This document shows positions 1 to 64,000 of a DNA stretch of 64,000 nucleotides, one piece after another; position 1 is the first letter of the stretch, and each line of letters opens with the position of its first letter. The DNA is from Octopus sinensis (Eukaryota). The position numbers and the translations under genes are program-made. The stretch spans positions 5,394,001-5,458,000 of the forward strand of contig NC_043023.1 of NCBI RefSeq assembly GCF_006345805.1, in the 5' to 3' direction. Below the pieces are notes generated by a model. It was not told where the DNA came from and did no database searches. It worked only from the letters and a program-made list of their open reading frames with translations.

Positions 1-632
1 TAATCCTAGTGCCCCTTGAACTCTACAATGGCATTAGCCTGTGAGTAGCCATGTCATGCACCAGGTCTATCTGTCTTCTTACCTTATCCTTGGTCATAAA
101 AACCAGGTACATGCTTCCAAGTACTTTATTCCATCAGTCAGAGCCTCCTCTAACTCATCTTCTGAGGTCATATGGAAAATCCTCTTTCAAGCAAGGAGGT
201 ACTGACCTTTGTAACAAACCTTTGTCTTGGAAACATCTCAAGCTGTGAAGTTCATTTTATTCCACATTGTTAGTAAATCATGGAATGTTTTTGCTATTGC
301 TCATGTTGTAGTTGCTATTCATATTAGGGTCTTCTCCCATTTAAATTAATTTTCTTCTTTTTGTGTGTGTGTCTCCAATTGGATTTCAAAATATTTGGGG
401 AATGTTTTTGATTTCATTCCTTTTGTCACCAAACACTCATGGCCTTATTCCTATAGCACAAAATATTAATTATTAATATAATTACAGTCAGAATTCAAAT
501 CCTACTGGTTATTATTGGATTTTGAATTCTTATCATTCCTGGGTTGATGAATATAAAACCAGTCATGAACTGGGGCCAATTAAAAGATATTTTATCTGAC
601 ATAGCATTCTTCACTAACATTCTTCCCTTTAG

Positions 633-672
633 CCTGGAATTATGCGAGCAAGCGCGTCATCTTCTCACTGAG
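633..672 (+). other. Candidate 40-nt exon of an unidentified + strand transcript
   Basis: Branch-point-like cactaac (612-618), pyrimidine tract and tAG at 630-632. Donor GAG|GTAATT at 672/673. Two frames are open (LELCEQARHLLTE or WNYASKRVIFSL). Confidence 0.35.
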
Positions 673-1309
673 GTAATTGACAAAACTAAAGGTACGAAAC
701 ACAAAAGAGAAAGAATAATAATTATTATTAATATTGTTATTGTTTTAATTATGATAGTCATAATTAATAACATCAATAATATTAATTAATATTATTATTA
801 TTATTGTTATTGTTAAACTGCAAGAAAAATATATATATATATCATGTTAATAAAAATATGTATATATATATATAAGCTTATTCAAAGAGTTTCTTGCATG
901 AATATATAATATATATTATATATAAAGTAGATTCATTCAACACACTTACACACTTACAGTAGTGTATTATTTAATAATTAATGTTAATTAATCAATCAAT
1001 TCCTTCATTCAATATACATCCATTTGTTCATTTACAATTTTTTCTCTTCTGGCTGTCGCTGCTTTGATAAGCTTGTGATGATGGACCTTGCAATGAACTT
1101 GTCACACAGGTTCCAATTTAACTCTTGGCTTTTTTTGGCATTTCAGAACGCTCTCCTTTGTTCAGACGATTATTATTATTATTTTTTTTTACTCTTCGTT
1201 CGTTTCTGAGCAATAGTAGTTGTAGTAGTCACTTATCAATGCTATTATTGTTGTTAATAATTATTGTTGTTTTCATTTCCGCTTTACTTTATAGTTACAC
1301 ATTTATATA

Positions 1310-1356
<47 letters not shown>

Positions 1357-3482
1357 TATATGCATTCACATACACATACATATATATAACAAGTATACTT
1401 GTTAATTTTTCAGCTATAGTAGTTGCTTCTCAATGTTTTTTAAAACAAAAAAAATACAATGGCATAGTATTTTTATTGTTGTTGTTGCTTATTCATAATT
1501 TTTTCTTCATTCATATCACCAACCATGTTTTTTTGTCTATTTTATATATTTTTGTTTTATTCTCTTGTTTTTTGCAATTATCCATCATTACATTTATCTA
1601 CATACAATGGAGTTACAAACTGGACCTGTAAACCCAAAACAATTGTCCGTCATATCTCCCTCAAATCATATCTTGCTTTCTTAAAAAATGGTACATGTTA
1701 CAATTTAGTCCTAGATATGCTATGTCTGGAATAAGAAATGGGGTTGCCACGGATGGAACATCTTTGAATCAGGGCCAAGCAAGTCAGAAACAAAAGCAAA
1801 TAAATAAATGCAGTGACAATATATACACATATATATATATATATATGTGATGCTGTCAGAGGAATATTATTCATAAGTTAGAAAAAACCTCACTCATGAT
1901 AAGATAATACAGTGAGGATATTGATAGTTTTATAAATCAAAAACTATTTCCAGCCAGAATATTCCTGGATGTCTTCGGAATTGTTTTACTTAAAAACTGA
2001 AAGGATAATCAACGGCTTATCAGACATAAAGGGCTGGAAGTGTACAGCCAGGGTTCTTTTGCAATAAAGGTACAAAAGAAACAAACAGCCAAAAACCAAA
2101 AAAAAAAAAGAAGATATTTGGTAACAGTTAAAAATCTGGAACAAAATTGCAGGATATTTTTATAGGTAAAAGTGGAGGCACATGGTTTAGTGTTTAGGGT
2201 GCTGGATTCATGATCGTAAGGTTGTGGTTTCAATTCCTGACCAGGCAATGCGTTGTGTTCTTAAGCAAAACACATCATTTCATGTTGCTCCAGTCCACTC
2301 AAATGATAAATATGAGTCATCCTGTGACGGATCCCTGTCTTGTCCAGGAATGAATATATATATATATCCACCATAGAAACTGGAAATCTGACCCTGTGCT
2401 CCTTAAAGAGTAATGTGGACTAACCATGGTATGCAAAACTATATATCTTAGGAAAGCTACCTAAAGGCCAAAATAGAAATCCTATGCAAATGATATGCTA
2501 GTATTAACAATACAAATATCATAAACAAAATATGAGAAGTCGAAGAAACGGTGTACATCATTTATTGAAAAAACAATTATTATTTTTTCAGTAAAAGAAA
2601 CAAATTCATCCACCAACGATAACTAAGGAACTTCATTGGTAAGGAGAATCTAAGAAAATTACATCTTAAATATTTTCTTCTTACCTAAAAAAAAACCGGG
2701 TGTTGGTATGTGTTGTAATACACCCGTCCTCTCTTCAATTAAACCTGCATTGTTTGATATCAGAATTACTACTTTACATGAGAACCTCCCCTTAAAATAT
2801 ACTGAATTTGAGTTTTCATTCTTTTTTCTTAGTGTGTGATCCTTCTAAATATTAATCCCTACTTTAATGATTTCTGTAAATGAACCCTAAAAGTAATTCC
2901 CTTAAATATCTCTATTTCTTCCTTAATCTTTTTTCCTTTCATCCTTCTATCATTTTCTTTTCTTCTCTCTTCTCTCTCCCTATTTCCTTCCTTTATATAT
3001 TTTTCTCTCCTTCTCGGTCTTTCTCCATTTGTCTTCATCCCTTATTCCCTCTTCATTCCCAGTCATGTTTTTCCTCCAGAAAAACCCATCTCTTCTCTAA
3101 CCCATATGACTCTCCTACCGAATGATCAAGTTTGCCAAAAACTGCAAGGTCTCTTCAATGACTTGTGAAACCCTCTTCTGACTTTTAAAATGGCATGAAT
3201 GAATTCCTGTAGAAAGATATCCTTCAATAAACCCTTGTTAATCCTAAAACACAACTCAAAATGAATTATTATCAGTTGCTAACCCCTGAAAATGTAGTTT
3301 ATCCTGTGTCATATGGTCCTCACCTGTAGTGGTTTTATGTGAGGCCTTGATGTTTTTTAATGATGAAATGATTCTTTTCCTTAAAATGATCTCAGTACTT
3401 TCATTTCTATTTTTCACAGAACACCATTTCTCCATTTCCTACTTATCATAACCACATCTCTCTCTTTTCATTCAATCTATCA

Positions 3483-3521
<39 letters not shown>

Positions 3522-5379
3522 CATATATATATACATACATATATATACATATATATACTCATCTGGCCCTGTTTTATTATCCCATAAAAAAATCAATGAA
3601 GAAAACGACTCCATAACATTCAAATGACACCTTCAAGAGTTGATAGCAGACAAACCACTGATATCTGGATTAATTTCAGCAGACAACTCCCTATTCAAGT
3701 GGGGTATGATGTCCCAAAACATTAAATAGATTACTCCAAGTGTTGGTATTAAATTGGACTTGGCCTGGGTTAATAATGGCTGTGAGATATCCTTTATTTT
3801 GTTTGCTCTTACTCCATGTCTTCAGCTGAGTCAAAAGTGTAAATTTATTTGTGGCCAACAAAGACATCTACAAGCTGGTCACGTGAAATTAGATACAAAA
3901 GCGACCAGGATGAAGACAGACAGATTTTCATGAACCGATGAACTGTACTTGCGATTTTAAAACCCTGTCGGTTATGTCACACACATTGGCCTAAAGAATC
4001 TTCTCCAGGAGTCTATGCCATTGGAATTACTTTGTCATTCGGCACCGAAAGATTTTTCCCAGCCTATTCCTATCTACTTTCTCTCTTTCTTCTATTCTAT
4101 CCTGCTACCATTATTCAAAGGAACCTCCTCAATACCATCATAATCATCCTCATCATCACTACTAGTAATACTACTAGCACCATTACCACATTACTACTAC
4201 TACTACCATTACCATCGCCGCCACAACAACAACAATAACAAAAACGTAGATTGCTTAGTCGATTGTTGCTTGTTTGTTTGTGCGTGTGTTGTTTTCTTTT
4301 GATTATAGTATCAATATTAATAGTATTATTACTATTATCATTATCATATTCTTAATCGCTTGAGAACAATGGCTCTGCTGTGATTTGTGAGCTCTTATGA
4401 TATTAAGAGCTTATGTGCATTTGTATATATACATTCCTAATATATATATATATATATATATATGTTTAGATATATATATATAGATTTATATATTTAGATA
4501 TATATATATATAGATTTATTTATATATATATAGATTTATATATATATATATATATATATGCATGTATATATAGCAATATTGATTTCCTCAAAAAGATGCT
4601 TTGAAAGAAAAGGTAAAGTTTTCTTCAAATATGTATTGCTTCTCGAGTTCCATGTCTTTATTGTTTTCAAAATAAGATACCAGCCATGAAATGGGATCCA
4701 ATATGATCGACTATAACTACTTCTCACCAAAAGGTTTTAGGCCTTCTGCCAAATGTATGAAAAAAATCATCATTGTTATTAATATTATTGTTATTACTAT
4801 TATTATTATTATTCCAATTTTATCAATGGAGTTTTATCTGGAGTAATTATCACTCAAAAATTTGAAAGCATAATTACTAAAACTATAGTAAAAAGTATTC
4901 CCAGTATTTTGGAAACTTAATCTTCTCTCTCTCTCTCTACATATATATACATATATACATATATATATATGTATTGAATCAAATGAGAAATAAGGAAAGC
5001 TTCAAGTAATGTTGTGAGTTTAAAAGCCTTTATATTTCAGGCAGAAAGTCTTATCTGTAAAAAAAAAAATGCCTGAAATATAATGGATTTTAAATCTTTC
5101 TGGATTGTTAGAAACTTTCCTTATTTTTTCCTTCCATTCAATTCTCTACTTTTGTACTACAGTGCTTCAAGTGAACTACAACACTCTTCGCTACATATTT
5201 TATACATATGAATGCATATGATTATTATTGTTAATAATGATAAATGACGATAATCAAATCAATAATAACATACTGGGGTACTTTATCTTTCATCGTTTTC
5301 GATTTGATGAAATGAATTACTTGTTCTACTGGAGTCGATTCAATCAATTGTATCCCACAATAAACTCTCACATATATTT

Positions 5380-5491
5380 GGTCTACATATATAATATATA
5401 TATAGATGTATACATATAGATATAGATATATGTATATCTATATCTATATATACATATATATATATACACACACATACATATATATACATGC

Positions 5492-5578
<87 letters not shown>

Positions 5579-5865
5579 TATATTTATGTATATATATGCA
5601 CACATATATACATACACATACACACACACACATATATACTAAATCATTTGATTGTTTAGGTCTCTTATACCTAACTTTCTCTCTCTCTCTCTTTCTATCT
5701 CTCTATATTTATATTTACATATATGTATATGCTCATATTATATATATATATATATATATACATAACATATATATATATACATACATATATGTATAAACAT
5801 ATATATATATATACATATATATAAATATAGACATATACACACACACAAACACATATATATAATGT
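5380..5865. repeat. (TA)n/(CA)n/(CT)n microsatellite block (representative of dozens in the window)
   Basis: Direct inspection. This block is the source of the IY/YI pseudo-ORFs in the track. Confidence 0.95.
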
Positions 5866-6097
5866 GTGCATTTAAATGAAATCTTCTATATTATGTATCT
5901 TTGTATTTACAATTATAACTTTTTTGCAATAATTTCCAAATAAGGAACATGATTATAGAATATGAAATTCCCAAGTACAGTTCATCAATGAAAGAAGAAC
6001 TAATGGAACATAACTTGAAATTATTTGGCTTAAGTTTCAATTTCTTCAGAAATATTACCTGAGTCTTCTGATTTCTTTGGAGTAATCTCTTTCTTTT

Positions 6098-6455
6098 ATC
6101 TGTCTATCCATCTCTCTATCCATCTCTCTATCTATCTTTCTATCTATCTATCCATCTCTCTATCTATCTTTCTATCTATCCATCTCTCTATCTATCTTTC
6201 TATCTATCTATCTATCCATCTCTCTATCTATCTTTCTATCTATCTTTCTATCTATCTATCTTTCTATCTATCTATCTATCCATCTCTCTATCTCTCTATC
6301 TATCTCTCTATCCATCTCTCTATCTATCTATCTCTCTATCTATCTATCTTTCTATCTATCTATCTATCCATCTCTCTATCTATTTTTCTATCTATCTATC
6401 TTTCTATCTATCTATCTCTCTATCTATCTTTCTATCTATCTCTCCATCTCTCAAT
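6098..6455. repeat. Compound (ATCT/ATCC/TTCT) tetranucleotide microsatellite
   Basis: ~350 bp of tctatcta/tccatctc/tttctatc units. Confidence 0.95.
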
Positions 6456-6498
6456 CTGTTTGTCTAACAATTCTTATTCTTTGTTTGTCTCTAAACAG

Positions 6499-6621
6499 TC
6501 TTTGACAAGCAGCTCCAGCAGTCACCAAGTCACAACTATGCAAGGTCGTGGTTCCGGATATTCAGCAACTTTTAGTCGATCTGTACATATGTCCAACGGT
6601 GGAGAAGATGACCACTTCTAA
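6499..6621 (+). other. Candidate terminal exon (SLTSSSSSHQVTTMQGRGSGYSATFSRSVHMSNGGEDDHF*)
   Basis: Pyrimidine tract and cAG at 6496-6498. 40 open codons then TAA at 6619-6621. Unique sequence among microsatellites. AATAAA motifs near 6895-6910. No homology recognised. Confidence 0.25.
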
Positions 6622-7505
6622 ACAAAATCATGACTACTACCACCACCACCAACAACAACACCAACATCAACAGCAATAACACCCACCAGAACCAACGATA
6701 ACAACAACAACAAAATGATAAACTTGCCAGAAGAAAACTAAGAATCTAAGACAAAAGCAGAAGTGGAAACATCTGTGCATAAAAATAACCGGAATTTTCT
6801 TTGCTCAAAATATTTGACTGCGACCTTGTGTGTGTTGTGGACTGTTTTTTTGGTTCCTTTTTTTTCGGGTGGAGTGAAGGGGTAGAAAAAATGAATAAAT
6901 AAAATAAAATAAATTTTTTTTAAAAATATTCATGACAAAACATCAAAAACACAGAACAGAAACGGAGCTCAAAGAATGCCAGAAGTTGAAAGAAAGACAG
7001 AAAATTTATGAGATAATAAACTAACGACATGCAACACCCGTAATAATTGTGAAAAAAAAAAAATGAAGGTTTAAAAAAAGATGAAAAAATATATATATTG
7101 AAGAAAAACAATTATTATTATTATTTATAATTTATTATCAATTATTTATTATATTTGATAGTCTAGTATTCTATGGATGTTGTTTTTGAAAATTTTCGGT
7201 TATTTTGCACATGGAAGAGAATTATCAATAATTTTTTTCTAATTAAAAATTCCAACACTGGCAGGTTAATTATAATGATGATGATGAACTGCACAAAGAG
7301 GAATGAATAACCAAGAACAATTAACAAAACAACACAGCAAGAATTCCTCTCTTCATCCATCCATCCATATACATATATAAAACAAAAATGGCAGAATCTC
7401 TCTTTCGTTGGACAGTTTTCATGGAATTGACTCAGAAAGAAAAACATACCTTTTGACCTCTCAGTCAATACTGTGTTATAGAAATATTTACCAACATATA
7501 TATTT

Positions 7506-7547
<42 letters not shown>

Positions 7548-7688
7548 TATATCATGTTATATTATATATATCCTGGGGTGCCTATACTGGACTATAATTT
7601 ATAATAAATACACCCATATGCAGAGTTACAAAAAAATTCTATATCTTTTGTTTGTTATTATTTCTTGAATTGTTTTTATTGACATTTT

Positions 7689-8008
7689 TGGTTGTGTGGT
7701 AAGAAGCTTGCTTCCCAACCACACCGTTTTGGGTTCAGTCCCACTGTGTGACACCTTGGGTAGAAGATAGCCTTGGGTTATATATATCTATGTGCGTGTG
7801 TCTTTGTGTCTGTGTTTGTGCTCCAACACTGCTTGACACTGGTGTTGGTGTGTTTACGTCCCCTGTAACTTAGCAGCTTGGCAAAAGAGATCAATAGAAT
7901 AAGTACCAGGCGTTTGAACCCAGTTCTGGGGTCAATTCATTTGACTAAAAACAAATTGTTCAAGGCAGTGCCCCAGCATGGCCACAGTCTACTGAAACAA
8001 GAGATAGA
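7689..8008 (+). mobile_element. Family A SINE, diverged
   Basis: Head and body motifs collinear with 12013-12462. Confidence 0.75.
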
Positions 8009-9310
8009 AGATCAAAGGTACATTGATAATTGTTGTTTGATTGGAATTTTTGTTGGGAGTATTTTGTTGTTGTTGCTGCTGTTGTTGTCCTTACTGCTGT
8101 TGTCATCTTCTGTGTTGTTAATATCGTTTTTAGCCCAGTCAATGCCGACTCAGCAGACTTGTGATCCAAAGCAATCCATCCATGACCTTTGCCACTCTCT
8201 AGGGATATCTAAGGATTGCATAGTCTTAGTCTAATCTAGCCTGCCTCTTATGTAACACAGGTGTGATTTGGTTGCTATTTCTAGTGGATTGAACAACCAT
8301 TTAGAATCTCTTTTGGTTGTTAAAGTGGCTGTTATTGTTGTTGTAACTGTTTTTACTATTGATATTCTTATTCCCACCCTTAGAGACTATATAGTCATCA
8401 TAATGTGCTGGTATGCTTCGGACACCATGGTTATGGTTTAGTATAAAAAGACAATAGGGTAACACTGCCTTGTTCTTAATTGCTTTTAATTTCCCTTAAT
8501 TTATTCACTTTCAGTATTTCATCCCCTTTTATCTTCATAACCTCTCCTACAAATGGTACCACCCTATTGTCTTTCTATGCTATATATACATCAGAGAAGA
8601 AATATTCTCATAAACCTCACAGTTTAAGGGCCACCACATAAAGACTAACCCTTCTCTCATGTATCTCAAAGTGGATACAGCTATAAAGAATAGCATATAA
8701 TAAACCAGGTTAAAAAAAAACAACCCTTGGATGGGGAAATAAATTTAAGGCAACCTGCAGGAATTGAACCCTTATATTCTTTATCCATGACAGACACATG
8801 AACCTGTCACACTAAAGTAAAGTCTCCTCTTTAAAATAGATTCTTTGTTCTTAGAAGTGAGAAAGTAAATCTGCTTACATTATGAAATTTTAGCCTTATG
8901 AAAATGTAAGATAAATCATTTTAATGGAGAATCTCAGAGCAACTACAGTTATATAAATAAATATATATATATATAGATAGATAGAGAGAGAGACCGACAG
9001 ATAGATAGATAGATAGACATACATACATACATACATACAAATACATACGTATATATATGTATGTGTGAATGAATATATATATGTATATATATATATATAT
9101 TAGAAGAAATATAAAATATAAAATACCTGTACATCATCTCCAAACCTTCCAATATATTTTATACATATATATATATATATGTATATGTGTGTGTGTACGA
9201 GTATGTTAAATGATCAAGATATCTGGCTGGCACCCAACTGCACCAAAGAAGACTCATCCAACACAGCAGAATTGATGCCAATGCTGATTCCATATAAAGA
9301 GCTCAGCTGA

Positions 9311-10100
9311 TGGTGCCATGTAAAAAGCATTGGTGTTGGTGCTGATACCAAATAAAAAAGCATTGGTGATGGTGCCACTTAAAAAGCATTGGTGATAGTG
9401 ACACTTAAAATGCATTGGTGATGGTGCCACTTAAAATGCATTGGTGATAGTGCCACTTAAAAAGCATTGGTGATGGTGTCTTGTAAAAAGCATTGGTGTT
9501 GGTGCTGATACCAAATAAAAAAGCATTGGTGATAGTGACACTTAAAATGCATTGGTGATGGTGCCACGTAAAAAGCATTGGTGATGGTGTCTTGTAAAAA
9601 GCATTGGTGGTGGTGCTGATACCAAATAAAAAAGCATTGGTGATGGTGTCTTGTAAAAAGCATTGGTGTTGGTGCTGATACCAAATAAAAAAGCATTGGT
9701 GATAGTGACACTTAAAATGCATTGGTGATGGTGCCACGTAAAAAGCATTGGTGATGGTGTCTTGTAAAAAGCATTGGTGGTGGTGCTATATAAAAGCACG
9801 GGTGATGGTGTCTTGTAAAAAGCATTGGTGGTGGTGCTATATAAAAGCATTGGTGATGGTGTCTTGTAAAAAGCATTGGTGGTGGTGCTATATAAAAGCA
9901 CTGGTGATGATGCCACGAAGATGCATTGGTGATGGTTCCACAAAATGCATAGATGATGATGCCAGATGAAAAGCACAAGTGATGGTGCCACTTAGAGAAC
10001 ATTGGTGCTGATGATGTGTTAAAAGCACTAGTGATAGAGCCAGAAAAATCACTGGTACTGTTGCCATGTAAAAGCATTGGTGATGGTGCCACGTAAAAAG
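9311..10100 (+). repeat. Minisatellite of 26/33-bp monomers (core AAAAGCATTGGTGRTGGTG) with a 170-bp higher-order repeat
   Basis: The block starting at 9461 recurs at 9631. Monomers 26+33+26+26+26+33=170. Followed by an RTE-type 3' tail at ~10100-10272. Confidence 0.9.
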
Positions 10101-10569
10101 CATCCAGTACACTCCGTAGAGTGGTTGGCATTAGGAAGAGAATCCAGCCCTAGAAATCATGGCAGAAGAGATAATGGAACCTGATTGTGGCCTGGCCTTA
10201 CCAGCTCTGGTAAAAACGTCCAATCCATACTGGCAGGGAAAACAGACCCTAAATGATGATGATCATCATCATGATAAGGATGTTGATACTGAGGGGTAAA
10301 AAATGAAACACAACAAACAGAAACAAACTTCAGCTTTCTGAGAAAATACTTGGAAAAAATATCCAAAGCTTTCTGTGAAAACACAAAATACACTTAAGAT
10401 TTTGAACTTTTGGGTGACGCAAGAACAGTTCTGTATTTTGTGAACAAATAAAACACATCCAAGTATTCTAGGAACCCTTCAAATTTCCAGGGAACTCAAA
10501 TATTGTCAAGATTTCAGTAGATACAGAATAAACATGTGTATTCCAGTAGAAACACAGAATGTAGTTTTT

Positions 10570-11290
10570 TCTTTTATTCTTTTACTTGCTCCAGTTGCTT
10601 GACAGCGGCCATGCTGCAGCACTGCATTCAAATCAACCTCAGGAATTATTTCTTAAGCCTAGTACTTATTCTACAGGTCTCTTTTGCCAAACCACAAAGT
10701 TACAGGGATGTAAATACACCAACATCAATTGTCAAATGGTAGTGGAGGGAACAAACACACACACACACATATACGACAGGTTTCTTTCGGTTTCCATCTA
10801 CCAAATCCACTCACAAAGCTTTGGTTGGCACGAGGCTATAGTAGAAGACACTTGCCCAAGGCGCATTGCATTGGGAATGAACTCAGGACCATGTGGTTGG
10901 GAAGTAAACCTCTTATGACACAACCACGCCTGTACCTATCGTTCTGAGTTCTTAAGATATCAGCACTGCTCAGTTTTCTTTGTATACATAGTTGAGCATT
11001 CTGGGAAAACAAAGAACTCAAGCATTCTAGGAGAACATAGAACACACATATTTCAGGCACACAGAAAATGATAAATTTACTGTAAACACAAGCACACATG
11101 GGTCTTCTGTTGCTAAATTGAACATATGGGCACAGGTGTGGCTGTGTGGTAAGAAATTTGCTTCCAAACCACGTGGTTCTGGGTTCAGTCCTACTGTGTG
11201 GCACCTTGGGCAAGTGTCTTCTACTATACCCTGGGTTGACCAAAGTCTTGTAAATGGATTTGGTGGACAGAAACAAAAAGAAGCCCGTCG

Positions 11291-11358
<68 letters not shown>

Positions 11359-11730
11359 CACAAATATATACATATATACATATGTGGCTGTGTGGTAAGT
11401 TAGCTTGCTTATCAGCCACATAGTTCCGGGTTCAGCCCCACTGTGTGGCACCTTACACAAGTGTCTTCTACTATAGCCTCAGGCCAACCAAAGCCTTGTG
11501 ACTGGAATTGGTAGATGAAAACTGAAAGAAACCTTTCGTGCATATGTATATGTTTGTGTGTCTGTGTTTGTTTCTCCACCATCGCTTGACAACTGATTTT
11601 GGTGTGTTTATGACCCTGTAAATTAGCGGGTCAGCAAAGAGAGGCGAATAGAATATGTACTCGGCTTACAAAAGAATAAGTCATGGGCTTAATATCTTTG
11701 ACTAAAAGTAATGCTCCAGCATGGCCACAG
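10570..11730. mobile_element. Cluster of family A SINEs: 10570-10930 (-), 11135-11290 (+ head), 11385-11730 (+)
   Basis: Head/body motifs in both orientations. Confidence 0.8.
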
Positions 11731-11754
11731 AATATATATATATATATATATAGT

Positions 11755-11915
11755 CGCCATGATAGATCGTTAGCCACTACACACATTTTTTTTCTCTCCT
11801 TGTTTTTTCTGTGTCCCATTCTGCCGAAGAGCATAGGCTCGAAACGCAAAAGACTTTTTCTATTCCTGAGCGTTATACTAATACATCTGTTTGTTTTGTA
11901 CACCACCTGATTCGT
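11755..11915 (+). mobile_element. Related pLTR-like repeat (family F2) with a decayed hammerhead core; second copy ~59085-59245
   Basis: ctgccgaagagcataggctcgaaacgcaaaag (11821) and ctgtcaaagagcacaggctcaaaacataaaag (59116), both followed by ...cgtta.actaatacatctgtttgtt. Confidence 0.55.
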
Positions 11916-11971
11916 CTTTATATATATATATATACATATCCATGCATACATATGTACATATATATATATAT

Positions 11972-12012
<41 letters not shown>

Positions 12013-12013
<1 letters not shown>

Positions 12014-12462
12014 GAGTGGCTGTGTGGTAAGTAGCTTGTTTACCAACCACATGGTTCCAGGTTCAGCCCCACTATGTGGCACCTTGGGCAAGTGTCTTCT
12101 ACTATAGCCTTGGGCCGACCAAAGCCTTGTGAGTGGATTTGGTAGACGGAAACTGAAAGAAGCCCGTCATATATATGTGTATATATATATAATATATATA
12201 TATATATTATATAATATATATATATTTATATTATATATATGTGTGTGTTGTGTGTGTGTGTGTGTTTTTGTCCCTCCAACATGCTTGACAACTGATGTTG
12301 GTGTGTTTACGTCCCTGTAACTTAGCGGTTTGGCAAAAAGAACTGATAGAATAAGTACTCGGCTTACAAAGAATAAGTCCTGGGGTCGATTTGCTTGACT
12401 AAAAAGGTGGTGCTCCAGCATGGTCGCAGTCAAATGACTGAAACAAGTAAAAGAATAAAAGA
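12013..12462 (+). mobile_element. Family A SINE (tRNA-like head, internal (TA)n/(TG)n, body, gagtaaaa-type tail), full length
   Basis: ggagtggctgtgtggtaagtagc...ggttcagcccc (A/B-box-like)...gaaagaagcccgtc-(TA)n-...gcagtcaaatgactgaaacaagtaaaag. Confidence 0.88.
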
Positions 12463-12766
12463 AAGCATAAAAGAATATATATATACACATATATATATAT
12501 ATATATATATATATTCGCATGTTCCATTTTTAGTTTGATATGCCATGTGGGCTGTGCCTGATGACTGTGCAGAGCTGTCAGACTTGTTATGAAATGTTGT
12601 TTAGCAAGTTCTCAGCACATGAAACTAATAGTAGCACATAAAATCATGTGCCTATTAGATCATATTTATCTCTCAGCAGTTAGAGTACTGCTTTTGTTGA
12701 CCTTACCATTACAGCACAGCACATTATATATAATATATATATATATATTATATATATATATATACA

Positions 12767-12866
12767 NNNNNNNNNNNNNNNNNNNNNNNNNNNNNNNNNN
12801 NNNNNNNNNNNNNNNNNNNNNNNNNNNNNNNNNNNNNNNNNNNNNNNNNNNNNNNNNNNNNNNNNN
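12767..12866. other. Assembly gap (100 N)
   Basis: Run of exactly 100 N. Confidence 1.
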
Positions 12867-13025
12867 TCCCAACCCATGCTAGCATGGAAAACGGACGCTA
12901 AATGAGATGATGATGATGATGATGATGATATATATATATATAAGATCAGCAACAAGAATATGGCACTTAATTTAGATGCACTAGAATTTCGTATGGTGTT
13001 ACCCATAAAAATTTGCGGGGTGATT

Positions 13026-13329
13026 ATAATAAAAAATAAGCAACAAGAATGATTCCGGTAAATGGTACAATTGTTTCATACTACAACATTTTATTAAAAG
13101 CTGTAAATATTACAGCTGATTTAAGATGCTGAGTACTCTTCAGCCAATTATATAGGTTTTCCAATAATATAAAAGCTTTCAAATCATATATTATTGGAAA
13201 ACCTATATAAATTGACTGAAGAGTACTCAGCATCTTAAACCTGCTGTAATATTTACACCTTTTAATAAAATGTTGCAGTATGAAACAATTGTACCAAATT
13301 ACCGGAATCATTCTTGTTGCTTATTTTTG

Positions 13330-13334
<5 letters not shown>
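13026..13334. mobile_element. Palindromic foldback/MITE (~146-bp arms, ~15-nt loop)
   Basis: aataagcaacaagaatgattccggtaa... and ...ttaccggaatcattcttgttgcttatt. A diverged one-arm copy lies at ~22515-22660 next to (TA)n. Confidence 0.8.
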
Positions 13335-13371
<37 letters not shown>

Positions 13372-13494
13372 CTATATACCTATACTATACACACCAACAC
13401 ACCACATATATATTATATTATATATATATAATATATTATATATATATATATATATATATCACCTATATACATACATATATATATATATAACTAT

Positions 13495-13533
<39 letters not shown>

Positions 13534-13631
13534 GCATATATATATATACACACACATATATATATAATATACACACACACACCACACCCACACACACCAC
13601 ACACCATATATATATATATATATATTATATA

Positions 13632-13664
<33 letters not shown>

Positions 13665-14335
13665 ATATGTATATATATATACGACGGGCGTCTTTCATTT
13701 CCGTCTACTAAATCTACTCAAGTTTTTGGTCGGTCTCAAGGTGCCCACGTAATGAACCCGGAACCATGTGGTTGGTAAGCAAGCTACTTATCACACAGCC
13801 ACTCCGGCGCCTTGGTAACCAAGGGGGAAATGGGTTGGGCAATATACTTTTATTCTTTTATTTGTTTCAGTCATTTGACTGTGGCCATGCTGGAGCACCG
13901 CCACTTAAAGGGCTTTAGTCGAAGAAATCAACCCCAGGACTTATTCTTTGTAAGCCTAGTACTTATTCTATCGAATCTCTTTTGCTGAACTGATAATTTA
14001 ATAACAAATAATAAATAAATGCGCCCTTTTAAAGCCTAGTCAGGCTCATGGACCCAGTTTCCCGGTTTCAATGGCATATCTGTTCCCCAGCTGGACGGGA
14101 TGCCAGTCCATCAAAGCTTTACTCATTTTTGCCAGCTGAGTGGACTGGAGCAACGTGAAATGCTCAAGAACACAACGCGTCGCCTGATCCAGGAATCGAA
14201 ACCACAATCTTACGATCATGATACTGACACCCTAACCACTAAGCCACGCGCCTCCACGAAGTTACGGGAACATAAACACACCAGCATCGGTTGTCAATCG
14301 ATGGTGGGGGAGGACGAACACAAACACATGCAAAT

Positions 14336-14371
<36 letters not shown>

Positions 14372-14437
14372 TATATATATATATATATATATACATACGT
14401 GTGTGTGTGTGCACGCGTATGTACGACGGGCATACCC

Positions 14438-14666
14438 ATTTCTTTATTACCCACAAGGGGCTAAACACAGAGGGGACAAACAAGGACAGACATAGGTATT
14501 AAGTCGATTACATCGACCCCAGTGCGTAACTGGTACTTAATTTATCGACCCCGAAAGGATGAAAGGCAAAGTCGACCTCGGCGGAATTTGAACTCACAAC
14601 GTAACGCAGACGAAATACCGCTAGGCATTTCGCCCGGCGTGCTAACGTTTCCGCCAGCTCGCCGCC
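14438..14666 (-). mobile_element. Family B SINE (other copies ~46755-46961 +, ~56925-57155 -, older ones at ~42725-42950, ~55600-55830, ~56805-56925)
   Basis: Shared core gccgaggtcgactttgcctttcatcctttcggggtcgataaattaagtacc. Confidence 0.88.
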
Positions 14667-14804
14667 ATCAATCTATGTATCTCTGCCCTCCTCCCTAACC
14701 CTAACCCTATGCCTAATTGGTTTCATTTATGCATTTATATTTCTTCACTTTTTACTTTCTTTATCCTTACTTTATGTTCGATCCTCTCTCAGCTACCCAC
14801 TTCC

Positions 14805-14874
<70 letters not shown>

Positions 14875-14907
14875 GTCTGTCTCTCTTTCTCTCTCTCTGT
14901 CTCTCTC

Positions 14908-15560
14908 TCTATCCGCTCAGTCAAAGTTGACTCTCGGTTATTCGATGGATCAGTGTTCTCCAGCCAATTCTATTCTGGGTCGCTTCTTTCAGATTGGCTA
15001 TGTCCATTCCGGTATCACTCTTGATGGTGTCAAGCCAGTGGGTTCTTGGTCAGCCTCTTCCTCTCTTGTCACTGACCATTCCGAGCATGATGTCCTTCTC
15101 CAGGGATTTTCTCCGCATAATATGACCAAAATATACCTATCTATGCTTGCTGATCCTAGCTTCCAGCGACAGATTCAGCTTGATCTGGTTAAGAACTTCT
15201 CCATTGGTGGGCCTCGCTGTCCATGGAATCCACAAAAGTCTTCTCCAACACCAAAGCTCGAATGCATTAATTATCTTCTGGTCAGCTTTCTTTAATGTCC
15301 TTCAAAGTCCAACCGTTCTCCTCACCGTGGTGCTTGGGGTGGCAACGGCATATGATGAGTATGCTGGCTAAACGGCTCTGGCCTGGGGAAAGACCTGGTC
15401 ACCTACCCCAGAATTTTGGCCAATATACTCTATGGATCAAAATTGTAAGAACCCACTTCTCTAAACCTCATATAATAAAATATCACCTACACCCCATCTC
15501 TAGCCTATCAAAGAACCAGTCTAGCAGACTCTTATTTCACCCGGGTCACTGAACTTAAAT
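14908..15560 (-). mobile_element. RTE-BovB-like LINE, 3' fragment, degenerate
   Basis: Minus strand translates to YFGHIMRRKSLEKDIMLGMVSDKRGRG*PRTHWLDTIKSDTGMDIANLKEATQNRIGWRTLIHRITESQ, typical of the C-terminus of RTE/BovB ORFs, with stops. Confidence 0.85.
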
Positions 15561-15851
15561 ATCATATAAACTCTTTTACAAACTATATTCTTAACCTAAC
15601 CTCACCCCTTAATGCCCACAACGGCCAATCTTGTCGGTCATTCTCCCATTTCATGGTCAGCCTCGACAGACTTCAGCCACGTCTCCGCCATATTCTTGGG
15701 ATATTCTTTTGTTTGTAAAATTACGTTTCATCTGATGATTATGGTTTTTTGTAATGAAGTAATGTTATCCTTCATCTATTAACACACCAGCATCTGTTGT
15801 CAAGCGATGTTGGAGGGACAAACACAGACACACAAACACACATATATATAT

Positions 15852-17212
15852 ACTCTTTACTCTCTTTTTTACTCTTTTACTTGTTTCAGTCATTTGACTG
15901 CGGCCATGCTGGAGCACCACCTTTTAGTACTTATTTTATCGGTCTCTTTTTGCCGAACCGCTAAGTGACGGGGACCTAAACACACCAGCATCGGTTGTCA
16001 AGCAATGCTAGGGGGACAAACACAGACACACAAACACACACACATATACATATATATACATATATACGACAGGCTTCTTTCAGTTTCCGTCTACCAAATC
16101 CACTCACAAGGCATGGTCGGCCCGGGGCTATAGCAGAAGACACTTGCCCAAGATGCCACGCAGTGGACTGAACCCGCAACCGTGTGGTTGGTTAGCAAGC
16201 TACTTACCACACAGCCACTCCTGCGCCTACATGTATATATATATATACATATACATATATATGACGGGCTTCTTTCAGTTTCCGTTTACCAAATCCACTC
16301 ACAAGGCTTTGGTCGGCCTGAGGCTATAGTAGAAGACATTTGCCCAAGGTGCCACGCAGTGGGACTGAACCCGGAACCATGTGGTTGGTAAGCATTCTAC
16401 TTACCACACAGCCACTCCTACGAATTAAAAATGAAACTTTTTTATTTTCCATTTCAAGGAAAATCTATGAGGAGCGGCTGGAGGACTTGAAATTCACACA
16501 CACACATAGATATGCGACTTCACCCTCCATTCCATAAAATCTCCCCTCACCCTACATACATGCGCCCATCCATCCGCCGCAACATTACCACTATCACTAT
16601 TGCTATCGCCTATCCTGGTGTCAAAGTTAACTGCCCTTTGTTTTTGTGTATCTATACAATCCTCTGTGTGTATGTGTGTGTGTGTGTGTGTACGTGATTG
16701 TATTGTGTGTTGGTTTTCAAAAGTGTGACAGATCATGTCACGAAGTGCGTCATGAAATCACAATTAGTGATACCATCTAAACCATCTTACTCACTAGGAA
16801 TGCCTATGTATGTTCGTGTGTGTGTGTATGTATGTATATGTGGCTGTGTGGTAAGTAGCTTGCTTACGAACCACATGGTTCCGGGTTCAGTCCCACTGCA
16901 TGGCACCTTGGGCAAGTGTCTTCTACTATAGCCTCAGGCCGACCAAAACCTTGTCAGTGGATTTGGTAGACAGAAACTGAAAGAAGCCCGTCGTATATAT
17001 ATATTATATATAAAAACATATGTGTGTGTGTGTGTGTGTGTTTGTTTGTTCCCCAACATCGCTTGACAACCGATGCTGGTGTGTTTACGTCCCCATAACT
17101 TAGCGATTCGGCAAAATACACCGATAGAATAAGTACTAGGGTCGATTTGTTCGACTAAAGGCGGTGCTCCAGCATGGCCACAGTCAAATGACAGAAACAA
17201 GTAAAAAAAAGA

Positions 17213-17213
<1 letters not shown>
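15852..17213. mobile_element. Family A SINEs: 15852-16228 (-), 16261-16420 (- head), 16841-17213 (+)
   Basis: Head/body motifs. Confidence 0.85.
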
Positions 17214-17278
<65 letters not shown>

Positions 17279-17498
17279 TCTTTTTCTTTTACATGCTTCT
17301 GTCATTTATATATATCTGTCATATATATATATATTTAATTGGAACTATCCAAACAATAGCAATCAATTTACATGAGTAGAAAGTTATTTTTAAAACAATT
17401 TTTATCCTGAAAATCACCAGTTACTTTTATTTTAAAGTGAAAGAGAGGAGAAAGTGAAAGTTGAATGAACTTGCAGGTGCGTGTGTGTGAGAGACAGG

Positions 17499-17555
<57 letters not shown>

Positions 17556-17763
17556 CTACTTAGACATGAGAACATGAGAACACAAACGTCCACTTACTCA
17601 CACTCTCCCTCTCTCCCCCTCTCTCTCTCTCTCTTTCACACACACACACACACATACATACAGAAAAGATGTACGCATATGTATTGGTGTATGTACGTAT
17701 ATATGACGACACACCCCTTGAGTCACTCTCTCTCTGTTTCTTTTTCTCTCTCTTTTCCTCTCC

Positions 17764-17817
<54 letters not shown>

Positions 17818-17850
17818 CCTCATGTCCATTTCATACACACGTACATACGT

Positions 17851-18171
17851 GGAGGCGCAATGGCCCAGTGGTTAGGGCAGCGGACTCGCTGTCATAGGAT
17901 CGTGGTTTCGATTCCCAGACCGGGCGTTGTGAGTGTTTATTGAGCGAAAACACCCAGAGCTCTACGAGGCCCCGGCTGGGGGTGGTGATCCCTGCTGTAC
18001 GCTTTCACCACAACTTTCTCTCACTCTTACTTCCTGTTTCTGTTGTACCTGTATTTCAAAGGGCCGGCCTTGTCACTCTCTGTGTCACGCTGAATATCCC
18101 CGAGAACTACGTTAAGGGTACACGTGTCTGTGGAGTGCTCAGCCACTTACACGTTAATTTCACGAGCAGGC
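17851..18171 (+). mobile_element. Family C SINE (tRNA-like head), tail type 1
   Basis: ggaggcgcaatggcccagtggttagggc (A box)...gtttcgattccc (B box)...aacttt, then gtcactctctgtgtcacgctgaatatcccc tail. Confidence 0.85.
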
Positions 18172-18230
18172 TTCCATCCCACATACATCTTTCACGTCCT
18201 CCTCGCTTTCACTTTAAAACGAAAGTCAAT

Positions 18231-18640
18231 TCTTTTATTCTTTTACTTGTTTCAGTCATTTGACTGTGGCCATGCTGGAGCACCGCCTTTAGTCAAACAA
18301 ATTGACCCCAGGACTTATTCTTTCTAAGCCTAGTACTTATTCTGTCGGTGTCCTTTGCCGAACCGCTAAGTTACGGGGACGTTAACACACCAGCATTGGT
18401 TGTCAAGTGATGGTGGGGGAGAAGCAAACTTACACGTACACACAAACACACACACGCGCGCGCGCGCGCGCATATACGACGGGCTTCTTTCAGTTTCCGT
18501 CTACCAAATCCACTCACAAGGCTTTGGTTGACCCGAGGCTATAGTAGAAGACACTTGTCCAAGGTGCCATGCAGTGGGACTGAACCCAGAAGCATGTGGT
18601 TGGCAAGCAAGCTACTTACCACACAGCCACTCCTGCACCT
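18231..18640 (-). mobile_element. Family A SINE; internal microsatellite includes a (CG)n run
   Basis: Full head and body in reverse orientation. Confidence 0.88.
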
Positions 18641-19069
18641 AATTTTTTTGTTTACGGAAATTGACGAACTTCGAATGATGAAACCACATTTAGTTAAAAT
18701 TATTTCTAAATGATTAAAATACTGTGTATGTCAAAAGTCAACAGTTTTTCTCTTTAAAAAAGAGAGTGAAAACTATGTGTGTGTATATGTCACAGATAGC
18801 GGATGTGTGTTTTGCTGATTGACAAGCCATGACATTCGTTATATGTGAGTGTATTCTGTATGTGTTAACATCACGGAAGTCATGTATTTTTTCATCAAGA
18901 AATACCAAAAATTGTGTTTCACCGTTTAAATAGAGGTCCAAATGTCACAAAGATTTGTACTGTACTGCTGAAGTTAAGTATGAAAATAAATATGTAAAAA
19001 AAAATGAAGATAAAATGTATTGTTTCTGAGAAATTTCAGTTACACACCAACATCCCTAGAGTTTTAGTG

Positions 19070-19100
<31 letters not shown>

Positions 19101-20751
19101 GTGTGTGTGTGTGTCAGAGACCAAAGTGTATGTACGCCGCCATATGTATATAAAAAGGAATGCAAAAAATGGGTCAAGAACACAAACATCCAGACAGCTA
19201 GATGATACAAAAAAGGAACAACAAAACATCCAGACAGATGATACAAAAGAGGGACAAGAAAAAACACGGTCGAGTCATCCGAAGTTTTCTTTCCTCAGTC
19301 GAATTCCAGATTATCGTCGCAATTTCGGCTGGTTATACTCGAGATTGCTCCAATATGGCCAGACTCAAGGAAAAACTAAGCTAAGAGCACTAGATTCCTT
19401 GAAGTAAAGCAGCAAATGTATACAAAAACAAGGATGGAAAAAAAAAAAGAGAAATGTTACACAATTACAAATAACAGGACATAACAACAGGTGTCTTTCG
19501 ACTAAGGACGAATTAAATTAAGCTGGCGTGTGTGGAAGTAAAGCCTTACGGCAGGGACATAAGAGATGACAGGCATGGGGAGGAATATAGATGTTGCACG
19601 TCATCTATATGACGTCATTGATTGGTTGAAATTGCCGAAATACAAGAAATTTAATAACAAATAGCTTACAAACTACATAATTTTCTGAAGAACGCCAAGA
19701 GAAAAAGATGTTTTATGTGACACATTCTACCAGTATACGAAGTTTAAAAGTGTTTAATTACAAAAAATGATTTTTTAAATCTGCCGGTCAAAGTGAAAAG
19801 ATCCCCTTTGTCCATTTCCTCGCATACTGTTATTTTTTATTATTTTGGAGCCTTCTGGTTGTTGAATTGAGACTTTAGCTCTCATTTCTAATTAGGTTGA
19901 TACTCACTGCACCCTTAAGGCTTCGTGCTAATTTTATATTGCTATTAAACCTGTGAACTGCCTGTATTACTGCTGTTAATATTATCAATTTAAAATATTT
20001 GCCATAGATGGTATTAACAATATATTTATTTATTTACTTACTTATGTGCTATTTTAAAGCCTAGCCAGGCTCATGGGCCCGGTTTCCCGGTTTCTGTGGC
20101 GTATGAGTTCCCCCCAGCTGGACGGGACGCCAGTCCATCGCAGCGTTACTCAAGAAACAGGAAGAAGGAATGAGTGAAAGAGTACGACAGGGGTCACACC
20201 ACCCCTTGCCGGAACCTCGTGGAACTTTAGGTATTTTCGCTCAATAAACACACACAACACTCAGTCTGGGAATCGAAACCACGATACTCCAACCGCGAGT
20301 CCGCTGCCCTAACGACTGGACCATTGCGCCTTTACGGTACTAACAGTAGTAACATCTTATTTCGAATGATCTTGGTCGGCTGAAATTACAGTAAAACAGA
20401 CTCGGCCAAGGTCCCACACAGTGGGGTTGAACGCGAAATTATGTATTTGGGAACTATGTATGTTTGTGCTTACTATAACCAACTCCATATGATATACAAT
20501 TTGTATATCAGTTGTCGCTGAAGACTGGCGATGTTACATGCGATGAAAAAGATCGTTTTTTCCTTTATAAAAGTTTACAGGGATAAAAATGGAAAAGGAA
20601 GATGTAAGAAAAGAATAAAAGTTCTTTTCTATAGATGAAGGGTCATAACTACTGTATTACTCAATTATTTAAATTATAGAGTTACCTCCCATCAGCTTGT
20701 TAACAAACACCCAAATTATAAAAGCATGTCTGAAAGCGTATTATTCATATA

Positions 20752-21263
20752 CCGTAAATCCTCGAGTATAATCCGCACTTTTTTCACAAAATTTAAAGGT
20801 CAGAATCCCTTGTGCGTATTATTTACGAGGTTAAAAATGAAAATTATTTTCTAAGCAATGTCCTAGTCTCTATTTGCTGTCCGGCAATGTTTATTCAGAC
20901 GCATTTTGTGATGTCGGGCGTGAAAATACCTTAAGCTAAGCCTGAAAGCAATGAAGTCATAAAAGAATCATCCATAACTTGCAGTTAGCAACATTTATTA
21001 AACGTTATTACTGTTATTTCTTTATTTTCTGCAAACAAAATGCACAAAAAAGCTACACGTTTGCATTATGTTATATATACAATAATAATAAAGGACGTTA
21101 CCGTATACATTTTTACAAACCAAGGACGTTATATAGACCTCCTTGACTCAAGTTAAAGAAGGGGTGCGTATTATACACAAGGTTTAGGTTTTTCAGAGGT
21201 ACAGCCCACTAAAAATCCCTTGCGTATTATACCCAAGGGCGGACAATACTCGAGGATTTATGG
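20752..21263. mobile_element. Non-autonomous TA-targeting Tc/mariner-superfamily MITE (Tc2/pogo-like ends)
   Basis: TA-CCGTAAATCCTCGAGTAT...ATACTCGAGGATTTATGG-TA. 512 bp. Confidence 0.85.
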
Positions 21264-21589
21264 TACTAAATATTAATGGTTTATTTATCTGAAATTTTTT
21301 TTTATCTCATTTCAGTCATTGGACCGCAGCCATACTGGAGCATTGCCTTCACGGGTTTTAGTTGAACAAATCGACCCCAGGACTTATTTTTTATATCTAG
21401 TACTTATTTTATCAGTGTCTTTTTTTTTGCCGAGCCACAAGGCTATGGGGATATAAACACACCAACACCAGTTATCGAGTGGTAGTGGGAACACACACAG
21501 ATAGATAGATGCATACATACATACACACATACATAGATACATACATACATACATACATACATACATACATACATACATACATAAAATAA

Positions 21590-21841
21590 AATAAATACGC
21601 CCTTTTAAAGCCTAGCCAGGCTCATGGTCCTGATTTCCCGGTTTCTATGGCTTATGTGTTCCCCAGCTGGACGGGATGCCAGTCCATCACAGTGTTACTC
21701 ATTTTTGACAGCTGAGTGGATTGGAGCAACGTGAAATGAAGTGTTTTGCTCAAGAACACAACGCGTCGCCCGGTCCAGGAATCGAAACCACAATCTTACA
21801 ATCATGATGCTGACACACTAACCACTAAGCCACGCGCCTCC
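21590..21841 (-). mobile_element. Family D SINE (also 14012-14255 and 59361-59600, both -)
   Basis: Reverse of ggaggcgcgtggcttagtggttag...gtttcgattcctggaccgggcgacgcgttgtgttcttgagc...atggactggc..cccgtccagctgggg...gcctggctaggctttaaaagggc. Confidence 0.87.
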
Positions 21842-22671
21842 ACACATACATACACGTATATTATCTCTTTTACTTGCTTCAATCATTACAGTATGGCCAC
21901 GCTGGAGCACCGCCTTGAATTTTTAGTCGAACGAATCGACCCCAGTACATATTCATTTGCTGAGCCTGGTACTTATTCTATCGGTCTCTATTGTCGAACT
22001 GCAAGGTTACGAGAACATGCATACAACTCTGGTTGTCAAGCGGTGATGGGGATACAAATACAGACACAAAGATACACACACACATGCATAGATACATACA
22101 TATGTATATATATGTGTGTCTGTGTTTGTATCTACACCATCACTTGACAACCGATGTTGCTGTGCTTACGTCCCCGTAATGTAGCCGTTTAGCAAAACAC
22201 ACCGATAGAATAAGTACTAGGCTTACAAAGAGTAAATCCTGCGGTTGACTACCATATAAGGAATTTTTGTGCTGTCTTCCACAAAAATTCCTTATATGGA
22301 ACTATGAAACCCGCTTTACCTCATTTCTATAATTAGAATATCTTTATTGTCTCCTTCAACTTATTCTTCCCTCTCACAGTAGTTTGGATCAACCAAATCT
22401 TAGACAGTCAGTTGATGGGCTCCACTACCTCAAGTGTTCTTAAAATTTAAATCCACATCTTTGTCTATATATCTACCTTCTCTATAATGTTATCACTTGA
22501 TATGAAAATTATGTATTAATGGAAAACCTCTATAATTGGCTGATGAGTGCTCAGCATTTTAAAACTGTTGTAATACTTACAACATTTAATAAAATGATGT
22601 AGTACGAAACGATCGTACCAAATTACCGGAGTCATTCTTGTTGCTTATTTTGATTATATATATATATATAT

Positions 22672-22862
22672 CTGTGCAGGTGGCACATAAAAAGCACCCA
22701 CTACACTCTCTGAGTGGTCGGCGTTAGGAAGGGCATCCAGCTGTAGAAACACTGCCAGATCAGCCTGGTGCAGCCTCCTGGCTTCCCAGACCCCAGTTGA
22801 ACCGTCCAACCCATGCTAGCATGGAAAACGGACGTTAAACGATGATGATGATGATGATGGTG
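22672..22862 (+). mobile_element. Short RTE 3' tail ending in (GAT)n (related copies at 12867-12929, ~25430-25760, ~10100-10272)
   Basis: ggaagggcatccagctgtagaaac...ccatgctagcatggaaaacggacgttaaacgatgatgatg. Confidence 0.85.
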
Positions 22863-23149
22863 ATATATATATAATAAAACAGGAAAATGGACCATTTTTT
22901 TCTGGTATTATTTATTCCCCATTACACGTGTTTCATTTGCAAATAGGAATTACATAGTTTTACATTTTAGATAAACATGTAAAGAATTTCCAGTTAAAAA
23001 TTCTTCAGGCAGAGAAAGTAAATAATACAAATTTCACATTTGAATGAAGTGTTTATATTTAGAGAGTAATCAAGAGCAGCACAAACTGTCCCACTACAGG
23101 AAGAAAAAAAAGAGAGAGAGAGACACTGACCCATCTTAGCTACCAACAC

Positions 23150-23180
<31 letters not shown>

Positions 23181-26100
23181 TATATATATATACATGTGTG
23201 TGTGGAGGCGCAATGGCCCAGGATCGCGGTTTCGATTCCCAGACCGGGTGTTGTGAGTGTTTATTGAGCGAAAACACCTAAAGTTCCACGAGGCTCCGGC
23301 AGGGGGCTGTGGCAGTCCCTGCTGTACTCTTTCGCCACAACTTTCTCTCACTCTTTCTTCTGTTGGCCTGCTCGCTTAGCCAGCGGGGTGGTGTCATTTG
23401 AAGGCTAAAAAACAATGCAAAGCGCATTGTGACCAGCGATGTGTAGCAACATCTGATAGCCTGGTCGGTCACAGTGATCACGGTGATATATATATATATG
23501 AGATATGAGGAGTCTTTGTCAGTATGACTCAACCTAATAGGTATGCGTTCTGAATACTCAAATAACAGGTGTGTCACCAAAATTCCAGTTTGAACACCAA
23601 CTGGAGTTGTGGTTATGTGATTATCTTGTTCAAAAAGGTTAAAGGTGGCTTCCTTCTGAGTCAGTAGGTGTAGGTTAAAATAGTGAAGGAAGGCAAGCAG
23701 TAAGATATTGCATGTTAAGGACATTTACCATAAAAACCCATGTAATTTTTGCACCTGTGTAATTTACACAGGTGATTTACAGGATAAAAATTGTTTAAAA
23801 GAGCTTCTACTCATGTAAAATTCGCACCCAAAAGTTTTCAGAATTGCCGATACGCCCATATTTAGCATAATTTCATATACATATGATTAGATTTTATTAA
23901 ATTTTCATTAAATAAAAATAATTTCTGTTTAACAGGTATCACATTGAAAGCTATTAAATTACGAAATGTTTGTGTTGTTTATCATAAACTTTGTTTCACA
24001 TTTCTTGCCAACAAGAGATTATGTCTGATCGTTAGCATACTTCTGTATGTCTTCTGAAATGATGATTGCAGAAGTTGTTGATAATTCTTATCAACAAAAT
24101 CAAAGCTGATAAATAGGCACAAGTGTTGCAAAATAAGTTTAATTACCAATAAACATCAGCTTGGATGACACTTTACTCAACAGACAGCGGAAGGTGACCA
24201 ATGAAACTGATTATGTAAACAGAATTCTGATTTGTCAAAAGTGTCTTCTTGTCTCAAGCTCTGATTTTCTACCTATTCTTGTAATCTTTGATACAGAGTA
24301 TCGAAATTTGAATCCCTTTCACACTTATAAAATGTCAAGCAAACTTTAAAATTTGTCATTACTGTTTTAGCCGTGAGACCAAACTGATAGTTTGGTAACC
24401 CACTAAAATAAACAGTAAAAATCAAAAGGAGAAAATACACAGCTTTGTAAGTTTAACTCAGTGTTTATTGAACAGGAGAGGTGTGAAATTTAAGAAGCAA
24501 CTTGTTAGAGTAAACACATCTGTGAGGAGACAGGAACAAGAATAGCAAAAATCTACAATACCAAAAGAACTGGTAATACATACAAGTGTTCTATGAAGAG
24601 AACATTAGATTGCTGCATAATTCAACATGAATGTGAAGTGATATTAAACATCGTATAAGGTAAATGAAGGTTTCTGTAGGAATGCTAAGTCATATTCATT
24701 TAGTGAGTTTACGTGCGCAAGGATGAATTATGATGTTGTCATCAGCGTTAGATGCAGTAAGAGCTGGTAGTGGCAATTGTTGGCAGTGATGAATTTCATC
24801 GTCCTAATGCAAAGAAAGTGAGCAATAGCTTCCTGGAGGCAAACGCAAGCTAGACTCCCTAAGGGGAGAAAAACTGATCTATTTAAGGAAATTTGCTGGG
24901 CTCCATTGCGATAAGTAGAAACTCCAAGCAATGTGAAATATGGCCCAGACCAAGATTACCAGCATGAATGTCAAACTTCAAAAAGTAGTTAACCATTTTT
25001 AATAGTTTTAGTAAATTTATACAGAAAAAGTAAGCATTATACCATCCAGCATAGATAAAAGTCAACTTCATTATATTTTTGCTGTAAAAACCTATTCTGA
25101 CATTAAATGAGTCAACTTCCGGTACAAATATTTACAATTGTACATCAACCATCCCATTTATATTCTGAGTATACCCAGCATTTTGCCACCGTCTCTATCC
25201 TGCTGTCTCCTACTCTCTCTCTCCTTCTCCACTTCCCTCAGTTGGGTAACCATGTAATTTCTTTGTGGTAGCACATCTCTTTCTGTCTCCATTCCTGATC
25301 TTTCTCTCTCTGGCTGGGTAACCTTGTACTTCCTCTACAGTAAGACACCTGTATCTGTCTCACTATAACCTTTTCATCATCCAACACAAGATCACCTCCT
25401 CTCCTCTTGAAAGTTTTTTTGTCTTGCAAGTACTTGGTGACCCTGTCAGTGCAGGTGCCACTTAAAGCCACCCATTCCACACTGTAAAGTGGTTGGTGTT
25501 AGAAGGGCATCCAGCTGTAAAAACCTTGCCAAGACTGACCTCATCTGTGCTTGTTCCTTGTAAAAAGCACTACTCAGCTTGCCTGTGCTTGTGTCACAAA
25601 ACAGCACCAAATCCACTCTGCTGAGTGGTTGGTGTTAGGAAGGGCATCCAGCCGTAAAAATCTTGCCAAAACAGTCACAGAAGTCTGGTGCAGGCTTTGG
25701 CCTAGCCAGCTCTTGTGAAACCATCCCACCCATACTAGCATAGAAGGTAGACATTAAACAATGAGTAATGCAACTATTTTTCTTCCTCTACACAGATACG
25801 ATAATGTATCTGTGTCTATTTCTTTGTGTATGAGTAATGATGCGTGCATTTGTGAGGTACTAAATATCAGCTTGTACATGTGTCTTTTTACTACCACATA
25901 AGTCTTTCTGTATTACTTCCCCCAACAATGAGTAACAGTTATTTGCACCACAATAAATAAATGTGTGTGAAAAATAGTTTAGTTGGCCTATATTTCAGAA
26001 CAAAGACGGCTTCAATTGTTATTGTGACAGAATGCTCGTTAGATGTCTTTATTTCTTTGTGTGTGTGTGTGTAAACACTTATTTTCCCCAAGCATCAAGC

Positions 26101-26205
26101 TAATATATTTATTGTGCACATCTTCATGTTCATTTTCCTTTTCTTTTCTTTTCCAATTTTTATTTTTTTATTCGTTTTTGGCTATATGTGTGTGTGTGTG
26201 TGTGT

Positions 26206-26500
26206 GGAGGCGCAATGGGCCAGTGATTAGGGCAGTGGACTTGCGGTCGGAGGATCGCGGTTTCGATTCCCAGACCAGGTGTTGTTTATTGAGCGAAAAC
26301 ACCTAAAGCTCCACAAGGCTCCGACAGGAGGTGGTGGTGATCCCTGTTGTACTCTTTCGCCCCAACTTTCTCCCACTCTCTCTTCCTGTTTCTTGAGTAA
26401 CGCTGCAATGGACTGGCGACCCATCCAACTGGGGGGAACATATACGCCACAGAAACCAGGAAACTGGGCCCATGAGTCTGGCTAGGCGTGAAAAGGGCAA
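26206..26500 (+). mobile_element. Family C head with family D tail (also 20052-20332, -)
   Basis: C head followed by gagtaacgctgcaatggactggcg...cccatgagtctggctaggc. Confidence 0.82.
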
Positions 26501-26508
26501 CGTTTATT

Positions 26509-26550
<42 letters not shown>

Positions 26551-26552
26551 TA

Positions 26553-27790
26553 CTGGGTACATAAGTTATTTGAGGACAGATTTATGTTTATTAAAAAAAA
26601 CAACAGATTTATGATAAATTTATTTATCAAAAAATGCTATGAGGATAAAAATAAACCTTCTTTTCTATAATGTTATTCAATAAAGCCACCTTCAGCTTCA
26701 ACAACTGCTTTTATATGAGATCTAAATCATCTACATGCTCGAATCAAGTGGTTCTGGTTCATTTTGGACATTACTCTGACTATGGCAGCTTTCAAAGTAT
26801 CTTTAGTGTTATGGGCATGTTCATTGACCTCTATCTCAACAATGCTCCACATGTAATAGTCCAATGGATTGAGATCTGGGGAATTAGGAGGCCAAATGTT
26901 AGGGATTATTTGAGCATGAAAATTTTCAGCCATCCATTCCTGTGTTACAAGAGCCATGTGTGATAGCGCAGAGTCTTACTGAAACAAATATGGCCTTCCA
27001 TTGCATACACTGTCTACTCAGGGTTTAACAATTATTTCCAGGACCTCAGTGTAGGTGGCAGAGTTAACTCTAACACCTTGTGGAAAGAAGTAAGGAGGCA
27101 TCACATGTCCTTCATTGCTGACAACCCCTAAAACCATGACAGTCACAGGAAATTTTGTATGCATAACACTCGGAACTTCAGAAGAGTTTGCACATAACCA
27201 TCTGCCATTGCTTCACTTGGTCAAAGTTTTTCCTGTTTGAAAAAAAACAAATCAAATTTTCTTCTGCTAGGTTTTTCATTTGTTTAAGAGCCTTTTAGAT
27301 CTGATGTAGTGATTTTCTTTAGCTTTCTCTGACAAACTGACCTTTCCTCATCATATAAGACTTATATCTGATGTCTTTGTGGACAACATTTCTGACTGTT
27401 CCTTCTGACACATGGAGATCTTTTGCAATTGACCTCATGGATTTTCTCGGATTGTAATCAATGGTCCGTTGAACTTGCTGGATAAATTCAGGTGTTCTGA
27501 TGATTTCAGAGCATTTAGAATGATTTTTATGCTTTGATATTGGGGATACATTTCCATCTTCAATCTTTGGCTCCTTAAAAACTTTGTAGACAAAAGATCT
27601 GGCAATGTTTAAAAAACGAGATATTTCTAAATCTCAACCTTTATAACCACAATAACAGCATGTCTCTCCATTTCTTGAGTAAGCTGAAGGTCTGCCATTA
27701 TTATTTTCTGAAACAAAGATTTTACAGAGTTAGCAAAAAATGCAGCAATGACCCAAAAAAGGTATGTCCTCAAATACCTTACGCACCCTG
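26553..27790 (-). mobile_element. Tc1/mariner DD37D (maT-like) transposon relic, near full length
   Basis: Imperfect 28-bp TIRs including TA (26551-26578 tactgggtacataagttatttgaggaca; 27765-27792 tgtcctcaaataccttacgcaccctgta). Minus-strand WPPNSPDLNPLDYYMWSIVEIEVNEHAHNTKDTLKAAI. ORF fragmented. Confidence 0.9.
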
Positions 27791-27813
27791 TATATATATA
27801 TATATATATAAAG

Positions 27814-28013
27814 AATTGCAGCGTGGAAGGTGTTTGTAAGCCATTTAAGAAACACACAAAATCCGTTAGATTCACTTCAACATTTAAATTTAATTTGTCA
27901 AAATATTTTTGGTGCTTTGAGACCGCGACCTGTTCACTGATGCAGCACAAAGTGAATCTAACGGGTTTTGTGTGTTTCTTAAATGGCTTATAAACACCTT
28001 CCACACTGCAATT
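27814..28013. repeat. Foldback/MITE: 64-bp inverted arms, 72-nt spacer
   Basis: aattgcagcgtggaaggtgtttgtaagccatttaagaaacacacaaaatccgttagattcactt versus 27950-28013. Confidence 0.9.
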
Positions 28014-28562
28014 GTTTTCGTTCCAGCACACAATCTCAGATCAGGTCACTCGCTATGCAAGTACATCTCTGTAATTTATATATATATATATAATAATTGA
28101 TGAAGGAAACAGAAGATAGATTTGGCACTAGTCTTTATTCAGAACAACAATCGTTTCAATCCATCCTGCAATTGTCCACCGCTATGGGTAGGATTTTGTG
28201 CATGTAATTGCATCACATCAGATACATGCACAAAGAAGGGAATGTCCCTCTAGATATACTGAGATGTCTTAGGCATGTTGTTCGTACCTGTTACACACTA
28301 ATTGACATATACCCATTAGTCTAACAAATAAAATATATATATATTCGTGTTATAGTATTAATTGATAGTAGGAGATGGATTTCGTATTAGACTTTAATTA
28401 GGTACAACATATGTTTTGACTCTTCAGTCTGGGTCGCGTCAGGTACATTGATGAAGGAGTCTTACTGGATACTTTTTGTGTCGGCTTGTTGTTATATGTC
28501 CATCTGGTTCAAGAATGATAAAAGTTAAAAACAAAAAATTTATATATATATGTATAGGCATA

Positions 28563-28924
28563 GGAGTGGCTGTGTGGTAAGTAGCTTGCTTACCAACCAC
28601 ATGGTTCCGGGTTCAGTCCCACTGCGTGACACCTTGGGCAAGTGTCTTCCACTATAGCCTCGGGCCGACCAAAGCCTTGTGAGTGGATTTGGCAGACGGA
28701 AACTGAAAGAAGCCCATCGTATATTAGTATATATATATATATAAAATAATATGTTACATTACTCAATAGTCAAGATAAAAACTCTGAGTTTCAGATGCCG
28801 AAGTGGAAATCCACAACACCATCTCTGGCCAGATAACCGAAGAGATGGTGTTGTGGATTTCCACTTCGGCATCTGAAACTCAGAGTTTTATCTTGACTAT
28901 ATATATATATATATATTATATATA

Positions 28925-28955
<31 letters not shown>

Positions 28956-29026
28956 ACGGGAAGCTTTATGAAAATAGACAAAAGACGAAGGCAGGTTTAC
29001 GGAAATAAACAAAGACGAAGGTAGGT

Positions 29027-29092
<66 letters not shown>

Positions 29093-29316
29093 GTATATAT
29101 ATATGTGTTTGTATTTGTGTGCCTGTGTTTGTTCCCCCAACATCACTTGACAACCGATGCTGGTGTGTTTACGTCCCCGTAACTAGCGGTTCAGCAAAAG
29201 TGACCGATAGAATAAGTACTAGGCTTACAAAGAATAAGTCCCAGGGTCGATTTGCTCGACTAAAGGCGGTGCTCCAGCATGGCCGCAGTCAAATGACTGA
29301 AACAAGTAAAAGAGAG
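28563..29316 (+). mobile_element. Family A SINE with two inserts in its central (TA)n
   Basis: Head 28563-28720, body ~29110-29316. Hairpin 28766-28900 and ~75-bp insert ~28956-29030 lie between them. Confidence 0.88.
28766..28900. repeat. Near-perfect inverted repeat (~60-bp arms, 14-nt loop) nested in a SINE microsatellite
   Basis: atagtcaagataaaaactctgagtttcagatgccgaagtggaaatccacaacaccatctct and its reverse complement at 28841-28900 (one-T indel). Confidence 0.95.
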
Positions 29317-31948
29317 TATGCACTGATATATAGATACACATCAGAATACTTTTTCCAAATTTCAAGTTTCATTCTGTAGATATAAATGTGCGATCTTTAA
29401 CAAGTATGCGTGATTGTGCCCCCATCAGTTAAAAAAAAAATTTTTTTATCATATTAAATTCTGACTCAGTAATAATTTATGCCATCTGAAAGGTATTTGT
29501 AGAAAATTTCATTCAAAAAGGGCAGTTCTTTTCTGTAAGTGACGAGGAAATAAGGCTGGCATGAGTGAATTTTCTGAAACTACCCTTCCCATCCTTGGAA
29601 AATAATTTTCACAACAAATATCCATGTTAGCTGAATCTACACCATCTGAAGTGGGTTTGTAGAAAATTTAATTGAAAAATATTAATTTTTCTGAAGGTTG
29701 CAAAAAAACAAAGTTGTGATTGGGGCACGTTTGTGTAGTTATACTTTATTCTTTACAAGGACTTCGTATATGTTTTTACCTACAAAAGCGTGCCCAGACT
29801 TCAAGCTAGGCATACCTACATAACTGTGCCTCATCACTGAATTTGTCTCCTCATAACTTTCATAATTATGAATGAATTTTTAAAAAAATAAAACTTTGTA
29901 CAAATACACTTCAGATGTAGATTACGATTATACCGGGATTTAGTATGATAAAATAAAATTGGTGAGCTCGTACACATTCAGCTACAAATTAAAACTTGAA
30001 ATTTCGAAAAAAAGTTATGATGTCTGTCAGTATGTATAAGTGCGAGTCCATTAATTTATTACATTTTTTCAATATTTAATTCCAGTATAATCGTAATCTA
30101 TATCATATGAAGCGAACTTGTACAAATCTTCAATAAAAAATACCAAAGCCTTGTGAGTGGATTTGGTGGACGGAAACTGAAGGAAGCCCGTCGTGTCTGT
30201 GCGTGTGTGTATGTATGTGTGTGCGTGCGTGTGTGTGTGTGATTGTAGGTCAGTGTTTGACCCCACCAACATCGTTTGACAACCGATGCTGGTGCGTTTA
30301 CGTCACCGTAACTTAGCGGTTCGGCTAGGAACCGATAGAATAAGTACAAGGCTTACAAAGAGTAAGCCCTGGGGTTGATTTGCTCGACTAAAAGGCGACG
30401 CTCCAGCATGGCCGCAGTCAAATGACCGAAAAAAAGTAAAAGAATAATTACGAAAGTTGTAAAAATACAAATTCAAGGTGGGCGGGCACATTTGTGTAGG
30501 TATGCCTTGTTCGGGGTTGGGGTACGTTTCTGTAGGTTTGCTCAGTAAAACATTACCAAGTACTGCGTAAATACGAAATAAACTTTTACGTCATAAGGCA
30601 TAACTACAGAAGTTGGGTGGGGCACGGTTGTGTAGGTTTGCTTGTTATTGTTGCATTTAGACGGGGATTATTTCTCGAACAGTGACAGTTTGTTTGTTTG
30701 TTTTTCTTTTTCAATGAATCGACTTTATCTGAAGTGAATCTAAACCATTACAACCACTTCTGAAGTTTTAAAGGTCATTTCTTGCATTTTATCCCCAAAT
30801 AGGTCGTCATATGGTACTCGGGGTTGGCGGGGAGGATACAAGACCCGAACCAATATATGACTCACACACAAATATCTACATACATGCATTTAGACACTAA
30901 ACGTAGTATTTCGATATACACACACACGCTGACAGACACATAAACACGTATTTGAAAACATACATACACACACGGCTCTGTGGTAAGTAGCTTGCTAACC
31001 AACCACATGGTTCCGGGTTCAGTCCCACTGCGTGGCATCTTGGGCAAGTGTCTTCTGCTATAGCCCCGGGCCGACCAATGCCTTGTGAGTGGATTTGGTA
31101 GACGGAAACTGAAAGAAGCCTGTCGTATATATGTATATGTATGTGTGTGTGTGTATATGTTTGTGTGTCTGTGTTTGTACACCCTAGCATTGTTTGACAA
31201 CCGATGCTGGTGTGTTTACGTCCCCGTAACTTAGCGATTCGGCAAAAAGAGACCGATAGAATAAGTACTGGGCTTACAAAAGAATAAGTCCCGGGGTCGA
31301 TTTGCTCGACTAAAGGCGGTGCTCCAGCATGGCCGCAGTCAAATGACTGAAACAAGTAAAAGAGTAAAGAGTATACGTAATATCACACGCTGTACAGTAC
31401 ACCCTTTCACATATTCACGCCCACACACGCAACATTCACACACTGACACATTCACACAATCACACACAGTAAATGATTCATACAGTACACCCATTCACAC
31501 ACACACTCCCTCTCTTTCTCTCACCCTCTCTCTCTTTCCCCTCTCTTTCTCTCTCTCTCTCTTACATAAAAATCCCGCCTCTCTTTCAGACTTTAGTTCA
31601 GAGTAATAAACAACTTCGAGACAGCACAGACTTGAAACCTGAATCGCTCCCCAGCCGTTTGTGCTTCGCGAATTGCTTCTGCCACAACTGGTCGTAACAA
31701 ATAAGGGATTAATTACAAACCAGAACACTGATTAATTGTTTTAATTAATCAAGGATTTGAAAAATAACAGACGATTAATAAGCAGAAGTAAGTTATAGCT
31801 TCCGTCTATTTTAATTTGTTGTAATTATATAAATGTTTTTGCTGTTGTGGTTACTGTCGTTCATTAGCCCCGGGTCAGTCCTGATCCAACAGATCTAGGA
31901 TGTGAGATATTCCGAACGTGACCATCCCGTCTTTTATTCAGACATACC

Positions 31949-32178
31949 TATTTCTTTACTACCCACAAGGGGCTAAACACAGAGGGGACAATCAAGGACA
32001 GACATAGGTATTAAGTTGATTGCATCGACCCCAGTGCGTAACTGGTACTTATTTAATCGACCCCGAAAGGATGAAAGGCAAAGTCGACCTCGGCGGAATT
32101 TGAACTCAGAACGTAACGGCAGACGAAATACCGCTGAGCATTTCGCCCGACGTGCTAACGTTTCTGCCAGCTCGCCGC
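31949..32178 (-). mobile_element. Family B SINE, full length, with ~18-bp TSD
   Basis: Reverse of ggcggcgagctggcagaaacgttagc...gttcaaattccgccgaggtcgactttgcctttcatcctttcggggtcgat.... TSD cttttattcagacatacc at 31931-31948 and 32179-32196. Confidence 0.9.
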
Positions 32179-32474
32179 CTTTTATTCAGACATACCGTAC
32201 CAAGGACTATTTTATCTTTCTAATGAGTAATATAGCAGCTTGTATTTGTGACTATAATTGTTGTTTGGTCCCAGGTCAGTCCTGAGCCAACAGTCCTTTG
32301 ATGTAAGATGTTCCGGACATGAGCATCCCATCGGTTAATGCTTGGTGTAAACATTAACGTCCCGTCTTTTATTCATACATAGTGTATCATATAGTAACTA
32401 TCATAAGTGGGGCGAATGTAAAGAATACGCACACACAGTCTTAAATTCTCACGATATATATGTGTGTGTGTGTC

Positions 32475-32672
32475 ATTGACCGCGTGTGTACCGTTGGCGA
32501 TTGTTTTTTTTCCTCCGTCTTCCCTTCTCTGGATCTTTCCTCTTCCTATGTTTCTGACGAAGAGCTCCGTTCGAAACGTTAAACCCTTCTTCTTCCCTTC
32601 CTTCCTGAGCGTCCAATAATACTATATTTGTTCCACGTCCTCGCGTTGTGTTTTCATGTTTGGATTAACTAT
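32475..32672 (+). mobile_element. Short Penelope-pLTR-like repeat (family F1); other copies at ~43224-43416 and ~57922-58025
   Basis: Three collinear copies sharing ctgacgaagagctccg(c/t)tcgaaacgttaaaccc...cctgagcgtccaataatacta, all abutting (TA)n. Confidence 0.7.
32550..32584 (+). ncRNA. Minimal type I hammerhead ribozyme motif
   Basis: GUUU-CUGACGA-A-GAGC(ucc)GUUC-GAAA-CGU-U-AAAC: stem I GUUU/AAAC, stem II GAGC/GUUC, palindromic ACGU helix III, GUU cleavage triplet. Confidence 0.6.
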
Positions 32673-32881
32673 ATATATATATATATTACTCTTTTTCTCT
32701 TTTACTTGTTTCAGTCATTTGACTGCGGCCATGCTGGAGCACTGCCTTTTTTTAGTCGAGCAAATCGACCCCGGGACTTATACTAAGCCCAGTACTTATT
32801 CTATCGGTCTCTTTTGCCGAACCGCTAAGTGACGGGGACGTAAGCACACCAGCATCGGTGTCCCCCATGCTAGGGGAACAA

Positions 32882-32958
<77 letters not shown>

Positions 32959-33533
32959 TACGACAGGCTTCTTTCAGTTTCCGTCTACCAAATCCACTCA
33001 CAATGCATTGGTCGGCCCGGGGCTATAGCAGAAGACACTTGCCCAAGATGCCACGCAGTGTGTGTGTGTGTATATATGTATGTGTGGGTGTATATGTAGC
33101 CGGTCAATCGGTTTTACGCTCGAGAAAGTGAAAATTTGTTCGGCAAGGTATTAGCATATATGCCGGAGCCTCGTGAAGCTTTAGGCGTTTTCGCTCAATA
33201 AACACACACAACGCCCGGTCTGGGAATCGAAACCACGATCCTACAACCGCTGCCCTAATCACTGGGCCCTTGCGCCCCCCCCACACACACACACAGACAC
33301 GCATACACACACACACACGCACACATACACGGGTGGGGCAGAATGAGTAATTTCTGTCCTTTTTTTTGTCATTTAACCACACGTAATACAGTTCTGTATT
33401 TAAGAAATGAGGAATTATTTATATTTAACGTATGTTTGTCCCCATCCTGTTTCTTCGGCTGATATAGCCAAGACACCTGATGAAGGCTTGGCGGGTATCT
33501 CAGCCGAAACAGACAAGATGGGGACAAATATCC

Positions 33534-33971
33534 GTCTAATGTAAATAATTCTTCCCAAGTTTTCGAAATCATTACATTGCAAGTATTGCGTCATTATTTT
33601 GTCCTGGTGCACCATACTTAAGAATAAAAATTGGTCAGCATAGTTGTTAAGTTCAGACAGTTCGAAACATAAGAAATAGGTCCTCTTTTTCCAAGAAATT
33701 TTCGTCTGGGGAGTGTTCAATTACTTTCACGTTAGGTTCACAAGCAGGTTGTTTCTGTTGATCGGAATGCGAGTATATATGTGTACAACACTCCCCCAGA
33801 CGAAAATTTCTTGGAAAAAGAGGAGCTACCGCTTATGTTTCGAACTGTCTGAACTTAACAACTATGCTGACCAATTTTTATTCTTAAGTATGATGAACCA
33901 GGACAAAATAACGACGCAATACTTGCAATGTAATGATTTCGAAAACTTAGGAAGAATTATTTACATTAGAC
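33534..33971. repeat. Foldback: ~184-bp inverted arms (33534-33717 / 33787-33971), 69-nt spacer
   Basis: ORFs 33415-33720(-) and 33713-34012(+) give nearly the same peptide because the arms are reverse complements. Confidence 0.93.
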
Positions 33972-34488
33972 ATATATATGTTTCAACGCAGGAGTGGTTG
34001 TGTGGTAAGTAGCTTGTTTACCAACCACATGGTTCCGGGTTCAGTCCCACTGCGTAGCACCTTGGGCAAGTGTCTTCTACTAAGCCTCGGGCCGACCAAA
34101 GCCTTGTGAGTGGATTTGGTAGACGGAAACTGAAAGAAGCCTGTCGTATACATGTATATATATGCGTGTGTGTGTGTCTGTGTTTGTTTCCCTAGCATTA
34201 GTTGACAACCGATGCTGGTGTGTTTATGTCCCCGTTACTTAGCGGTTCGGCAAAAGAGACCGATAGAATAAGTACTGGGCTTACAAAAGAATAAGTCCCG
34301 GGGTCGAGTTGCTCGACTAAAGGCGGTGCTCCAGCATGGCCGCAGTCAAATGACTGAAACAAGTAAAAGAATAATGAAAGGGTAAAATTAATTAATTAAT
34401 TAATAATTATTAATTTTACTACGTAGTTCGGTACGTTAAAATAACCTTTTTAGGTAAAATTATACAAATATTCTATAATTATAAACAT

Positions 34489-34637
34489 AATTATAATTAG
34501 GGGTCAGCTAATTGCTTCGCCCTGCACCGAATTTAGAAATAGGAGTTAAAATACCTTTTCCGCTACTATAAATATTTTAACACCTTTTTCTAAATTCGGT
34601 GCCTGGCGAAGCAATTAGCTGACCCCTGATTATAATT
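34489..34637. repeat. Hairpin MITE-like element (~65-bp arms, ~19-nt spacer)
   Basis: ggggtcagctaattgcttcgcc..gcaccgaatttagaaa and tttctaaattcggtgc..ggcgaagcaattagctgacccc. Confidence 0.88.
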
Positions 34638-35036
34638 GTTTATAATCTATTAACGGTTTTTTAAAAAAAAATAACTTGCTAGCATTCCCCTTCATCATAT
34701 ACGCGGTAATCACATTCGGTTAAAATGACTTATTGATGTGTTTTGTTTCCCTGATGAGATGATTGCATTGTTTTACATAATTTCTATTCCCTCCGGAATG
34801 ATCTCAATGCTTTCTTCGAAACATATGTTGGAAGTATAAATGATTTGAGTGACACCTTCGTTTGACTCCATTTCTTAATTTATCAATGTTATACAAAAAC
34901 ATTTCACTTAACCCTGGAATTTCTACCTTTATAAGTAGGTTGTAATATCCTTGACACTTATGTGAATTTTTGCTACCCTGGTAACTATTTATGTTTTCTT
35001 TGTTATTTGTACACATTGAAAAAATACACATACATT

Positions 35037-35102
<66 letters not shown>

Positions 35103-35332
35103 ACACAGGGTTGGCCCAAAATCATCTGACAGTAAATCAAAATTCCATAAATACTCTCTGTAATTCTGTATTGACTTGAATGGGAAAATGTGTCACTCAA
35201 GAAGGACTTCAGTTTGAATAATTTTCATGATGTTTCATGTTTAGATGCTTTTATTAAATTCATTCAGTTGTTTAACATAAATAAACCTTGGAAGTAAATG
35301 GTTTTGATTTACTGTCAGGGGACTATTAGCCA

Positions 35333-35334
<2 letters not shown>

Positions 35335-35379
<45 letters not shown>

Positions 35380-35731
35380 CCAAGCAATACATGTCTCAGG
35401 GCCTCAAGATTGCTTGGAGACACAAAGCATACTATACAAATTTGCCTAATCTCAGTAGATATATAAAATTTAACAGACAAATTATTTAAAATAAGAGCTA
35501 TTAATAGATTTTTTTATTGGCATATATATGTGTGGCAATACATTACATATATACATACACACACACATACTCTCTCTTTTACTCTTTTACTTGTTTCAGT
35601 CATTTGACTGTAGCATGCTGGAGCACTGCCTTTAGTCGAGCAAATCGACCCCGGGACTTATTCTTTGTAAGCCCGTACTTATTCTATCAGTTTTTTTGCC
35701 GAACCGCTAAGTGACGGGGACGTAAACACAC

Positions 35732-35777
<46 letters not shown>

Positions 35778-36333
35778 TACGACAGGCTTCTTTCAGTTTC
35801 CGTCTACCAAATCCACTCATAAGGCATTGGTCGGCCCAGGGCTATAGCAGAAGACACTTGCCCAAGATGCACGCAGTGGGACTGAACCCGGAACCATGTG
35901 GTTGTTTAGCAAGCTACTTACCACACAGCCACTCCTGCGCCTATATATATATAATATATATGTGTGTGTGTGTGTCCAAGCAATACATGTCTCAGGGCCT
36001 CAAGATTGCTTGGAGACACAAAGCATACTATACAAATTTGCCTAATCTCAGTAGATATATAAAATTTAACAGACAAATTATTTAAAATAAGAGCTATTAA
36101 TAGATTTTTTTATTGGCATATATATGTGTGGCAATACATATACATAATACATACACACACACATACTCTCTCTTTTACTCTTTTACTTGTTTCAGTCATT
36201 TGACTGTAGCCATGCTGGAGCACTGCCTTTAGTCGAGCAAATCGACCCCGGGACTTATTCTTTGTAAGCCCGTACTTATTCTATCAGTTTTTTTGCCGAA
36301 CCGCTAAGTGACGGGGACGTAAACACACCATAC

Positions 36334-36379
<46 letters not shown>

Positions 36380-36572
36380 ATATATATATATATAATATAT
36401 ATATATATATACGACAGGCTTCTTTCAGTTTCCGTCTACCAAATCCACTCATAAGGCATTGGTCGGCCCAGGGCTATAGCAGAAGACACTTGCCCAAGAT
36501 GCCACGCAGTGGGACTGAACCCGGAACCATGTGGTTGTTTAGCAAGCTACTTACCACACAGCCACTCCTGCG
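35335..36572. repeat. Tandem duplication of a ~605-630-bp unit (unique part plus minus-strand family A SINE)
   Basis: 35335-35939 and 35940-36572 are nearly identical, differing mainly in (TA)n length and single-base indels. Confidence 0.93.
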
Positions 36573-37386
36573 CCTATATATATATAATATATATGTGTGT
36601 GTAATAATTTACAGAAAACGAAAAACGAAGTCCTTCTTTTCACTATTTCATCATCATCGTTTTTAGCAATAATTCTGGAAATTCCCCACTGGGGAAATTG
36701 GATCTTAAGGCCGTGAGCTGGCAGAATTACTAACGTGTCGGGCGAAATGCTGAGCGGCAATTTTTTTCTGACTCTTTACATTCTAAGTTCAAATACTGCT
36801 GGGATCAATTTTGCTTTTCAGTTTTTTCGGGGGTCTATAAAACAAGTGCAAAATTACATAAGACCTACATTTAAGAAAAAAAGCAATCAATCGGTTTTTG
36901 TCTCCGTAAACTGAAAACATTTGTTCGGCAAGTTCCGTATAAAATTTTTATTTCTTTAATGTTTATTTTTTTGCAGCTGAACTGTGAAAAACATGACTCC
37001 AACCGTGACACACACGCCAACACACTCGCGCACACATATATAGATACACATACATAGAAATGAAAGACAATTAATGTGTGTGTGAGTGCGACCGTGCTTT
37101 TTACTGTTCGACCACAAACAAACATTAAAGTAATAAAAAATTTATACGGAATTTGCCGAACAAATACTTTCCCTTCTCGGAGACCATGGCAACATAAATA
37201 AATAATAATCTGGTGAAAATCTGAAAAACTTCAAAAATTTTAAATGCCCCCCACCACCACCACACGATGTACCCATCTGTTGAAAGATAAAGATATGGTA
37301 AAATTCACACTTACGTAGATATATATATACACACACGTGGTGGATAGTTTTGCCAAATTGAGTCCTTGAGTCTTAAATTCTAATAA

Positions 37387-37790
37387 TAATAATAATAATT
37401 GTGTACAGTGCTCAGGTGCACTACAACTCATCTAAAGTGTATATATAATCAGGTGTAGTTTCGGCGGATTTCGGAAAGCATGAGGGCCTTAAAAGATGCA
37501 GTGTCATGGCAATCAACAACTGACGCAGGCAGTTTATTCCATGCTTCAGCAACTCTGAGCGTGAAAAAATGTTTCCGAAAGTCATGGGAGCTGTATTGTT
37601 TTCTGACTTTGTAGGCATGTCCACGTGTGTTAGACACATGGAGATCAAAAAGGTGTTCAGTGTTGTTGTTGGTGAGGTGGTTGATAACTTTGTGGGTATA
37701 TACTTCGGGTCTTGAAGTGGGTATATATATATGTGTGTGTGTGTTTCTTCGTCTTAACGTAGAATAGCTATAAACGTCGGTCAACGGTTT
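37387..37790 (-). mobile_element. CR1/L2-group LINE 3' end
   Basis: ORF 37449-37784: SNTRGHAYKVRKQYSSHDFRKHFFTLRVAEAWNKLPASVVDCHDTASFK. (aat)n tail. A related shorter tail lies at ~58045-58310. Confidence 0.85.
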
Positions 37791-37894
37791 TAAAAAACGA
37801 AATTAATTTTTCTGAAGAAAATGAAACTAAATTGAGGTAGAAATCGGAAATGACAACAACGATACGTCAAAATTCTTAAAGACATTTTTAAATA

Positions 37895-38396
37895 CCGTAA
37901 ATCCTCGAGTATAGTCCGCCCTTGAGTATAATACGCAGGGGATTTTTAGAGGGCTGTACCTCTGAAAAACCTAAACCTTGTGTATAATACGCACCCCTTC
38001 TCTAACCTGAGTCAAGGAGGTCTATATAACGTCTTTGGTTTGTAAAAATGTATACGGTAACGTCCTTTATTGTATATATAATATAATGCAAGCGTGTAGC
38101 TTTTTTGTGCATTTTGTTTGCAGAAAATAAAGAAATAACAGTAATAATGTTTAATAAATGTTGCTTACTGCAAGTTATGGATGATTCTTTTATGACTTCA
38201 TTGCTTTCAGGCTTAGCTTAAGGGATTTTCGCACCCGACATCACAAAATGTGTCTGAATAAACATTGCCGGACAGCAAATAGAGACTTGGACATGGCTTA
38301 TAAAATTTTCATTTTTAACCTCGTATATAGTACGCACTAGGGATTTTGACCTTTAAATTTTGGGGGGGGATGCGGATTATACTTGAGGATTTACGG
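37895..38396. mobile_element. Second copy of the same MITE, opposite orientation
   Basis: TA-CCGTAAATCCTCGAGTAT...ATACTTGAGGATTTACGG-TA. The interior is the reverse complement of 20752-21263. Confidence 0.85.
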
Positions 38397-38789
38397 TAGA
38401 TGGTTGGACTTCCTACATGCTCATGAAGTTGGATTTGTTAATCATTCACTGAGTTTTGTTGATCTAAACGATGAGAAGTGTGATGGATGCTCGCAAAGAA
38501 GAAACTCATGCGATAATGTGGGAATAGTGATATATTGACATCATATTTTCATAAGCATGTGTGGCGGAACAATTTCAGAGATTGTGAAAAACTATTTATG
38601 AATCTTATTTCGGTCATGAAGAGGTGATATATTTTGCCTTAAATGTGAATGTTTTCATCTTATATAAAATATTTACGGTTTTCATGTTATATTAAATCTA
38701 TTTAATGACAATATTCTTTTATTCTTTTAATTGTTTACTTTTATTCTTTTACTTGTTTACCGCCTTTGGTCAACCAAATCGACCTCAGG

Positions 38790-39770
38790 ACACGGGAACC
38801 AGTCAGGCGGCACTATCATTGACCACGTTTGGTTGGTGCTTTTTACATGTCACTAGCATGGGAACCAGTCAAGGGGCACTGGCATTGATCACATTCCGAT
38901 GGTGCATTTTATGTGCCACCAGTACGGAAGCCAGTCAGGCGGCACTCGCCACTGCTACGATTTCCATTTTACTTGACCCAACAGGTCTTCTCAAGCATAT
39001 CATATCACCCAATGCTTCAAGGGTACTTTTAAATGTGCCAATCCTGCAACACTGGCATCAGTCATGGCTGCGATTTCACTTTACTTGCCGGGTCTTCCCA
39101 ATCATAGCATATCTCCAAAGGTCTTGGTCTCTTGTCATTGCCTCTGTGAGGCCCAACATTTGAAGGTCATGCTTCACCACCTCATCTCCTGGGTCTACCT
39201 CTCCCATAGGTTCCTTCCACTCTTAGGGAGTGGCACTTCCTCACACAGCTGTCCTCATCCATACATAACACATGGCCATATCAGCACAGTCATCTCTCTT
39301 GCACACCACATTTGATGCTTTTCATGCCCAACTTTTCTCTCAGGGTGCTTACACTCTGTTCATGTATGCACACTGACATTGCACATCCAGCAGATCATAC
39401 TAGTTTCATTTCTTTTAAGCCTACGCATGTCCTCAGCAGTTATTTGTGGCCCATATTTCACTACTGTGTAGCATGGCTGTTTGCACACATGCATCATACA
39501 GTCTACCTTTCACCTTGAGTGAGAGGCCCTTAATTGCCAGCAGAAGTAGGAGCTCTCTGAACTTTGCCCAGGCTATTCTTATCCCAGCTGCTACACTCTC
39601 AGAGCAATCACTCCCACTGCAGACTTGGTCGCCTAGGTAACAGAAGCTATCAACTACTTCTAGTTTTTCCCCCTGGCATGTGACAGAAGCTGTTTTCTGT
39701 ACATCTTTGGTGTTTATTATCCCTGTGCAACTATCTGCCTGGTTAACCTTCCTTTGATATTGCTGCACCT
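38790..39770 (-). mobile_element. RTE-clade LINE, 5'-truncated (RT C-terminal region plus repetitive 3'UTR)
   Basis: ORF 39433-39768: [17 protein letters not shown]...RIAWAKFRELL...[22 protein letters not shown]. Confidence 0.88.
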
Positions 39771-40927
39771 TTTATGTGTCCTTAGCTTACACTTGGTACA
39801 TCTTACGGAATTCCTACCTATGCTTTTTTTACAGATTAATCAGAGCTATTTACTTGAAGGGGTTAGACACACACACACACTCACACACGTTGACACATAC
39901 AAACATTCATGTATAAGTACTTGACCTTAAATTTATCTGTTTTTAATAGCTTCGTAAATATAGAGAATTGGTGATAATAACCTCTATGTTATCTGTTTAA
40001 TGAGTTGAGAGAAGATGAGTAAGAAATAGGTCTGGTTTTTTTTCACTGCTTACACAGAATGTTCTACACTGTTTTATCCTGTAAAGGTGACAACACATTA
40101 CATGGGGTGGAGAAGGGGAGGAGAATTGCACCGTGTAGAATAGGGTAACCTTTTGATTGATGTTTGTTTGTGTTAAACTGTGAAGTAGGTGACTCACTGC
40201 TAATTAAAGTAAACGATGGCCTTTGTTCAAAGATTGCTCATAGGTGCAACGATGGCTGTGTGGTAAGAAGTTTGCTTCCCAACCACATGGTTCAGGGTTC
40301 AGTCCCACTGCGTGGCACCTTGGACAAATGTCTTCTAAATGTCTGACCAAAGCCTTGTGAGTGGATATGGTAGATGAAAACTGAAAGAAGCCCATCATGT
40401 GTGTGTGTGTCTTCGTGTCCCACCACTATTTGACAACTAGTCTCAAAAGAAACTGATATAACAGGTACCAAGGAGACCCCCCGTCGGTCATGAATAACCA
40501 TGCGGTGGCACCCGGAAAGTTACCCTCCAAGGCACAAGTCCGAGCAAAGTTTTTTGTGGAAGGCCAGCAGTCACCCAAGCATACCAGCCTCCCCTCTTGT
40601 TATCCAAGAGAAAGGCAAAGGGGCCGATACAGCTTGGCACCAGTGATGTCGCAACTCATTTCTACAGCTGAGTTAACTGGAGCAAAGTGGAATAAAGTGT
40701 CTTGCTCAAGAACACAACATGCAGCCCATTCCGGGAATCAAACTCACAACCTCATGATCGTAAGCTCAACGCTCTAACCACTGAGCCATGCGCCTTCACA
40801 ATAAGTACCGCACTTTACAGAAAATAATATGTAGTCAGTTTGTTCCACTAAATTTCTTCAAGGTGGTTCCCAAGCATGGTCACAGTCTAATGATTGAAAC
40901 AAGTAAAAGATAAAAAATATATATATA

Positions 40928-41099
40928 GGCATAGGAGTGGCTGTGTGGTAAGTAGCTTGCCTACAAACCACATGGTTCTGGGTTCAGTCCCACTGCGTGG
41001 TACCTTGGGCAAGTGTCTTCTACTATAGCCTCGGGCTGACCAAAGCCTTGTGAGTGGATTTGGTAGGCGGAAACTGGAAGAAGCCCGTCGTATATATGG

Positions 41100-41157
<58 letters not shown>

Positions 41158-41358
41158 TTGAGTGTCTGTGTTTGTCCTCCCAACATCACTTGACAAGTGA
41201 TGCTGGTGTGTTTACATCCCCGTAACTTAGTGGTTCGGCAAAAGAGACCAATAGAATAAGTACCAGATTTACATAGAATAAGTCCTAGGGTCAATTTGCT
41301 TGACTAAAGGTGGTGCTCCAGCATGGCCACAGTCAAATGACTGAAACAAGTAAAAGAG
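40928..41358 (+). mobile_element. Family A SINE, full length (an older copy at ~40252-40915 is split by a D-head SINE at 40480-40799, -)
   Basis: Head/body motifs. The nested element has a reversed tRNA-like head ...ctctaaccactgagccatgcgccttcac. Confidence 0.85.
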
Positions 41359-41451
41359 ATAGCTTTTAAAACTGATTGAATCACACTGCTAACACAGGCA
41401 GGAGACAGTATTGACTGATGAAGCCTTTAATATACTTTGAAGTATATTCAT

Positions 41452-42210
41452 CATCATCATTGAACATCCATGATTCATGCTGGCATGGGTTGGATGGTTT
41501 GACAGGAGCTGGCAAGCTGGAGGGCTGCACCAGGCCCCAGTTTGAGTTGGCATGGTAACTATGGCTGGATGCCCTTCTTAACGCCAACCACTTTGCAGGG
41601 TGTGCTGGGTGCTCTAATGTGGCACTACATGAGTGCTCTCATGTGGCACCAGCACACAACTCTTTCAGGTCAATCCTCTTCGCCAGAGGTGCAGCCTTAA
41701 CACTTCTGTTGTGGAATATAGGTCTTCATGAGTACAACATGGTGCCAGGTATTTCAGTATTCAGCTGAGGTCAGCTTTGCCTTACATCCTTTTGGGATCG
41801 ATTAAATAAGTACCAGTTATGCACTGGGGTCGATATAATCGACTTAATCCGTTTGTCTGTCCTTGTTTGTCCCCTCTGTGTGTAGCCCCTTGTGGGCAGT
41901 AAAGAAATAGGTATCTCAGTTCTTTGTCATCTTGTTGGAAAGGTTCAGCATGCTGAGGTGTCCTTTAGTCCTTTGTCCTGTGTCTTCCTCATCTCCCTCT
42001 TCCACGTGTTCCATCTACTTTGAGAGATCAGTGCTTTTTTGTGAGCTGTCAGCATCCATCTGCATCATATGACCAAAGCAGTGCAGTCTTCTCACTGCTC
42101 ACTGCATCTAATTCCTCTTATGCCTAACTTCTCTCTCAATACACGAAACTCCGTAGAACATATACACTTACATTACACATCCAGTGGAGAATACTGGCCT
42201 CACTCCTCTT
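41452..42210 (-). mobile_element. RTE-clade LINE 3' part, interrupted by a family B SINE fragment (~41790-41915)
   Basis: (cat)n tail, ggatgcccttc motif and 3'UTR repeats shared with 44950-45886. Confidence 0.75.
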
Positions 42211-42286
42211 AATATACTTGTTGATAAGATATTATGGCTGCATAATGAAATACGGTATCCCTACAAGCAATTAAGATAAACATATA

Positions 42287-42699
42287 GGCGGCGAGCTGGC
42301 AGAAACGTTAGCACGTCGGGCGAAATGCTTAGCGGTATTTCGTCTGCCGTTATGTTCTGAGTTCAAATTCTGCCGAGGTCGACTTTGCTTTTCATCCTTT
42401 CGGGGTTGATTAAATAAGTACCAGTTACACACTGGGGTCGATGTAATCGACTTAATCCCTTTGTCTGTCCTTGTTTGTCCTCTCTGTGTTTAGCCCCTTG
42501 TGGGTAGTAAAGAAATAAGTATTTCGTCTGCCGTTACGTTCTGAGTTCAAATTCCGCCGAGGTTGACATTTCCTTTCATCCTTTCAGGGTCAATAAATTG
42601 AGTACCAGTTACGCACTGGGATCGATGTAATCGACTTAATCCCTTTGTCTGTCCTTGTTTGTCCCCTCTATGTTTAGCCTCTTGTGGGCAATAAAGAAA
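42287..42699 (+). mobile_element. Family B SINE tandem 1.8-mer with a single flanking TSD
   Basis: The second unit restarts at gtatttcgtctgccgttacg (~42518). taagataaa(c/g)atata flanks both ends. Confidence 0.8.
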
Positions 42700-42952
42700 T
42701 AAGATAAAGATATATATATGCATAAAGGCAGCAAGTTGGCAGAATTGTTACTTTGCTGGGTAAAATGCTTAGTGGCAATTCATCTGTCATAATGTTCTGA
42801 GTTCAAATTCCACCGAGGTCGACTTAGCCTTTCATCCCTTTTGGTACTGATAAAATGAGTACCAGTCAAGCACTGGGGTTGATATAATTAACTAGCTCCC
42901 TCCCACCAAAAATTTCAGGCCTTGTGTCTATAGTAGGAAGGATTATTATTAC

Positions 42953-43195
42953 CTCTGCCTTAGCGAAAGTGGAGGTATTGTTTTCAGTCATGTTGGTTTG
43001 TCCATGGTCATCTCAAGAACCTCTGGATGGATTCGGATGAAACTTTCAGGGATGTTTGGCCTCGTGACTGGCACGAACATTATCATCCCATTTCCATTGT
43101 ACACACACACACACGCACGCAAACGTACCTTAATTCCTCTCCAGTCTACAAATGTCCTCTGCAGTCTTGGCCCACGTCTCACTACCATGTAATTG
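42953..43195 (+). mobile_element. Helentron-associated (HINE/DINE-1-like) non-autonomous fragment
   Basis: Starts ttattacctctgcc...ggaggtattgttttc...ggattcggatgaaacttt, resembling HINE 5' ends I know from other animals. Confidence 0.4.
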
Positions 43196-43415
43196 AGCTG
43201 TTTTCACACAGGCATCATACAATGTGACCACGTGTGTACCGTTGGTGATTTTTTTCCCCCGTCTTGGATCTTTCCTTTTTCTTCTGACGAAAAGCTCCGC
43301 TCGAAACGTTAAACCCTCCTTCTTCCCTTCCTTCCTGAGCGTCCAATAATACTATACTTGTTCCACGTCCTTGCATTGTTGTGTGTTCTCTGTGTTTTCA
43401 TGTTTGGATTAACTT

Positions 43416-43456
<41 letters not shown>

Positions 43457-43900
43457 ACATAAATATGTACACAAACACACGCACACACACAAAGAGCAAA
43501 GTAGTTTGAAGAAATTTTATTTAACAATAAAAAAATTCTGTCACAACAAATTGTTTCATAACTATATATTCTAGATGTTTTATAAAATGATACATTAAGG
43601 AGTTTCTTAAGTACTACTGGATTACTTGAATCCATATATTGTGACTTAAATGTTTGTGTATATATATATGTGTGTGTGTTTATTTATATACATATATTCT
43701 TTTACTTGTTTCAGTCATTTGACTGCAGCCATGCTGGAGCACCACCTTAAGGGGCTTTTAGTCGAAGAAATTGACCCCAGAACTTATTCCTAGTATTTAT
43801 TTTATTGGTCTCTTTTGCCAAACTGTTAAGTTATGGTGATGTAAAGACATGAACATCGGTTGTAAAGTGATAGTGGGGAACAAACACAGACGCATACATG

Positions 43901-43931
<31 letters not shown>

Positions 43932-44075
43932 ACACACACATACACTCACACACATACACACACACATACAACAGGCGAGTGCCGCCTGACTGGCTTCCGT
44001 ACTGGTGGCACATAAAATGCACCATCGGAATGTGATCAATGCCAGTGCCCCTTGACTGGTTCCCATGCTAGTGAC

Positions 44076-44114
<39 letters not shown>

Positions 44115-44116
<2 letters not shown>

Positions 44117-44947
44117 GATATATTAAGTGCAAATACCAATGGACCAGCACAGGATCGGTTTAGGAAGGACATTATCCAATTGATGAAAACTTTCGGTCTT
44201 AGCATAAGTACAAATACCAACCTAACAGTTGTCAATTTCCTTTAGATCTAAATAAGAATATTTACAAACCTTATAGGAAGCCCAATGATAGACTTAGTTA
44301 TATTAATGTGGGTTCCTGCCATTCCCCCATAGTGTTTAAAAATTTAGTTAAAAACATTAGCAAAAGAATTTCTAGCCTTTCCTCCGATAAAGACATTTTT
44401 TTGTAGTGTTGTCCCAGTATATAATAAGGCTCTAAAAGATAGTGGAATTAGTGAGGAAATAACCTATACACCTGCCACTAATCCAATAATAAAGAAAAGG
44501 AAACACAGGCATAGGAAAACTATCTGTTTCACACACCCCTACTCACCCAAAGTGACCTTTGATATAGGCAAGTATTTCTTAGCACTGATAGACATTTTCC
44601 AGTCAACCACACTTACAGAAAGTAGACGTAACTTAAAAATCAGTTTTAAAAACATAATTGCATACAGCACACCATACAAAACCAGCTGTTCATGCAGGGA
44701 TAAAAATTTATGCCCACCGAATGGAGCTTGCATGTCCGAGACCATAATTTATGAAGCCAGCGTGGACTCTATATCCACTAAGGACACGGTTTCGATGAAG
44801 AAATACATGGGCCTTACAGAAGGTAATTTCAAGGCCAGGTTCAATAATAACACCTTGAGCTTCAGGCACTGGGATAAAAGGAAAACAACCCAATTATCCA
44901 GTCATATATGGTCCTTAAAAGATAAAGGTGTTAGTTACAACATCCAA
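44115..44947 (+). mobile_element. Penelope-like element fragment (RT thumb region plus GIY-YIG endonuclease), degenerate
   Basis: KPYRKPND...YINVGSCHSP...TPPYSPKVTFDIGKYFLALID, then CSCRDKNLCPPNGACMSETIIYEASV...KYMGLTEGNFKARFNNN...SSHIWSLKDKG. Truncated by the RTE insertion at 44950. Confidence 0.85.
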
Positions 44948-44949
44948 CG

Positions 44950-45883
44950 GCATCATCATCATTTAGCATCCGTTTTCCATGCTAGCATGGGTTGGACGGT
45001 TCAACTGGGGTCTGGGAAGCCAGAAGGCTGCACCAGGCTCCAGTCTGATCTGACAGTGTTTCTACAGCTGGATGCCCTTCCTAACACCAACCACTCCATG
45101 AATGTAGTGGGTGCTTTTTATGTGCCACCAGCATAGGTATCACAACTACAATTTCCATTTGATATTTATTTTGATGTTGATGTACTTGACTCAATAGGTC
45201 TACTCAAGCACAGCAGATCACCCTATGATCCAAGGTAAGCACAGCAGGCCATCCTGCGATCCAAGGTACTTTGGATGAACTGGGGCTGCTATGTGAAGCT
45301 GGTGCAGGAAACAGCCATGAACTCACGTTATTTGTCAGGTCTTCGCAGTCACAGCACATTTCCAGAGGTCTCGGTTTTTTGTTATTGCCTCTGTGAGGCC
45401 CAACATATGAAGGTCATGCTTGACCACCTGATCCCGTGTCTTCCTGGGTCTACCTCTACTTCCTTCAACTGTTGGGGGTGGCACTTCTTCACACAGCTAT
45501 CCTCATTCATCCGTTGTACAAACATCTCTCTTGCACGCCACATTTGATGCTTCTTATGTCCAGTATTTCTCTCAGGACACATACACTCTGTTGTGAGTGC
45601 ACACTGACATTACACATCCAGCAGATCATGCTAGCTTCATTTCTTTCAAGCCTACGCATGTCCTCTGCAGTCACAGCTCATATTTCACTGCCGTGAAGCA
45701 TGACAGTTCACACACATGCATCATACAATCTACCTTTCACTCTGAACGAGAGACCCTTTGTCGCCAGTAGGGGAAGAAGCTTCCTAAACTTCACCCAGGC
45801 TATTCTTATTCTAGTGGTGACACTCTCTGAGCATCCACCTCCACTGCTAACTTGGTCACATAGGTAGCAGAAACTATCAACTA

Positions 45884-45886
<3 letters not shown>
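44950..45886 (-). mobile_element. RTE-clade LINE, 5'-truncated, with (GAT)n tail
   Basis: [37 protein letters not shown]... and VQRMNEDSCVKKCH on the minus strand. (cat)n tail at ~44951. Confidence 0.9.
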
Positions 45887-45933
<47 letters not shown>

Positions 45934-45987
45934 ATACACATATATATACACACATATATATATATATATAGACACACATATATACAC

Positions 45988-46020
<33 letters not shown>

Positions 46021-46053
46021 TATATACATATATATATACACACATATATACAC

Positions 46054-46096
<43 letters not shown>

Positions 46097-47810
46097 CATA
46101 TATATAAAGAAGCATTGGTTATAGAACAAACCTTAAATTTGGGTCAATGACTTTACATACAACACCATCCCCCAAAACATTTAATCATATATTTAAATCA
46201 CCATAGTTTTCAAACACATAAAAAATAACACACATTCATAAAATCACAGAAGGTAGAAATATATTCAAATAAAATACAAACAGAACAGCCAATCAAAGAG
46301 TTAAATATACTCGACTAAAAATTCATAAACTACCAAAAGACCTATAGACAAATATTAAATAAAGATAGAAATATAATACGATATAATAAATCTACACTGA
46401 CTAAAAAAGGATGTTTCATCAGCCTCTTTCGTTTACGGAATTTCCTATCAAAATTCCCCAGCATCTTATTTCTTGACCTGATGTAAGTGGAAGAAATTAT
46501 GTCCTTTCTTTCATAGTGACACCATCACCACCACTGCCACCATTTCTGTCACCACCATCAACATCATCATTACCACCACCACCATCACCATGACACAAGT
46601 GATGGAAATGACATGGTGGTTGTGGTTGTCCTACTTTTCAGCTTTCAGTGTTTGGTGTTGTTGATGGTGGCAATTAGTGGTTTTGTTGGTGTTGGTGGCG
46701 GGGCTGCAAATGGCTGCGCTACGATTGTTGATACTGATAATGTTTACGGTGTTGATACAATGGGCGAAATACTTTGCGGTATTTCGGCTGCCATTACGTT
46801 CTGAGTTCAAATTCCGCCAAGGTCGACTTTGCCTTTCATCCTTTCGGGGTCGATAAATTAAGTACCAGTTATGCACTGGGGTCGATGTAATCGACTTAAT
46901 CCCTTTGTCTGTCCTTGTTTGTCCCCTCTGTATTTAGTCCCTTGTGGGTAGTAAAGAAATAGATAGTGAAGGCAAATGGCTTGGTGGTTAGGGTATTCGG
47001 CCCACGATCATAAGATCGTCAGTTCAATTCCCAGCAATTCATTATTTCCTTCAGCAAGACACTTTATTCCATGTTCCTCCAGACCACTCAGCTGGCAGAA
47101 ATGGGCACTACCTGTATCTCAAAGGCCCACCTTTGTCACATTCTATGTCACACTGAATCTCCCTGAGATCTAAGTTAAAAATACATGTGTCTGTGGAATA
47201 CTCAACCACTTGCACATAAATTTCACCAGCAGGTTGTTCTATTGATCACGTCAACTGTAACTCCTTTTGTCATAACGGATGGAATGCCAGTTTTTAGTGA
47301 AAGCACTGGGCTTAAAATAAGAAGTACGGCAGTTGATTTGCTCGACTAAAATGCTTTCAGGCAAAGCCCCAGCATAGCCAAAAGTCTGTGCCTGGTATAA
47401 TGATTTTTTTTCTTTTAGAAAGTTCCAGGTGCAGATGTATCTGGTTGGTAAGAAGCTCACTTCCTAATCATGTGGTTCTTGGTTCAGTCCCACTGTATGG
47501 CACCTTGGGAAAAGTGTCTTCTATTATAGCCTCGGGCCAAGCAAAGTTTTGTGAGTGGATTTGATAGATAGAAAGTGAAAGTAGCCTGTCGTCCCCGCTT
47601 TCTTTTGGACACATAAGAAGCATAGTGCTATCACAGGAAGGTTAATGGAGAAAATAGCCTTTTTGTGTGGCAAATGTGTGGGTACAATAAGCATTAAAAA
47701 GTGGGGGATCATTAGAAATAGTAGATGGCTTCTGTTATCTAGGGGAGCAAGTTAGTAGTGGAGGAGCAAGTTCTAAATGTGTAACTGCTAGAATAAAAAC
47801 AGGTTGATCA

Positions 47811-47897
47811 AAGTACAGAGAGCTCCTACCTTTGTTGGTAACTAAGGGCCTTAGTTAAGGCCTTAGTTACCAACAAAGGTAGGAGCTCTCTGTACTT
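47811..47897. repeat. Perfect 37-bp inverted repeat, 13-nt loop
   Basis: aagtacagagagctcctacctttgttggtaactaagg (47811-47847) is the exact reverse complement of 47861-47897. Confidence 0.97.
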
Positions 47898-48647
47898 GAG
47901 GGTGTGGATTAGGGGAAGTGACAGGATGTTGTCTGTTTTAGACACAGCAAATGATTTTAGCTCAAAAGAGGGCATAGGATTGGTTAAAATTCGAAAAATT
48001 AAACAACGTTAAACTTACAAATTACAATTTTCTCAAGAAAGCCAAGAGAAAAAAATGTTTTATTTTGACACATTCTACCAGTATACGAAGTTTAAAAGTT
48101 AACTAGAAATTGTGTTGAAAACTGCCATTCAAAAGGAAAAGATCCAAATTTCCACTTATTTCTTATTTCTATTTTTAAATTTTCGTTGCGTCTTGCAACC
48201 TTTTCAGTAGTCTTGATTCTGTCCGTTATTTGGTAAAAGATAAATCGTTTTTAATGCTTTCAGGAGGGAGAAAAACATTCTAATTCGATTGTGCAACGTA
48301 GTTTAATTTCTCGTCTTCTTTATTCTCGTTAACCAACCTTAAAACAATTGAAATAACTGAAGGTTGAGATAAACAGGAAATTGGGTGTGTGTGTGTGTTT
48401 GGATTTCTCTCTCTCTCTTTTTCTATCTATATCTGTCTTCTGTGTAGTCTTATCTGTTGTGCTTTCCCACTGCGGTTGTGTGTGTGTTTGGGTTTCTCTC
48501 TCTTTCTTTGTGTGAATTTGTATGTGTGTTTTCTCTCTGTGTTGGTGTGTGTGTGTGCGCGCGGTTTTTTTTTCTTGTGTGTGATTATTCATGTCTGTGT
48601 ATACAAGACGTATATGTAGGAATGTCTATAACTATTGTACACACACA

Positions 48648-48680
<33 letters not shown>

Positions 48681-49213
48681 ATCTCTCCCTATCTATCTCT
48701 CTGGGAAATTCCCAGTAAACTGACCTAGTGCTAAATAATTCGGCTTTTGTTTTGATGGTAGTTTTGTAACAGATGGTGGTTGTTGCTCATGTGATTTTGG
48801 TTGCTGTTAGTCGTGGTGGAAATATAATAGGAGTGGTGGTGATGTGACCTGTTTGCTTGTCTCTCCTTTTCTTCTAAGATGTGTGTATGTGTGGAGGCAC
48901 ATGGCCTAGTGGTTAGAGCAGCGGACTCGCGGTCAAGGGATCGCGGGTTCGAATCTCAGACCGGGCGATGTGTGTGTTTATGAGTGAAATACCTAAGCTC
49001 CATGCGGCTCCAACAGAAGGTAATGGCGAACTTCTGCTGACTCTTTCGCCACAACTGGCTGTAATAAGAAGCTTGCTTCCTAATTACATGGTTCCGAGTT
49101 CAGTCCCACTGCGTGACACCTTGGACCAGTGTCTTCTACTATAGCCTCGAGCTAACCAAAGCCTTGTGAGTGGATTTGGTAGACGAAAACTGAAAGAAGC
49201 CCGTCGTATATAT

Positions 49214-49255
<42 letters not shown>

Positions 49256-50171
49256 ATATATATATATCATGAAGTATATTTGCCACTTAAATGTGGCTAA
49301 CCCTAAGGGTGGATGCTACAGTAGCTTGTAGCCCCAGGAGGACACCTCCTCCAGCTGGTTATTGACACACTTTCTGTGCCCTATCAGTATGTAACGGCAA
49401 AAAGTGGATTTGTAAACAATATTATTGACGATGTAGGAGTCAGCTAGTAGCAATACTGATGTATGTATATATGTATGTATGCGTGTATGTGTGTATGTAT
49501 GCGTGTATGTGTGTATGTATATATGTATATGTGTGTGTGTGTGTTTGTATCTGTTTGTCACCCCCACCACCACTTGACAACCGATGGTGGTGTGTTTACG
49601 TCCCCGTAACTTAGCGGTTCGGCAAAAGAGAACCGATAGAATAAGTACTCGGCTTACAAAGAATAAGCCCTGGGGTCGATTTGCTCCAGCATGGCCACAG
49701 TCAAATGATTGAAACAGGTAATGCCATATATATGTGTGTGTGTGTGTGTGTGTACGTATGTATATACAAATATATGTGTGTGCGTATATATAATAGTAGG
49801 CGTATGTTTTGTAATGGTTTATCTGTAGTGCTGGTGGTGGTGGTGGTGGTGGTGGTTGGAAGTCACTGAACTAAAATGTCAAACGCCCACCAACACGTTT
49901 CTACAATTGGTGTCATAGTCATGTCTGTGGCAACGACAATTATGGCTTATGACAATGGACAACTGAGTGTAAATCCCAAATCTGTAGACATTTGTGGGAA
50001 ATCCCCAAGACGTGGGTGTTTAGGCTATGATTACACTTATTGATGTTGTTGCTATACACACCTACACACACACGTAACCACGTGTCTACACACGTTACGC
50101 CATGTCTTCCTCCCTCTTTCTCTCTTCCCCCCCTTTTTCGGATATATGATTCACTGACGATATATATATAC

Positions 50172-50465
50172 GGCGCAATGGCCCAGTGGTTAGGGCAGCG
50201 GACTCGCTGCTATAGGATCGCGGTTTCGATTCCCAGACCGGGCGTTGTGAGTGTTTATTGAGCGAAAACACCTTAAAAAAAAACTCCACGAGGGTGATGA
50301 TCCCTGCTGTACTCTTTCACCACTCTTTCTCCCACTCTTTCCTCTGTTGGCCTGCTCGCTTAGCCAGCGGGGTGGCGTCATTCGAAGGTTAAAACAATGC
50401 GAACGCATTGTGACCAGCGATGTGTAACAACATCTGATGGACTGGTCGGTCACGTAATCACGTAA
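50172..50465 (+). mobile_element. Family C SINE, tail type 2 (also 23204-23486)
   Basis: C head plus ggcctgctcgcttagccagcggggtgg...ggtcggtcacgt tail. Confidence 0.85.
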
Positions 50466-50466
50466 T

Positions 50467-50513
<47 letters not shown>

Positions 50514-50519
<6 letters not shown>

Positions 50520-51159
50520 ACAATTGAGGGTAAAATTAATTAATTAATCAATTTCACAAGTGTTCAGTATGTAAAAGGACCATTTAAGGCGAATTCAAAA
50601 TATTACATTATATAATAGGGCTTAGTAAAATAAATTACTTTGCCACATACTGAACTTAGTAGAAATAGCAGCCAAAAAAAAAATTTTCTTAGCATTTCTA
50701 CTACTTAAAGAAAATTTCTCTCAGATAATGTTTACTCTAGACAGCTCACGAAGGTTTGGGGGTAAATACAGAAAAATATCACAAGTACATAGATCGTTTG
50801 AGTACGTCAACGTTTCAAGATTAGCCAAATAAAATCAGCATTTCTTTCGTCAGCTCAAAATTTCTTAATTTGGATTTGGGAACACTAAAAAGAAGGAACT
50901 TACCTATCAGCGAACTTGTCGCTTCAGATGAACCACTCCAACTAAACAGGTGTCAACAAATTCAAAATGCGCAGGCGTGTAAAATTCTGCACTCCCCATT
51001 CCACCCACGTGGTCTATCTAGCAAACATTATATTTTAACCGCGAGAACCGAGGCAGTATGACCAAGAGAAATGAATTATAATATCAACAATTGAGGGTAA
51101 AATTAATTAATTAATCAATTTCACCAAGTGTTCAGTATGTAAAAGGACCATTTAAGGCG
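50514..51159. repeat. 78-79-bp direct repeats (50514-50591 and 51081-51159) bracketing ~490 bp
   Basis: atatcaacaattgagggtaaaattaattaattaatcaatttcac(c)aagtgttcagtatgtaaaaggaccatttaaggcg occurs twice. Confidence 0.9.
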
Positions 51160-51527
51160 TATATATATATATATATATATATTATACTCTTACTCTTTTA
51201 CTCTTTTACTTGTTTCAGTCATTTGACTGTGGCCATGTTGGAGCACTGCCTTTAGTCGAGCAAATCAACCCCAGGACTCATTCTTTATAAGCCCAGTACT
51301 TATTCTATCGGTCACTTTTGCCGAACCGCTAAGTTACGGCGACGTAAACACACCAGATTCGGTTGTCAAGCGATGTTGGGGGGACTAACACAGACACACA
51401 CACACACATACATACATATACATTTACAGAATAATTTATTATACACTAAAATAAATATATTCATCTCTTACTTGCTCTCTTTCTTTATATCTTATATATA
51501 TCTTCTTTTTTCTTTTTTTTTTTGTAG

Positions 51528-51637
51528 GTTCTCCAGAATTTTGAAGAGGAATCAAATTTGGTAGCAAATCATTTTGTTGGCCATTTGAAGGACCTTCCAG
51601 GTGACAAGTCCACCTCTCAGCACATACCTGTCCCCTG
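51528..51637 (+). other. Strong 3' splice site upstream of the TIFA-like ORF; either 5'UTR part of the large exon or a separate 110-nt exon
   Basis: Long polypyrimidine/T tract plus gtAG at 51501-51527. Internal donor CTG|GTATGT at 51637/51638. Phase-0 frame is open: VLQNFEEESNLVANHFVGHLKDLPGDKSTSQHIPVP. Confidence 0.45.
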
Positions 51638-51710
51638 GTATGTGTGTGTAGTTGTGCCATTTTGGTAGACTCAACAGAGAACAGCCAGGGGTAGGACAGC
51701 TCTCTGAAGG

Positions 51711-53327
51711 ATGGTGAATGTAATACCTTGTGTTGAAGCACATCAAGGAAACGAGAATGAAGTGGTGATTAGTGTTCAGGGTAGAGTGGGTATTAGGCTT
51801 CATGGTACAGTGATCAGCGAGGAGGTAAGCATAGGGGACAGGCAGAGCGTGGACAACAACAATGGAGTCAACTATGCTGGAGGGTCTGATATTTGGAACC
51901 GAGGTGTAATGGACAGCGTAGAGTTAGGTTCCAGGGTGCAAAATGTTGTAAATGATGAAGAGGAAATGATAGAAAGTGTGAGGATGGATGCTGGGGTGGA
52001 AAATCTCACTGAAGAAAGGGGTAACCAGGTAGATACTGAGGGCGTGATGAGGGACAGTGATCGGGTGGATGCTGAGGATGAGACGAAGGAGAGAGATCGG
52101 GTGGATGCTGAGGGTGTGACAAAGGAGAGAGATCAGGTGGATGCTGAGGGTGTGACAAAGGAGAGAGATCGGGTGGATGCTGAGGGTGTGACAAAAGAGA
52201 GAGATCGGGTAAATGCTGAGGGTGTGACAAAGGAGAGAGATCGGGTGGATGCTGAGGGTGTGACAAAGGAGAGAGATCGAGTGGATGCTGAGGGTGTGAC
52301 GAAGGAGAGAGATCGGGTGGATGCTGTGGGTGTGACGAAGGAGAGAGATCGGGTGGATGCTGAGGGTGTGACAAAGGAGAGAGATCGGGTGGATGCTGAG
52401 GGTGTGACGAAGGAGAGAGATCGGGTGGATGCTGTGGGCGTGACGAAGGAGAGAGATCGGGTGGATGCTGAGGGTGTGACAAAGGAGAGAGATCGGGTGG
52501 ATGCTGAGGGTGTGACAAAGGAGAGAGATCGGGTGGATGCTGAGGGTGTGACGAAGGAGAGAGATCGGGTGGATGCTGTGGGTGTGACGAAGGAGAGAGA
52601 TCGGGTGGATGCTGTGGGTGTGACGAAGGAGAGAGATCGGGTGGATGCTGAGGGTGTGACGAAGGAGAGAGATCGGGTGGATAGTGAAGTGGTAAGCAAA
52701 GGGAGAGGCCCTGGGGACACAAATGGTGTGAGTGCCAAAGTATTAGCTGAACAAAACAGCATAATGGAACAAAAAGCCTCAAACTATGGCAACAACAATT
52801 GTGGCAGCCATAATCATCTCCAACACTATCAGAGTATGGATGAGACGGGGTTATCAAACTACAGAAGACATTTATCTAGTGTGACCCCACACACTCCAAC
52901 TCGTCTCACACTCTTCTACAAGCCATCAATGCTTTCAACCTCGGTGATTAAATACTTTCCGAAGGACGTGATAGTCCGTGCGAAAGGCGAACATGTGTCT
53001 TTTGGACGGAGACTCGATTCTGACGTCCAGCTCAATGACGATTGTATGTCGAGGAACTATGCTGTTCTGTGGTTGCCCGTCAACAACTGTGGCACGTTTA
53101 AACTGCGCAATATCAGCTCATCCAAGGAAGTGGTTGTCAATGATGTCATTCTCTACCCTAATTGCAAAAGTGAGATTATCTTCACCAGCGATAGTAAAAT
53201 AATGCTTGATAACATTGAACTAACAGCAATGGTGAGAGAAGGAAGCCCTTCGTCAACACATTATGAAGTGAAGGTTGAACCTAAAATCTCTCGGAGTACT
53301 TCGTTGCAGCAAGAACCAACTTGGTGA
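51711..53327 (+). CDS. TIFA: TIFA/TIFAB-like FHA-domain protein with N-terminal 12-aa tandem repeats (main coding exon; may splice to 59791)
   Basis: 538-aa ORF. The ATG has A at -3 and G at +4, with an in-frame TGA at 51705-51707. The C-terminal ~145 aa contain FHA core motifs F-G432-R433, S447-R448 and R-N467-I-S. Compared by eye with my recollection of human TIFA: VVKFGR/HVSFGR, VSRVQ/MSRNY (no canonical FHA His in either), FEIKNMS/FKLRNIS, VYHP/FYKP, SLLQENNW/SLQQEPTW. Confidence 0.7.
   Translation: MVNVIPCVEAHQGNENEVVISVQGRVGIRLHGTVISEEVSIGDRQSVDNNNGVNYAGGSDIWNRGVMDSVELGSRVQNVVNDEEEMIESVRMDAGVENLTEERGNQVDTEGVMRDSDRVDAEDETKERDRVDAEGVTKERDQVDAEGVTKERDRVDAEGVTKERDRVNAEGVTKERDRVDAEGVTKERDRVDAEGVTKERDRVDAVGVTKERDRVDAEGVTKERDRVDAEGVTKERDRVDAVGVTKERDRVDAEGVTKERDRVDAEGVTKERDRVDAEGVTKERDRVDAVGVTKERDRVDAVGVTKERDRVDAEGVTKERDRVDSEVVSKGRGPGDTNGVSAKVLAEQNSIMEQKASNYGNNNCGSHNHLQHYQSMDETGLSNYRRHLSSVTPHTPTRLTLFYKPSMLSTSVIKYFPKDVIVRAKGEHVSFGRRLDSDVQLNDDCMSRNYAVLWLPVNNCGTFKLRNISSSKEVVVNDVILYPNCKSEIIFTSDSKIMLDNIELTAMVREGSPSSTHYEVKVEPKISRSTSLQQEPTW
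52017..52700 (+). repeat. Coding minisatellite, 36-bp unit (ERDRVDAEGVTK), 16 near-perfect plus ~3 degenerate units
   Basis: Unit gagagagatcgggtggatgctgagggtgtgac(a/g)aag repeated in register from 52089 to 52664. Degenerate units at 52017, 52053 and 52665. Confidence 0.97.
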
Positions 53328-53346
53328 GTTGTTTTAATGGTTTTAA

Positions 53347-53711
53347 CCCTTTCGTGATCAACCCGGCTGAAACCGGTCTGGCTCTGAGTTCAAATGTCTT
53401 GTTTCCATAAGTTTTGATTTAAAACCTTCCACCAAATCTTAGTCACAATTTATGTTCCTAACACTAGATTAATGATAACCAAATTATTTTAGATTCAAAA
53501 TTAATTGAAAGAAACACAGAGCATCTCAAAATAAATACAGTAACGCATAGGCGCAGGAGTGGCTGCGTGGTAAGTAGCTTGCTAACCAACTACATGGTTC
53601 CGGGTTCAGTCCCACTGCGTGACATCTTGGGCAAGTGTCTTCTGCTATAGCCCCGGGCCGACCAATGCCTTGTGAGTGGATTTGGTAGACGGAAACTGAA
53701 AGAAGCCTGTC

Positions 53712-53759
<48 letters not shown>

Positions 53760-53996
53760 GTGTGTTTATGTATGTGTGTCTGTGTTTGTCCCCCTAGCAT
53801 TGCTTGACAGCTGATGCTGGTGTGTTTACATCCCCGTCACTTAGCGGTTCTGCAAAAGAGACCGATAGAATAAGTACTGGGCTTACAAAGAATAAGTCCT
53901 GGGGTCGATTTGCTCGACTAAAGGCGGTGCTCCAGCATGGCCGCAGTCAAATGACTGAAACAAATAAAAGAGTAAAGAGAAAGAGTAACGAAAAGG
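53347..53996. mobile_element. piggyBac-like MITE with a nested family A SINE (53546-53983)
   Basis: TTAA-CCCTTTCG at the left end and CGAAAAGG-TTAG at the right end. The SINE is flanked by a 7-bp TSD agtaacg (53539-53545 / 53984-53990). Confidence 0.6.
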
Positions 53997-54971
53997 TTAG
54001 TGAGTTTTAAATGCTTTGAAAATGAAAAAAAGAATTCAAAACTATTTTTTAAAAAACTGTAAATTGAAAAGAGGAACTGATAGGGTCAGGAGTGGCTGTG
54101 TGGTAAGAAGCTTGCTTCTCAACCACATGGTTCCAGGTTCAGTCCCACTGTGTGGCACCTTGAGCAAGTGTTTTCTGCTATAGCCACAGGCTAGCCAAAG
54201 CCTTGTGAGTGGGTTTGGTTGATGAAAACTGAAAGAAGCCCATATACACACACACACATATACATATGATGGACTCTTCTGTCGTTAGGTAACGTATGAA
54301 GGTTTGACAATTTCTTACCAAACAACCACACAGACGATTTGTTTATAGTGATCAAATGTTTGTGTAGACATAAGCTCCTTCAAACTGACATTACCTGTAC
54401 AGGTGCAACTGGGTGACACATGTCAGATGTCCAAATGATCGCAGAGTAACGTGAAATGAAATGCTTTGTTCAAGAACACAACGCAACGCCCGGTCTGGGT
54501 ATCGAACCCACAATCTCACAATCATGAGTGCAGTGCCCTAACCACTAAGCCATGCACCTTCACAAAATAATTGGCACTCTGTTGCTTACAAAGATTGAGG
54601 GTTTTAGTTGATCTGATCAACAAAACAGCTTGCTCTTAAGGTTAACGTGCAAGTGGCTGAGTACTCCACAGACACACATACCCCTTCACATATTTCTTGG
54701 GGAGAAATACAGGTACTACTCATTTTTGCCAGCTGAGTGGACTGGTGCACTGAGAAATAAAGAGTCTTGTTCAAGGACTCAATGCGCCACTGGTACTTGA
54801 ACCCTAACCACTAAGCCTTCATTATACACATACATACAGTCACGACTATTGAAAAGGTTGGAAGACGCAACAAGAATTTCTTTCCCCAGACACAACCAAA
54901 TATGCTTCAACACATCAACTCACATAAAGAATCTTGCAAACCAAATCCAAAAATGAAATATATATATATAT

Positions 54972-55565
54972 ATCATCATCATCATCGTTTAACGTTCGTT
55001 TTCCATGCGAGCATGGGTTGGACGGTGCAACTGGGATCTGGGAAGCCAGGAGGCTGCACCAGGCTCCAGTCTGATCTGGCAGTGTTTCTACAGCTGGATG
55101 CCCTCCCTAGTGCCAACCACTCCGTGAGTGTAGTGGGTACTTTTTACATGCCACCGGCACAGGGGCCAGAGGAGGCTGGCAAACGGCCACAGTTGGTTGG
55201 TTCTTTTTACATGTCACCGACATGGACTCCAGTCAGGTGGCACTGGCATCAGCCACATTTGGATGGTGTTTTTACGTGCCACCGGCACAGATATCTTAAC
55301 TACAATTTCCATTTGATTATTATTTTGATGTTGGTGTTGATGTACTTGACTGAATAGGTCTCCCCAAGCACAGCAGGTCACCCTACGAACCAAGGTTAGC
55401 ACAGCAGGCCGTCCTGTGAGCCATGAACTCACTTCATTTGTTGGGTCTTCGAAGTCACAGCATATCTCCAGAGGTCTCAGTCTTTTGTCATTGCCTCTGT
55501 GAGACCCAACATATGAAGGTCATGCTTGACCACCTCATCCCATATCTTCCTGGGTCAACCTCTAC
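54972..55565 (-). mobile_element. RTE-clade LINE 3' part
   Basis: Collinear with 44950-45450: catcatcat-cgtttaacg-tttccatg...ggatgccc...gaaggtcatgcttgaccacc. Confidence 0.85.
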
Positions 55566-57631
55566 CCCGGATTCCCATGAAAAATATATATATATACTGC
55601 CTATATGTTGGTTTCCAATTTTAGCACAAGGCCAACAAGTTTGGGGGAGGAGGTAAGTCGATGACATCAACCCCAGTGCGTAACTGGTACTTATTTTATT
55701 GACCCCAATTGGATGAAAGGCAAAGTCAATCTCAGCATAAATTGAACTCAGAACACAAAGACAGATGAAGTACCACTAAGCATTTTGCCCGGTGTGCTAA
55801 CGATTCTGCCCGGTCACCACCTTAATAATATTGATATTCCTTTGTACTAAAGGCATGAGGCCTGAAGTTTGTGAGGAGGGGACTAGGACTAGTCAGCTAC
55901 ATTGACCTCCCCCCAAAAGGATGAAAGGCAAAGTTGACCTCAGCACAACCACATGGTTCCAGGTTCAGTCCCAAAGCGTGGCACCTTGGGCAAGTGTCTT
56001 CTACCATAGCCTCGGGCTGACCAAAGCCTTGTGAGTGAATTTGGTTGATGGAAACTGAAAGAAGCCCATCATATATATGTACATATATATATATGTGTGT
56101 GTGTGTTTGTGTTTGTGTGTCTGTGTTTGTCCCCCTAGCATTGCTTGACAACCGATGCTGGTGTGTTTATATCCCTGTTACTTAGCGGTTTGGCAAAAGA
56201 GACCGATAGAATAAGTGCTGGGCTTACAAAAGAATAAGTCCCGGGGTCGAGTTGCTCGATTAAAGGCGGTGCTCCAGCATGGCCGCAGTCAAATGACTGA
56301 AACAAGTAAAAGAGAGAGAGTATAGAAGAAATGCCACTTGGCATTTCACCCGGCACGCTAACAATTCTGCCAGCTCACCACCTTAATAATAATAATAATA
56401 ATAATAATAAAATAATAATAATAATAATCTTTTGTGCTATAGGCACAAGGCCTGAAATTCGGGGGAGGGGGATAGTCAATTACATTGACCCCCACCCCCT
56501 AATATTCAAATGGTACTTATTTTATCGTGGTGGCACATGGCCTAGTGGTTAGAGCAGTGGACACATGGTCGAGGGATCGTGGGTTCAAATCTCAGAAACA
56601 CCTAAGCTCCATGCGGCTCCGGCAGAAGGTAATGGCAAACTTCTGCTGATTCTTTCGCCACAACTTTCTCTCACTCTTTCCTCCTGCATCTTGCAGCTCA
56701 CCTGTGATGGACCGGTGTCCCGTCCAGGTGGGGAACCTATATGCCAAGGAAACCTGGAAAACTGGCCCTTATGAGCCAGGCATGACTCGAGAAGGAACAA
56801 ACAAACTTATTTTATCGGCCCTGGAAAGATGAAAGGCAAAGTCGACCTCAGCAGAATTTGAACTCAGAACGTAGAGACAGATGAAATACCACTAAGCACT
56901 TTTCCCAGTGTGCTAACGATTCTTATTTCTTTACTACCCACAAGGGGCTAAACATAGAGGGAACAAACAAGGACAGGCAAAGGGATTAAGTCGATTAGAT
57001 CGAACCCAGTGCATAACTGGTACTTAATTTATTGACCCCAAAAGGATGAAAAGCAAAGTCGACCTCGGCGGAATTTGAACTCAGAATGTTAACGGCAGAC
57101 AAAATACCACAAAGCATTTCACCCAGCGTGCTAACGTCTCTGCCAGCTCGCCGCCTTTGCAGTTCATACATATTCCATTGTGCAAAACTACTTTGCAAAC
57201 AAACAACACGGAACTTGTCAAAGCTGGTGAATTTAACCCGGACTTGGATACACATCCAGAAGTATGAGGCCTGTCGTAAATTCTGCAATGCACCAATCAC
57301 CGCCTGAAATTTTGTAAAACAATTTTCTAAAAGTACTTTAGTGATCTATCTCTTACCAATGAATTAAACGTGCTTGATATATACGCTTCCTTCTCAACAG
57401 GAACCGAGATAAGCAGTGATTATGAATATAAAGTGTTTCACTTGGTGGACAATTGGTGTAACACTTGTCGTAGATTAAAGGTTGTTGACATTAAGATAAG
57501 CGGTCCTTGTATTCATTGGCTGGAAATATGCTGGAGTACTACATGACTCGTAACCATCATTATTGGTGCCAGTTGACAGCTTTATCTCATATCCAAGAAT
57601 GTAATTTCTCTGGTTTTTTTTGTTTCAGTCA

Positions 57632-57855
57632 TTTTTTTACTTGTTTCAGTCATTTGATTGCGGCCATGCTGGAGCACCGCCTTTAGTCAAGCAAATCGAC
57701 CCCAGGACTAATTCTTTGTAAGCCTGGTACTTATTCTATCGGTCTCTTTTGCCGAACTGCTAAGTTACGGGGACGTAAACACACCAGCATCGGTTGTCAA
57801 GCGATGCTGGGGGGGACAAACACAGATACACACACACACATACATACATACATAC

Positions 57856-57916
<61 letters not shown>

Positions 57917-58498
57917 TATATTCTGGATCTTCCTTCACCTATGTTTCCGACGAAGAGCTCCGCTCTAAACGTTAAACCCACCTTCTATCCTGAGCATCCA
58001 ATAATACTATATTTGTTCCACGTCATATGTATGTGTATATATATATAATAATAATGAAATAATAATAATGAAATTATTGTATATAGTGCTCAGGTGCACC
58101 ACAACTTGTCAGAAAGTGCGTATAAAGCATATGCAGTAATGTACAAACGTCTGGAAAGCGAACAATGCATGAGTCAGATACATGCTTGCGTCTGTATGGA
58201 GGGGAGAAAATCAGGTGTAGTGTTAGCGAATCTCAGGAAGCATGGAAGTTTTGAAGGATGCAGTGCTCTGACAACTAACAACTGATGTCGGCAGTTTGTT
58301 CCATGCTTCATATATATATATATATACATATACACATATATACGACAGGCTTCTTTCAGTTTCCGTCTGCCAAATCCACTCACAAAGATTTTGTCAGCCC
58401 GAAGCTATAATAGAAGACACTTGCCCAAGTTGACACGCAGTGGGACTGAACCCGGAATCTTGTGGTTCGTAAGCAAGCTACTTACCACACAGCCACTC
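57632..58498 (-). mobile_element. Family A SINE carrying nested F1 repeat and CR1 tail in its microsatellite
   Basis: Body 57632-57830, head 58340-58498. F1 at ~57922-58025 and CR1 tail at ~58045-58310 lie between them. Confidence 0.8.
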
Positions 58499-59790
58499 TG
58501 TTTTTTTTTATGGTTAGGTTCTGACCTGAGTCACAGCAACAAAGTCCGTCTGCCACACCTCTCTCTCCAACACAATTGTTTCGGTGTCCTGGATACATTC
58601 CAGGCCAATGTCTACAATCAAGTTGTCAATGTCTGACAACATTTTCCCCTTCTTACACCACCATGAAGTTGGTTCCATAAAAGTAATTTGGATGCAGGAG
58701 TGGCAGTGTGGTAAGTAGCTTGCTTATGCACCACATGGTTCCGGGTTCAGTCCCACTGTGTGGCATCTTGGGCAAGTGTCTTCTGCTATAGCCTCGGGCC
58801 ACCCAAAGCCTTGTGAATGGATTTGGTAGACGGAAACTGAAAGAAGCCTATCGTATGTATGTATATGTATATATATGTGTGTGTGTCTGTGTTTGACATT
58901 GCTTGACAACCGATGGTCGTGTGTTTACGTCCCCGTAACTTAGCGGTTCGGCAAAAGAGACTGATAGAATAAGTACTAGGCTTACAAATATATATATGTA
59001 TGTATATATATATATATAAAATACAAAATGGGACAAGAACGCAAAACATCCAGATAGATGATACAAAGAAAAAAAGGACGTGTCATTCTCTCCCTGTTTA
59101 TTTCTGTGTTCCTTTCTGTCAAAGAGCACAGGCTCAAAACATAAAAGACTTTCTCACTTCCCAAACGTTAAACTAATACATCTGTTTGTTGTTTACACCA
59201 CCTGTCTTCATCTTTTGTTTTTTTGTAAATTCTCACTATATATATAATGAGAGAGATGAAAGTTGGAATCTATGAGAATAGTTATTGATCACTACAGAAT
59301 CCCACCTGCAAGGGATTGATGCTTGATGGGTTGAAATAATTATTTTAAAAAAATGTTCTTTTTCAAGCCATGCCAGGCTCATAAGGGCCGGTCTCCTGGT
59401 TTCAGTGGCGTAGAAATTCCCCACCTGGACGAAATGCCGGTCCATCGCAGTGTTACTCATTTTTGCCAGCTGAGTGGACTGGAGCAACGTGAAATGAAGT
59501 GTTTTGCTCAAGAACACAACGCGTCGCCCGGTCCAGGAATTGAAACCACAACCTTATGATCATGAGTTCAACACCCTAACCACTAAGCCACGTGCCTCCA
59601 CTGAAACAATTCTAGTGATCAATAAAGATTCTTGTATCTTCCATCTTCTGTCTCTCTCATTAACCAAATATGTATACGTGGCTTTATTTGTGTGTGTGTT
59701 TAGGCAAGAGAGAGAACGTGTGTGTGTGTGTGTGTGTGTGTTTATTTATACATATGTGTATATTTATGTGTATGTATATGCTTCTTGCAG

Positions 59791-59956
59791 GATGGCCAGT
59801 AGTCGGAATGTTGGCGCCACAGCTCACCAGACTGAACACGTTCTCTCCTCACACCGAAGAAACTTGTATGCCCATTCCAGATTTCTCAGTTCCGGACCAG
59901 TCGAACATAGCCTCTCCAATGATGTCTCCAGAAATCTCCTCCCGGAGGAAAACTGA
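59791..59956 (+). CDS. Candidate terminal coding exon of the TIFA-like gene ((W)MASSRNVG...LLPEEN*)
   Basis: Acceptor cttcttgcAG at 59781-59790. Non-repetitive, GC-richer island. The phase-2 junction with donor TG|GTGAGT (53323/53324) restores TGG and reads 54 further codons to TGA at 59954-59956. Confidence 0.4.
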
Positions 59957-62745
59957 ATATTTATGGGGGAAAAAATCTAAAATCCTGTTTATTCTGGAAG
60001 AGACTCTAAGATGCATACAGACATCTTTGATATTCACAAAATAAAGGGACTTCAGTGGGTTATATATATATATATATATTTTTTTTTTTTAAAGAAACCC
60101 TCTCATAGACTTGTCCTCATCTGGGCAAAAAAGGACACGTGTGCATGTGTATATGACTATATCAGTGTGTGAGTATATGAATATGTGTTCATGCACATAT
60201 GTGCGTAAATGCTTAAAGTTTTGTGAATGGATTTGGGAGACAGAAACTGAAAGAAGCCTGTCATATGTGTGTGTGTGTGTGTCTTTGGGTTTTGTCCCAC
60301 CCCCATCACCGCTTGACAACCAGTGTTGGTGTGTTTACAACCCTATAACTTAACACTTTGGAAAAAGAAACTGATGGAATAAGTACTAAACTTAAATTAA
60401 GTTCTGGGGTCAATTTGTTTGGCTAAAACCCTTCAAGGCAGTGCTTCAGCATGGCCACAGTCAAATGACTGAAACAAGTAAAAGAATATAATATATATAT
60501 TTTTTTTTCTAGTTTCAGCTTAGAGCTGCGGCCATGCTGATGCACCGCCGTTATATATGTATTATATATATATATATAATGCAAATAAGAAAATGGAGAA
60601 ACAATTTAGTTGGTTCATCAGCTTTCGGATATTAGAATGTTGACTTATTTATTTATTTAACACACCAGCATCGGTTGTCAAGCAATGTTGGGGGGACAAA
60701 CACAAGCACACACATATATATGAGAACCATAATAACATATATATATGCTTTAAAATTCAATACATATAAGATGAAAGGCAAATTATAAAATATACAATTA
60801 TAAAAACCTTAATATAAATTATTGATATATATATATAATGTTAGAGGATAAAACTTTAAAAAAAAATTTTATCAGGGGCCAGCTTATAAAAGGGAAGACC
60901 GATTAAGGTGAAATTATATGTATAATTATAATAAAGGCTTAGAAAAAATTTTCTAGCCTATATGCTGAGAAATAGATGCTAAATCGTCTCACCAGAAACA
61001 TGTGGCTGGAAAGGAATCCTCTTACCACAGAACCACACCTCTGACTATAATGACAGATGATCAAAAAATTTTTTAAATCTTAATTTGTAATTGTGTAAAT
61101 AACTTCAAATTTGTTATCTTGTTATCTACGGACTTAGCTAAAAGTCATTTGACTGGATTATTTAATTAGTCAAGAGAACAGGAAATAGGTGGGAGGCAGG
61201 AGTTTATAGATGTGAACGAGTGGAATTGAAGGGATTGGTTTTCAGTCAGATGAATTTCATGTGACTATGTCGAGGGGGAGGTGTGTGGCACTTGAATAAC
61301 ACAGACATACATGCAGAAATGTGTGCTTATTTATTTACATACACACATATGATTGTGTGTGTGTATAAATATATATATATATGTATATGTATATATATAT
61401 ATATTAAAATTATAATTTAGGGTATCTAAGAGATACCTCCACGCTGGAAATATGTTACTATCTGAGTATATTCTACTGATGAGGTAAAGCATTTCTTATG
61501 CAAAGCCAGAAATCTGGGATCTGGAATTATCCAGTAATTTTTTGCTAGTTCATCTTGTCTTTTTGTTTTATCTCCTGGTGCTGTATGAACATTTAATGTG
61601 GTTTTAGAGTCAAGTTTTGGCTGCTATTTCCAGCATGGAGGTATCTCTTAGAAACCTTAATTATAATTTTAATAATAATTATTACCTTTGAAGGTTTTTA
61701 TTCCCATGCTGGTCACCTGATAAGATTGGTATTTAAATAACAATCTTATCCTTATTTATATAAATTCATATATATGTTTAATTTTGGAGAAACTGTATTT
61801 CAATTAAATTTTTTTTCTATATGCGTGTGTATGTATATGTACATACACACACACACACATATATATATATTAAAGAAAGCAAAAAATAAAACAAAAATGA
61901 TAGTGTTCAGTAGTTGGTTCAGTATGATGGCCACAGGAATTTCTGTCCAGGAAAGTTGCACCTCATCTCCCTCTTTCTCTCACATACCCACTCCTTCTCT
62001 CTCTCTCTTATTATTACTCCCACTGCCACCATCAACACTATTACTTTTAATAAAACATCATCAACTCTCCCTAAATTTCTTTGTCTCTTTCTCCCTCTGC
62101 CTTCGCCACTGCCCTCACCATCTCTATGCCTACTATTGCTCTCACCCCAGCATGAGGAATAGTAGAAGTGTCATTGAATAGTGAAGGGGTCAAAGTGTGA
62201 CACACTGACAAACAAAAATTAATTTTCGCATTTATTATATTAGATATACATATGAGAATATATAAAACGATATGCAATCTATCTGGGTGCCTTTTCAATA
62301 CTTTGGTTTAAAAAGTCACGTCAGGTACAAGAGGTGATACATATGTGTGTGTGTCTTTGTGTCTGTTTGTCCCCCACCACTATTTGACAACTGGTGATGG
62401 TGAAACACATTCCTGTAACTTAGTGGTTCAGCAAAAGGCGACTGAATAAGTAACAAGCTTTAAAAAAAGGGAAAAAAGTACTGGAGTCAATCCATTTTAC
62501 TAGAAATTTTTCAAGGCTGTGTCCCAGCAAGATGGCCACACTAGTAAAAAAAAATAATTTTTAAATGCAGTAATAAAAATCATTAATTTCCACCCCTGCG
62601 CCTCTCCTACTAGACAAACCACTTGGGTGTAATAAATTCTTCAAATATTTTGTGATATTTTAAAAACAAAAAAAAACCTGTCTACAGACAATGAATAGTG
62701 GCACCCACCCACCCCACACACACAAAAAAAACAAGAGAATCAAAA

Positions 62746-63290
62746 TCATCATCATCATCATTGTTTAACGTCTGCTTTCTATGCTGGCATGGGTTGGACG
62801 ATTTGACTGAGGACTGGCGAACCAGATGGCTGCACCAAGCTCCAGTCTGATCTGGCGGAGTTTCTGCAGCTGGATGCCCTTCCTAATGCCAACCATTCTG
62901 AGAGTGTAGTGGGTGCTTTTACTTGCCACCAGCATGAGGGCCAGTCAGGCGGTACTGGCAGCGACCACGCTCAAATGGTGTTTTTTACGGGCCACCTGCA
63001 CAGTAGTCAGTCCAGCGGCACTGGCAACGACCTCGCTCAAATGTTTTTTCACGTGCCAGTCAGGCGACACTGGTAATGATCACACTCAAATGGTGCTTTT
63101 TATGTGCCACCAGCACGGAAGCCAGTTTGCTGCTCTGGCAACGATCACGCTCAGATGGTGCTCTTAGCGCCCCACTAGCACGGATGCCAGTCATCGAATT
63201 TGATTTCAATTTCGATTTCACTTGCCTCAACAGGTCTTCACAAGCAGAGTTTAGTGTCCAAATGAAGGAAAGGTACACATAAGTGAGTTC
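62746..63290 (-). mobile_element. RTE-clade LINE 3'UTR/tail
   Basis: Same tail and 3'UTR repeat units (atggtgctttttatgtgccacc). Confidence 0.8.
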
Positions 63291-63702
63291 GTTACGCCCC
63301 TAGCATAGAAATATCCATATTTGTATTTGTAATTCATTAATTTCCTGTTGATTTGTTCACTTTCATTAACATGTTAATTGTTATGTTAACCATAACTACA
63401 TCTCTAACCCCTTTGACCGTTGGTTTACAACAATATTTTGGTCATAATTATATTTCTTGATTGCTTTAATTAAAGAAGTCTTGCTGACATTTTATTTTAT
63501 TTGTTTATTATTTTTTGTTTTTATTTTGAAGTAACTTTAGGTGTGACTGCGCAGTTAAGAGGCTTTCGGGTTCAGTCCCACTGCATGGCACCTACTATAT
63601 TCTAGGACTAACCAAAGCTTTGTCATGTGTACATATATATTACACATACACACGCATATCTATATACATACACAGACGTTCAAATACACATACACACACA
63701 TA

Positions 63703-64000
63703 TAGGATATGGTGAATAAACTGTCATCTAAATTACGCAAAAATGAAAATAACACTGACATCTCATTTTAATAGATACATTTACCAAAATTACATAAAAA
63801 TATCTTGAAATACTAAAGAGTAAATTTATTCAATAAAATCACCATTGGCTTCAACAATGGCCTCTTGACGACTTCAGAATCTCCTGCGACTCTTCTGGAT
63901 GGTCTCCTTGTTTAAGTTGGTGAATGCTGCCATAATCCTTGCCTTCAGTTCATCTTTGGTGTTACAAGAAGTTTTGTTCGTCTCTAGCTCAACTGCACCC
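63703..64000 (-). mobile_element. Second maT-like transposon, 3' end (runs off the window)
   Basis: Minus strand: GAVELETNKTSCNTKDELKARIMAAFTNLNKETIQKSRRRF*SRQEAIVEANGDFIE*. Confidence 0.85.

What the first reader, a model, noticed from the sequence alone, without database searches (positions are those of the whole stretch)
51711..53327. TIFA-like innate-immune adaptor in a probable cephalopod
Seen: a 538-aa ORF ending in an FHA-type domain. Established: vertebrate TIFA is phosphorylated at Thr9 by ALPK1 after ADP-heptose sensing, oligomerises through FHA-pThr binding and recruits TRAF6 through a C-terminal PxExx(acidic/aromatic) motif. Inference: the FHA has TIFA-type features (S-R-x-nonHis, N-x-S, upstream YxP, terminal SLxQExxW). 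The segment V-T392-P-H-T-P-T-R-L matches the spacing of human D-T9-E-E-T-V-T-C-L, but the acidic context is lost. I find no complete PxExx(Ac/Ar) motif in either the unspliced or the predicted spliced C-terminus. This may be a rewired invertebrate TIFA-type scaffold.
Basis: partly seen in the sequence, partly recalled or inferred. Interest (0 to 1): 0.8.

Follow-up and report, generated by a model that had tools for sequence, protein, structure and literature searches.

The report
Divergent TIFA-like FHA gene in Octopus
The ORF is the main exon of a real two-exon octopus gene whose phosphothreonine-binding domain is most like the vertebrate immune adaptor TIFA, and it belongs to an unrecognised mollusc/annelid/amphioxus family even though published work says TIFA is found only in vertebrates.

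Summary
ORF 51711..53327 (538 aa) exists, is the longest in the window and ends in a Pfam-significant FHA domain.

It is exon 1 of a two-exon, 592-aa gene (exon 2 at 59791..59956). The gene is collinear with Octopus bimaculoides XP_052834000.1, which is misnamed as a splicing factor, and dN/dS is about 0.4.

An exhaustive search found 30-38% identical relatives in gastropods, bivalves, an annelid and amphioxus, all unnamed. A profile of this family hits only TIFA/TIFAB at the top of the PDB (E = 1e-8). A confident AlphaFold model (pLDDT 86) does the same by fold (top 8 hits, TM about 0.8).

TIFA's pThr-pocket residues are conserved or conservatively replaced (K88 is Arg), and T392 aligns with TIFA Thr9. 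Most relatives carry a canonical TRAF6 motif near the C-terminus. The octopus protein does not: it has PVEHSL and a truncated PEEN.

Its unit resembles the N-terminal Thr motif of the shorter cephalopod paralogues.

My reading is a rewired, possibly multivalent TIFA-like scaffold. It is not a bona fide TIFA orthologue. Immune function, TRAF binding, the kinase and transcription are all untested.

The parts
51711..53323 (+). CDS exon 1 (aa 1-537 plus the first two bases of the W538 codon).
   Evidence: ORF. Donor TG|GTGAGT at 53324. Same structure in O. bimaculoides. tblastn of XP_052834000.1 aa 1-473 maps to 51711-53324.
51711..52027 (+). N-terminal non-repeat region (aa 1-~106). No known domain. 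It starts with MVNVIPC, which resembles the N-termini of relatives (MDKPIPC in Potamilus).
   Evidence: Pfam shows only a sub-threshold PRKCSH_1 hit. 85% aa identity and dN/dS 0.38 against O. bimaculoides. The N-terminal resemblance was judged by eye (inference).
52028..52682 (+). Tandem repeat: 36 bp x 18.2 copies, encoding (D-R-V-D-A-E-G-V-T-K-E-R)n, with one Thr in a T-K-E context per unit.
   Evidence: TRF gives 94% matches, score 1121. 16 exact matches to VDx4TxE[KR] and 18 T-x-[D/E] in the tail. The same motif occurs in the N-terminal tails of the short paralogues. The array is also present in O. bimaculoides, where an assembly gap interrupts it.
52683..52883 (+). Linker between the repeat array and the TIFA-like module (aa 325-391). 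Low complexity, rich in N, S and Q.
   Evidence: Translation. dN/dS 0.59. pLDDT <50 in the part that was modelled.
52884..52907 (+). T392-P-H-T395-P-T-R-L399: the segment aligned with TIFA T9-E-E-T12-V-T-C-L16. Both Thr residues are followed by Pro.
   Evidence: HMM alignments. The column is Thr in >=90% of alignment A1 but Pro in the octopod short paralogues. MAFFT shifts the register by 2, so the equivalence is good to +/-2 residues.
52899..53282 (+). TIFA-type FHA module (aa 397-524): an 11-strand beta-sandwich including the N- and C-terminal strands that extend beyond the Pfam core (Pfam core aa 429-483 = 52995-53159). Putative pThr pocket: R433, S447, R466, N467.
   Evidence: Pfam. AF2 pLDDT >90 over this span. 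Foldseek top 8 hits are TIFA/TIFAB. Residue mapping to TIFA R51/S66/K88/N89. dN/dS 0.37.
53304..53315 (+). L532-Q-Q-E535 within SLQQEPTW, 8 residues after the last FHA strand. Positionally similar to TIFA L148-L-Q150-E151, the TRAF2-binding motif.
   Evidence: Sequence. Conserved in O. bimaculoides. The TIFA motif is described in PMC12457700. The motif is short and its significance was not established.
53324..59790 (+). Intron (6,467 bp) containing SINE-like copies and microsatellites.
   Evidence: GT...AG boundaries. 81-86% nucleotide identity to the O. bimaculoides intron against ~90% for exon 1. SINE copies.
59791..59956 (+). Terminal CDS exon (third base of W538, then aa 539-592, then the stop at 59954-59956): MASSRNVGATAHQTEHVLSSHRRNLYAHSRFLSSGPVEHSLSNDVSRNLLPEEN*
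   Evidence: Acceptor cttcttgcag|G. tblastn of XP_052834000.1 aa 474-528 maps to 59792-59953 at 76% identity, E 2e-21.
59897..59914 (+). P574-V-E-H-S-L579: a variant of the family's C-terminal TRAF6-type motif in which Leu replaces the acidic/aromatic +3 residue.
   Evidence: Regex scan. Relatives have PVEN[SA]E, PCENSD or PQEMPD at the matching place; the short cephalopod paralogues have P[EQ]EHSM followed by a canonical PSEGLD/PCEGVD. O. bimaculoides has PVEHGL.
59942..59953 (+). C-terminal P589-E-E-N592, followed by the stop. Possibly the remnant of the second (canonical) TRAF6 motif of the short paralogues, cut off after +1.
   Evidence: Comparison by eye of ...RNLLPEEN* with ...RRFPSEGLD / ...KRLPCEGVD. 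Conserved in O. bimaculoides. Inference.

Best explanation
The ORF is exon 1 of a two-exon, 592-aa protein-coding gene of an Octopus species, the orthologue of O. bimaculoides XP_052834000.1.

Its C-terminal ~135-residue module is an FHA domain of the TIFA type. It belongs to a previously unnamed family found in molluscs, an annelid and amphioxus. Typical members reproduce TIFA's three-part design: a Thr motif in a disordered N-terminal tail, the FHA domain, a disordered tail, and a PxExx(acidic) TRAF6-type peptide near the C-terminus.

The octopus gene in the window is a lineage-specific, fast-evolving derivative of that design.
- It keeps an intact phosphothreonine pocket (R433, S447, R466, N467) and the Thr aligned with TIFA Thr9, now in a Pro-directed T-P context.
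- Between the original N-terminus and the FHA it has acquired a ~375-aa insertion. This includes about 18 tandem copies of a 12-aa unit (VDAEGVTKER...) that looks like an amplified copy of the family's N-terminal VDxxxxTxE[K/R] Thr motif.
- It has lost the canonical TRAF6 peptide, retaining only PVEHSL and a truncated PEEN.

Proposed mechanism, inferred by analogy with TIFA. A Ser/Thr kinase that is not ALPK1 phosphorylates Thr in the tail (the repeat units and/or T392). The FHA domain of one molecule then binds pThr on another, with itself or with the short canonical paralogue LOC118763929, giving phosphorylation-dependent and potentially highly multivalent oligomers. Output to TRAF-family ligases is altered: it is either weak and non-canonical through PVEHSL/LQQE, or indirect through the canonical paralogue.

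Shown: the gene model, purifying selection, the TIFA-type FHA, pocket conservation, absence of the motif, and the repeat. Inferred: phosphorylation, oligomerisation, TRAF coupling and an immune role.
For: - Gene model and selection. Canonical donor and acceptor with an intact frame. The same structure occurs in O. bimaculoides, with collinear flanks. dN/dS is 0.38-0.41 in exon 1 outside the repeat. Over all 381 non-repeat codons, exon 2 included, 40 of 113 differences are synonymous against ~24 expected if neutral.
- FHA. Pfam hit above the curated cut-off.
- Family. 14 relatives at 30-38% identity with the module at their N-terminus, from Haliotis, Potamilus, Littorina, Owenia, Branchiostoma, and O. 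sinensis and Argonauta paralogues.
- TIFA type. The profile search of the PDB puts TIFA/TIFAB first (9.7e-9 to 1.2e-5) with near full-length alignment. AF2 pLDDT 85.8. The Foldseek top 8 are TIFA/TIFAB, TM up to 0.81. hhalign 95.5%.
- Functional residues. T9/R51/S66/K88/N89 map to T392/R433/S447/R466/N467.
- TRAF6 motif. A canonical motif lies within the last ~30 aa in 12 of the 15 relatives outside the two long octopus proteins; a 13th, amphioxus, has one between its two modules. None is present in the window protein or its O. bimaculoides orthologue.
- Repeat. 18.2 copies. The motif VDx4TxE[KR] occurs in the N-terminal tails of all six short relatives, which form two groups (shuffle expectation 0.002). 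In the octopod short paralogues the T392-equivalent column is Pro while the upstream motif is kept.
- Partners. TRAF6 and TRAF2 transcripts are reported in O. vulgaris haemocytes (PMC4199593).
- TIFA mechanism and motifs: PMC12457700 and PMC10945758.
Against: - The link to TIFA is remote, 23 identities over 130 aligned columns. Single-sequence phmmer with mouse TIFA scores the window protein at -0.1 bits and the best family members at only 13-18 bits. Convergence within the FHA superfamily cannot be fully excluded.
- There is no evidence of transcription, phosphorylation, oligomerisation or TRAF binding for this gene.
- The defining TRAF6 motif is absent.
- The terminal exon shows no detectable constraint: dN/dS 1.3 on only 16 differences.
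- The repeat-to-motif similarity was defined post hoc, and enrichment of T-x-[D/E] in tails is not a clear family-wide trend. Amphioxus reaches P = 0.025 and the others are not significant.
- ALPK1 is reported as vertebrate-only (PMC12457700, PMC11573728), so the upstream kinase is unknown.
- The T9/T392 register is uncertain by +/-2 residues between alignment methods.
Confidence: 0.6

Rival explanations
1. A TIFAB-like regulator. The protein is a signalling-incompetent paralogue that pairs through its TIFA-type FHA module with the canonical short octopus TIFA-like protein (LOC118763929). Because it lacks a functional TRAF6 peptide, it dampens or buffers signalling, as vertebrate TIFAB does for TIFA.
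For: No canonical TRAF6 motif in the window protein or its O. bimaculoides orthologue, whereas the short cephalopod paralogue has PSEGLD/PCEGVD. TIFAB is also among the top profile and fold hits. TIFAB lacks the phospho-site and the TRAF6 motif and acts by heterodimerising with TIFA (PMC10945758). The acidic context of T392 is lost.
Against: The pThr pocket and the Thr at the T9-equivalent position are kept. The protein has gained about 18 extra Thr-containing units rather than losing phospho-sites. PVEH[SG]L is conserved between the two octopus species and resembles the PxEHSM of the paralogues, which suggests a retained peptide function. The dimer interface was not examined.
Confidence: 0.2
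2. A generic FHA-domain protein with no TIFA-like signalling role, for example a nuclear or RNA-processing phospho-reader as the RefSeq name implies. On this view the resemblance to TIFA reflects shared FHA ancestry or convergence only.
For: RefSeq names the orthologue 'splicing regulatory glutamine/lysine-rich protein 1'. Sequence identity to TIFA is very low and the single-sequence search fails. The TRAF6 motif is absent. FHA domains are widespread in nuclear proteins (established knowledge).
Against: Pfam finds no RRM or other domain, only FHA, so the RefSeq name most likely comes from the charged repeat. TIFA/TIFAB outrank every other solved FHA family by sequence profile (TIFA by >3 orders of magnitude, TIFAB only ~2.5-fold) and by fold (by 1.5-4 orders of magnitude), with full-length rather than core-only alignment. 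Relatives combine an N-terminal Thr motif, the FHA and a C-terminal PxExx(acidic) peptide, which is the specific TIFA architecture.
Confidence: 0.13
3. A decaying or effectively neutral lineage-specific duplicate. The long ORF is kept open largely by a stop-free minisatellite and has no selected function.
For: About 40% of the ORF is a 36-bp repeat that is open in several frames on both strands. The terminal exon has dN/dS ~1.3. The gene evolves fast, 76-84% aa identity between congeners. No exact gene product is on record for the window ORF.
Against: The non-repeat parts (327 codons of exon 1) have dN/dS 0.38-0.41, and over all 381 non-repeat codons (exon 2 included) there is a significant excess of synonymous change. 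There are no stops or frameshifts. Start codon, splice sites and stop are conserved in two species at dS ~0.2. The FHA pocket residues are intact. Exon 1 is more conserved (~90%) than intron or flank (80-86%).
Confidence: 0.05

Closest known systems
TIFA (TRAF-interacting protein with FHA domain A; vertebrates; PDB 4YM4, 4ZGI, 6L9U, 8WWY_A)
   Same: Best profile and fold match, over the whole ~135-residue module including the strands outside the Pfam FHA core. Pocket residues R51/S66/N89 are conserved and K88 is replaced by Arg. A Thr aligns with Thr9 just before strand 1. An LxQE sits shortly after the FHA, like the TIFA LLQE TRAF2 motif. Relatives of the window gene carry a C-terminal PxExx(acidic) peptide, as TIFA does.
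   Different: 592 aa against 184 aa. The FHA lies at aa 397-524 behind a ~375-aa extension with an 18x 12-aa repeat. The Thr context is T-P-H, not T-E-E. There is no complete TRAF6 motif (PVEHSL) and no PxxE TRAF2 motif. About 18% identity. Mouse TIFA does not find it in a single-sequence search. ALPK1, TIFA's kinase, is reported absent outside vertebrates.
TIFAB (vertebrate TIFA paralogue, negative regulator; PDB 8WWY_B)
   Same: A TIFA-type FHA without a TRAF6-binding motif. It is among the top hits (E 1.2e-5; E 4e-8). It sets a precedent for a paralogue that modulates the canonical adaptor by pairing with it.
   Different: TIFAB is small and lacks the phospho-acceptor. The octopus protein keeps T392 and adds about 18 Thr-containing repeats. 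The origins are independent: the octopus gene groups with the invertebrate family, not with the vertebrate TIFA/TIFAB pair.
Unnamed invertebrate FHA family (e.g. Haliotis rubra XP_046577357.1, Potamilus streckersoni KAK3605714.1, Littorina saxatilis KAK7115311.1, Owenia fusiformis CAH1777724.1, Branchiostoma lanceolatum XP_066303835.1; cephalopod short paralogues O. sinensis LOC118763929 and Argonauta hians Ahia01_001137700)
   Same: Direct homologues, 30-38% identity over the module with E down to 9e-16. Shared invariant residues include P417, R433, D438, S447, R448, K472 and G511, taken from the invariant columns of alignment A2. Shared P-V-E core of the C-terminal peptide.
   Different: Those proteins have the module at the extreme N-terminus, no 12-aa repeat array, and in nearly all cases a canonical PxExx[D/E/F] near the C-terminus. 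The window gene and its O. bimaculoides orthologue form a separate, 100%-supported lineage.
SREK1 (splicing regulatory glutamine/lysine-rich protein 1), the RefSeq name of the orthologue
   Same: Only a charged low-complexity region rich in E, K and R.
   Different: No RRM or RS domain. Pfam finds only FHA. The name is not supported.

Membership tests
TIFA | FHA domain with an intact phosphothreonine pocket (G50-R51, S66, K88-N89 in TIFA) | tested here: met
   Pfam FHA at 23.5-25.9 bits against a 20.7 cut-off. The HMM mapping gives G432-R433, S447, R466-N467. These columns are invariant or >=90% conserved in the family.
TIFA | TIFA/TIFAB is the closest FHA type by sequence profile and by fold, with alignment over the full module | tested here: met
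   Family profile against the PDB: the top 7 are TIFA/TIFAB, 9.7e-9 to 1.2e-5, profile positions 14-150. Foldseek top 8 are TIFA/TIFAB, TM 0.72-0.81, ~138 columns, against <=3.5e-5 and ~100 columns for other FHAs. hhalign 95.5%.
TIFA | Reciprocal recovery: TIFA as the query finds this protein ahead of other FHA proteins | tested here: not met
   Local phmmer with mouse TIFA 6-146 scores the window protein at -0.1 bits, below an unrelated FHA decoy (P0017, 6.9 bits). Only Potamilus (17.8), amphioxus (15.7) and Haliotis (13.4) stand out. A proteome-wide reciprocal profile search could not be run.
TIFA | Thr phospho-acceptor in the disordered tail just N-terminal to strand 1 (Thr9) | tested here: met
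   T392 aligns with T9. The column is >=90% Thr in A1. The register is uncertain by +/-2, and the column is Pro in the octopod short paralogues. Phosphorylation itself is not testable here.
TIFA | Acidic context of the acceptor Thr (D-A-D-T-E-E), the substrate of the alpha-kinase ALPK1 | tested here: not met
   T392 lies in S-S-V-T-P-H-T-P. A T-x-E context is found instead in the 18 repeat units, V-T-K-E-R.
TIFA | [quoted passage not shown] | tested here: not met
   The regex finds none in the 592-aa spliced product or in the O. bimaculoides orthologue. The nearest are PVEHSL (574-579) and the terminal PEEN. The motif is present in most relatives.
TIFA | TRAF2-binding motifs: LLQE-type (P/S/A/T/L)x(Q/E)E after the FHA, plus PxxE (PMC12457700) | tested here: inconclusive
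   L532-Q-Q-E535 is present 8 residues after the FHA and is conserved in O. bimaculoides. No matching PxxE was seen by reading the C-terminal tail. The motif is too short for significance, and binding was not tested.
TIFA | Small (~184 aa) protein with the FHA module at the N-terminus | tested here: not met
   592 aa, with the module at aa 397-524 behind a repeat-containing extension. Relatives do have the module at the N-terminus.
TIFA | Partnered with, and genomically adjacent to, ALPK1; activated by ADP-heptose | not testable with these tools
   The eight window ORFs scanned with Pfam, two of them pieces of this gene, show no alpha-kinase or other domain above threshold; the whole window was not scanned. 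No other gene is called within 10 kb in the O. bimaculoides or O. sinensis loci. The literature reports ALPK1 only in vertebrates. A whole-genome search was not possible.
TIFA | Intrinsic homodimer and pThr-dependent oligomerisation (TIFAsomes) | not tested
No multimer modelling was available.
TIFAB | TIFA-type FHA lacking both the phospho-acceptor Thr and the TRAF6 motif | tested here: inconclusive
   The TRAF6 motif is absent, but the Thr is retained and Thr-containing units are multiplied. In the NJ tree the gene groups with the invertebrate family rather than with vertebrate TIFA; no TIFAB sequence was included in that tree.
Invertebrate TIFA-like FHA family (unnamed) | Significant direct sequence homology over the whole module, with the family's invariant residues | tested here: met
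   phmmer E 8.8e-16 to 2.9e-5 to 14 members. tblastn back to window 52872-53315. Invariant P, R, D, S-R, K and G columns.
SREK1 (RefSeq name of the orthologue) | RRM domain plus an RS/KE-rich region | tested here: not met
   Pfam finds no RRM, only FHA.

The most novel reading that the evidence does not exclude
TIFA-type adaptors are not a vertebrate invention. They predate ALPK1, with an N-terminal Thr motif, a TIFA-type FHA and a C-terminal TRAF6 peptide already assembled in the bilaterian ancestor and wired to a different kinase. In Octopus one copy has turned the single phospho-acceptor into an array of about 18 tandem acceptor motifs. This would create a 'poly-phosphothreonine' scaffold that can nucleate very large FHA-pThr networks or condensates, a multivalent version of the TIFAsome, while giving up direct TRAF6 docking.
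Probability: 0.3. Interest if true: 0.8.

Novelty: new variant of a known kind. Interest (0 to 1): 0.66.

Why it matters
Two recent papers state that TIFA and ALPK1 homologues are confined to vertebrates (PMC12457700; PMC11573728).

The family found here covers gastropods, bivalves, cephalopods, an annelid and amphioxus. It has the TIFA-type fold, pThr pocket, N-terminal Thr motif and C-terminal TRAF6-type peptide, and every database calls its members 'hypothetical' or 'FHA domain-containing'.

If the family is truly TIFA-related, the adaptor is older than its known sensor-kinase. That raises a testable question: what activated TIFA-like scaffolds before ADP-heptose sensing existed? The question is sharper because protostomes are reported to make heptose nucleotides themselves.

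The octopus gene adds a natural experiment in rewiring. Its phospho-acceptor context is changed, a possible acceptor motif is amplified about 18-fold, and the TRAF6 peptide is degraded.

On the practical side, the RefSeq name of the O. bimaculoides orthologue should be corrected.

Tried and rejected
- Single-sequence phmmer of the C-terminal 177 aa against the PDB gave no TIFA hit, only a weak bacterial FHA at E ~0.8. The link appeared only once a family profile existed.
- The word-indexed protein search with the window sequence found nothing. With the family alignment and with P0003 it found only 4 hits each. This tool has low sensitivity for this family, so taxonomic breadth is under-sampled.
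- The single-sequence AlphaFold model was useless (pLDDT 31).
- The exact-product look-up of the 538-aa ORF found nothing.
- My first splice model was off by 2 nt and gave a frameshift. It was corrected.
- Naive translation of the O. bimaculoides exon 1 failed because of an N-run inside the repeat. I solved this by treating the flanks separately.
- Rfam and tRNA scans of the window found nothing.
- Pfam on six other large window ORFs, on the N-terminal 115 aa of this protein and on the ORF holding exon 2 found no domain and no alpha-kinase.
- I rejected the idea that multiple T-x-[D/E] motifs are a general family trend. Only amphioxus is marginal at P = 0.025.
- I rejected the SREK1 annotation because there is no RRM.
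- Literature searches for invertebrate TIFA found no description.


Full report
**Observation**

The ORF at 51711..53327 (+) is real: ATG start, 538 aa. It is the longest ORF in the window by a wide margin; the next that does not overlap it is 194 aa. The window itself is AT-rich (about 25-47% GC), full of microsatellites, and holds 26 copies of a ~160-bp SINE-like element. Rfam and tRNA scans find nothing. This is typical animal, and specifically octopus-like, intergenic and intronic DNA.

Pfam's FHA model matches aa 429-483 at 23.5 bits for the whole ORF and 25.9 bits for the C-terminal part, against a 20.7-bit curated cut-off.

The repeat is stop-free in several frames on both strands, which explains the 283-aa and 209-aa minus-strand 'ORFs'. 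About 40% of the ORF's length is therefore not independent evidence of coding.

**Gene model**

The stop codon overlaps a consensus donor, ACT TG|GTGAGT.

The exhaustive representative search found one close relative (P0001, 83% identity over the C-terminal 176 aa). Its 90% cluster contains O. bimaculoides RefSeq XP_052834000.1 (P0018, 528 aa). That protein continues past ...QQEPTW with 55 residues. These map to window 59792-59953 at 76% identity, E 2e-21.

With exon 1 = 51711..53323 and exon 2 = 59791..59956 (acceptor cttcttgcag|G), the frame is intact and the product is 592 aa.

The O. bimaculoides locus (L001) is collinear with window ~48-64 kb. Exon 1 is about 90-91% identical at the nucleotide level, and alignable intron and flank are 80-86%. 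Start codon, donor, acceptor and stop are all conserved.

Nei-Gojobori estimates outside the repeat:

| Region | Codons | dN/dS |
|---|---|---|
| N-terminal region | 110 | 0.38 |
| Post-repeat part of exon 1 | 217 | 0.41 |
| TIFA-like module (within the above) | 152 | 0.37 |
| Terminal exon | 54 | 1.3 (16 differences only) |

dS is about 0.2 in exon 1 (0.185 over all 381 non-repeat codons). Overall, 40 of 113 differences are synonymous, against about 24 expected under neutrality. So this is a fast-evolving but selectively maintained gene, not a chance ORF or a dead copy.

No transcript evidence could be obtained.

**What the FHA module is**

Alone, the sequence does not find TIFA in the PDB, and mouse TIFA does not find it (-0.1 bits).

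The exhaustive search did recover 14 relatives at 30-38% identity (E 9e-16 to 3e-5), in which the matching region sits at the extreme N-terminus. They come from Haliotis rubra, Potamilus streckersoni, Littorina saxatilis, Owenia fusiformis (annelid) and Branchiostoma lanceolatum, plus unnamed ENA and Logan assemblies. Further searches added O. sinensis LOC118763929 and an Argonauta hians protein (a short cephalopod paralogue), and Sinanodonta, Pomacea and Nucella proteins. Every one is labelled 'uncharacterized', 'hypothetical' or 'FHA domain-containing'.

Three tests point to TIFA:
- **Profile against the PDB.** A 17-sequence profile of the module places TIFA (8WWY_A, 6L9U/V/W, 4ZGI, 4YM4) and TIFAB (8WWY_B) as the top seven hits, E 9.7e-9 to 1.2e-5. 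The alignment covers profile positions 14-150 against TIFA residues 6-146. All other FHA families align over the core only and score weaker.
- **Profile-profile comparison.** hhalign against mouse TIFA gives 95.5% probability.
- **Fold.** With a 20-sequence alignment, AlphaFold2 gives a confident model (mean pLDDT 85.8, >90 across residues 21-150). Its eight best Foldseek matches in the PDB are again all TIFA/TIFAB: E 3e-9 to 8e-7, TM normalised to target 0.72-0.81, ~138 aligned columns. The next match (MEK1 FHA) is at 3.5e-5 over 103 columns.

Residue mapping:

| Mouse TIFA | Window protein |
|---|---|
| T9 | T392 |
| G50-R51 | G432-R433 |
| S66-R67 | S447-R448 |
| K88-N89 | R466-N467 |

The phosphothreonine pocket is intact, with K88 conservatively replaced by Arg.

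**Architecture of the family and how the octopus gene departs from it**

Typical members reproduce TIFA's logic:
- a short disordered N-terminal tail with a Thr motif, C-C-T-V-E-T-P-S-R-L in gastropods (compare TIFA D-A-D-T9-E-E-T-V-T-C-L);
- the FHA module;
- a long disordered region;
- within the last ~30 residues, a peptide fitting the TRAF6 consensus PxExx(aromatic/acidic): PVENSD/E, PVENAE, PCENSD, and PQEMPD + PEESDE.

The short cephalopod paralogues have P[EQ]EHSM followed 8 residues later by a canonical PSEGLD or PCEGVD.

The window protein and its O. bimaculoides orthologue have no canonical motif anywhere. They keep only PVEH[S/G]L and end in ...LLPEEN*, which looks like the second motif cut short.

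L532-Q-Q-E535, just after the FHA, resembles TIFA's L148-L-Q-E151. That motif was recently shown to bind TRAF2 (PMC12457700). It is too short to be significant on its own.

In a neighbour-joining tree rooted on mouse TIFA, the window gene and its orthologue form their own 100%-supported lineage among the mollusc sequences, separate from the short cephalopod paralogues.

**The repeat**

The unit V-D-A-E-G-V-T-K-E-R matches the N-terminal tail motifs of the short relatives:
- V-D-T-D-L-S-T-V-E-R in the cephalopod paralogues;
- V-D-C-A-A-P-T-V-E-K and V-D-T-Q-A-P-T-V-E-K in a second group.

The pattern VDx4TxE[KR] occurs in all six of those proteins and in none of the others, with a shuffle expectation of 0.002. 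The pattern was chosen after seeing the sequences, and the six proteins represent only two independent groups. Even so, five fixed positions out of ten recurring at the same place, the tail ahead of the FHA, is unlikely to be chance.

In the octopod short paralogues the column equivalent to T392 is Pro, while the upstream VD...T-x-E motif is kept. This suggests the upstream motif is the conserved Thr site in cephalopods.

I infer that the octopus long form amplified its phospho-acceptor motif about 18-fold, while the ancestral T9-equivalent position (T392) drifted into a proline-directed context (T-P-H-T-P).

**Mechanism (inference)**

By analogy with TIFA, phosphorylation of tail Thr residues would let the FHA of one molecule bind the tail of another and drive oligomerisation. 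With ~18 acceptor units this could be highly multivalent.

Coupling to TRAF ligases is altered. It could run through non-canonical peptides (PVEHSL, LQQE) or through co-assembly with the canonical short paralogue. TRAF6 and TRAF2 are expressed in octopus haemocytes (PMC4199593).

The kinase is unlikely to be ALPK1, which is reported only from vertebrates. Protostomes are also reported to possess heptose-nucleotide biosynthetic enzymes, which makes ADP-heptose a poor non-self signal for them (PMC11573728).

The main rival is a TIFAB-like inhibitory role (PMC10945758). Less likely rivals are a non-TIFA FHA function and neutral decay.

**Comparison with what is known, and novelty**

Two papers state explicitly that TIFA and ALPK1 are absent from invertebrates. 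Five literature searches found no description of an invertebrate TIFA, and no database names any member as TIFA-like.

The window protein fails several defining features of TIFA: the TRAF6 motif, the acidic acceptor context, the size and architecture, and single-sequence reciprocity. I therefore do not file it as a TIFA orthologue. It is a divergent member of an invertebrate TIFA-like FHA family, a new variant of a known kind.

The sequence itself is already in RefSeq for the sister species under a misleading name, 'splicing regulatory glutamine/lysine-rich protein 1'. Pfam finds no RRM.

**Limits**

- All functional statements are inferences.
- The TIFA link rests on profile and predicted-fold similarity at ~18% identity.
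- The T9/T392 register differs by 2 residues between HMMER and MAFFT.
- Taxonomic sampling is limited by tool sensitivity.
- ALPK1 absence was not tested genome-wide.
- Repeat copy number in O. bimaculoides is unknown because of an assembly gap.

Noticed in passing
window 53531-53700 (reference copy); 25 further copies, e.g. 12012-12157, 16079-16229, 30974-31113, 35792-35944, 36424-36577, 58694-58841: A ~150-170 bp SINE-like interspersed element is present in 26 copies on both strands (76-98% identity), usually followed by a (TA)n/(TG)n microsatellite. ARAGORN and Rfam call nothing in it.
   Followed up: partly
window 52006..52857 (-) and 52133..52762 (-): The 283-aa and 209-aa minus-strand ORFs across the repeat array are artefacts of a 36-bp unit that has no stop codons in several frames. 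They are not evidence of antisense genes.
   Followed up: yes
L001 10587-10784 (O. bimaculoides GCA_001194135.2, CM046629.1): An assembly gap (run of N) lies inside the orthologous repeat array, so the repeat number in RefSeq XP_052834000.1 is unreliable. Its name, 'splicing regulatory glutamine/lysine-rich protein 1', is unsupported because only an FHA domain is detectable.
   Followed up: yes
P0015 = Branchiostoma lanceolatum XP_066303835.1 (aa ~50-181 and ~455-569): The amphioxus relative carries two TIFA-like modules in tandem. Each is preceded by T-V-D motifs; the first tail has five T-x-[D/E] (P = 0.025). A PVEHDD peptide lies between the modules.
   Followed up: partly
P0006, P0008-P0012, P0014 (gastropod relatives), last ~15 residues: The gastropod members share a nearly invariant C-terminal extension, EWDTDDPNINCYM, immediately after the TRAF6-type PVENxE peptide. 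Its function is unknown and it has no counterpart in TIFA or in the octopus gene.
   Followed up: no
L002 (O. sinensis GCA_006345805.1 CM016864.1 55665652-55712303); P0023, P0024: Cephalopods have a second, short (313-321 aa) TIFA-like paralogue with an N-terminal VDTDLST[TV]E[RK], then PEEHSM, then a canonical PSEGLD. Its gene spans ~26 kb, and no other gene is called within 10 kb on either side.
   Followed up: partly
window 51420-51710: The 290 bp upstream of the start codon are as conserved with O. bimaculoides (~90%) as exon 1 itself. This suggests a 5'UTR or promoter. An in-frame TGA lies two codons upstream of the ATG.
   Followed up: no
window 44552..45136 (+) and 54902..55357 (+): Two ORFs share a near-identical segment (…HHHH…FHASMGWTVQLGSGKP.GCTRLQSDL.VFLQLDALP…), so it is a dispersed repeat, probably a transposable-element fragment. 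Pfam finds nothing in either.
   Followed up: partly
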